A model generated the notes under the pieces. That model ran no database searches, was not told where the DNA came from, and saw nothing but the letters and a program-made list of their open reading frames with translations. 64,000 nt of DNA from Haliotis rubra (taxonomy: Eukaryota), in contig NW_025767102.1 of assembly GCF_003918875.1 (NCBI RefSeq), positions 744,001 to 808,000 of the forward strand. The letters are read 5' to 3'. Positions 1 through 64,000 of the stretch are shown one piece after another. A program made the translations under genes and the position numbers. Each line of letters starts with the position of its first letter. Position 1 is the stretch's first letter.

Positions 1-148
1 ATGCTCATGCTGTTGATCACTGGATTGTCTGGACCAGATTCGATTATTCATTACAAACCGCCTCCATAGAGCGGGGATATTGCTGAGTGCGGCGTTAAAC
101 AATTTGCAACAAACCAACCAAACCAAGTAACCAACTCTCCTGAACATG

Positions 149-370
149 GAGTGAGTGAGTGAGTTTAATTGTACGCCGCACTCAGCAATATTCCAGCTAT
201 ATGGCGGTGGTCTGTAAATAATCCAGTGATCAATATCATGAGCATCAATCTACGCATTTGGGAACCGACGTGTCAACCAAGTCAGCGAGCCTGCCCACCC
301 GACCCAGGTAGTGGCCTCTTAACACAAGCAGAGGTTGATGAAGATCAATTCTTACCTGGTTTTCATGGGT
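149..370 (-). mobile_element. SINE family B copy; another partial copy at 1-135 (+) and a composite at about 2080-2445 (-)
   Basis: Matches the recurring body GGATTGTCTGGTCCAGACTCGATTATTTACAGACCGCCGCCATATAGCTGGAATATTGCTGAGTGCGGCG plus a microsatellite tail. Confidence 0.8.
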
Positions 371-496
371 AGCTTCCCAGTAGCACTATATAAGAGCACA
401 CATTGTAGCAAAGAGAAATGAACAACATGCCTATCCAAAGAAGTATATTTTAGTCGCAGCTGACAGATATGTTGTTTATGCATATTATTCCCATAC

Positions 497-1279
497 CATT
501 TATGTCGGCAAGTCCGAAGACCGTCTTGAGGTCATTCTGGTCCATCGTATGTCCGGTAACAAAGGCGAATTCCTTGACACTGACCACCCCATCGTCGTTG
601 AGGTCATAGGCTGAGAACTTGTTAGGCATTGGCATGAGATGTCCGCTGTAGTCACTGCCCTGTTCATGTAGAATGTGTGAGTGAGTATGCTTTTACGCCG
701 ACTTTAGCTGCAATATTACGGCGAGGGACACCAGACATCGGCTTCATTATACCCATATTGGGAATCGAACTAGAGTCCCCGGCGTGACGAGAGAACGCTG
801 GAACCACAAGGGCACCCCACTAACGAACGCAAGGGGACCACTAATTTTAGATCGTTATAACCACAGTTCGCTACACGTATTTAGACTCAAATATACAGCA
901 AATGGCAGGGACAAAAGAAACAGTTCGTAAAATCCGTCATTTCGTTATAAGCGTGTTCGATACAAACGTAGTAATTGCAAGTACATATTACCTTTCTAAT
1001 AGAACGCTTTCCTCTGTTGCAAAGTGGCACACATACGAAGGGACAGAAGTACATGCCGACCTTGTCTTCACAGAGTCGGGGACACGCAGTCCTGCAGCCA
1101 ATGTTCATGGTCTCATTGACAGCTTTCAGACCAACATTAAGCAGATCTTTGGCCATGTTCTTTCCCATGTTTGTAAACTCCCGTCCGAGGTCCTGCCACA
1201 TACTCCCCAGAAACGCTTGTGCTGATTGGCCAAACACAAGCAGAGTTGCGCCAATCAGGATACTGTTATACAACTTCAT
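497..1279 (-). CDS. Secreted Cys-rich peptide / EF-hand precursor, 3'-partial. Coding exons 1279-992 and 659-497; continues beyond the window start
   Basis: Signal peptide MKLYNSILIGATLLVFGQSAQA, six Cys (CX3CX3CX8CX3CX3C), GKR site. Phase-0 donor AAG|GTAATA at 992/991 joins acceptor AACAG|GGC at 660/659 in frame to the EF-hand loop DLNDDGVVSVKE and the start of a second loop (ADING). Donor G|GTATGG at 497/496. Confidence 0.85.
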
Positions 1280-1530
1280 GGTGTCTGGAAAAATACAATC
1301 GTAAAAAAAGTAAAGGTTTTGGACAGTTCTTAATATTTCTATTACTCGAGCGGCTTAAGACAATACATGCTCACTCACTCAACCACTCCGACTTTGATTC
1401 TAAAGAGATATGTCGTACAAGAATGAGGGAAAAGTCAAGCTAATTCAACAATACTACATGACTTGAATGAGTTTGGTATATGGCCGCTTTGAACAGTATT
1501 ATGGCGGCATAGCGGCTTAATGATCGAGTA

Positions 1531-1692
1531 GTGAGTGAGTTTAGTTTTACGCCGCTTTTATCAATATTCCATCAATATCATGGAGGGGGGCACCAGAAAT
1601 GGGCTTCACACATTGACCTATGTGGGGATTCGAACCCGGATCTTCTGCGTGACGAGCGAACGTTTAACCACCAGGCTACCCCCACCGCCCCC
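1531..1692 (-). mobile_element. tRNA-derived SINE, family A (about 160 bp), full length
   Basis: Pol III A box (TAGCCTGGTGG) and B box (GGTTCGAATCC), (ACTC)n tail, 13-bp target-site duplication TAATGATCGAGTA at 1518-1530 and 1693-1705. Confidence 0.9.
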
Positions 1693-1987
1693 TAATGATC
1701 GAGTAAGTCCAGCTGAAGCTGGATAGAGGTTTACATGTATCACAAACGAAGAATAATATTCAGGATGAATCGTACATTTGAACCCACGATCAGCGGATCC
1801 TGGTGCGGCTAAGAGACGCAGCCCTGAATTGAATTGTAGCTTAGACCATTACCTCACCATTGTAACCTCCCGCATTAGATCTTATTTTAAAAACACACGC
1901 ATACACTGGCATACACAAGTACACGCATGCAATTGCACAAGGCTACTGTTCTGTTGTCGAAACACCAGTATCCTGATGCATACCAAG

Positions 1988-2041
1988 TTTTGCTTGTTTG
2001 TTTGTTTGTTTGTTTGCTTGTTTGTTTGTTTGTTTGTTTGT

Positions 2042-2073
<32 letters not shown>

Positions 2074-2080
2074 TTGTTTG
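1988..2080. repeat. (TTTG)n/(TTGC)n microsatellite, the tail of a family B SINE
   Basis: Direct tetranucleotide run abutting the SINE 3' end. Confidence 0.9.
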
Positions 2081-2560
2081 CTATGTAACGCCGAACTCAG
2101 CGATGGTCAACCTAAATGGCGGCGGTCTGTAAATAATGAAGTCTTGACCAGACAATCCAGTGATCAACAGCATGAGCATCGATTTGTTTGGTTTGTTTGT
2201 TTGTTGTTTGATGCCACATTCAGCAATATTCCAACTATATGGCGACGGTCTAGAGTGAGTGAGTGAGTTAAGCTTTACTCCGCACTCAGCAATATTCCAA
2301 CAATCCAGTGATCAATATCATGAGCATCGATCTACGCACTTGGGATACGATGACATGTGTCAACCCAGTCAGCGAACCTGATCACACGATCCTCTTACGA
2401 AACAGCATGGGTTGTTGAAGATCTTAACCCAGATCTTCACAGGTTTTAGTAGGAAGTAGTATAAAATATATTACAGTATATGAATGTAGTTTGTACAATA
2501 TATACAACAAATCATTTACGATATCCAACAAAGACTTCACGCAGCATCAACAATACTCAC

Positions 2561-2713
2561 TCTGCTTCTGGAGGGGTGTAACGACGTCGTCGTGTATGAT
2601 GCTGTCCGAGGGTCCCCCACCAGTATATATACACGAGGGGCAGGTGCCCTACAACATGCGTGGGTGGCAGGTCATTGTAAATCCATGGGAAGAAGCTTGC
2701 CGTCAGTGACTCA
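2561..2713 (-). promoter_or_regulatory. Probable promoter and non-coding first exon of the Cys-rich/EF-hand gene
   Basis: Donor GTGAGT at 2560 on the minus strand, TATATATA at 2624-2631, AP-1 motif TGACTCA at 2707-2713. Acceptor TTTTTCCAG lies 5 nt before the ATG at 1279. Confidence 0.5.
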
Positions 2714-2768
2714 CAAACACGCACTCAGGCCATTATGAATTATATCTGTGTTTATGGTAATACGTGAG

Positions 2769-3060
2769 GTAGGATCAATGGTTACTTCAATTAATATAGG
2801 ATATACATGTATTCCCCTATCAATTTCAAGATCTTGGATCAATGTTTACTTTAGTTGATAAAGGATATATTCCCCTACCTAATTCGAGAAGTAGGATCAA
2901 TGTTTACTTCAATTAATATGTGATATATCCCCACTACCATTAAAATGATATTACCAATAGTTTGGATTTTGTTTTTTAACAATGTCAAGCACGCATTTGG
3001 TAATTCCGAGAAGTAGGATCAATGTTTAATTCAGTTAATATAGGATATATTCACCTCACC
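2769..3060. repeat. Four degenerate copies of an approximately 60-bp unit (TAGGATCAATGTTTACTTCAATTAATATAGGATATAT..TCCCC)
   Basis: Units start near 2770, 2834, 2892 and 3014. Confidence 0.75.
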
Positions 3061-4610
3061 CTTTAGAAATAACATTTTAATAGGGATCTGCTATTTAATG
3101 ATATCAAACACGCATCTGTGTAAACTATAAATGTGAGTTCATTGTTATATCTCAGTAGCACACTACACAGTACACCTTTATATCATACACTGACAAGTGT
3201 CTCCGACTGCCTTACACTGTCATTGGCTAGTTTGGTCATCAGAACCTTTATGACATCGCTTTTTCGCTGAAGATGTTAGCTTTTATGTAAATGTATATTG
3301 TTTTGTAGGCAGAGTAAAGAGGACGCGAAACAGTCAGTTTTGTGCCACGGCCTAGTACTCATCCTACGGCACGTCACACCTGTCTAACACCATCTACTTC
3401 ACCTGTCAGTTTTCGTCACGACGTGACATGGGTGACAAGGTCATGTGCCAACTGTGACATACGAGCATCTTCAAGACCGGTAAAAGAAGACTCACTACTG
3501 TTGTTGCGATTATCGCCCTGCCTCCCTCTGAAAATAGTAAAATTTACATTACTATCTGTGGGGAGTAGGTTTGCGGGAAGGAATGTCGATCTTTGTGCTG
3601 ATTGGTCAAATTGTGTAGTAGCTACACCAATGGGAGCTTTGATTTTAAAAAAGGCTACTAATACAGGTCAAATGTTTAAGAATACAACGCAAAACATTCC
3701 GTGATTTTCTTAAAGCTAAAAATAGTGAGGTGAAATGTAAAACGGGATTTTATGTATCTAACAAATAATATGTGTACACATGCATAACAGAAAGTATCAC
3801 AAACAGTAATGTCGTGTGCTAAACAGAATTGAAAGATAAGCGACACAGCAACTGAGGAACAATTACGTATCATATCACGCTGGTAATTATGTATATTGAT
3901 AATAATAATAATCAATAATATTGGTTCACTTATAATGCGCCTTTTCTATGTACAAGGCATTGGCGGATCCAGAGGGGGGGTCAGGGGTTCGACACACACA
4001 CACACACCCTTTTGAAAATCAGACTTAAAACCACATTGAAGGCTTGTATTTGGGGAGTTCAGGGGGTTCAGGGGGTTGAAACAAGCCAAGCCAAGTATCA
4101 CATGTGTAATAATTTACAGATACACCGATGTATTACTCACAACAGATTATTAAGTTTATGATGTATTATGAAGTTAGGCGGAGACTTTTATATGTTGCAG
4201 ACACCGATCGAAAAGTTGCTGATGAATCTGTCACATGCAGAATAATTTTGTGTGCGAAGTAACACTGGTCGTAGTGCAACAATCAGGATGAAAGAGATAT
4301 ATTGCTTCATTTTGTGCCTACTACAGTAGAACATTTTTTTTCTAAAACGTAGGCAGGATCATTTGTTCGTTAAACGAATGTCAATAAACCATGAAGCAAT
4401 TTGGGTATAGTTTAACTGCATGGACGTGGTCGCCAAACTGGGGAAAAGGGGAGATAACTCTCGTTTACTGCCCTTGACAGCGGAAGTGGCAGATCAAACT
4501 TCACGCCGTTTCAGAATAACGTCATGTACAATTACATTTGAACGTTTCACTAATCTAACCCTTTACTTCATCTCTCAACTATAGGCGAAGTGATTGTATA
4601 CTCTTATATT

Positions 4611-7600
4611 ATGGCCGGACCGGTTGGTGCCTGGCCCGTGATTCTGCATCAGTCGCTGGAGAAGAGCGAAATCAGTCGACTTCTGCGACAAAAGAACTTC
4701 AAAATTCGAAGTAAGTGAGTCCTTAGTCATTAAGTAATTCCCGTGCGACCATGTTGAGGAACTCTGGGGAGGAGAACGCCCACATATGTATGCGTGTGTG
4801 TGCGTTCGTTCGTTCGTAAGTTGTTCAGGTTTCATAGTGCTTTCCTACAACTTATCATGTTTAACATGTCTCGGACACACAGTAGTGACAACAATCCGAC
4901 CAGTTTTGTTTTATACCCTCAATACAGTGTGCCAGGCAGGATAACAACATTAAATACCATGATGAAGCCAGGGAGTCGAACCACCCACATTTCCATCACT
5001 GCCAGACGCTCTGTCCACAAGACCAGACTGACGGTAATTGAAAGTCAGGGATGTGCCTGACAAAAATTCGCGCCTACTTGGAAATCAGTCATATCACTTA
5101 ACTATAATGTGCATTACATATTCTTTAAAGATTCAGAGAGCGTCACCAGCAACAGCATCATCTTCCCCATGTCGGGTGTTGCTTTTATGATCCTAGACCT
5201 CAAAGACGTCATCAGGGACAGCCCCGAAGGCGGCACCAGGACAGAGGTGTGGGAAAGGTGGGGCCGCTTGATGTCATCAATATAGTTTCTTCCTAGCAGC
5301 TGATTCTAAATCCGCATGACATATGCGTCAGGTTTATATCATAAGCACAAATGATATAGTATACTTTACTGGTGTGCATAGAAATATAGGCAAGTGTATA
5401 TAGAGCTTGAGCACTTGTGATAAACGTGTATGACATGTAAAGTGATAAATATATAGAGTCAAAATACAGTAATATATTCATCATCATATGGAAGGGGCGT
5501 AAATCTATAATGTAATGCACAAGTACTGACGGTACACCTATTCTATTTTGTATATACATGTATATGCATTTCTTCTAAACTGGAGATACTAATGAGAATT
5601 GTTACTCCGTGGTGGCTTTATACCCACTATATACTGTGTTACCCCTGTGGACATGATTCAGTGAATGTTACACAGTGTTTCATGGAATCAGTGTAGTTTT
5701 GCTGTTTTCTTTCATCAAGTATTGACAAGTTCGTACAAGTACACCGTCGCTGTTACATCCTGGCTCAAGCTCCATGCCATGCTGAACAGGAACAGTGTGT
5801 CTTCTCCGCCATACAAGAGAAGTAAGTGTTAAAATGTTATGGATAATTTAACACTTGTTTGATAAGCACATTTACCCCGACCTTCCTATTACATGGGTCC
5901 AAGGTTAATGTCCATGATATGATACGTACATGTTTTATTCTCGGTATCCATACAAAATGATAAACTGCTAAAATATTACTTATTACTCTTTCAGTGACCC
6001 CCGAAAGGTCAGTCAAGCATTACCAAAATAAAAATATATCTTTTTCTTTTGAAATTGCTCTTATAGTTATAGTCGAGAAGTTTCGTAATAATGTGTATCA
6101 CGATACGTATCGTATCATTAGGAAATTAACCTACTGTGTTTTGAAATTAGAGGTAGTATAACGGAATTATGATAGCTCTAAATTTAATTTAAAACCGAAC
6201 GCATGTCGGTAGTGTGATAAAGGTTAACCTGATTGTATGACTGAGATAGAGTGTTTGATATCTAATTATTGCTACCTTGCAAAATTTAAGAGTTGAGGCG
6301 CTTTTGCTGAGATGAGGAGTCCGAGTTGTACAAATTTAGAGACTGTTAAAGTGTGTGCCCTGTCAACTTCAGAATTTCACGCACCTCTACGACTGCATGT
6401 GACAGAAGACTCACTGTGGTGCATGGCTCTTACACGCTCATTTGTGTACTTTGTGCTAAAATTCGATTCTTCCCATATCATTTTCAATATTCTGGAAAGT
6501 GTGTTGTGATCTAGTGGCTTCCAAGTGGACAAAATTCATATCGTGATACATATGGTATTGTGACGTATGTATGTGATACATATGGTATTCTCGTATATCG
6601 TGATGCTTTGTATGGTGACCTATATATCGTATCGTATTGAGACCGTACTGCAGCCTTTCACTCTTACTTATGCCTATAGTGGTTAGAGCGTCCGCCCGGA
6701 GAGCGGAAGGTCGCGGGTTCGATCCCCGGCCGCGTCTTACCAAAAGACATAAAAACATGGTACTTGTTGGTCCCTGCCTGGCGCTCGGCATTAATGGGTA
6801 CAACAAGGACTGGTCGGCTCGGAGTCAGTATAATGTGTCTGAGTGGGGTATTCATGCTTCACTGCAGCATGGTATCTCAGTGGGCTAGCACTATAAAACC
6901 AGCTTCAGTCTGGGCTAGTACAAGCAGCCGCACATACACATACACAGGCATGCACGTCGTCATATCAGCGAAATATTCTCAAGCACGACGTTAAACCCAA
7001 TTTCACCTCACCTCACTTATACCTATAATAAAGTCGTACAGGAGACGTTGGCTTTGACTACGTCCTTCCGATTTCCAGGCTATTCATCCAAGGATGACAC
7101 TTTGCATACATCAACACCAAATAACAGTATTTTATGGTAAGCATGTTGGCTGTGGGTATTCACTTAACCTTTCCATTTCCCCAACTGACTAGGCTGGAAA
7201 CATGTATTTGCACGAGCCCTAAAGTCTGATTAGCTGTCAGCCCAGCCAATTCTCTGTGGCAGGAGATATCGATGAACGTGTCTTCTTGTCATGCCGAGAG
7301 ATGACTGCTATTTACTAACGCTTTCGAGTAACAAACAGCAGTGGTATATTTTACATGGACAACATGTTTTATTTGTACAAGATGTTTGGTCCCGTTATTA
7401 TTCTGTGTATCCATCATTCAAAGATATCAGTTGCGGTCTCAGTGTTCAGGCCATCCAAACAGCTAGCACACCGACTGTGCTACGTCTAATTATTGACTAG
7501 TTGGACCCGTGAAGATCCCGGTTACAATTGGCGTTCTGCAACACATACATTGTATTTGTTGTAAGAAGCGACTAACGGAATCGGGTGGTCAGGCTCACTG

Positions 7601-10600
7601 ACTTGGTTGACAAATGTCATCGTATCCCAAGTGGGTAGATCGACGCTCATGATGTTGATCACTGGATAATCTGGTCCAGCCTCATTAATTTACAGACCGA
7701 AGCCATATAGCTGGAATATTGCTGAGTGCAGCATAGAACTAAACTCACTCACTCACTACTATTCATGTGTTTTATTGCGTTTCAGATATATGACGAGTCC
7801 TCTACAAATGATCCCAGTCCACACGCCTACAGAGAGCATCCAAGCTATGTTGAACATTGCCAAGGTATTGTCTTATGAGTAGTTGATCTCTTTGAATCGC
7901 TAGCAAACTTTGACTGTGGGCTTGAATCCCACGTTCACCATGATAATGTGTTAAGGTTTGGCAGTACCGGAGAAGTGCATGTGAGTTAGTAGACCAGAGG
8001 TACAGATAAGCTGCGTATCGGCGTAAATTACGCAAATAATTATGTGAAAACGTAATTCCTTTTCTACAAGTACGCTTGAATGTTTGTAAATACTCTATAA
8101 ATTTGATCTTACATGCGTACACACAAAAATAGATAAAATAACAGGTATATTGAGAGGGTCTATGTGAGCACTTGAACTTGGCAACTTGCATTCTTTCTTT
8201 TCGTATCTCATATTACAGATCAAATATAAATAACAACATGTAAACCAACATTTAAGCTATATTATAGTTTTACAATAAATGGAAAATTGCAAAATGCCCA
8301 AATGAGATTGAGCGAGGTGGGTACAATTTATTTGGTTACCCATAGGAAAATTAAGATACCAAATCGAGATGAACACAAGCGAGTACATTACTCAGTGACC
8401 AAAAGGTTATCTGTAACTCTGTAGACCTACATTGTTCCGGCGTTCTCTCAAATCAAACTGACACCCAGTGATGTGACTGGAATGCTGTTCAAAGCAACGT
8501 TAAGCCAAACTTACAACAAAACTTACTCTCACAGTGAGTGAGTGAGTTTCGTTTTACACACACTCAGCAATATTCCAGCTATATGACGGCGGTCTGTAAA
8601 TAATCGAGTCTGGACCAGACAATCCAGTGATCAACATCATGAGCATCCATGTACACAATTGGGATACGATGACATGTGCCAACAAAGTCAGCGAGTCTGA
8701 CCACCCGATCCTGTTAGTTGCCTCTTACAAGCATGGGTTACTGAAGATCAATTCTGACCCGGATCTTCAGGGGTTACTGACACAGAGACAATGGTCATGT
8801 AAAGTATGATTAGGGCTGATGAATTTGGTCTGTAAATAATTAAATCTTGGTTAGACCATACCAGTGGTTGAAATTATGATCAACACAGCTGGGATACCAT
8901 GACATGCATCACCTATTTTAAATATACAACAACAAAAGCTAAATCTATCATATACATGTATAAATTCAATAAATGAATAAATGTAATTTGAAAGATGTTT
9001 ACTGTTGCAATACAAACATCTTTGGGGCGTGGGGTAGCCTAGTGGTTAAAGCCCTCGCTGTTTACGCTGAAGACCCGTGTTCGTGTTCGAAGCCCATTTC
9101 TGGTATCCCCTGTCGTGATATTGCTGAAACATTGCTAAAAGCGGCGTAAAACCATACTCACTCACTTTGAAATTTACATCTCTGCTCCTTAACGAATAAT
9201 TATTAGGGCTGTGCAATATAAACGGTTTACTGGTATTTACCGGTTCAGACATGAAAACGATACGTATTGCGATACGCTGATTGAAAACCGGTATTTTGAC
9301 ATGCATTCGGAAAACGTCGTAACACTCGGAAATCTTCGGATATTTCCTTGTTTCATTTGTGCCAAATATTATTCACATTTTTATTTTATCATGATTAAAA
9401 AAAGTTATTAAAGCTTAATCAAGCATAGTGATTTTGTTGTGTTTTTGCTCTATAAATCAAGCAGTAACTCGATTATAAGTAGTTTTTTGTTTAAAACTAC
9501 TTCATGCAAAATATTGCAATGCATATCGCAATACATGCTTTCGCATCGCCATATATCGCAATATGAATATTCTCTGCAATACCCACCCCTAATAATTATA
9601 ATAAGTAGCTTTATGACTAAGCAGTCTCCGACAGTGTTTATCCGTACCGTGTTCCTAGACGAAAGGCTGCAGTAATGGGAATCCTGTTTAATAAAATAAC
9701 ATTATTGACGCACATTTACCGCATCAAGTATAGGTGTCCCCAGGTGGTTTCTAGTAAAAGCTGATGTCGCTAGAAGCTGTGAATGCCTGACTCTGACTAG
9801 ACTGCGCGTCGTCGTATACCGCGCACACGGGACGTTATCATAACATCAAACTCAGGTTTGTCTGGAAGGCCATCGTTATTCAGCTGGAATATCAAGAACT
9901 GCGGCGTTAAACAAACAGCGAAAGAGTGGACTGTTTGACCAAGCCACTTGTGTTGGTACCACGGTCTTCTCTCCATCACAGCCGTAGTCACAGCTTGTAG
10001 GCTGTGTGGAGCTGGGATACAGTAACTTATTTACTTCATGTGCCAGTATATTCTAGACAGCATGAGTGAGTGAGTTTAGTATTACGCCGCTTTTAGCAAT
10101 ATTCCAGCAATATCACGGCGGGGGATACCAGAAATGGGCTTCACACATTGTACCAATGTGCGGAATCGAACCCGGGTCTTCGGCGTGACGAACGAACGAT
10201 TTAACCACTGGGTTACCCCACCGCCCCTAGACAGCATGAAGATCAGGTGAGGACAGATCTTGGTTGTCGTTATACTCAAAAACCCACGCACCCCACTCAC
10301 TCACTCACTCACTCATGAATCTGTACACCAATGTCCCCCTCTCAGTTAGACACCTAGGGCTGTGGGGTAGCCTAGTGGTTAAAGCCTTCGCTCGTCACGC
10401 TGAAGACCCGGGTTCAATTCCCCAAATGGGTACAAAAAATGTGTGAGGCTGATTTGTGGTGTCCCCCGCCGTGATATTGCTGGAATTGTACTAAGAGTGG
10501 CGTAAAATCAAACTCATTCATTCACACATCTGAACTCAAACCTTAACAACTCAACAATTATGTCTCCATCGACCAATCCTCTCATTCACCGAACCCGTAG

Positions 10601-13600
10601 AGATCTGGATTAGAATAAATTATTGGTCTTTAGCAAAACATGCTTATCGTAAGAGGCAACTATTGGTATCTGGTGATAGGCTCACTGACTTGACTGATGG
10701 TGTCATGGTATCCCAGCTGTGTACATCAATGCCTATTACATCAATTACTGGGCTGTCGGGACGAAACTCGATTATTTACAGACCGCTGTTGCTATTGTGA
10801 CCAACAAACAAACAATTACACAGCATTTTCTGCTGAACTTACTACGAGTAAAGACATTGTTCAAGGGCAATAGCTATTTTGATTATTTTTCTCTATATAT
10901 ACAAAGGCAAATAGAACATCAGCCTGGGTGGCTTATGTACCAGTTGGTATAGTGTGTAACTGTAACTGCATGTTACTTTGATGGGTAAAATGTATTCCTT
11001 TGTTTAATATAGGAGTACTGGAAAATCTTAAGTGTACATGTAAAGTACTGAATGGAAATTAATTGACTATCAGTAATTTGTGTTTCGTTTCATGTATGCA
11101 TCACAACATTGATTCTTGTGTAAACAGGTCAATGAACAATAAAACAAGACTTTTTCAGATAAATACGTTTGTAAATGATTCTAAGACCGTACACCATTGC
11201 TGTGGTGCGTATTTGCTACGTTTTCTAAATTATTTCCTACCGTATCGTGCATATTTTTTATTCGTACATACGCCGATACGGCCCTTATCTGGAGCCCTGT
11301 TCTATATATTAAGCGTATCTTTTAAGCCACTTCGAATTTGAAAATTTGACAGGTATGGAATCCAAGTTCGAAACCTGTACATTGACATCAGGCATGTCAA
11401 TTGGGATATAGATCTTTTAGAGGTATCGAACGTGACCAGTTATTGAATTGAATATTGATCTTTTGTTCATAATAAATAAACTGTGAAAGAAATAAAATCG
11501 AACATGTTCTTTTTTCAGTTATTGTGTAAGCCAATGGGAGAAGTTGTGACAAGGCGATTCCAAGGTCTCCTCACCCAGCAGTTGTCAGGGGACGTCACGG
11601 GCGCCGCCCTGACTCAACTGGGCCTCACTGAACCCCGTATCCTTCAGCTTACAATGCAGTGATGGAAGGAGGCTAGACTAACGCCTAATCTCTGGATATA
11701 TACTCACCCATCAAAAGTTTAGACTCACTAGTGTAAAATGTAGCCACTTACTTCAGTCAACTGTTCTAAACTAGATTTTGCAAAATATTCTGTACAGTTT
11801 ATGGGTACTGTTTACACATGAACTGACGTATTGTAAAACAAATTCGTAACGTTGAAAAGATTATTGTCATGAGTTCAATAAATGATGAAACTCAGTGAAA
11901 ATTGGCGAAATCTTAACAAAACTTTACACCAAAACGTAGCTGTTCACATGCACGATATTTGCACATGCTTTTCAGCAATTTGATGCATGAGCCTCGTGCA
12001 ATTCATCTGCATATAGTGTGTGCTTTAAGTGAGTCTAAACTTTTGATGGGTAGTATATATAATTCTGATAGAAACAAATAATTCATTTCAAGTTGAAAAG
12101 GAGCATCATACAGTGTGATGGGAGATTCAGAACCCGAGGAAATCTAGACTTGCCTCATTTGGGGCTTTATCATTGCAGAAAGGTATTGGCGGAAGGGAAT
12201 ATAATGCGGTTCGGGTTCGGGGTCTTTGAGACAGACAAGAAGGAAACCTGTACAGCCAAAGGTGAACTATTTCACGGACTAGAGGTTGTGGCCCTTTAAG
12301 GACAGTGTTTCGGTTCCAACACAGACAGATATAATATTCGAGTCTCCAGAATATATACAGTTGTCATTACACGTCGTTAAAGCGTGCAGAGGCCATTCCA
12401 TCGGGATTAGGGGCGGTGGGGTAGCTTAGTGGGTAAAGCGTTGGCTCGTCACGCCGAAAACCCGGGTTCGATTCCCCACATGGGTTCAATGTGTGAAGCC
12501 TATTTCTTGTGTCCACCGCCGAGATATTGCTGGAATATTGCTAAAAGCGGTATTAAGCTAAACTCACTCACTCTAAACGCCATTCAAAGACAAGAGCTTA
12601 AATGTCAACATGTTTTACAATAATACATGCCTTCTGACTTGAGTACCCCTCGGTGTGAAGCGTGAAAATAGCACAATATTACATGATGGTTTCTTAAACA
12701 ACTTCGATCATAAAACGTCAGATTTCAGATCCTGTTAGGTACAGATGTTTCAGGACCACGTGTCTTATTTATGTTTTGTGCACTTATCCCTATTTCGAGT
12801 TATTTAATCATTCATTGTTCTCATTTGAACCCGAACGGACTATGTGTACACGAGTCTATAGCACGCGCACGCACAAACCACTTCATAGATGTATTGCAAA
12901 GGTATTCCTCTTCCTTATCCTCATCAGAGATTCAGTCTATCCTTATCCTCATCAGAGATTCAGTTTATCCTTATCCCCATCAGAGATTCACTCTATCCTT
13001 ATCCTCATCAGAGATTCAGTCTATCCTTATCCTCATCAGAGATTCAGTTTATCCTTATCCTCATCAGAGATTCAGTTATCCTTATCCTCATCAGAGATTC
13101 AGTTTATCCTTATCCCCATCAGAGATTCAGTTTATCCTTATCCTCATCAGAGATTCAGTTTATCCTTATCCCCATCAGAGATTCAGTTTATCCTTATCCC
13201 CATCAGATTCAGTTTATCCTTATCCCCATCAGAGATTCAGTTTATCCTTATCCCCATCAGAGATTCAGTTTATCCTTATCCCCATCAGAGATTCAGTTTA
13301 TCCTTATCCTCATCAGAGATTCAGTTTATCCTTATCCCCATCAGAGATTCAGTTTATCCTTATCCTCATCACAGACTCAGTTTATCCTTATCCCTATCAG
13401 AGATTCAGTTTATCCTTATCCCCATCAGAGATTCAGTTTATCCTTATCCCCATCAGAGATTCAGTTTATCCTTATCCCCATCAGAGATTCAGTTTATCCT
13501 TATCCCCATCAGAGATTCAGTTTATGCTTTTCCTCATCAGAGATTCAGTCTATCCTTATCCTCATCAGAGATTCAGTTTATCCTTATCCTCATCAGAGAT

Positions 13601-13724
13601 TCAGTTTATCCAGGATGGAATAGGGAACCTGGCACAGCTGGCGACCGCCTCTCGAGACGATCTCCTCAACTGCAGTCTAGATACAGACACTGCAGACAGA
13701 ATACTGGACATGTTTCATAAATAG
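4611..13724 (+). CDS. C1orf146: SPO16/C1orf146 (SCRE) homolog, meiotic ERCC1-like partner of SHOC1. Exons 4611-4710, 5131-5257, 5720-5821, 7786-7864, 11519-11636, 13597-13724 (217 aa using the last acceptor)
   Basis: Spliced translation ...KIRNSESVTSNSIIFPMSGVAFMILD...IDKFVQVHRRCYILAQAPCH...LQMIPVHTPTESIQAMLNIAK matches, by recall, human C1orf146 ([24 protein letters not shown]...IEKFINIHQNSF...[21 protein letters not shown]). All exon phases are compatible; total 654 nt. Confidence 0.9.
6679..7016 (+). mobile_element. tRNA-derived SINE, family C (about 340 bp)
   Basis: tRNA-like head with B box GGTTCGATCCC, (CACCT)n tail, 13-bp TSD ACTTAT[G/A]CCTATA. A close copy lies at about 60946-61300 (-). 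Confidence 0.85.
7503..7757 (+). mobile_element. SINE family B, full length
   Basis: Starts GGACCCGTGAAGATCC and ends GCTGGAATATTGCTGAGTGCAGC plus (ACTC)n. Confidence 0.85.
8533..8775 (-). mobile_element. SINE family B, full length
   Basis: Same consensus body and tail on the reverse strand. Confidence 0.85.
9023..9166 (+). mobile_element. SINE family A, internally deleted
   Basis: GGGGTAGCCTAGTGGTTAAAG head and shared tail. Confidence 0.8.
9204..9591. mobile_element. hAT-like MITE
   Basis: TAGGG...CCCTA termini, 8-bp TSD ATAATTAT on both sides, subterminal CGATAC/GCAATA motifs. Confidence 0.7.
10064..10524. mobile_element. Two family A SINEs in inverted orientation: 10064-10227 (-) and 10357-10524 (+)
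   Basis: Both have A/B boxes; the first has TSD CTAGACAGCATGA. Confidence 0.85.
11701..12055. mobile_element. Tc1/mariner-like MITE inside the U12 intron
   Basis: About 28-bp TIRs TACT(C)ACCCATCAAAAGTTTAGACTCACT / AGTGAGTCTAAACTTTTGATGGGTAGTA, flanked by TA. Confidence 0.8.
12410..12572 (+). mobile_element. SINE family A
   Basis: A box, B box GGTTCGATTCC and shared tail. Confidence 0.85.
12911..13610 (+). repeat. 28-bp minisatellite (CCTTATCC[C/T]CATCAG|AGATTCAGTTTAT), 25 units, made of the SPO16 3' splice site
   Basis: Acceptor positions recur every 28 nt from 12927 to 13596, with one -1 unit, one -2 unit and one AG>AC variant at 13372. Confidence 0.95.
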
Positions 13725-15109
13725 GCCGCTGTGTGATCAGTGATAAGCTGTATTTGTCTCATGTTTATTTAAAGTGGAACTAGGCTCCGGTCAATTGGCA
13801 GCCTTGAGGTTAGATTCAAGATCGTCACATCTCACTTAATCTGTCTGCAAGCTTAAATTGTGTGATGCTGATCGATCCGGCTGTCAGAACGTACCATTAT
13901 TACACGGACACAATGACCTTCATACACAGCACATATTTCAACATCAAGGCGTTGCATGATCATGGAGTGGGGACCTTTCCTCAAGTCACTGTCAAAGTTG
14001 TACAGAATAAACGGCTTCCATGGATGAAATATTGTTTTGTGTTTGTCAGATACTGCAGTCAGAAAAATTCCAGCTACGTGGCGGCGGTCCCTAGGTTTTG
14101 TGTCTGAGCCAGACAATGCAATGATTGCAAACTTATCATCGATCAACACAACTGATATGAGATGACATGCGAGTCTAACCACCCCGTCCACTTAGTCGCA
14201 TAGGACTGATGTGGGTTTGCGTGGAATTTATTTTCTGAACTTTTTCTGAGCTCTGTAACGAATGTAGTCATGAATTCGTGGTTTAGGATAAGCCCTAAAT
14301 GGAAAAATGTTTTGCGACTTACTCTAAGTTTAAGTCCTTTGAAACAGATGAGAACTGGAGGAAGATTTGTATTACATTTTATTGGTGAAAAGCAGACATG
14401 TCTTCGAAGAATTCTGAAACCGGTGTTCGCACGCAGTAAAGGTAACTCATTTGAGTTAACACTCGGGCAGATTTGTATTACATTTTTAATGAAAATCTTA
14501 CCATCGCGGCTTTTATCTGATTTCAAACTTTCCCTATGACTCATTTTCACTTTAATCTTAGTTACTAATCACTCCCGAACACACAGCTTACCAAACAACA
14601 TCTTCCAGCGGAAGCTCGTCCACTCAAGAACTGTCAGAAACTCTTGCATAAATACAGCTGTAAAGGTTCCCAGTGGACACGACGTCATGGCGTCGATTGG
14701 ACTTTCTTTCAGGTGTACAGAATATGCATTACGACTTTTGAAACATATGAGCTATTTCCAAGTTAGTATTCTTAAACCGCTTCCAAGTATTTCGAGTTAA
14801 AGAGTTTTCTGTGGGATTATTGTATCTATATTCTTGCTTATGGGTTAAAGCTGATACAGCACCGCGTCAATACGGCGCCAGGCTAGCGTAAAAAACCTTG
14901 GTTTGACAAAAAGGCTTCGGTGCGTGCTTCCTACGTACACGTATATACAGAAGACAGAATTCCACGACAGTATAAGTACGTCATATATTTTGCAATAGGT
15001 CGTCACACATCTAAGTGAGTGAGTTAACATCTTACGTTGCATCAACAATTTTGCGACTCCACACCTGAGAAATCAGATAGTATACCAACCCTTACCATAA
15101 TTACCAGTC

Positions 15110-15490
15110 ATCACCAGACCCATGTGCCACGTTTGGGGAAGAAATAATAACGGTTCTAAAGTTGTACTCCACAAAAGAGCACCAAGACCAATTTCAGTCG
15201 AAGTCAAACTTGTTGCCATAGAAACTTAAAACATTTTACTCAGAAATCCAAAACTACCAAAAGGAACCAATTCAGACCTATCTATGTGCAAAGTTTGGTG
15301 AAGAAATAAAAAACGGTTTGTTCTAAAGTTCTGCTCCGGAAAAGAGCACCCAGACCAATTTCAGTCGAAGTCAAACTTGTAGCCATGGAAACCTAAAAAA
15401 TATTTTATTGAGAAATCCAAAACTACCAAAGGGCACCAGTTCACTACCAGACCTATGTGCCAAGTCTGGTGATGCAATAATAATAATAAT
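15110..15490. repeat. About 170-bp tandem core repeats followed by (AAT)n; probable Helitron/Helentron-derived remnant
   Basis: AAGAGCACC.AGACCAATTTCAGTCGAAGTCAAACTTGT occurs near 15175 and 15342. Confidence 0.55.
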
Positions 15491-16572
15491 AAGTAATAAT
15501 GTGTATGTTAAGTGTATGAACAATAACACTGACAAATATATACTTGCATGCTGATCTGTCTTACCTTTATACACCTGGGAATGGTGAACTAAGTGCTTTC
15601 TGGCCAACAATGCGTGTCCTGTCTGCTGATTCTTTAGATGACTTTATTAATGGTTGATAACAAGCTGGATAAATACGAATTTCCCTGATATGCCTTTCAT
15701 CTTTATCTTAGAGATGAGAGATTACAGGTAGCGAGTATAACCTGTAACAGTAATGTCTCCCTTGAGAAGAGAGCGGATGGAAACGTTCCGCTGAAAGGCT
15801 AATGGTAAAGTCACCCCAACCTTGTCTTTGTGTACTATCTGTATAGTATAAGTGCTATTCAGTTTGTTTTCCCTATTTTCTTTCTGTAACATAGTGTTTT
15901 AGAAAACCAACAGCAGCCTCCATCATTATCCATTGGCGTTTCTGTTGGCTACGGGATGTATAACAATATATACTTTTGAACAAATCTTTGGTGTGACCCT
16001 AACCTGACATATATATGAGTGAGTTAATGATGTTTTTCGCTACATCAGCAATGCTGCAGCTATTTGCGGCTAAATTGACATATATTGCCCCTGTTCCATC
16101 GGATTACATTAATACAGGAAAGTTGTAGATTCGGAAAATGCATCCCTTTGTTGATGGGTTGAAAGATTTTAAAATTAACACAAAGTACATTGATTAAGCG
16201 AATCACAAATGTGCGGAATAGGGTCAAGATGACCTTGATAGAAATATTGCAAACAAAGTAAGTTATGTAGATACCTATTTTTAGGTTTATCTAATCTTTC
16301 GGATTCCTAGCAACCAATGATAGTGTTATTGGGTCACGTTGTCCGGCTCCATGATAACGTACCCCAATGAGATGAACTGTTGCTTATAGCAGTCAGTTGA
16401 TTGTCTGGTCGAAGTTGGACAATGTAGAGGCGACTGTAGAACTAGCTACGATATGAATATAACTAAACAATCGGTGCATGTACATATTTGTTTGCTTATT
16501 CGTTCTCATCAGATTACCGTTTCACATAATCATCGTTGCATTCTCTATACAACTGAACATAATGAATTAAAC

Positions 16573-16939
16573 GGAGCGGGTAGCCAGGCTCGCCGACTTG
16601 GTTGACACGTTTGTGTGTGAAAGAGAGAGTGTAGTTTTACGCCGCTTTAGCAATATTCGAGCAATATCACGGCGGGGGACACCAGAAAGGAACTTCACAC
16701 ATTGAACCCATGTGGGGAATTGAACCCGGGCCTTTAGCGTGGCGATCGAACGCTTTAACCACTAGGGTACCCCACCGGCCCAGGTTGAGACATGTCATCG
16801 TACCACAATTGCGTAGATCGATTGATGTTCATGCTGTTGATATCTGGATTGTCTGGTCCAGACTCGATATTTTACAGACCGCCGCCATATAGCTCGAATA
16901 CTGCTGTGGCGTTAAGCAACACACAAGCAAGCAAGCAAA
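16573..16939. mobile_element. Family B SINE (+) interrupted by a family A SINE (-, about 16625-16780)
   Basis: The B body resumes after the A copy, with a GGTTGA[C/G]AC duplication at the junctions. Confidence 0.75.
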
Positions 16940-17543
16940 CGCGAATTAAAACGAGATTAGTTGAAAATAGTTTATTATGTTCCAATCGTTAAAATAAAAT
17001 GTTGATGAAAATGTGGATACACATAAAAGAATATGAGTTTTCAAGAACGAAACAAATGAGCACAAATACGTGATATTACCAGGAAAGCATATCTGACCAG
17101 GAATGTTTACATGTATAAATGTACAACAAAAAGTCACCGCCACATTTCCTCCTTCAGGTACTGAGCCATAAGCTGTCCACTAAATAGAAGACATGCGTCT
17201 ATTAGAACCCGGGTAATTAAATATGATCGTTTATCGCAAGCGTACCCTTTGTGTGACTGTTTTCGGGAATCGGTTAGCTGTCCCGTGTCGGGAAAAACAG
17301 AACAGACATGGACATTGAAATCAAGCTGTATGCGACGAATTCCATTTTTTACTTATGTCCATCTCTTGTTGAACAACGAAAAGCCTTTTTACTCAAATAT
17401 TTCTGTGAATCCCTCAATCTGTAAATTTATTTTTCTCATGAAATGTTATTATCAACCACTCATCCTCAAATCATCCAAATATATAAAACACAGTTTGTGC
17501 CTCTTCAAATGTTTTTGAGAATAAAATTCTGTTCTGTTCTTCC

Positions 17544-17666
17544 AGGGCCCTTATTCTCGAAACGTTCGAAGCCCTAAGAATTCTTAACTTTGTTCGTAGC
17601 CAATGTGTTACGAAAAGGGCTTAAGAAGTTCGTAGGGCTGCGAACGTTTCGATAATAGTTTGCCAG
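17544..17666. mobile_element. Short hairpin-type MITE
   Basis: Imperfect inverted arms TATTCTCGAAACGTTCGAAGCCCTAAGAATTCTTAA / TTAAGAAGTTCGTAGGGCTGCGAACGTTTCGATAATA. Confidence 0.6.
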
Positions 17667-19841
17667 GACAGCAGGTCAAGTGCTTGCGCAGAAGCTGATT
17701 GACGCCTCAGCTTCTAATAGAGGAAGTACGGTATGGTTTTACCCTTCAGTAAACTTATATCACAGGACAAAAGGACAGGCTTAACAGCGCCGGAAACAAA
17801 CGTTCAGTGTCAAAGCTGACAATGATTAAACTGATTGTACACCGAGCTTCATAATACCGGTGATCAAACAAATGCATATTCCAATATATACAATACATTT
17901 AGCGTCACGTTTAACAGTTATATACATGTCGACACTACAACATTAAATCAGTGACTACACAAGAATCAGCCATTATGAATGTTATGAATAACAAGTGGGT
18001 GACTGGTTTGGTGCCACTTGTAACAACGTTCACGACATCAGCTACAGGGTTTACACATAATACGCCTGTGGCTGATCGTGCCTGGTCTCCGTTTAACAAT
18101 CTAGCTTTAACAAAGAGGTAACCCCACTTCCTATTAACAAATGACTATTTTGTAAGTATTGTTTTCCTTTCAGATTGCTGACATGTTTATTCAACATTTT
18201 CTGATGGTTGCCATTATATTTTAATATAATTAAATGACATATCACCCGGACTGGTGCAATTCATAAACGCAGTTCGTCTACTAACACTCCACTTTTGCTC
18301 CATTGCCACTACATGTACATACCTCCCGTTCTGTGAAAAAAAACATAATGCCATCAAAATTTTCCAGAATAAGAAATTATCAAAAGGTAGCACTAGACTT
18401 GACTGCATGGCAAGTGTCATCATGAAATATTCAATGGTTTTGGAGGTATTCTCTGGAAACGAGAGACATTTTCCTACCCTCATTTTCAGTAAAATCCATC
18501 TTGCCATCATGAAAACAAATAAAAACCCAGAAAATCCATAATCACAAAAAGGCACAAGGTCCTTACTAGACTGACCTGTGATGAGTTTCAACAAGATATA
18601 TTCAAGGGGTTCTGGGGCCACTGACCAGCTATTTCGTCTGACCAAATTGTTGTTGGGTTTGTTTTCAGATCAAAACAATTACAGTGAACATAAAAACATA
18701 TCACTTCCAAAATTTTACCTGGATGAGAAACAATTAGATCAGATTGTCATGTCACTCTTAGACCTTACCTCATTCTTGTAATACTAAAAGTTAAATATCA
18801 GTTTCATCTTTCATAACTATAATATTTATATACTGATGATATATACGGTTACAAAGAAGAAAGCACGAGTTAACCATTTGACTGCAATTGCATGTTTGGA
18901 TTTCTACACTCATCCAAGAATCTTTGGTGTCTGCATGTAAAGCCTACATCTTACATAATGTAACAGAGCACAGGAACTTGCGTCCATAGGCGCGACCATT
19001 TTGGTCAGGTGAAGTATATTATTATGCTGATGAAATACAGTAAAGTATACAAGTTATAGAACATGATTCAGGGAACTTGTACATTTAAGCATGACGTGCC
19101 TTAAACGACAAACACTTGACAGCACAAATGACACAGTTACTGTGAAATCGTGCAATCTGCTTTGAGTGTGAAGGATGGAGTGCAATCTGAAATATAAGCA
19201 ATGTAACTTCTGTATTTGGCTTTGTTTTAGGATATGTAGAGAACTTGTGCCAGTACTTAATCGAGATATAAATGTACAGTCGTGTGAACAAACGAAAGTG
19301 CTCTTTCTAAAATAGAACAGCTTCACTTTGCCACTGAAACAAGAGGGGTAACTCCTGACTTAAACACTTTTCTGCCAAATGGCTCCTGTGCTGTGAAACA
19401 GAATACTTTAGTAACATGAAGAAAAATTAACTGAAGCCCTTAATGCAAAGATTTGGGATTCAAAATTTTTCAACAAATTGTCCAGAAAGGTTTCTTTGAA
19501 CAGCCTTGTTTCATCATTTTAATCCTTTAATATTAAAAGTATGTCATCAATTCAAGTCTCAACTTTAAGTTGACATATGGGTACTGGGGTTCAAGATATC
19601 TACTCCCATGGAGTATTTCCTCAGGTTGGCATTCATATTGAATATTTGATATGTATTTTTTATATTTATTACTCCCCTTGGCCAAGTCTTTGGTATTTCT
19701 TATACCCATGAGATACTTTTACAATAATTCTGCTTGAATGGCTGTTGCAGGCAACCTCTAAATTTTCTTCAATTCATGATGCTACATGTTTGTTACATAA
19801 GCTTACAAGAGCAATACACATAGTGAGACATCACTGCCTAA

Positions 19842-20205
19842 TAGGGCTGGGACGGGTCCAAATTTTCTACCCGGTAACCCCACCCCCTATTACCCTAACT
19901 GGATACCCGATATGTTAATTCCTGACATCAAATGTGTAAGAAATTGCAATATATTTTTTTCAGCTCGGAGGCTAAAATTTCGAGTTTTTCAATATCTTAG
20001 CCATGTATAATATTCAAGCAAAGTGACTGTAATTATGTCTAAATCTTCAAAGACAATACAACCTTTTAATCATGAAAGAATAATATATTACATTGTTTAA
20101 TCTATTAGTCACATGATCATAGTGGGTCCGGGTATTGAGACGGGTACCCGGGTCCAACTCATTACCCACCCCTCCCGGGTATCTGGGTTACCCATCCCAG
20201 CCCTA
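19842..20205. mobile_element. hAT-like MITE downstream of the RUNDC3 stop codon
   Basis: TIRs TAGGGCTGGGACGGGT / ACCCATCCCAGCCCTA, imperfect 8-bp TSD CTGCCTAA/CTGCTTAG, subterminal TACCCG motifs. Confidence 0.75.
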
Positions 20206-21402
20206 CTGCTTAGTACATTATTCTCTGCAGTTTATGAATAAAATATGCCTGTACTTTATGTGTAAATAGAGATATGAAAAGGTGATCATAAGCTGTAAAC
20301 TAAACAGTGTTATATTTATGGGGTTTTATAAATTCATGCACACTTGTACGCAAATCAAAGTTAAAGGGTAATTTTTAAAGTATTTTATCTCCATGTCTCA
20401 GATTTAGTATACATATTGTTTCAGTAGTCAAAACACTCAAGACAAAGGACAGTGACCTTTAAATAATAGAGTTTGGAAGAGATAATCTAGCCCTTTATTT
20501 TTGTTTACGTCTATCTATGTCTTTGGCGTACATCAGACACTATCAACCAAGTCAGCCACTATTACAAGTTGATAATGATTTAGATGTTTTTGCTAAACAC
20601 CAGTGGTTCTTGAGGACAAAGTTTAAGCCAGAATCAAAACCATGTGAAACCATCTGTATCCAAGATATTAGCAAAAGATTTCAGTGCTGCACCAATGATT
20701 TCCTTCAGAAAATGTGGGCCAATAACGAAAAGTGTAATCCTTCTCTTTGACATTTTGACAGCCAACAAGATTTGATGATAAACTCTTTACATCAAGTTGT
20801 GATCCCTACAGCGAAACAAGCTCTTTACAGCAATTTATATTACAGTTTTGTATGCAAATAGACGTACTAGCAATGTGCAGAGCTTAGGAAGCCCAGTTTT
20901 GAAATGCGGACGTTTAAATATTTTGATTTTGATTTCCGAATGTTTGACATTACTTTCAATGAAAATAGTCGTATTTTGAAATTAAGTACAAGCCCGATAC
21001 ATAAAAACGTGTTTTAAAATATAAATTTGTGCCATTGTTGGTGCATACATTTAAAAATAAATTGCCAAGGTAAGTACAATTAGCGGGAATCATGCAATTA
21101 CGCAGTCTGGCTGCAGCACTGAGATTGGTTTGAGTCACTAAAATTTTATGTGATATGGCTCACATAATGTGTCACAAGAATACATTACTTTTACGGTAAT
21201 TTTGTCAAAACCAAATACATCACAGTAAAAGTAAAGCCTGTTTTTCTTCAATACAAAGTTGGTCTGACAAGGGAACTGAAGACGATTACCATAAATATTT
21301 GGTCACTTTGTCATGTCATCATGCCGATTGCAATCTTCTTCTAAAACTAATCATACACTACTAATCATACACTACATCTAGTTCACACTTGTCATGTCCG
21401 AG

Positions 21403-37211
<15,809 letters not shown>

Positions 37212-37862
37212 CGTTCACACCCCTCATTTATCTATTGTTTACAGGTGGCGGGCGGTAAATGTAAACATCACACACAGTGCTCATGTGATCTGAGCCTATG
37301 GGTTATGTTTGACCTTAACCTTTGACCATCGCCAATTTAACATACAAACTAAATATTTATTTGTGGGTAGGTAATCTACTTTTTTTTTAAATATATACTA
37401 AAAGTATAAAAAAAATAAGTAGCAGGTTGGTTTATGTTTCGAGTAAAAAAACTGTAACTGGACATCTGTCTATAATTGTAATGTATACAATGCTCGGCCA
37501 ATTAATGTTGACTGGGCTTCTGTCTTTAAGGCGCAAGTTTACAAACAGTGGAAACAATCTAGGCTGGTTTGGTTACTCTCAAACGCTTGCGCTCCCCTCT
37601 CTTCAGTAGCGTGTGAAGGCGAAACACAGGACCCCAGTCTAGAAAAGATCCTATTAAGCTCCAAACAGGGATTTGAGATCCAGAGTTTCAAACAGGTGTT
37701 TCAGGAACGATAACTCTATTCCCTACATCATTGTTTACATGTGAACATGCTACCGGGTTGTGAAATAGAGAAGCTGGAAAGTGACGTTTCCTAGATACTG
37801 GAAAATTGAGTTTAGGTTGAAAAACTTCAAGTTTCATATAAATTGTAAGATCTGATATCAAG
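37212..37862. promoter_or_regulatory. Probable bidirectional promoter shared by RUNDC3 and ELAC1
   Basis: The two start codons diverge about 650 bp apart with no obvious repeat between them. Confidence 0.6.
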
Positions 37863-40800
37863 ATGGAAATAACGTTTCTTGGGACTGCATCAGCATACCC
37901 GACACCTTCGAGAGGAGTATCCTGCGTTGTTCTCAAGCATGGTATATAATATTATAATGATGTTAACATGACTCTCACATGACTTCCAATGCATTTCATT
38001 TCTCCTCCAGTAAAAGTTTAGACTTTTAGGCTGTTTAGTGACAAGATCATGCCCTCGAGATTCACGGTCATTCTTTATCCAAAAACTTTTCGTTACTCTC
38101 AGTGAATATGTGGTTCTAAACGGGTGCCAGTCAAATCGCCCCAGCTACAAAATGCCCCAGCCAATTTGGTCAAAATGCCCCAGATTTTTGGTCAAATCGC
38201 CCCAGGTTTGGTCAAATTGCCCCAGGGGGGTAGTCAAAATGCCCCAGTGTATTTAAAATGATTAAATATATGCCATAAATGCATTAAAACATGTTCACTA
38301 ATTGACATTCAATGCTGTGTTTAGTTAAAGGAAATGTTGAGGCTCGAATGTATGAACATTTCAGGCTATAAAAACATATTCACTAATTGACCATCACCTA
38401 TCGAGATTCAAATATGTAATTTTGACTTAAATTTCTGTAGCAGATTTTGTCTAATCATACATTCTCGTCTCCAACTTGAATGTAGTGACCTTAATGCGCA
38501 CAAGTATGAAAGATTTATATCTCTGACATCATCTTGCTCTTGTGGCCATAACTATGAAGACTCTGCTCACTATTTCTTTTCATGTACTCTTTACAACGAT
38601 ATACGTCAAATTATGTATTTTTATACTAAAGGATTTGACCTAAAATCAATTTTGTTTGGAAACCAACGCTGCTCCTCAATAGTAAACAAAGAACTTTTAA
38701 TTTCAGTGCACTGTTTTATAAATTTAACAGGCAGATTTGATCCAAAATATTTTGTTTATGTGACATATACCATTTAACAATGATAGGCGTTATTTCTCGT
38801 TTTTGCAACATTTATATATCATTCACATTGTACATTCATCATGACGAGTTTATTCTTCCTTCCATTGTATCCCAGAGCGGTATTCATATAAGCTTATGCT
38901 TGTTTACCAATCCGGTTCCTTTCTTTGGAAATAAATATGTTTAAATAATAAATATTATACCATACTTGTTATGATTACATAATGCCATTTGTTGACCAAA
39001 AACTATTTACAGCCATATTATACAAACCTTTCATTTTACTCTTGTAATTCTTTACCAAATAATTGGTATTATAGTGTTGTTTATGTACATGAATATTACT
39101 TTTGGTCTTATCAGTTTACTAATAGAATCTTTATCAGAAATATCACTATATAATATTATATATAGAATATAATATGGAAGTTGACAAAACTATGCATTTG
39201 TGGCATATATTTAACCAATTTAAATACACTGGGGCATTTTGACTACCCCCTGGGGCAATTTGACCAAACCTGGGGCGATTTGACCAAAAATCTGGGGCAT
39301 TTTGACCAAATTGGCTGGGGCGTTTTGTAGCTGGGGCGATTTGACTGGCACCCTTCTAAACACTATGAAAAGTTTGTGATTAAACAGATAACATGAATGT
39401 TATATCTCCGTAAATGCAAAATATTTTTGAAGCCTATTTATTTAAACATTTACATTATTATTGTAAGTAACTGTGGACAACAGTATAATAATGTTTATAA
39501 TCATAAATTGGAAAAACTTCCGCCCACTCTATTATCAGCTAGCCTACCAATCATAGACACACATTATTGTTTGTTTAGTTGTTAAAATAGCATGGAACTA
39601 CTGGCAATGCATATGTGTTATGATTAATATTTTCATCATGTTTACAACATTTTAAATATGAATGAATACAACTGACACTAGTGACAGCGTTTCAGTGTAG
39701 ACAAATATGTATCTAAAGTGTTTAACTGTTTTCTGCAGATAGCTGGTGCTGGATGTTTGACTGTGGAGAAGGATCACAGATTCAGCTGATGAAGAGTCCC
39801 CTTAAACCAGGGAAAATCAGCAAAATATTCATATCTCATCTACATGGAGATCATGTGAGTCTTTATTTCCAGAATGTCTGAATCTCTGTCACAAACTGAT
39901 GTCATGTACTGTGTTCAGTACTAATCGTGAAAGTTAATGGTTCTTTCATTACCTGTAATGTCAAGCAATGGAGATCTCTGGAGATTTTCTACTCTTTTAA
40001 TAATCTCAACCCCTATACTTGATTATCTGGATTTTCAAGCGACATTGGGATGCCCTTTCAAATCACTGTTGGCAGAGTAGACGCATTTATTATGTAAACA
40101 TTCTGCAATCCGATTATCAGCTTATGACTATCTAGTTGGTTCCATTTTAACCATAAGATTTGTAGCCGTTTTCACCAAGTCGAAGTTCCGTTTTGTCCAA
40201 ATGATGCTGTTTTCTCCAGGTGCCGGTTTTAGCCAGAACCCTATATTATATCTCTGTACTATGGACCCTTTTTGCTGCCATCCCAAGTTTTAGAAACACT
40301 GACAATGGGTTAATTATTATCTAGCTGCTGCCTGGCTGTAAAGTGTAACAATTACAAAACTTTTCAGTTAAGACTATCGTTAGCCACTCACAATAATTTC
40401 ATGGCTCAAAATGTTCTAGATGTACAAGAATTGCTTATGTACAGTTTGTGAATACATTCTAAAGGATTCTAGATATTTATTCAAAGAAGATGCAGCTACA
40501 GACAGGAGGGGAAGTTCATTCTTGAGAGTGTGTTTGGATTTTTTTCCTTTTAGCAGTATTATAAATAGACATTGATGTTTATAGTTGATGTTTCAATTTT
40601 TCCTGAATGTACTGACATCAGGCCATGAATGATAGTTGGAATCGCTGATATTGGATTATTTTTTAATCACATTGATGACCACTGTGGTTTCCTGTTATGA
40701 AATATGTATTAGCAATGTTGAGTTGAAAATTTTCTCTAAGATACTAATAACCATTGTTTATGTTCCAAACTTTGTTCTACATCAAAGGTGTCATGATTGA

Positions 40801-43800
40801 GATGTCCTAACCCTTGTTGTATCTTTTGTTAGAAGTAAGTGAGGTTCATGTTTGATCAAGACTTTAGTTATGTTATTTCGGTTGAATGGTTGAGGATATG
40901 ATCCAATGGAGTTTGCCACCTTAGCAAAATGTTTGTGCTGACTGTTCAAGTAGTATGTTGTGTGCAAATCTTGGATTCATCTAAGGTTTGCTAATATTCA
41001 CAGCCATCTTGGATTCGTCAGATAACTGAGTCACCATGGGACTCTGGTAAAGAGAAAAGCTTAGTTAATCAGCTGATGGTCCTAATATTATCATGGATAA
41101 AAAATGTAGGAATCTATGAAATGATGTTCATTGTTTACATCTGACACCTTTAGCAGTTACCTTGGTGACCTGAACATGTAACTGACATAGAATAGGACCA
41201 TTCTCATTGTTTCCAATTGTCGTGTGCTGGGCTGGAAGCTGATGCAAGCGAGGTAATCAAGAGTGTAATGGGTTAACTCATTTCAGTACATGTACTGGGT
41301 GGTGATGGTGGTGGGTTTGTTGTTTAATGCCGCACTCAGCAATATTCCATCTATATGGCGGCGGTCTGTAAGTAATTGAGTTTGGACCAGACAATCCATT
41401 TATCAACAGCATGAGCATCAATCTACACAACTGAGATACGATGGCATCTGTGAAACAACTCGGCGAGCCTGACCACCCGATCCCGTTAGTCACCTCTTAC
41501 GACAAGTATGGGTGGCTGATGACCAATTCTAACCCAGATCTTCATATTCATTTTTGACAAGTTCAAACTGATTTTTTTCACAGTGTTTTGGACTCCCCGG
41601 CCTCATGTGTACCATCAGCCAGAACAACGCAAGGACCGAGCCTGTGGAGCTGTATGGACCGCTGGGACTCAGGAAGTTCCTTCGTGTGTCTCTGGAGCTG
41701 TCTCGCTCACAGCTCGGGTTTGACTATATCGTTCATGAGCTGCAGGTTCTTGACAGCCAGCTGCCAACTGATTGGATGGTACGTTCAGTTCATTTGACCT
41801 GCTGTAGGATGTTGATTGGTGTAATTGATTGCATTGTATTAGTCATGCTGAACAAGAGTGAGTGAGTTTGGTTTTACGCCATTTTTAGCAATATTCCAGC
41901 AATGTCACAGCGTAGGACACCAGAAATGGCTTCACACATTGTGCCCATGTGTGGAATCGAACCCGAATCTTTCACGTGACCAGCAAGCGCTTTAACCATT
42001 AGTCTACCCCACTGCCCCTGCTGAACAAGAAAAATATCAATGCATAAAATAATGGGCTTTTGCTGGTTTTAGTTAGTGAAACACCACAAATTACTTGCAA
42101 CTTAATTATTCTCATTTTGACTTCAAAGGATACATGATAAAATCAGATGGACTTCAGCTTCCTTTGTACTAATTATTTTGTCTGCAGTGATATCCGTTGT
42201 TTGTTGGTCATGATTGTATGTCAACATTTAAATGTCTCTCAGTATATGAAACCAAGAAGTAAAACATCTGACAAATCTCTGGAATATATAATTATTTCCC
42301 AGATTTGTTTCATCAGTACAGGGGCACAGGTAGTGTGAGGCCCAACCAATTTCAGTGAGGGTTGTATGCCTTTGACCTGCCAGAATACTATGGTCTTGAT
42401 CAAATGCTAGATTTACCCAGGTAACTGCCAGTTGTCTGTGGTCTGTGTTTGCCGCGATTAGGACCTCATCGCGGGGGATCGGCTTATGTACGAAACATAC
42501 CATTTTGACACTGATTTTAAGGGTCAAGTTTGGGGGTCGGCTTTTCTATGGGGTCAGGTTATCTACGGTAATATATGGTACCCTTAAAATGATCATTGAT
42601 TTGTAAATACAATATGTTTGCTTTTTGGTTTCTCCAAAGTAGTGCACACATTAGACCTACATTAAACTTGGTCTTTTCTCCCACATTACTACGGACCCGT
42701 GAAGACCCATGGTTAGAATTGGTCTTCAGTAACCCATGCTTGCTGTAAAAGGCGACTAACGGGATCGGGTGGTCAGGCTAGCGGACTTGGTTGACCACAT
42801 GTCATCGTATCCCAATTGCATAGATCGATGTGCAACAATTGATCACTGGATTGTCTGTTCCAGACTCGATTAATTATAGACCGCCACCATGCAGCTGAAA
42901 TATTGCTGTGTGCAGGGTTAAACAACAAACCAACCAACCAACCCACATTATGTTGACATGCTGTAATTGTATTAATGTTTAGAGCAACCTGAAACACAAA
43001 TCACTCGTTCATGTACAAAAGTGTATGATAGAAGCTAACAGTGCATGTTGAGATATTGTTTTCTTCTGTGACAGGACTGGACTGTTGACCACACTGCTGA
43101 TGAAAAACTCCATCCAAACGAGAAGGCAGGTAGACTTATCTCCCCTGATGAAAATGGTGTGTGGCAACTGTGAGTTAGTGACTTGATTCGTTTCACCATG
43201 GTAGAGACACAAATATGTGGTAGACACATGGTAGACATGTGGTAGAAATGGGCATGGTAGTTATGTCAGTTTTGTCAATGACACGTGGAAGACTCTGCTT
43301 TCAAATGGTCATTGTATACCAGGGCTCCAGATAAGGGCCGTATCGGCATATGTACGGATAAAAAATATGCACGATACGGTAGGAAATAATTTAGAAAACG
43401 TAGCAGATACGCACCACAGCAATGGTGTCCGGTGTTATTATCATTTACAGACGTATTTATCTGAAAAAAAGTATTGTTTTATTGTTTATTGACCTGTTTA
43501 CACAAGAGTAGCAATGTTGTGGTGCATATATGAAACGAAACACAAGATTACTGATAGTCCATTAGCTTCCATTCAGTACTCTAAATGTACACTTAAGGTT
43601 TTCCAGTACTCAATATTCAACAAATAAGGAGTATGTACTCCTGATGTTGAAAAACTATCTGGAGCCCTGGTATACAGAGGATAGCGATAGAAATAGAAAC
43701 AATTCAGTGTTAGACTAAGTGTGGTAGACAGGTGGCAGTGGTAGACATAGGATTGGCACATAGTCAACATTGTAGGGACATGGTAGTCATATACATGATA

Positions 43801-46800
43801 GACTCAGGGTATTGGTATAAACGAAGCTATCAGTGGTAGTCTCGGGGTAGTGGAAGACATATGGTAGACATATGGTAGACACAGGGTAGTATTAGACTAA
43901 ATACTCAATAAATGTCTGTTTTTTTATATGTATATGCTAAATCTCATTGCATCATCATGGTAATACTATCAGAACAAGTCTAAAATGACCATAGTGAGTG
44001 TCAATCTCTGACTAGACTGGCATTTTGGAGAATTTAAAGCAATATCTGAGCAAATCAAATATTGTATCTTGTTTCAATCATCGCCGTATGTACAATGAGA
44101 TGAGCCTCTTGTGGAAGCTCCAGGGTATGACTTATGTCCTATAGGTTCAATGATGGGAAGTTCTACGTGCAGGCTGTTCAACTCAAACATCGGGTGCCAT
44201 CATTTGGGTTCTCTGTACAGGAGGCACCACAACCAGGCAGGTATGAACACTGATGATAGGCTGTCAAGTTCTTGTGTGTATATCTCTTTAGGCTGTCAAG
44301 TTCTTGTGTGTATATCTCTTTAGTCTGTCAAGTTCTTGTGTGTATGTCTCTTTAGGCTGTCAAGTTCTTGTGTGTATATCTCTTTAGGCTGTCAAGTTCT
44401 TGTGTGTATATCTCTTTAGGCTGTCAAGTTCTTGTGTGTATATCTCTTTAGGCTGTCAAGTTCTTGTGTGTGTCTTTAGGCTGTCATATCTTGTGTGTAT
44501 AGGCTTTAGGCTGTCAAGTTCTTGTGTGTATATCTCTTTAAGGCTGTCAAGTTCTTGTGTGTATATCTCTTTTGGCTGTCAAGTTCTTGTGTGTATATCT
44601 CTTTAGGCTGTCAAGTTCTTGTGTGTATATCTCTTTAGTCTGTCAAGTTCTTGTGTGTATATCTCTTTAAGGCTGTCAAGTTCTTGTGTGTATATCTCTT
44701 TAGGCTGTCAAGTTCTTGTGTGTATATATCTTTAGTCCTGCAATACAAGAATAATTAACAAAACAGACATGGCAAATTATTCAGATAACTTTAAGAGTGA
44801 CAAAATAAATACTACAACACATTTTTTTATGATAATATCACCTGCAATTGCATTTTGAAAATATGTTTGTTCCAGGTTCGATGTCCAGGCCGCCAAGGCT
44901 AGGGGAATTCCAGCTGGGCCCCTGTACTCTAAGCTCAAGTCTGGGGAAGCAGTTGTCCTCGAAGATGGAACTAAGGTATTGATGGTGTCTGACATGGCTT
45001 ATAACCAGTCATAAAACGATGCTCAGTTTCTATGAGGACTGTTATACATAGAGGTGTGACGATACAGAAATTTCACGATACGATACGATACGCGATATCT
45101 TGGAACGATACGATTCGATTCGATGCATATCACGATATGCTTTCTTTAGTTATTTTCTTTAAAAAAATCATATTTTAATAGCAAGAAATATTGACATAAC
45201 CGTCAATATCTAATGAAAATTAACAATTTTAAGGTCAACGATACATGTCACGATACGAAAAATGTATCGATATATTTATCGTCAGATAAAGTATCATGAT
45301 TATAGATACTACAATATATCGTCACAGCTCTAGTTATACATCAGTCATGCAGCTGTTTATGCCTGTACTGAGGGTAGGAATACAGATTACAGCAGTCAAT
45401 GCTTGTCATCAGAAGCAGCTGAATGAATCAGCATGGGGTTGTGGTTGGCATGTCATTGTGGTCCCATCATTGTGTCCAAAGTCTGTGGATCAGTAGTCTT
45501 CATATATTGTCTGTTTGCAACTGTTACTTACAGACCACCATCTTATTGCGGGAATGATGTTGAACGGTATTGTTAAGCAACAAACAAATAAACAAACACA
45601 CATAAAAGTGAGTGAGTGAGTGAGTTTAGTTTTATGCCGCTTTTAGCAATTTTCCAGCTATATCATGGCGGGGGACACCAGAAATGGGCTTCACATATTG
45701 TACCAATGTGGGGAATTATATAAGCAACAAGTTCATCTTATGTTAAGGCTATCATCTATCCAGTTATAGTTCAGCACTCCCATTAATTTCGGGATGTATT
45801 ATGATCAGTTATTCTTCACATATTATGCTGGCCCGACTTTTTGTGCAGGTAGACGCTAGTGAGGTGGTCGGACCATCACGACCTGGACGCCACATCCTGG
45901 TGATGGGGGACACTAGTGACACCTCCGAGCTGGTCAAGGTGGGGCGAGGAGCAGACGTCCTCGTACATGAAGCAACACTGGAGAACGCTTTGTGGGAGAA
46001 GTGCTTGGAGAATGGTCATTCCACTCCAGGTGAGCCTTAGATATTACGATTTTTAAGATTCATCTTCATCTTATGTAGACATGTAATGATATGAGCAGCA
46101 TAAAACTAAACTCACTCTGATGAACAAGTGGTCATATTTGTTTTGTATTGCAAACTTGCCCTCATTTGTTTGTGTGTTTTGTGTGTCTCCTAGCAATGGC
46201 GGCAGAGGTGGCACAGCAGCTGGATGTAGGACAACTCATACTCACCCACTTCAGCCAGAGATACAGGCCGTTATCTTATGATGCCCAGGTTCGTATATGC
46301 AGTCAAACCACCTTATCTTTATCTCAGATTTCTCGAATCACTTGTTGTATTGAACTCCCAATCCAGTCTGGCAAACTCCTTGTGTATTTACCAATATTGT
46401 AACCAGATATGTCGAAATGGACAGGTCAAATTTTCGGTTATTCCAAAAATGAACTTCAGTCAAAAGAGATCCTGAAATTGTGTGTAAATGTGCCCGAATA
46501 AATTGTTGGTCAAGTTTTCAGTTTCTGTCTGGTCCAGGTTCTTGTCCTTACCATGTACTATGTCACCTACCTGTCCAGTGATCGTAAGATGCAACTAACA
46601 GGATATCATCATATCCCGGGTTAGAATTGGTCTTCAGTAACCTATGCTTGTTGTAAGAAGCAATGTCACATGTCATCATATCCCAATTGCGTAGATTAAT
46701 GCTCATGCTGTTGATCACTGGATTGTCTGGTCCAGACTTGATTATTTACAGACTATCACCATATTGCTGGAATGTTGCTGAGTGCAGCATTAAACAACAA

Positions 46801-46989
46801 ACAAACAAACACAAACTGACCAGTGAAAGGAGTGAACAAGTTTCAGTGTGTTCTATTTCTCCATTGTTCCAGGAAGGGGAGGACTCTGTGGTGAAGCTGC
46901 TGGAGGAGGCTGAGAATGTCCTGGGGAAGGGCAAGGTCATCTGTGCAGAAGACATGTACACCTACACAGTACCGATGAAGAAGTCTTGA
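37863..46989 (+). CDS. ELAC1: ELAC1, zinc phosphodiesterase / RNase Z short form. Exons 37863-37941, 39739-39854, 41584-41778, 43075-43169, 44145-44240, 44876-44975, 45849-46029, 46194-46288, 46873-46989 (357 aa)
   Basis: [24 protein letters not shown], the HLHGDH metallo-beta-lactamase motif, a GP-type exosite ([14 protein letters not shown]), GDT, HEAT, GHST and LTHFSQRY. All phases are compatible; 1074 nt. Confidence 0.96.
38122..39353. mobile_element. Non-autonomous foldback/Mutator-like DNA transposon, 1232 bp, in ELAC1 intron 1
   Basis: About 165-bp TIRs starting GGGTGCCAGTCAAATCGCCCCAG and built of repeated CAAA.[T/C]GCCCCAG motifs; perfect 8-bp TSD TTCTAAAC. Confidence 0.9.
38451..38950 (+). 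mobile_element. 5'-truncated CR1/L2-group LINE 3' end nested in the foldback element
   Basis: Translates as [43 protein letters not shown], then a frameshift, then ...LFG...GRF*, the typical Cys/His C-terminus of these ORF2 proteins. Ends AATAAATATGTTTAAATAATA. Confidence 0.7.
41297..41545 (-). mobile_element. SINE family B
   Basis: Family B consensus with an (ACC)n-like tail. Confidence 0.8.
41858..42018 (-). mobile_element. SINE family A
   Basis: TSD TGCTGAACAAGA. Confidence 0.85.
42694..42943 (+). mobile_element. SINE family B, full length
   Basis: Starts GACCCGTGAAGACC, ends in (AACC)n, flanked by CCCACATTA. Confidence 0.85.
43320..43669. mobile_element. MITE (CAGGGCTCCAGATA TIRs)
   Basis: TIRs at both ends; a homologous reverse copy lies at about 10985-11299. 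Confidence 0.75.
44258..44735. repeat. 32-bp minisatellite (GCTGTCAAGTTCTTGTGTGTATATCTCTTTAG), about 15 units, in ELAC1 intron 5
   Basis: Direct periodicity of 32 nt. Confidence 0.95.
45049..45332. mobile_element. hAT-like MITE
   Basis: TIRs TAGAGGTGTGACGAT / ATCGTCACAGCTCTA, perfect 8-bp TSD GTTATACA, CGATA subterminal repeats. Confidence 0.85.
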
Positions 46990-47083
46990 TACATGACTAA
47001 TGACTTACCTCTGTCATAGCATGACCAGTCATCTATAAGTGATGATCTGATCCATTCTGTCTGGAGTTGGTGTCAGTGATAGT

Positions 47084-47545
47084 GACACAGGCATGTTGTT
47101 AGAAGGCCTCTATTGGTGATGTTTGTGATGGTGTCATGATAACACAGGCATGTATGACTGAAGATCTTTATTGGTGATGTTTGTGATTATGTCATTGGTG
47201 ACACAGGCATGTATGACTGAAGGTGTCTGTTGGTGATGTTTGTGATTATGTCATTGGTGACACAGGCATGTATGACTGAAGGTCTCTGTTGGTGATGTTT
47301 GTGATTATGTCACTGGTGACACAGGCATGTATGACTGAAGGTCTCTGTTGGTGATGTTTGAGATGGTGTCACTGGTGACACAGGCATGTATGACTGAAGG
47401 TCTCTGTTGGTGATGTTTGTGATTATGTCATTGGTGACACAGGCATGTATGAGTGAGGGCCTCTATTGGTGATCTTTGAGATGTTGTCATTGATGACACA
47501 GGCATGTATGACTGAAGATCTTTATTGGTGATGTTTGTGATGTTG
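47084..47545. repeat. 59-bp minisatellite, about 8 units, just downstream of the ELAC1 stop codon
   Basis: Unit TGACACAGGCATGTATGACTGAAGGTCTCTGTTGGTGATGTTTGTGATTATGTCATTGG. Confidence 0.9.
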
Positions 47546-50027
47546 ATTGTGCCATTCACAAATATAAGTGCACTGATTACTGATTGCTCTCAAAGTACAA
47601 TTGATTGTACAAAGGCTGTTTAGTGTCATCTTCTGACAGAGATGGTGATTTGTCAGGTTGTCTTACAAGTCATTTAATCTATAGTGTTCCCCCTAGGATT
47701 CAGAAAGGACAGGGTAACTTTGTACAAAAGGGCACTTCATAATCTAAAAGGGCAGTTTGGTGAGGATTATTGAAAAAATAACAAAAAAAAGGGCAGAGCG
47801 CAAAAATCAAAGGGCAGGGCACAGCGCCCTCCTAAATGTGCCTAGGGGGAACACTAATCTACATGTATATCTTCACCTGTCACCCTTTATCATAAATTAT
47901 GTCAGTCATGTTAATAAAAACCCAAACCATATTCAACATTTTAAGTGTCATTTTTCTGTAAGGAAAGTCATGCAGGGAGGGCCAAACATGACAGACGGTG
48001 GAGTTTGTCTTCATAGTGACACGTAATTCATCTGGTCTGTGTGTCTGCGTGAGCTCACTTCCCGTTATCATGGGGTACGTCGTCTATAATTCACATCAGC
48101 TACATGCGTCTACATGTACATTGTTTTGAACGGCATACAGTGAACCAGAAATGATAAGAGACGATGTTCAAAGCCAGTTTGGCCTATACTGGAATATTGC
48201 TATATCAGCATAAAACCTTACTCACTCAAATGTATTAATATATTACCTCCCCACTCATCCTGACAAGATCAACAGTGTCAAAAGTTATAATAATTATATC
48301 TAATGACCGCACAGCAGAAATTTATATGAGTTTAGCCTAAGTCAAACACCTTCTTGTTTAGCCTACCCCAGTGTTAAGATTTAAGTCAGAAATTGCCAAA
48401 ACGTAAGCCTAAGCATCTCAATGAATATGACTTAAATATGAGAAAGTGAAAAGCTTTATTTTATTTCAGACTTCAGTTCTTTTATGAATACCGACCCTGG
48501 ACTTTAGATGCATAATTTTTGTCGCATACATGCAGGGTATGACTCCCCAAAATATCAGCCAGACCACAGAGCTGTTTAGATGTAAAACTTGCGAGCCCTA
48601 TCCAAAACTTATCTGCCCAGAAAATATCTACATATTTACATGTCTAAATTTTAAAGCGACCGTCGAGCAGGTGAATTTGAGAATCTGGCAGTCCGTGTTG
48701 AAAATAACCGGTCCAGGGTGGTCGGGCAGAAGTTATTTCGAACGCTGATACATGACACGCTGGTGATAACAGATGATCAAATTGTTTAGGTGGTCAGGCT
48801 GGTTACTTGCTTTAGTATGCCCTCAAGCCCTGACCATATGGATCAGTGCTCACAATATCAACCACTGGCTGCCACGCCGTCATGCTGGAATATTGCTTTG
48901 TGCGGTAGTGGTGGTCCGATTAATTGAAATAATCGAAGATTGGTTGCAGTGACTAAACGACCAAGCAATCGATCATGTTTTCTCATAATCGAACACAAAC
49001 AATTCTGGAACATTTTTTGCATTAACAATATTTTTCACAAGGTTGGTTTTGTAAGTTACATTTCATAACCACTACAAGCTTGTTCCAAGTCATGATTGAA
49101 TTTATCTTAAAGACTCAAGGAATTTTATGTTCCTAACATACTAGTTAAGTAGTAATCCTTTCAAGATGTGAAATTTGCCACCCAAAAAACCCAAAAGAAC
49201 TACGTGTTTTTTCATTATGTTTTTTTTTTAACCAAAAAAAAAGAAAAAAAGGAAAATTTCATAATTGACGCTAACCAATTATTTTCGATGATTGATCGGT
49301 TGTAATGAAGCAATCATCAATTATGAGGTTTTAACCAATTCCCAACACTAGTTTGCGGTGTTGAACATCAAGCAAATCATATTGCAGTCTGCAAATAATT
49401 GCATAATAATACAAATAGTGAACTGTGATGGCGTTGGGGTTTTGATCAATTTATGAAAGATGTTTGTTAAATTGTTGATTGAAAATAAAGTTGACAAAAT
49501 GTGCCATCACACTGCTATTATTATCTGTATAAGTAATTAATACCTTATATATAGTCGGGTGTGCTGCATTCTTGTTACTCGAATTCTAAATATTTGACAA
49601 CAAAAATGTAACTCAAACTATTTTATTTAACAAATCGAAGGAAAGAGACAACAAAGTTCAACCAGATTTTATTGAAACATTCAGCGTGTACATTCCCGTG
49701 AATACTGTTGGTGAACAAGTTTTCCCTACCCAATAGGATTTGAATCCAACCTGTACAAAGAGGAAAGGTGAAAATGTTTTGAAACATGAAGTAAATCTCA
49801 AAAACCTGATATACTGGCCCATGGGAGTTCGGTTTGTTATGCTACGGGCATTACAAGGTGTATTAACCGCAATTGTAAAGTTGCAAAGACAGACTGAGAA
49901 GGACATAAGGTTTAATGTGTTATTATGAATATTTAACATGGAATATAGAGGATATTTGGTTTCAGCTACAGACGTGACTGTTTCACGGAGTAAAGAAGGA
50001 ATATAGAGGGTATTTAGTTGCAGCTAC

Positions 50028-52873
50028 TTACTGTCTCTCACAAAGGAAGTTCATCCGGTCTGTGCAGGGAGCGTCATTCCATTTGTAGTTAGTTGAAAGA
50101 AGCGCTAAGCAGTCCTCCGTGACGGAGCTGCCACTGCCGACGTTGTTGGGCTCCCCTGGATTCCAGTTGCTGTACTGTATATGGTCCATAGTGTTTGTCC
50201 ACATCCACTCCTGGTTTACCAAGAGGTCGGACCCACCAAGCCAAATGTCCAGCGTCAGGTGACCTACAGGTATTACGAGACGGTAACAGATATTACGGTT
50301 ATAACTGATTTTAAGAAAGAAGGTGAAAATTTGACATTTAGAGGATATGATGGTTTGGTGTTAGCTCGTTTTTCAAACTGAAAATATGATTGTGGAATAG
50401 AGCTTCTTACGATACATCGTAGTAGCGATAATCATGATACTTTATCTGACGATAAATATATCGATACTTTTGTTCGTATCGTGATATGTATCGTTGACCT
50501 TAAAATTGTTAATGTTCACTAGGAAATGACGGTTATGTAAAAATTTCACTGTTACTTGCTATCAAAATATACTTTTGTAAACAAAATAACTACAGATAGC
50601 ATATCGTGATATGTATCGAAACGAATCGTATCGTTCCAAAATATCGCGATACGTATCGCATCGTGACATTTCCGTATCGTCACACCTCTATTGTGGAACA
50701 ATACATAAGGACACTGTAGCACTGAGATCGTTTTGTTTTGAAGTTTGTGCTTCATCGTGAGTCGCCATGGTACTGAGATCGTTTCATGGAACTCTGTATT
50801 AAAAATTCAACGTTGGTTAGTCAAAGCAATACAAATTAAGTAACAAATGATAGTTTGAATCTGCGTAATCTTACCGACCCATCGATAAAGAAAGCTTACA
50901 TTACACTCTGGTAAACACCACTTGTTGGTTTAATTGTTTAAGAAAATATAACACAGCAATGGTGCAATTTCAGATGCAAGGTAAGAATAAGAGGAAAATG
51001 TCGTAATGTGATTTCTTCGGTGTTCATTTTGACCAGAGACCATAATATACCGTCGCTGGGTCCCGATCCATGAAGCGATCGTTACCTTACGACCAGTCGT
51101 TTTGTCGCACGGGACCCAGGTTTGACAAAACCTACTCCTACCCATTGAAGGTAAAATCAAATTGCAGCTTATTACTATTGTGCAGTCCACTGATGTAGCT
51201 CTCGATAAAGTCCTGTTCCTGCTGGTCCGTTATCATTGCAAGTTTCCCTCCGAAGGTTTTGCAGAAGACCTGTAAAATTGACCTCCACGTTGATTTTCTG
51301 GCATAAAATGACCGAGCGAACTTTCAAACAATAATAACAATTACGTTCAAAAAGTTCACTCCAAACTGTATGATCAAGATATGCATACTGTTTTATAGAA
51401 TAATCACTGTTTCCTTGATGTTCCGAAAATGGAAAATAGTAATGTTCATTTACATTGCATTGATTAACTACAATAACACAGATTAACTACTTGACAATTA
51501 CACAATAAGATTGCATGGCAGATTAATTGAAATTACATTGCATGATAGATTGACTACAATAACATTGCATAGCAGATTAATTAAAACTATATTGCTTGAC
51601 AGATTAAATAAAATTACATTGCATGACAGATTAACTACAATAACATTACATGGCAGATTAATTAAACACATGAAATAAAATAACTTGGAACGACAGATTA
51701 ATAGTAATATGAAGGAATTGCCTGTCAGAAGAGATTAAATATACCCAAAAGGAAAGAACTGAGTGATGCTTAACTTTTCTTGAGTAGTACATGTACGTGA
51801 TCTTGTTTCATTAACACGAGTGGTTATACATGTTCAGTAAAACCTTAATAGACAGGACCCTGTTAGAACGACAAACCTCCAACAGAAACGCTTACATGTA
51901 CCCGTTGGGATGAAAGTTGATACCAATTATTGATGACAGCTTCTTTTATCACAAAGGAACAAGACTCCAATGATCCGTTTCTCCGGACATATGTTATTGC
52001 CGATAATTTCACCATAAAGATACCATCCCCATTAACGAAGCTACATTTAAGCTTCAATACTTGTTTTGGCATTTTCGAGTGTTATGATGCAGATGTCAGT
52101 GAAATTGGCTACACTGTCATACAGAAATCCATTGGAACCATGGTGATCAAGACCTTTTCTTACCACAGCCTCGGGCCACGTGGCCGCCAGGGGGAACATC
52201 TTGTAGCAGGACTCGCTGTAGACGGCGTACCCGGCGGGACAACTGCCGCCCTGACCTGTGGAGATACAAGTAACAGAAACTACAGAACTGAGACTACGAA
52301 GATTACTTTGAGCTACACTGTACTGTATATGCTGAGGGATTGAGGCACTGATATCCCTTTGTGAACACTGTGCTAAAGACTAAAACATCTCTTTACACTT
52401 AGATTTCTTTGAGCTACACTGTACTATATACTAAGATATTGAGGCACTGCTATCGCATTGTGAACACTGTGTTAAAGAGTAATGCATCTTAACACTTAGA
52501 TTACTTTGAGGCACTGATATCGCTTTGTCAACACTCCTTAAATACATGTTAACACTTTGAGCTACACTGTTTTATAGACCGAGTCAGTCAGAATCAGCCT
52601 GACAATCTGCTTCTGTTTTGTCCTTATTAACTAGCACGAAATAGCCTAGGACCTAATATTCCTCCCTGGATCAGTCAATCTTTACACGACGATCTCTGTT
52701 GAGCCGGTTCTAATGATTTCTAAGTGCCTAATTATGCGTTAACCGAACTGAGATGCCAGTCGATATGGTACATTAAAAGTATACAGCAGAGAGATATTTT
52801 ATGACAACATGTACCCACCTGTTACGAGGACAAAGGCGGAAACGAAAGCCAAATATTCTAGTACCTTCTCCAT
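50028..52873 (-). CDS. Secreted single-domain C-type lectin (perlucin-like, EPN/WND), copy 1. Exons 52873-52819, 52255-52164, 51269-51176, 50263-50028 (158 aa)
   Basis: Signal peptide MEKVLEYLAFVSAFVLVTG, CPAGY...SCY, TWPEA..FC, IWLGGSD, YSNWNPGEPNN, EDC, WNDAPC, FLCE. Phases are compatible; 477 nt. Confidence 0.92.
50398..50690. mobile_element. hAT-like MITE, same family as 45049-45332, in lectin copy 1 intron 3
   Basis: Perfect 8-bp TSD TTGTGGAA; reverse-oriented homolog. Confidence 0.85.
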
Positions 52874-52965
52874 AGCTGTATACTATCTCGCTGCTCCTGG
52901 GAACACGACAGGTGGGCGATCGTCCTCGACCACAGTTTGTCGTACACTGTCTCACACGTGTATTT

Positions 52966-53133
52966 GAGTGAGTGGGTGAGTTTAGTTTTACACCGCTTTA
53001 GCAATAGTGTAACAATATCACGGCGGAGGGACACCAGAAATGGACTTCACACATTGTACCCATGTGGGGAATCGAACCCGGGTCTTCGGCGTGACGAGCG
53101 AACGCTTAAACCACTTGGTTACCCCACCACCCC
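52966..53133 (-). mobile_element. SINE family A in the lectin copy 1 promoter region
   Basis: TSD CACA[C/T]GTGTATTTGA; absent at the matching position of copy 2. Confidence 0.85.
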
Positions 53134-54109
53134 ACATGTGTATTTGAACACTGGTCACACATAAACATGTGTAATAACGTTCAACACATATACTAACTAA
53201 TTGAAAATCACCGTATTTTCATGCCACGAATGATAGCTTTATCGTGGTAGGAGATTCCATGTGTTTGTTGGTTGGATGGTGAACGCCGAACTCGGAACTT
53301 TCCAGAAAAATGTTAGATTGACATGTGAATGCAGTAGCCAAGGAATAATAGAGAAAAGCGTTTGAAGCCAGTTACTGTTATCTCCCGCTTCGGTTTAGAT
53401 GGAATATCGCTGAAAGCAGCGTACCTCACTCACTCAAATGTATAAAATATGACCCCCTCACGTCCTCACCCCCTCACCCTCCCGCCGGGGATCGTTGCTG
53501 ACAATATCGACCACTATATTGTCAGATCAAGACTCGATTATTCACGGTTATATGGCACGAATATGTCTGGGTGAGGTGTTAAACAACAACCAATACCATA
53601 AAACCAGGTATGCTGCAGTGTCGTAACTTTATTTTCAAAGTTAAAGTAAAGAAGGATGCTTCGTTGAAGAAAAAATAGACAACAAACTTCAAACCTGATT
53701 TATTTGAAACTTGTAACAATCAAATGCTTGTGAATACGGTGTGCATGTTCTTACACAAAAGGATTTGACTCCAATCTGTGAAAACAAAACAAAAGATTAA
53801 TGGTCAATAGGACGTGAAACAGGAAAATATTGTTTTGATCAAAGACTTCGTGTTTGGGTATCCTGATGTTAACAACTTTGTATTAATACATTTAGCCCTT
53901 CACCATTATTGGATTTTCTGGTTTGGTTAAGTGCCGCCGTCATGGAGGCGTTGATCTGTAAATACTTCCAACATTGATCGAACTGTGTCTGTGGTAGGGA
54001 ACACCATGCTAAACCTATTGGCGATCTCCTGGTGTCATCACCGATTCCGTGGTCCATTCACCACTAGTCTGCCCAAATGAAAATTATGTGTCATGTTACG
54101 GGTAACGTA

Positions 54110-55115
54110 ACAGCAATGGCAATGTGGCAGTGGTGTACCGTGTTACTGACATTACAAGGTGTCGTTACAGCAGGTGCACTCTGGCAGTTGTGTACCATGG
54201 TACGGACATTACAAGATGTCGTAACAGAAGGTGCAATGTGGCAGCTATGTATCATGGTACGGACATTACAAGATGTCGTAACAGAAGGTGCAATGTGGCA
54301 GCTATGTATCATGGTACGGACATTATAAGATGTCGTAACAGAAGGTGCAATGTGGCAGTTATGTACCATGGTACGGGCATTACAAGATGTCGTAACAGAA
54401 GGTGCAATGTGGCAGCTATGTACCATGGTACGGACATTACAAGATGTCGTAACAGAAGGTGCAATGTGGCAGCTATGTATCATGTTACGGCCATTACAAG
54501 ATGTCGTAACAGAAGGTGCAATGTGGCAGCTATGTATCATGGTACGGACATAACAAGATGTCGTAACAGAAGGTGCAATGTGGCAGTTGTGTACCATGGT
54601 ACGGACATTACAAGATGTCGTAACAGAAGGTGCAATGTGGCAGCTATGTATCATGGTACGGACATTACAAGATGTCGTAACAGAAGGTGCAATGTGGCAG
54701 CTATGTATCATGGTACGGACATTACAAGATGTCGTAACAGAAGGTGCAATGTGGCAGCTATGTATCATGGTACGGACATTATAAGATGTCGTAACAGAAG
54801 GTGCAATGTGGCAGTTATGTACCATGGTACGGGCATTACAAGATGTCGTAACAGAAGGTGCAATGTGGCAGCTATGTAGCATGGTACGGACATTACAAGA
54901 TGTCGTAACAGAAGGTGCAATGTGGCAGCTATGTACCATGGTACGGACATTACAAGATGTCGTAACAGAAGGTGCAATGTGGCAGCTATGTACCATGTTA
55001 TGGACATTACAAGGTGTCATTACAGCAGGTGCGTTGTGGCAGCTATTTTTAATTACCATGGTATGGACATTACAAGATGTCGTAATAGAAGTTGCAATGT
55101 GGCAGTTGTGTACAT
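54110..55115. repeat. 57-bp minisatellite, about 17 units, downstream of the lectin copy 2 stop codon
   Basis: Unit GTGCAATGTGGCAGCTATGTATCATGGTACGGACATTACAAGATGTCGTAACAGAAG. Confidence 0.95.
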
Positions 55116-56542
55116 GGAATAAATAAGGTATTTGGCTTAAGTTACGGACGTTACTGTCTCAGAGAGGAAACATGGAATAAAGGGGTATTGGGTTTCAGCT
55201 TCTGGCGTTACTTACTCTCTCTCACAAAGGAAGTACATTCGGTCTGTGCAGGGAGCGTCGTTCCACTCGTAGCTATCTGAAGTCATAAGCGCCAAGCAGT
55301 CCTCCGTGACGGAGCTGCCACTGCCGGCGTTGTTGGGCTCCCCAGGTTTCCAGTTGCTGTATTGTATACGGTCCAAAGTGTTGGTCCACAGCCACTCCTG
55401 GTTCACCAAGAGGTCGGACCCACCAAGCCAAATGTCCAGCGTTAGGTGGCCTACAGGTAAAGCAACCAGACTGAGAGTGGAAATAAACGCCGCTTGGAAC
55501 AGTATCTCGGTAACTGTACGACGTTGACTTCATACAGACAGTTCGGTTTAACGCATTTTGTAGACATTACGGTTACAGTTGATTTTTGGAAGAAGTTGAA
55601 ATTCTATATATTTTGATGATAGAATTTGTTTGGCTTTAAGTATTCAAAACAATGTAAAGTAAACTTGATATTTTTGAATTAATAGATCGATACGAATCTC
55701 AACCTTGCATTACCAACTCTCTGGTAAACACTACTTCTTGGTTCTGTAGCTTCAGAAGAACTGTTACAAGAACAAGATGTTAATATGGTTATGTGATATC
55801 GTCGATGTTCTGTTTGACAGAACATCCTTCTTTAAGCTTTTAGTAAGGTTCACACAGTTGGTATCTTATTACTATTGTGCAGTCCATTGATGTAACCCTC
55901 GATGAAGTTCTGTTCCTGTTGGTCCGTTATCATGGCAAGTCTCCCTCCAAAGCTTCCTACAGAAAACCTGTAGAAATAAATGCTGGTTATCTGTCATCAA
56001 ACGATGTTTTAAACATGTCAATAATCATTTTGTTTACCAAGTCGAGCCAAACTTATTTATGATCAAGATTTACGCACTGGGTGTTTCGAGAAAGAAAATA
56101 GTAAATTCAAATTAACTATAGTTACATGGCTAGACAGATTAACTACAGTTACCTGGCTCGACCAATTAACTATAGTTATACGTGTTATCGTTTCGAGTGT
56201 TATGATGCAATAACTGTCAGTGAAATTGGCTACAATGCCATACGGAAATCCACTGTAACCATGGTGATCTATTGATACATTTCCTTACCACAGATTCGGG
56301 CCACGTGGCCGCCAGGGGGAACATCTTGTAGCAGGACTCGCTGTAGAAGGCATACCCGTCGGGACAACTGCCACCCTGACCTGTGGAGATACAATAGGTA
56401 ATGCCTCCATCTAACAGAAACTACAGACACAAATGTTGGATGATCATACATTGAAATTCATTCTTAATTTTATTTTTCGGTGAACAAATAAGAACATTTG
56501 TACAGTGTAGTTTATAGAATTTCACCATAGCAACATCTATAC

Positions 56543-57038
56543 CATCCTCGATAATCTCCAGGGTATACGTTACGATCACTCTCCACTATACCCTGGATGC
56601 ATCCACGGCTTGGCCCGATGATTTTATTACCTCTCTTGGCTGGCTTTTTGTCCAATCAGGTGTCTACGCTGGGAAGTTGAGCGAACCAATCACAAATCAC
56701 TTTCGCTTCTTAAATTATCTAACCGTTTAAACTTGGCAACACAATTGATGCAGAAGTACTCTGAAAGAGGTAGAAGGAGTTCTTTTATATATTTTTTGAA
56801 AGTTTCAGATCTGTCAATTTGTCTTTATTATTTCCTAAAAATCTGAGTGGCACTGCGAACAAACCTTCGCGGCTGCGGCCGCTATCTTTCTTTGACATTG
56901 GCAAGCTCGGATGTAACGGCGGCTTAGCTGATTGCTACTGTGACAATGCGGAGCCAGCAAAGGGAGGTAATATAATTATCGCATCCAGGGTATAGAGGAG
57001 AGTGATCGTAACCTATACCCTGGGGATTATCGAGGATG
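56543..57038. mobile_element. Mutator-like MITE, 496 bp, in lectin copy 2 intron 1
   Basis: About 60-bp TIRs CATCCTCGATAATC.CCAGGGTATA.GTTACGATCACTCTCC; perfect 9-bp TSD CATCTATAC. Confidence 0.88.
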
Positions 57039-58246
57039 CATCTATACATATATATTAGGATATATTCTTTCATGATCCTTGAGTAGGTAGTCTAAAATGA
57101 TTTAGCCATTTCGCTCTTCATACTAAACATAGTGATCGATTCCCTACCAATATTGTATTTGACGCCATTAAATACATTGAAGTAGAGGCTTCCAATTTCA
57201 AACTGGTTGTATAAGTTATACATGAACGACGAACTAAACATAAAACAGTTTAATCTTGCCCTGAATGCTTGGCTTTACAATGATAACGTTGAGACAAACG
57301 ACGCGGTTATGATAACCCAGATTTTTAAAAAGTGTGCTGTAAAGAAACTATATACCTTAGGGGTCATGAAGACTAACGCTCAGCCCTTGAATAGATAACA
57401 CTGATAGTAATAAATAAACCCATTTAAATTGAAAATGAGCCCCAGTCAGGTGGGAGATTCAGAGGAAATCTAGACCTGCTTCATTTACAGACAGACAGAC
57501 AAGTTTATTCAGTAAAAGGCCACAGGCCCATCATACAGTCATTTGCATATGATATAGATAGTTCAGTGCACATGCTGTGTAAGAGGAACATTTCTAATGC
57601 GCTGATTATTCAGGGCTTTAGCATTGGGTGGGGGCTAGGGGGAAATAATGTTGTTCAGGGACTGTGAGACAGACTAGAGGTCATGCTGCCAAATATCGAT
57701 ATTCAATTATACCATACAACTACAGGTATTAAATATAAAAGCTTGACGCAAGAGAAATATTAGTCTGGAATATCTGCCGAAACGTGTTACCGGCAACTGA
57801 AATAAAATGAACTGATCACTGAAAAGCAGTGATGACATCAGGTGTTAGCAGAAAAGGGTGATCACATGTTTTAATGACAAACGACATGAAACCATCACGC
57901 ACGCCAATAAACACAATTAAGCTCTACATGCAGTTGTTAATCGGTATACCATTGTGAGATATCATTGCATTGACACCTGTTTATTTCAAACACTGCTTTC
58001 CTTTAGTCTCCAGGCACACTAAAGCATAATAAAGGGTCATGTTGTGGAAGGGTGTTCTTCCGATGGCGACACTGTAACACATTCAGACTACATTGTTAAG
58101 CACTGACAAGGAAGATCCAGGGGCAGATACAGCTTTTTGAGAAAAGGGGGTGCACAGTTCATCTATATTTACCCGCTTCCCATCTCTCTCTCTCTCTCTG
58201 AGAAAGGGGGCTGCACAGTTCATCTTTATTTACCTGCTTCCACGAG

Positions 58247-58256
<10 letters not shown>

Positions 58257-58312
<56 letters not shown>
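58257..58312. repeat. (CT)n microsatellite
   Basis: Uninterrupted dinucleotide run. Confidence 0.95.
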
Positions 58313-58314
<2 letters not shown>

Positions 58315-58444
58315 AAGTCTACTTGAGGAAAGTTTGCTACACACTGAGACATTGTATCACTGTGTCGTTTTGTCAACACTACACAACAAACTGAGACTAA
58401 GAGATTAATTTTAGCTAAGCTGTTCTTTAGTGTTACTAAGGAAT

Positions 58445-58688
58445 GATTGATTGAGTTTAGTTTTACGCCTCACTCAGCACTATTTCAGCTATATGGCGAC
58501 GGTCTGTGATAATCGAGTCTAGACCAGACAACCAAGTGATTAACAGCATGAGCATCGATCTACACAAGTGGGATACGATGACATGTGTCAACCAAGTCAG
58601 CGAGCCTGACCACCCGATCCCGATAGTCGCCTCTTACGCAAAGCATGGGCTACTGAAGATCAATTCTAACCCGGATCTTCATGGGTTC
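58445..58688 (-). mobile_element. SINE family B, full length; a 3'-truncated copy lies at 59253-59410 (+)
   Basis: TSD ACTAAG(G)AATGA. Confidence 0.88.
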
Positions 58689-60945
58689 ACTAAGAATGAA
58701 TAACTGTCTCTGTTCTGGCCTTTTTGACCAGCGTGTATTTTTCTCTGGATCAGTCAGTCTTCGCGCTACGATAAATTTGTTCAACCGATTCTGATGCTTT
58801 CGATGTGCCTAATTAGGTGTCCACCGAATTTAAGCGTCAATCATATATAGCACAGTGGAACTATGCAGTAGAGAGTCAATTAAATGACGGTATTTACCCA
58901 CCTGTTACGAGGACAAAGGCGGAAACGAAAGCCAAATACTCTAGTACCTTCTCCATAGCTGTATACTATCTCTGCTCCTGGGAACACGACATGTGGGCGA
59001 GCGTCCTCGAGCACATTTAGATATGCAATCATAAATAACTAATCTTAAGTCAGCGCATTTTCATGCAATGGTCGCTTTATCGTGGTAGGAGATTCCATGT
59101 GTTGGATGGTTGGATGGTAAAGGCCGCACTCGGAACTTTCCTTTCCAGTGGTCTCTGAGAAGGGAAAAAGGCTGTTAACGCCTTGGGCAAGGGGCACAGT
59201 GTACAAAAGGTTTTACAATGTGCTTTCTGGAAGATGGTGCACTTCCGGCAAAGCCGTTAAGATCCGGGTTAGAATTGGTCTTCAGTAACCCATGCTTGTC
59301 GTAAGAGGCGACTCCCTGGATCGGGTGGTGAGGCTCGCTGACTTGGTTGACACGTGTCATCGTATCCCAAATACGTAGATCAATGCTCATGTTGTTGATC
59401 ACTGGAATGTAACAGTAAAAGTAGCAATGGGATGTTCATTGAACGTGTACATTTAGACAGCAATAACACAGCATTCCATGGAAAACATTCCATGGAAAGC
59501 AAGCTTCATGCATGGAGAGTGGACATGTAAAGATATTACATGAAACTTTGGTAGGGGTGGGGCAGTCCTGACACGTAATGAGAATTAAGCTGTTGTGGGA
59601 ATGTAGAAACGAAACTCTCCTCGTCTCGACTGCGGCTAATTCATGTAAGTTTCAAACATTAATCATTTGTCACCGTTCGGCTGTTTCCGTAACCGCTCGG
59701 TTTTGTTCCGAAAGAGTACCACTGACTGAAATGGCACACTGTACAACGTATGAACTGCTCTGAAAACAATGGCCGGCAGAGGATGACTGTAAAGACACCT
59801 TTTCCTGGAATTCTGGTTAGCACAGATTTAATCAAAGGTGCTGGATATAGACGTTTTTCATACTGAAATCGAAGTTTACATTTTGATGTTTAAGCCGTTA
59901 CCTGTCAGTTGTGAATAATGCTGTTGTATATAATATTATAAACATATATCTATAATATTATATTTTGTATAACTTTTATAGAATTTATCTACTTCAAATG
60001 CTTCGATATATACCTTTTATGTGGTAGTATGATTTATAAACTCATTTAAGTGTCATTTTGTTTTCTTTACAGGTATTTTGTGGTAAGTACTAGTGTACTT
60101 TGGTTCATAAGCAAGTTCAAACTTTCAAACTTTCCAGCTTCATATTTTCAATTAGTAATTTTTATTTTTAAAGTTAAATGTTTTAAGAATCATGTAAAAG
60201 AACAGAATCGTTTGAAATATGTTATATAACCAACACTAACCTATTTATGACCACTTCCACAAGGATAGCATATGTAATACAGACGTCCTTCAATATTGTT
60301 GTTCAATATAAAGTCAGATCATGGGGGTATAGTTTCTATCTCAGTTTAAACATATTCACATTCAGAATCACTTCATTAATTACGTAAACCGCTGGTATAA
60401 ATCACAATACTATTTCACGTAATTTATTAGCTTTACAATGTTCTTCCATGGTGTAGACTAACATATATGTATAGGTGTACCTGTCCAGCAATGACGTTAC
60501 ATTGTATTTGAAGTGACTATAGCAGTGAATGGGCTCAGCCCAGTCTCAAATAACGCTATATTGTTTACAGTTATTTATTGGTTTCCTTAGCCTCAGACAA
60601 TAGGGAAATTTATGTATTTCTGAGTACACGGCATTCCCGGCAGGCCTTAAGTGAATACCTCTGTTGTAAAGCGCTGGCGTTTATTGTGTGAATTGGAAAT
60701 GAGGTGAAGTTTAATGGGATTTAAATACGCTTCCAGAAGTAAACGGGTGTGAAACAGAGAGGGAAAATGAGTGTGCGTGTGTGCTTGCGCGCGTGCGTAT
60801 GTGTGTGCATACGTGTTCAGACTAATGGCTGCTTTGTAGTGCTATCCGACTGAGATACCATGGTACGGTTGTTAACATAACTCCCGTTCTTGTTTCTATT
60901 GCCGAGCGGGTATCAACAAGAATCATCTATTGACGTCTTTCGGTA

Positions 60946-61300
60946 TGAGGTGAGGTGAGGTGAAATTGGATTTAACGTCGTGCTTGAGAATATTTCGCTC
61001 ATATGACGACGTGCATGCGTGTGTGTGTGTACGTGCGGCTGCTTGTACTAGCCCAGACTGAAGCTGGTTTTATAGTGCTAGCCCACTGAGATACCATGCC
61101 GCAGTGAAGCATGGATACCCCACTCAGACACATTATACTGACTCCGAGCCGACCAGTCCTTGTTGTACCCATTAATGCCGAGCACCAGGCAGGGACCAAC
61201 AAGTACCATATTTTACCGTCTTTTCGTCTTTCGGTATGATACTACCGAGGATCGACCCATACACCTTGACGCTCTCGGGCAGGCACTCTATTCACTATAC
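60946..61300 (-). mobile_element. SINE family C
   Basis: Reverse-complement homolog of 6679-7016. Confidence 0.85.
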
Positions 61301-61801
61301 TATGTAGACTGCCTGCTTGGCGTAAAAGCCGACTCATATTGAGTATTGGGTGTCAGGCTTTGTTGATTTTATGTCACCGTACCCAGATGACGTGGACTGT
61401 TGACCATACCACGTCCTGACCGGCTGTTTACAAGACTCCGTTGTACAGGTTGTATATTGGCAGTGGGTAGCGTTATTAGTATGAGTATGACAGAAACAAC
61501 AATGATAATAATGATTAAAGTTTAAAAACGATTATGATATCAATTTTAGTTTTTATATATAGTGTTGTTTGTAGAAATTGTTGATTAAATCTACTGGAAA
61601 TAACTTTTAAGAATTAGAAAATGAATGGTATAGTAATTCTTTCTATCTGAGTAGATGACTGACTGAGTTTGGTTTTACGCCGCTTTTAGCAATATTCCAG
61701 CAACATCACGGCGGACTCTGAGTAGATGAGATGAACCAGGTGATATTGTGTATAGTATATGGCATGTACTCTTTCTTGATAAACTGAATCAGTAGTTATT
61801 T

Positions 61802-61959
61802 NNNNNNNNNNNNNNNNNNNNNNNNNNNNNNNNNNNNNNNNNNNNNNNNNNNNNNNNNNNNNNNNNNNNNNNNNNNNNNNNNNNNNNNNNNNNNNNNNNN
61901 NNNNNNNNNNNNNNNNNNNNNNNNNNNNNNNNNNNNNNNNNNNNNNNNNNNNNNNNNNN
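61802..61959. other. Assembly gap (158 N)
   Basis: Run of N. Confidence 1.
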
Positions 61960-62299
61960 GGTACATTTTTCAAATTTTGGATTGAAAAAACTAACATTCA
62001 TGTGCAGGCAACAGTCAATGATGCTTTTCCGGGATTCGGAAATCCATTTGATCTACATGTAATTTTCAAAAATTCAGATGTCAGCACTACGTACCATTCG
62101 TTTTATAATGCTAAACAATTTCGCTGTGTACAATGTATTATTAAATACAAAACCGATTCGGGGTGGTAATTGCGCAGGACAATCCAAATGCTCGAAAAGA
62201 TCCGCCATTTTTATCAAAAGCGGATTTACTGAGACACGACTTATGTTGACCATATATTTCTATAAACGTATCAACTCTGACCTTATTTTCCATCCACAG

Positions 62300-62469
62300 T
62301 CATGATGGACCGTCATTTTGGGTTGATGTAGGGGTGGACGTCGGCTACGCCGCTCTCATCACCGTCTGCTTGCTCATCATGGCGTGCGTCCTTGCCATCG
62401 CAGCCTGCTACGTCTGTTCATCACAACGTGCAGGAGCACGGGTTGTACACTTCAACGCTGCTAACCAAG
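62300..62469 (+). CDS. Internal exon encoding a transmembrane helix (HDGPSFWVDVGVDVGYAALITVCLLIMACVLAIAACYVCSSQRAGARVVHFNAANQ)
   Basis: Acceptor TTTTCCATCCACAG, donor AAG|GTAGTG, GC-rich stop-free frame with a hydrophobic stretch of about 24 residues. Confidence 0.7.
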
Positions 62470-63097
62470 GTAGTGGATGTTCTCTGTTGAAATAAAAGTG
62501 ATAAAACACAATTACACACCCATAATAAATGTGTACGAAAAGTCATTTTTATTCATCGCTTATCATAAAATAAAATGTGCCGTACATAAAAAAGGCTGTT
62601 CTCAACAGAATGACTTTCAGCATTCGGAATTGTTCAGTTTAATCCGTTAGTCACGTAATGGAAAAACGAGATGCCGTAATATATTATTCAAATGCCGACA
62701 ACCTGTTTGGGAAAAGCTGTTTCTGATATTAATGGTTTGGTATACAATTTGAGCACATACAACAGAGCTTAATGTGAGCATTATTCATGAAAGGGTGAAA
62801 AGTGCTGTCAAATGATGTTGTGTAATATGATACTCACCTGAAATGGTGAAACTAGTAAATAGAGTTGCAATATGGATATATCCTATCACCGTCGGTACCA
62901 AGTAAGGGAGATTATCCCCTCAAACGTGAATCTCTGAGAGCCGAGGGCGTTTTGAATGTTACCCTCAACTACCCATGTCTGTTACGAGTGACTAGGGATT
63001 GTCGTTACAAGGTTAAGGTACATATTAAACATGATTTATCTCAGATATTATTTCGGCTCGAACACCATGTTAACTGCCTATGTTGTCTGCCATATAG

Positions 63098-63673
63098 TTC
63101 TGGTTCAGACTCTCTCCCGACCTCCGTGGACGCTGACCGTGACCTCTGACCCGGAACTCTCCATCCACGGATTTGCCTTTGCTGGTCAAGGCATCACGAT
63201 TGTCGACAGTAACACCCTAGAACGTAACCGTACCAGACGCCCAGTAACAGTTGGCGCCAAATGGTCACGTGGGGTGTCACATGGTAAGCACGTGTACGAG
63301 GTCATCTGGCCGGAAGTCCACAGAGGAGTGTCAGCGTCAGTAGGTGTGGGTACAGCAACGACGCCATTGTTCATCAAGGGCAAGGTCACCCTGGTTGGCA
63401 TGACAGAGGCTTCGTGGGGACTGGACATCGCCAAGAAGACAATGTTTCACAACTCAGCGCCAGGGAGGAGGTGTCCGCCAAACGAAGAAGACGTCATCCC
63501 AGAGAGATTTTTCATGTATGTTGACATGGACCGTGGTGAGCTGGGCTTCGGGTCCAGTAGCAAGTACTGGGGTGTGATGGCTGAAAACATCCACTACCTG
63601 AATCAGCCCCTGTATGTGATGGTTGGTGCCAACGTGTCCAAGGCCCGATTGCAAGTCTTCTACAGAGGTTCTG
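63098..63673 (+). CDS. SPRY/B30.2 domain exon of the SPSB/gustavus type; the gene probably continues past the window end
   Basis: GVSHGKHVYEVIWP..RG..ASVGVGT...PL...TLVG....SWGLDI...VDMDRGELGF...YWGV...LYVMVGA resembles the SPSB SPRY fold. Acceptor CATATAG at 63097 is in frame with the TM exon; donor TCTG|GTGAGG at 63673. Confidence 0.8.
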
Positions 63674-63814
63674 GTGAGGCCATGTTTAGGACTGATGTCG
63701 CAGATAATCCTTATTGATGATGTCAGATCTAATGAAACTCGGTCAATATATTGGGAATCGGTATCAATAAAATTCAGATTTTTTACCGTCCTACGATGTC
63801 TGTGTGCGTTAAAA

Positions 63815-63969
63815 GGGACGGTGGGATAGACAAATGGTTAAAGCGACCGCTCCTTACGTTAAAGACCCGGGTTCGATTTCCCACATAGCTACACAGTGTG
63901 AAGCCCGTTTCTGGTGTCGCTGGAACATTGCTAAAAGCGACGTAAAACCATACTCACTCACTCACTCAC
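63815..63969 (+). mobile_element. SINE family A
   Basis: B box GGTTCGATTTCC and (ACTC)n tail. Confidence 0.8.
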
Positions 63970-64000
63970 TGTAATTTCAGACCTGAGAAAAAATATGAAG

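Follow-up and report, generated by a model that had tools for sequence, protein, structure and literature searches.

Gene structure and conservation

A single-copy gene of the blacklip abalone Haliotis rubra, with four coding exons, has its 5′ half at this locus, on the minus strand of the window (the whole 64,000-nucleotide stretch of DNA that was analysed, contig positions 744001-808000 of a 1.38-Gb assembly). The product is XP_046581063.1, a 213-aa RefSeq model of Haliotis rubra with two EF-hands and the generic name “EFCAB1-like”. Analyses at the level of the whole protein started from the database entry. The first-pass annotation of this DNA had confined the gene to positions 497-1279, but two further coding exons lie beyond the window edge, where they were placed by exact mapping of XP_046581063.1 onto the contig (Table 1).

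Table 1 Coordinates of the abalone gene and its elements, and of the octocoral relatives. Positions are those of the window unless the contig or another locus is named.
Feature	Position	Strand	Description or basis
Exon 1	1279-992	-	96 aa, no stop; ends in phase 0
Signal peptide, codons 1-22	1214..1279	-	M-K, hydrophobic core, A-Q-A ahead of F23; translation
Amphipathic helix, codons 23-61	1097..1213	-	Net charge 0, N-x-T sequon at N55; hydrophobic moment and AlphaFold2
Six-Cys array C-X3-C-X3-C-X8-C-X3-C-X3-C, codons 62-87	1019..1096	-	Predicted disulfide-stapled helical hairpin
N-R-G-K-R-S-I-R-K, codons 88-96	992..1018	-	Furin-type R-x-K-R with Gly in amidation-donor position, four-residue spacer
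Intron 1, 332 nt	660..991	-	GT...AG, SINE-like repeat inside; junction as in RefSeq models
Exon 2, codons 97-150 and first base of codon 151	497..659	-	Translation (54 aa), Pfam
Intron 2, first 496 nt	1..496	-	Runs on to contig position 743653
Exon 3	Contig 743652-743578, beyond window edge	-	Exact mapping of XP_046581063.1
Exon 4	Contig 742097-741985, then TGA stop, beyond window edge	-	Exact mapping of XP_046581063.1
Inverted-duplicate segment, 184 bp, inside intron 2	291..474	.	Non-coding; BLASTN
Octocoral copies (Paramuricea clavata)	1838-2233 and 6001-6396 of retrieved locus, GCA_902702795.2		Intronless

No stretch of N interrupts the exon 1-exon 2 region. The splice sites joining the two exons are canonical (donor AAG/GTAATA at 992/991, acceptor AACAG/GGC at 660/659), and the resulting 992/659 junction is used by the RefSeq models of four Haliotis species. 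A phase-0 intron at the same position in Gigantopelta and Patella gives it further backing. The in-frame splice to an EF-hand region proposed earlier therefore holds.

Exon 2 encodes a conserved P-x-P-N-x-F motif, EF-hand 1 (loop D115-x-N-x-D-G-...-E126, window 605-570) and the first residues of EF-hand loop 2 (D148-I-N). Since the phase-1 end of this exon splits the second loop (D148-x-N-x-D-N-...-E159), the C-terminal part of the protein comprises a complete EF-hand pair followed by a 43-residue basic tail. The EF-hand pro-domain of the earlier reading is thus present, not as one EF-hand but as a pair with a 43-aa tail, encoded by three exons. A G-P-F-V-F-E motif occupies residues 163-168 of the abalone precursor. 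An EF-loop-like reading at contig 740701 was considered as a third exon and ruled out, because it sits in the 184-bp inverted duplicate and no RefSeq model has it.

Two smaller features were observed at the ends of the gene. A seventh Cys at residue 179 (exon 4), in a Y-x-Y-C motif, is kept in all gastropod members of the family described below and gives them an odd Cys count; it could form an intermolecular disulfide. Outside gastropods, the EF-hand domain contains no Cys or two, depending on the clade. At the 5′ end, all four abalones have a pyrimidine run and an AG resembling a splice acceptor 5 nt ahead of the start codon (window 1280-1293); in Gigantopelta and Patella the corresponding distance is 1-7 nt. 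A non-coding first exon, which mytimycin genes are reported to have, may therefore precede the coding exons.

A word search with the exon-1 open frame recovered a cluster of four RefSeq proteins, all from Haliotis (H. rubra, H. rufescens, H. cracherodii and H. asinina). The orthologues in the latter three species have the same exons and keep all frames, splice sites and phases, and the upstream neighbour, a SCRE/SPO16-type gene, is the same in H. rufescens. Among the abalones, dN/dS (Nei-Gojobori, exon by exon, split codons dropped) was 0.10-0.16 overall and 0.05-0.13 over the EF-hand exons, and it stayed far below 1 in each exon. Over the Cys array and the basic site it was 0.00-0.09, with 0-2 non-synonymous against 3-12 synonymous differences, and the array was near-invariant while dS ranged from 0.14 to 0.9. 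The abalone gene is under strong purifying selection.

No paralogue was detected in the abalone genome, either with the exon proteins or with a family profile of the peptide; weak profile matches in the genome were rejected as translations of (TGTATG)n-type microsatellites. The protein collection searched contained no transcript-derived abalone protein of the Cys-hairpin and EF-hand family. One Logan contig was considered as an abalone transcript and rejected, as it was 95.5% collinear with H. rufescens DNA, intron included. Judged by its sequence conservation, the locus is a real, conserved abalone gene for a putative secreted precursor.

The N-terminal peptide

Translation of the minus strand returned the 22-aa signal, the amphipathic segment, the six-Cys array and the N-R-G-K-R site that the first-pass annotation had described. 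As all of these elements are in place, its observation is confirmed. Signal cleavage was placed before F23 by the -3/-1 rule, and hydrophobic N-terminal segments align in all family members. The helical hydrophobic moment of residues 23-54 was 0.46, against 0.16 ± 0.08 in 5000 shuffles, of which 0.08% reached the observed value. The N-x-T sequon at N55 is present in all four abalones.

The six Cys fall within residues 62-87 with a spacing of 3-3-8-3-3. They are invariant in a 29-sequence alignment of the peptide region; in a 32-sequence full-length alignment the outer Cys are invariant and the other four are at least 90% conserved. Therefore, the array is not a product of chance. Behind it, R89-G90-K91-R92 forms an R-x-K/R-R cleavage motif with a Gly directly before the basic pair. 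R92 is conserved in at least 90% of the 32 sequences, a K/R-R site is found in 28 of them, and a Gly precedes the basic site in 18, far above the background frequency. The basic site is missing altogether in the remaining four relatives and the Gly is missing in Gigantopelta and unionids, so that release of the peptide would not be universal.

No named family for the peptide was found in Pfam, PDB or the ESM Atlas, in agreement with the earlier decision to leave it unassigned. A Pfam search with the peptide gave just TIL and Cdd1, both non-significant (E-values 0.02-0.08), and NCBIfam gave nothing relevant.

Predicted structure

AlphaFold2, run with the family alignment, placed a helix up to residue 71, a turn at residues 72-74 and a second helix at residues 75-87 (pLDDT 65-70). 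The same helix-turn-helix was obtained when the peptide was folded alone (pLDDT ~60). Structure prediction, which had been suggested as a check on the first reading, was thus in line with it at pLDDT 60-70, and the array is predicted with modest confidence to be a disulfide-stapled helical hairpin. In hairpins of this type, such as those like Ole e 6 or alpha-hairpinin, ladder disulfides from C-X3-C motifs cross-link two antiparallel helices. These pLDDT values count against the hairpin model, as does the wide VIA-align search with the peptide model, which returned just generic long-helix hairpins (Z ≤5.3). The linker at the basic site was predicted to be disordered (pLDDT <50, residues 93-97).

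The EF-hand pair was modelled confidently (pLDDT 93-96) and superposes on calmodulin-lobe pairs over 54 residues with an rmsd of 2-2.5 Å. It also matched Pfam EF-hand_5 above the cut-off, with E-values of 3e-5 for exon 2 alone and 2.5e-7 for the whole protein. Foldseek with the full model found calmodulin-like EF pairs and nothing else. The ESM Atlas gave generic EF-hand clusters alone for the pro-domain and nothing usable for the peptide.

An unnamed family of putative Cys-hairpin and EF-hand precursors

A word search with the C-terminal part of the protein recovered relatives in Gigantopelta and Patella, and a six-sequence profile was then run against 1.84 billion representatives. The search gave 1013 matches, most of which were generic EF-hand repeats. 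Among the matches listed, about 40 small secreted proteins of 110-220 aa cover the array, the basic site and the EF pair in one stretch, with E-values of 4e-118 for the Haliotis cluster and 1e-10 to 1e-51 for distant members. The family was defined by a signal, a twin C-X3-C-X3-C array with a loop of 2-19 residues, a basic site, P-x-P-x-x-F-x-x-Y-D, two canonical EF loops and a G/A-P-F-V-F motif. The abalone protein has the array, the basic site, the EF loops and the gene structure of the family. Positions 1 and 12 of both EF loops (D115, E126, D148 and E159) are invariant in the 32-sequence alignment.

Members were found in gastropods, bivalves, chitons, an annelid and an octocoral, and the gene is not lineage-specific. 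The gastropod relatives include the limpets Patella and Lottia as well as Gigantopelta; the bivalve members come from oysters, an ark clam, venerid, mactrid and myid clams, and unionid mussels; the annelid member is from Owenia. The chiton Liolophura has at least five family genes, four of them on one chromosome, and tandem paralogues occur in the chiton, limpets and unionids. The octocoral Paramuricea clavata carries identical 131-aa tandem copies about 4 kb apart (Table 1), in which an array with a two-residue loop is followed by W-G-K-R. These copies extend the family to Cnidaria.

Haliotis (four species), Gigantopelta and Patella share exactly the same three intron positions, a conservation that spans Vetigastropoda, Neomphalina and Patellogastropoda. 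In all of them, exon 1 ends in phase 0 four residues past the basic site, exon 2 stops in phase 1 within EF loop 2, and a split codon ahead of Y/L-C closes exon 3. For two relatives in the family, the coding sequence runs uninterrupted on cDNA-like contigs (719 and 938 nt).

In most members, the N-terminal peptide is Arg/Trp-rich with a net charge of +9 to +16, and the EF-hand part carries -12 to -22. The charges of peptide and pro-domain were inversely correlated (Spearman rho -0.46, p 0.01, phylogeny uncorrected). The abalone and Gigantopelta peptides depart from this pattern: in both, the amphipathic helix is long and almost neutral and the net charge lies between +2 and +5, whereas most relatives have a short Trp/Arg-rich stretch in place of the long helix. 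In abalone, the peptide carries +2 to +3, the pro-region -2 to -4 and the tail +5.

All family members are unnamed or labelled “EFCAB1-like”, and our literature search found no paper describing a Cys-hairpin and EF-hand family. As far as its sequences indicate, this is an old, unnamed animal family, and it looks like a family of defence-peptide precursors. The precursor had initially been called a candidate new one. Its family is indeed unnamed; the gene itself is already a RefSeq model under a generic name, and what is new here is the recognition of a widespread unnamed prepropeptide family.

Some relatives differ in length. Those from Saccostrea and another oyster-like source, 470-520 aa long and named ‘starmaker-like’, consist of a signal, a reduced array with four Cys, the EF pair and Asp/Ser-rich acidic tails. 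An acidic larval shell protein with EF-hand_5, mentioned for C. gigas in PMC6231486, may correspond to them, and their long tails suggest mineral-related roles for some of the family. In one 526-aa relative, the array, a G-K-R site and the EF pair are fused to what by eye is a secretin-type seven-helix receptor-like part; either a genuine fusion or the merging of two gene models could account for this.

Comparison with known systems

Mytimycins are antifungal peptides of Mytilida mussels, expressed in haemocytes and induced by fungus; they have 10-14 Cys (backbone 10), have been reported from Mytilida only and vary in copy number (PMC8004829). In their precursors, a signal of 23 aa is followed by a Cys-rich peptide of 54 aa and, behind a dibasic site, by an EF-hand extension of 75 aa; exon 1 of their genes is non-coding (PMC8004829). 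By this published description, the abalone precursor has the same elements in the same order, with the EF-hand region likewise on its own exon(s) and possibly also a non-coding first exon. The parallel in layout drawn by the first-pass annotation, with a different Cys array, is therefore real (PMC8004829). However, the abalone peptide has six Cys in a twin C-X3-C-X3-C arrangement instead of 10-14, and its extension is about 120 aa long with two canonical loops on three exons, against 75 aa with one recognised EF-hand motif. The abalone gene is also single-copy, whereas mytimycin genes are variable in copy number and reported from Mytilida alone. No mytimycin was present among the best 150 of the 1013 profile matches or in the results of the word searches.

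The top match in a profile search of PDB sequences was the olive pollen allergen Ole e 6 (1ss3), with a non-significant E-value of 0.06. This small secreted protein has the array C-X3-C-X3-C-X9-C-X3-C-X3-C, nearly that of the abalone peptide, and its solved structure comprises two antiparallel helices tied by three disulfides. Unlike the abalone protein, it is from a plant and has neither an EF-hand partner nor a convertase site. Given the E-value, Ole e 6 can count at most as a structural analogue and not as an established relative.

The possibility that the abalone protein is a relative of EFCAB1 / calaxin was rejected, as the match (E-value 0.46, 13 bits) covers residues 105-161, the EF pair, only. 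Calaxin, a cytosolic axonemal protein with three EF-hands, has no signal peptide and lacks both a Cys array and a convertase site. The signal peptide and the Cys array of the abalone protein are foreign to it, and the RefSeq name “EFCAB1-like” reflects a generic EF-hand match alone. The present finding corrects this misleading database name.

Hdh-SMP5 of the Pacific abalone is likewise small and secreted and has EF-hand loops. It is a shell-matrix protein whose expression has been studied in mantle and larvae (PMC10741955). In this 134-aa protein, the EF-hands follow directly on a 16-aa signal, and there is neither a Cys array nor a basic site. The locus was rejected as Hdh-SMP5 because the two have different orthologues in H. 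rufescens (XP_046328359 for Hdh-SMP5 and XP_046355718 for the locus).

Possible functions of the abalone precursor

The best overall explanation of these data, to which we would give an even chance, is that the gene encodes a secreted prepropeptide that is processed to a defence-type peptide. For the family as a whole, the analogy with known precursors makes a membrane-active host-defence peptide the most likely product. A cationic peptide balanced in charge by an anionic EF-hand part is, by the same analogy, the layout of antimicrobial-peptide precursors such as those of mytimycin.

In such a process, the array would fold in the secretory pathway into a helix-turn-helix with three ladder disulfides. 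A furin-type convertase would cut after R92, a carboxypeptidase would then remove K-R, and G90 would donate the amide, so that a 67-aa amidated peptide (F23-R89) would be freed. The acidic EF-hand lobe may serve as a calcium-loaded chaperone or as a neutralising pro-domain for packaging. Release by a furin-type convertase, often with amidation, is suggested by the position of R-x-K-R in a flexible linker, by the Gly found in 18 of the 32 sequences and by the end of exon 1 four residues further on.

The defence role proposed by the first-pass annotation is supported by the strongly cationic relatives, but it is weaker for the abalone member itself. At +2 to +3, the abalone peptide is barely cationic; it carries the N-x-T sequon, and its gene is single-copy and strongly conserved under purifying selection. 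Many families of effector antimicrobial peptides are expanded and fast-evolving. For abalone, defence is still the first choice, with another extracellular role nearly as likely. It is this departure of abalone and Gigantopelta from the cationic pattern that underlies our grading, in which the defence-type peptide stands at an even chance, an uncleaved calcium-binding protein and a signalling peptide are each considerably less probable, and an artefact is very improbable.

The protein may, with a lower but still appreciable probability, remain uncleaved and act as a secreted calcium-binding protein, for example in mucus, extrapallial fluid or the shell matrix, where the Cys hairpin would anchor it or mediate interactions. 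All canonical ligand positions of both EF loops are kept throughout the family, including the four invariant loop residues, and the extra unpaired Cys behind the EF pair of gastropod members could cross-link. Secreted EF-hand proteins are recurrent in shell matrix (PMC13425148, PMC6231486, PMC10741955), and the long Asp/Ser-rich tails of the oyster relatives resemble acidic matrix proteins. The abalone protein, however, lacks an acidic tail, its own tail being basic, and Hdh-SMP5, the EF-hand matrix protein characterised in abalone, comes from another gene and lacks the array. Four of the 32 members would indeed have no site to cleave, but the other 28 keep R-x-K-R in the predicted disordered linker, with the Gly ahead of it in 18.

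Alternatively, the freed amidated peptide may be a signalling molecule, such as a hormone, a neuropeptide or a water-borne cue, with the EF-hand lobe used for granule sorting; we regard this as a minority possibility. Precursors of the nucleobindin-2/nesfatin type, in which an EF-hand lobe takes part in granule sorting, offer a comparison. The G-K-R signal for amidation and convertase cleavage is typical of regulated-secretion peptides, and the near-invariance of the array among abalones at the dS values given above fits a conserved receptor partner. The single-copy gene, the low net charge and the conserved glycosylation sequon, which weigh against defence, agree with signalling as well. On the other hand, most relatives are Arg/Trp-rich and highly cationic with very variable sequence between the Cys, which is unusual for a family of receptor ligands, and tandem paralogues exist in chiton, limpets and unionids. 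Neither Pfam nor our literature search yielded a neuropeptide family with this array.

Finally, it is very improbable that the model reflects faulty annotation or gene decay, with exons 1 and 2 not joined in vivo: the protein collection searched held no transcript-derived abalone member and the sole Logan contig was collinear with genomic DNA through the intron, but four abalones and two other gastropod orders preserve the open frames, the splice sites and their phases, dN/dS is well below 1 in every exon, and full-length relatives lie on intron-free cDNA-like contigs.

Returning to the defence-type peptide, a broader form of this explanation would place the abalone gene in a pre-bilaterian, calcium-regulated host-defence family extending from cnidarians to lophotrochozoans, in which the EF-hand pro-domain holds the hairpin inactive and packages it, and of which mytimycins would be a derived branch, with the EF-hand extension retained and the hairpin replaced. 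We consider this broader form rather improbable. If it were true, it would provide an origin and a function for the long-unexplained mytimycin EF-hand.

Few immune effectors have been characterised in abalone, which are both farmed and threatened. The relatives of the abalone peptide include many that are strongly cationic, disulfide-stapled and probably amidated, and they have apparently never been named. If they are antimicrobial, they would represent a new and widespread class of invertebrate defence peptides and give evolutionary context to the mytimycin EF-hand extension. Otherwise, the family would still illustrate cleanly how a small Cys-stapled module and a secreted EF-hand lobe have been inherited together from cnidarians to molluscs, a co-inheritance that points to a calcium-dependent extracellular mechanism.

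Repeats around the gene

The segment at window 291-474 has a perfect inverted copy at contig 740535-740718, about 3.6 kb away (BLASTN, 100% identity over 184 nt). The two arms bracket exons 3-4 and the 3′ end of the gene, and recombination between them would invert the 3′ half of the gene. In H. asinina, the intron-2 copy alone was found (79-84% identity) and the downstream copy is absent. Therefore, the downstream copy of H. rubra is either recent or an assembly artefact.

Copies of a SINE-like element with a (CTCA)n-type tail lie at window 664-840 (intron 1), 1530-1700 and 2250-2390. The element is abundant, with dozens of matches of 75-85% identity across the genome. Upstream of the gene, a (CAAA/CAAG)n microsatellite occupies positions ~1990-2100 of the window.

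What the first reader, a model, noticed from the sequence alone, without database searches (positions are those of the whole stretch)
11637..13724. A minor-spliceosome 3' splice site amplified 25 times: a minisatellite of acceptors gating the last SPO16 exon
Seen: the final intron begins GTATCCTTC (U12 donor). The 28-bp unit is exactly branch-like CCTTATC + C[C/T]CATCAG + the first 13 exon bases AGATTCAGTTTAT. The shared TTATCC in the branch site and the exon start offers the microhomology for slippage. There are 25 acceptor positions from 12927 to 13596 (24 AG, one AC). The first has the best branch context (TTCCTTATC); only the last gives the compact protein (...LTEP-QIQFIQDGIGNL...). Nine positions (12927, 13011, 13122, 13206, 13260, 13344, 13428, 13512, 13596) are in frame with the terminal domain; the others shift frame and lose it. 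Known: U12 acceptor choice depends on a branch site a short distance from the AG; SPO16-SHOC1 promotes meiotic crossovers. Inference: repeat copy number could tune the amount or length of functional SPO16, a VNTR-based splicing rheostat on a recombination gene.
Basis: partly seen in the sequence, partly recalled or inferred. Interest (0 to 1): 0.9.

Follow-up and report, generated by a model that had tools for sequence, protein, structure and literature searches.

The report
Amplified minor-intron acceptor in abalone SPO16
In the blacklip abalone, the 28-base signal that ends an ancient minor-spliceosome intron of the meiotic gene SPO16 has been copied 25 times in a row; the array is real, but it is most likely a tolerated by-product of a genome full of such repeats, and no RNA data could be reached to show that it regulates splicing.

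Summary
Window 12912-13611 is a 28-bp x 25 tandem array. Each unit holds a U12-like branch motif (TCCTTATC), a CAG acceptor and the first 12-15 bases of the last SPO16 exon.

The gene is Haliotis rubra SPO16 (Pfam PF15162, XPF/ERCC1-like fold). Its terminal intron is U12-type at the same position and phase in Haliotis, Gigantopelta, Lingula and a soft coral, with AT-AC/GT-AG switching.

H. rufescens has exactly one copy of the unit, so the array is a lineage-specific amplification of the real 3' splice site.

What the array does remains untested. Every reachable run was genomic DNA. Indirect evidence favours the last acceptor (13596) as the working one:
- it is the annotated junction;
- only it keeps the (HhH)2 domain intact;
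- the last exon has dN/dS of about 0.1;
- only it is followed by purine-rich exon sequence.

About 10% of this window is minisatellite, so a chance hit on a splice site is plausible. The "rheostat" idea is unsupported, not refuted.

The scan also holds unverified notes of similar arrays on other pieces of this genome (s1-344812, s1-344962).

The parts
11519..11636 (+). SPO16 exon 5 (118 nt, ends in phase 1, ...LTQLGLTEP)
   Evidence: The exact exon model reproduces protein P0001. tblastn mapping agrees.
11637..11645 (+). U12-type 5' splice site GTATCCTTC
   Evidence: Sequence. The identical donor occurs in H. rufescens. Gigantopelta has ATATCCTTC, Lingula ATATCCTTA and Dendronephthya GTATCCTTT at the same position and phase.
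11637..13596 (+). Terminal intron as annotated (1960 nt; 1291 nt if the first acceptor were used)
   Evidence: The H. rufescens orthologue is about 807 nt long.
11706..12051 (.). MITE-like insertion inside the intron, with perfect 24-nt terminal inverted repeats
   Evidence: the repeat finder. Very high contig depth and 'opposite strands' joints appear in all four runs. H. rufescens has no match to this stretch.
12370..12583 (+). tRNA-derived SINE inside the intron
   Evidence: Rfam tRNA hit at 12421-12479, while ARAGORN finds no tRNA gene. Summed contig depth is about 1e6-1e7.
12912..13611 (+). 28-bp x 25 minisatellite. Each unit is TCCTTATC (U12 branch-like) + C[C/T]CATCAG (acceptor) + AGATTCAGTTTA (exon start).
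   Evidence: Every unit aligns to the single 31-bp segment L002:7300-7330 of H. rufescens.
12911..12927 (+). First copy. It is the only one that keeps the ancestral TTCCTTATC context, and its acceptor at 12927 is in frame (669 nt, or 223 codons, upstream of 13596).
13052..13078 (+). 27-bp unit (one T missing), which shifts the frame register of the acceptors upstream of it
13191..13216 (+). 26-bp unit (AG missing after the CAG)
13357..13384 (+). Unit 17: CAC in place of CAG, plus GACTC
13525..13552 (+). Unit 23: degenerate branch motif TGCTTTTC, so the third-last acceptor probably has no working branch site
13581..13596 (+). Last copy: branch-like motif and the annotated acceptor, identical to the single H. 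rufescens copy
13597..13724 (+). SPO16 last exon, coding part (QIQFIQDG...MFHK, stop at 13722-13724). It encodes helices 2-5 of the C-terminal (HhH)2-like bundle.
   Evidence: dN/dS is 0.109 against H. rufescens.
13612..13641 (+). Purine-rich exon stretch (70% purine) found only downstream of the last acceptor; a candidate exonic enhancer (inferred)
   Evidence: +16..+45 is 70% purine here, against 30-40% after each of the 24 upstream acceptors.

Best explanation
Shown:
- The terminal intron of SPO16 is a U12-type (minor-spliceosome) intron conserved from cnidarians to molluscs.
- In the Haliotis rubra lineage, one 28-bp segment was tandemly amplified from one copy (the state kept in H. rufescens) to 25 copies. 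The segment spans the branch-site motif, the CAG acceptor and the first 12 exon bases.
- The breakpoints share only the 3-bp microhomology TCC.
- The amplification took place in a genome where minisatellites form very readily.

Inferred:
- Functional SPO16 mRNA is made by joining 11636 to the last copy (13596).
- That copy alone keeps the XPF/ERCC1-like (HhH)2 domain intact, and it alone is followed by the real, purine-rich exon.
- The 24 upstream copies are decoy U12 3' modules. They are mostly silent or produce a minority of aberrant isoforms, which would escape nonsense-mediated decay because they lie in the last exon.
- The array is therefore a neutral to mildly deleterious VNTR that could grow unit by unit because it lies in the intron relative to the site in use. 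It is not an evolved regulator.
For: - Array and counts.
- Gene identity: Pfam PF15162 at 30.1 bits against a cut-off of 27. NCBI names P0001 'protein SPO16 homolog [Haliotis rubra]'. The fold matches XPF, ERCC1, FAAP24 and Zip2:Spo16 over its full length.
- U12 character in five taxa at the same position and phase. The criteria come from review PMC3584512.
- Single copy in H. rufescens, with flanks orthologous up to both edges of the array. Seven units are identical to that copy.
- A 3-4% diverged relative (organism A) also carries at least 3 units between the same flanks.
- Evidence for the last acceptor: the annotated protein and all orthologues read ...|QIQ(F/M)..QDG. dN/dS is 0.089 for the gene and 0.109 for the last exon. 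The junction lies at the start of helix 174-183 of the (HhH)2 bundle, so any insert splits it. Only the last acceptor has purine-rich sequence downstream.
- The variant pattern shows growth in steps of 1-3 units, not only in-frame triplets. That is neutral only if the array is intronic.
- Six large minisatellites cover about 10% of this 64-kb window.
Against: - No transcript evidence exists here. All four runs laid were genomic DNA.
- From minus 16 to plus 15, several upstream copies are identical to the last one. The review states that U12 3' splice-site choice depends on branch-site distance and is error-prone. On local sequence alone, use of several acceptors is therefore expected.
- The first copy has one more base of branch-site consensus and is in frame.
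- The NCBI model may rest on protein homology rather than on RNA.
- The role of the purine-rich stretch as an enhancer is an inference.
- The Haliotis branch motif has T where the canonical branch A sits.
Confidence: 0.57

Rival explanations
1. Distributed acceptor use. The U11/U12 di-snRNP pairs the donor with many of the 23-24 intact branch motifs. A large share of SPO16 mRNA then carries 28-669 nt of array, two thirds of it frame-shifted. Array length sets how much intact protein is made.
For: The upstream copies are locally identical to the last one. No competing canonical branch motif exists elsewhere in the intron. U12 3' splice-site choice is set by branch distance and is described as error-prone (PMC3584512). 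Products would escape nonsense-mediated decay because the site lies in the last exon (established knowledge).
Against: The gene and its last exon are under strong purifying selection. Uniform use would leave about 4% native mRNA. Inserts would split the (HhH)2 domain. The single annotated isoform uses the last site. The genome's high minisatellite rate removes any need for a function. There are no RNA data either way.
Confidence: 0.28
2. The first acceptor dominates. The first copy (12927) has the full TTCCTTATC context, is nearest the donor and is transcribed first. It would be used predominantly, giving a roughly 440-aa SPO16 with a 223-residue low-complexity insert but an in-frame C-terminus.
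For: The first acceptor is in frame, and the array has no + strand stop codons. It has the best branch context.
Against: In-frame status has a 1/3 chance, and the absence of stops has p of about 0.16. The insert would fall inside the first helix-hairpin-helix. Growth of the array by single units would have passed through frame-shifting states. The annotation does not use this site.
Confidence: 0.07
3. Assembly artefact. The array, or its length of 25 with the 27-bp and 26-bp units, is an error of the Nanopore-based hybrid assembly, and the animal has one or a few copies.
For: The assembly is wtdbg/DBG2OLC Nanopore plus Illumina, polished with Racon and Pilon (PMC6774278). Short-read contigs break at the array, and the bins 13226-13439 have no depth. 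Organism A contigs show only 3-4 units.
Against: Short-read contigs of X3 carry array words at both ends, at 1-5 times single-copy depth. Contigs of another organism hold at least 3 units between the same flanks. A 700-bp array is far shorter than Nanopore reads. The unit variants are ordered and structured, not noise. A k=31 graph cannot count 28-bp units, so low contig counts prove nothing.
Confidence: 0.06

Closest known systems
U12-type (minor-spliceosome) introns, including AT-AC to GT-AG subtype switching
   Same: The donor is RTATCCTT. The branch motif lies 10-15 nt from the 3' end. The position and phase are conserved across phyla, with AT-AC in Gigantopelta and Lingula and GT-AG in Haliotis and Dendronephthya.
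   Different: I found no described U12 intron with its whole 3' recognition module tandemly repeated (paper searches found nothing). The Haliotis branch motif TCCTTATC has T at the canonical branch-A position.
Intronic or junctional VNTRs and minisatellites that can alter splicing (known in vertebrate genes; from my own knowledge)
   Same: It is a head-to-tail array of a 10-100 bp unit inside a gene, lineage-specific and probably variable in length.
   Different: Here the unit is the functional 3' splice site itself, in a minor-class intron, and every copy is a full candidate acceptor module. No effect on splicing has been shown.
Tandem alternative acceptors (NAGNAG) and disease-causing duplications of intron-exon junctions (major spliceosome; from my own knowledge)
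   Same: Duplicated acceptors a short distance apart compete for one donor, and frame consequences depend on the spacing.
   Different: Those cases have 2 copies and use U2-type scanning from a single branch point. Here each of the 25 copies brings its own branch motif, so the choice is made at branch-site pairing.
USSE: the tandem U12 5' splice-site repeat that regulates the U11-48K and U11/U12-65K genes (PMC3584512)
   Same: It is a tandem repeat of a minor-spliceosome recognition signal inside a gene.
   Different: USSE is a conserved two-copy 5' splice-site element with a proven feedback function. This is a young 25-copy array of the 3' module, absent from a congener, with no shown function.

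Membership tests
U12-type intron | Highly conserved 5' splice site [A/G]TATCCTT at the intron start | tested here: met
   GTATCCTTC lies at 11637. The same or an AT-variant is found in four orthologues. The other four introns of the gene have ordinary GT donors.
U12-type intron | Branch-point sequence close to TCCTTAAC | tested here: inconclusive
   Haliotis has TCCTTATC, a 7/8 match with T at the canonical branch-A position. Orthologues have CCTTGAC or TCCTTAAT. There is no canonical motif elsewhere in the intron. No intronIC-type score could be run.
U12-type intron | Short branch-to-3'ss distance (optimum 11-13 nt, PMC3584512) | tested here: met
   The A of TCCTTA lies at -11 in every unit. 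The branch A is at -11 in Gigantopelta and Lingula and at -15 in Dendronephthya.
U12-type intron | Orthologous conservation as U12-type across distant taxa | tested here: met
   The position and phase 1 are the same in five species from three phyla.
U12-type intron | Removal depends on U11/U12/U4atac/U6atac | not testable with these tools
   This needs minor-spliceosome knock-down or in vitro splicing.
SPO16 (Pfam PF15162, ERCC1-like partner of SHOC1/Zip2) | Significant match to the family profile | tested here: met
   Exon 2 alone scores 30.1 bits against a cut-off of 27. PF15162 is precomputed for P0001 and all orthologues.
SPO16 (Pfam PF15162, ERCC1-like partner of SHOC1/Zip2) | Nuclease-like domain followed by an (HhH)2 domain, the XPF/ERCC1 architecture | tested here: met
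   AlphaFold2 model with pLDDT 75.6. Foldseek gives full-length matches to XPF, ERCC1, FAAP24 and yeast Zip2:Spo16 at E 1e-7 to 1e-4. There is a weak sequence hit to the ERCC1 HhH2 domain at E 0.06.
SPO16 (Pfam PF15162, ERCC1-like partner of SHOC1/Zip2) | Binds SHOC1 and promotes meiotic crossovers | not testable with these tools
   This is known for mouse and yeast (PMC6357729, PMC6411835) and is not tested in abalone.
Minisatellite / VNTR | Head-to-tail array of a 10-100 bp unit | tested here: met
Minisatellite / VNTR | Copy number varies among individuals or close relatives | tested here: inconclusive
   H. rufescens has 1 copy. Organism A contigs show about 3 and about 4 units, but a k=31 graph collapses 28-bp repeats.
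Alternative 3' splice-site system / splicing rheostat | Transcripts that use two or more of the acceptors | not testable with these tools
   No RNA run was reachable. X1 and X2 proved to be genomic DNA. A search for protein fragments found nothing.

The most novel reading that the evidence does not exclude
The minor spliceosome really does spread its choice over many of the 24 extra branch/acceptor modules. A hypervariable minisatellite then sets the dose of intact SPO16, the ERCC1-like half of the SHOC1-SPO16 crossover complex. That would create heritable variation in crossover number or fertility among abalone. If the two other unverified scan notes (s1-344812, s1-344962) hold up, amplification of U12 3' modules would be a recurrent feature of this genome.
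Probability: 0.1. Interest if true: 0.8.

Novelty: new variant of a known kind. Interest (0 to 1): 0.42.

Why it matters
It is a clean natural experiment on a poorly understood step: how the minor spliceosome chooses among equivalent branch-site and 3' splice-site modules. One deeply conserved U12 donor faces 25 near-identical modules. A congener with a single module serves as the control, and the frame read-out is unambiguous within 16 nt of the junction. If the upstream copies are silent, it shows that context beyond ±15 nt decides U12 3' choice (exon enhancers, terminal-exon definition). If they are used, a VNTR modulates a meiotic crossover factor. Public gonad RNA-seq of this species should answer either question. 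As it stands, the array is a verified structural curiosity with no demonstrated function.

Tried and rejected
1. RNA evidence. Runs X1 and X2 came back under kind 'rna' with unknown type. Laid on 11300-14500, they proved to be genomic DNA, with contigs unbroken across the exon 5/intron boundary. Both run searches and the single read-laying run are spent.
2. Transcript-derived protein fragments that cross the junction. A search with the C-terminal 81 aa found nothing. P0001 is on one genomic contig only.
3. The H. rufescens isoforms X1 and X2 as a hint of alternative acceptors. Rejected: the 22-aa difference is at the exon 2/3 boundary.
4. 'No stop codons in the array means it is translated.' Rejected: only 17 of 84 possible substitutions create a stop, and with about 8 distinct variants p is about 0.16. 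'First acceptor in frame' has p = 1/3.
5. TTATCC microhomology as the cause of the 28-bp unit. Rejected: the two motifs are 22 bp apart, and the breakpoints share TCC.
6. A dispersed satellite or transposon as the source of the unit. Rejected for this window: there is no copy outside the array, and the unit equals the single-copy orthologous sequence, including conserved codons.
7. Literature listing SPO16/C1orf146 as a minor-intron gene, or describing amplified U12 acceptors. Nothing was found. The one search hit was unrelated.
8. Octopus SPO16 locus and H. rufescens isoform X2. Neither is on record.
9. The other scan notes on similar arrays could not be retrieved by sequence.
Full report
**1. 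Observation.** Tandem Repeats Finder reports one array at 12912-13611: period 28, 25.1 copies, 95% matches, score 1225.
- Cut in register, the array has 25 units: 23 of 28 bp, one of 27 bp (13052-13078) and one of 26 bp (13191-13216).
- The consensus unit occurs 23 times at up to 3 mismatches, only inside the array, against 0 in shuffles.
- Each unit reads TCCTTATC, then C(C/T)CATCAG, then AGATTCAGTTTA.
- The 25 CAG| positions run from 12927 to 13596. 24 end in AG and one in AC (13372).
- The + strand of the array has no stop codon in any frame.
- The donor GTATCCTTC begins at 11637.

**2. The gene.**
- The fragment 5061-5282 hits Pfam PF15162 'Protein SPO16 homolog' at 30.1 bits, above the cut-off of 27.
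- An exhaustive protein search returned P0001 (217 aa). It maps at about 100% identity onto six window exons, and NCBI names it 'protein SPO16 homolog [Haliotis rubra]'.
- The exact exons are 4611-4710, 5131-5257, 5720-5821, 7786-7864, 11519-11636 and 13597-13724.
- Introns 1-4 have ordinary GT donors. Only the last intron is U12-like.
- An AlphaFold2 model (pLDDT 75.6) shows an alpha/beta domain, a low-confidence linker and a C-terminal helical bundle.
- Foldseek matches the model over its full length to XPF, ERCC1, FAAP24 and yeast Zip2:Spo16.
- This agrees with the literature on SPO16 as the ERCC1-like partner of SHOC1/Zip2 in crossover formation (PMC6357729, PMC6411835).

**3. The intron is truly U12-type.** I fetched the orthologous loci and mapped the last two exons. 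At the same position, and always in phase 1, the signals are as follows.

| Species | Donor | Branch motif and 3' end |
|---|---|---|
| H. rufescens | GTATCCTTC | TTCCTTATCCTCATCAG |
| Gigantopelta aegis | ATATCCTTC | CCTTGAC, then 9 nt ending in AC |
| Lingula anatina | ATATCCTTA | CCTTGAC, then 9 nt ending in AC |
| Dendronephthya (soft coral) | GTATCCTTT | TCCTTAAT, then 13 nt ending in AG |

- The review PMC3584512 gives the defining features: conserved 5' splice site and branch sequence, no distinct pyrimidine tract, and a branch-to-3'ss optimum of 11-13 nt. It also notes that AT-AC to GT-AG switches occur.
- The donor motif alone is not rare in the window, at 3 found against 2.5 expected. 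The evidence lies in its position and conservation.
- One caveat: the Haliotis branch motif TCCTTATC has T where the canonical branch A sits. An A lies one base upstream, at -11, which is the same distance as the branch A in Gigantopelta and Lingula.

**4. Origin of the array.**
- H. rufescens has no 28-bp array and exactly one copy of the unit.
- The H. rubra left flank (12861-12942) and right flank (13581-14025) align to H. rufescens 7245-7330 and 7300-7738.
- Each of the 25 units aligns to the same 31-bp segment, 7300-7330.
- The exon-start residues QIQF/QIQM/EINL followed by QDG are conserved across molluscs. The exon start is therefore ancestral, and the array derives from it, not the reverse.
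- Seven units (2, 5, 7, 9, 15, 24, 25) are identical to the H. rufescens copy. Ten central units share a derived T>C.
- The breakpoints share only TCC.
- The rest of the size difference between the two introns (1960 against about 807 nt) includes a MITE-like insertion with perfect 24-nt inverted termini and a tRNA-derived SINE. H. rufescens has no match to either stretch.

**5. Independent reads.**
- All four runs laid on 11300-14500 are genomic DNA.
- X3 is nearly identical to the window. Its contigs hold array words at both ends of the array at one to five times single-copy depth, and one contig stops at 13582.
- Organism A is 2.6-4.5% diverged. Its contigs join 12817-12948 directly to 13535 or 13563 onwards, which leaves about 4 or about 3 units between the same flanks.
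- The unit (28 bp) is shorter than the assembler's word (31), so these counts are lower bounds.
- The amplification is therefore real and shared with a close relative. The number 25 rests on the Nanopore/Illumina hybrid assembly alone (PMC6774278).

**6. Which acceptor is used?** No RNA evidence could be reached. The indirect evidence favours 13596:
- It is the annotated junction, and it reproduces the conserved protein.
- dN/dS against H. rufescens is 0.089 for the gene and 0.109 for the last exon. In organism A, three of the four last-exon differences are silent and together the four change one residue, T to S. The terminal domain is therefore read in its conserved frame.
- The junction P175|Q176 lies at the start of helix 174-183 of the (HhH)2-like bundle. 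Even in-frame inserts of 28 to 223 residues would split the first helix-hairpin-helix.
- Only the last acceptor is followed by purine-rich sequence: 70% purine at +16..+45 against 30-40% for the others. The review lists work showing that purine-rich enhancers act in U12 splicing.
- The unit variants show growth in steps of one, two and three units. That is neutral only if the array lies in the intron relative to the site in use.

Against this:
- Several upstream copies are identical to the last from -16 to +15 or further.
- The first copy has one more consensus base.
- The intron has no other branch candidate.
- U12 3' splice-site choice is described as error-prone.
- Some use of upstream copies is therefore likely, and heavy use cannot be excluded.

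**7. Background rate.**
- This 64-kb window holds six large minisatellites with periods of 28-59 bp and about 8-50 copies each. They cover roughly 10% of the sequence.
- With arrays forming this often, an occasional array seeded on a splice site is expected without any function.
- The scan's other unverified notes on this genome fit that picture: two more 'amplified U12 branch point plus acceptor' arrays and one 'amplified donors' array. I could not examine them.
- The open frames of the array and the in-frame first acceptor are within chance.

**8. Comparison and verdict.**
- The intron meets the U12 tests I could run, and the gene meets the SPO16 tests.
- The array is a minisatellite made of a functional minor-class 3' splice module. 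I found no description of such a thing.
- It belongs to the known kinds 'junctional VNTR' and 'duplicated acceptor'.
The 'rheostat' is an untested idea with a low prior.
- Interest is moderate. It is a tidy natural experiment on U12 3' splice-site choice that existing gonad RNA-seq could settle.

Noticed in passing
window 11706-12051: A MITE-like element with perfect 24-nt terminal inverted repeats lies 70 nt downstream of the U12 donor. Contig depth is enormous in all four runs, including the other species.
   Followed up: partly
window 12370-12583: A tRNA-derived SINE: Rfam scores 12421-12479 as tRNA at 33 bits, while ARAGORN calls no tRNA gene. Summed contig depth of 1e6-1e7 suggests one of the most abundant repeats of the genome.
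   Followed up: partly
window 27665-29565, 30694-32678, 44257-44735, 47082-47541, 54106-55117: Five more large minisatellites with periods of 38, 40, 32, 59 and 57 bp and up to about 50 copies. With the SPO16 array they make up about 10% of the window. I did not check whether any of them lies in a gene.
   Followed up: no
L002 2434-2615 (H. rufescens): SPO16 isoform X1 carries 22 extra residues after exon 2, which tblastn reads straight on past the X2 donor. H. rubra exon 2 is 9 nt longer than its H. rufescens counterpart.
   Followed up: partly
L002 7225-7266 (H. rufescens) and window 12861-12880: An (ACGCAC)7 microsatellite sits about 40 nt upstream of the branch motif in H. rufescens. H. 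rubra keeps only a short remnant. The region next to the acceptor was already repeat-prone.
   Followed up: no
window 61802-61959: A run of 158 N (an assembly gap or masked stretch), left untouched.
   Followed up: no
other pieces of the same genome (scan notes s1-344812, s1-344962, s1-352195): First-stage notes describe two further tandem amplifications of a 'U12 branch point plus acceptor' and one array of splice donors. If real, splice-signal minisatellites recur in this genome.
   Followed up: no
P0010 (Logan contig of 1509 nt): An unnamed 238-aa SPO16 homologue on a short contig, probably a transcript of another invertebrate. I did not examine it.
   Followed up: no
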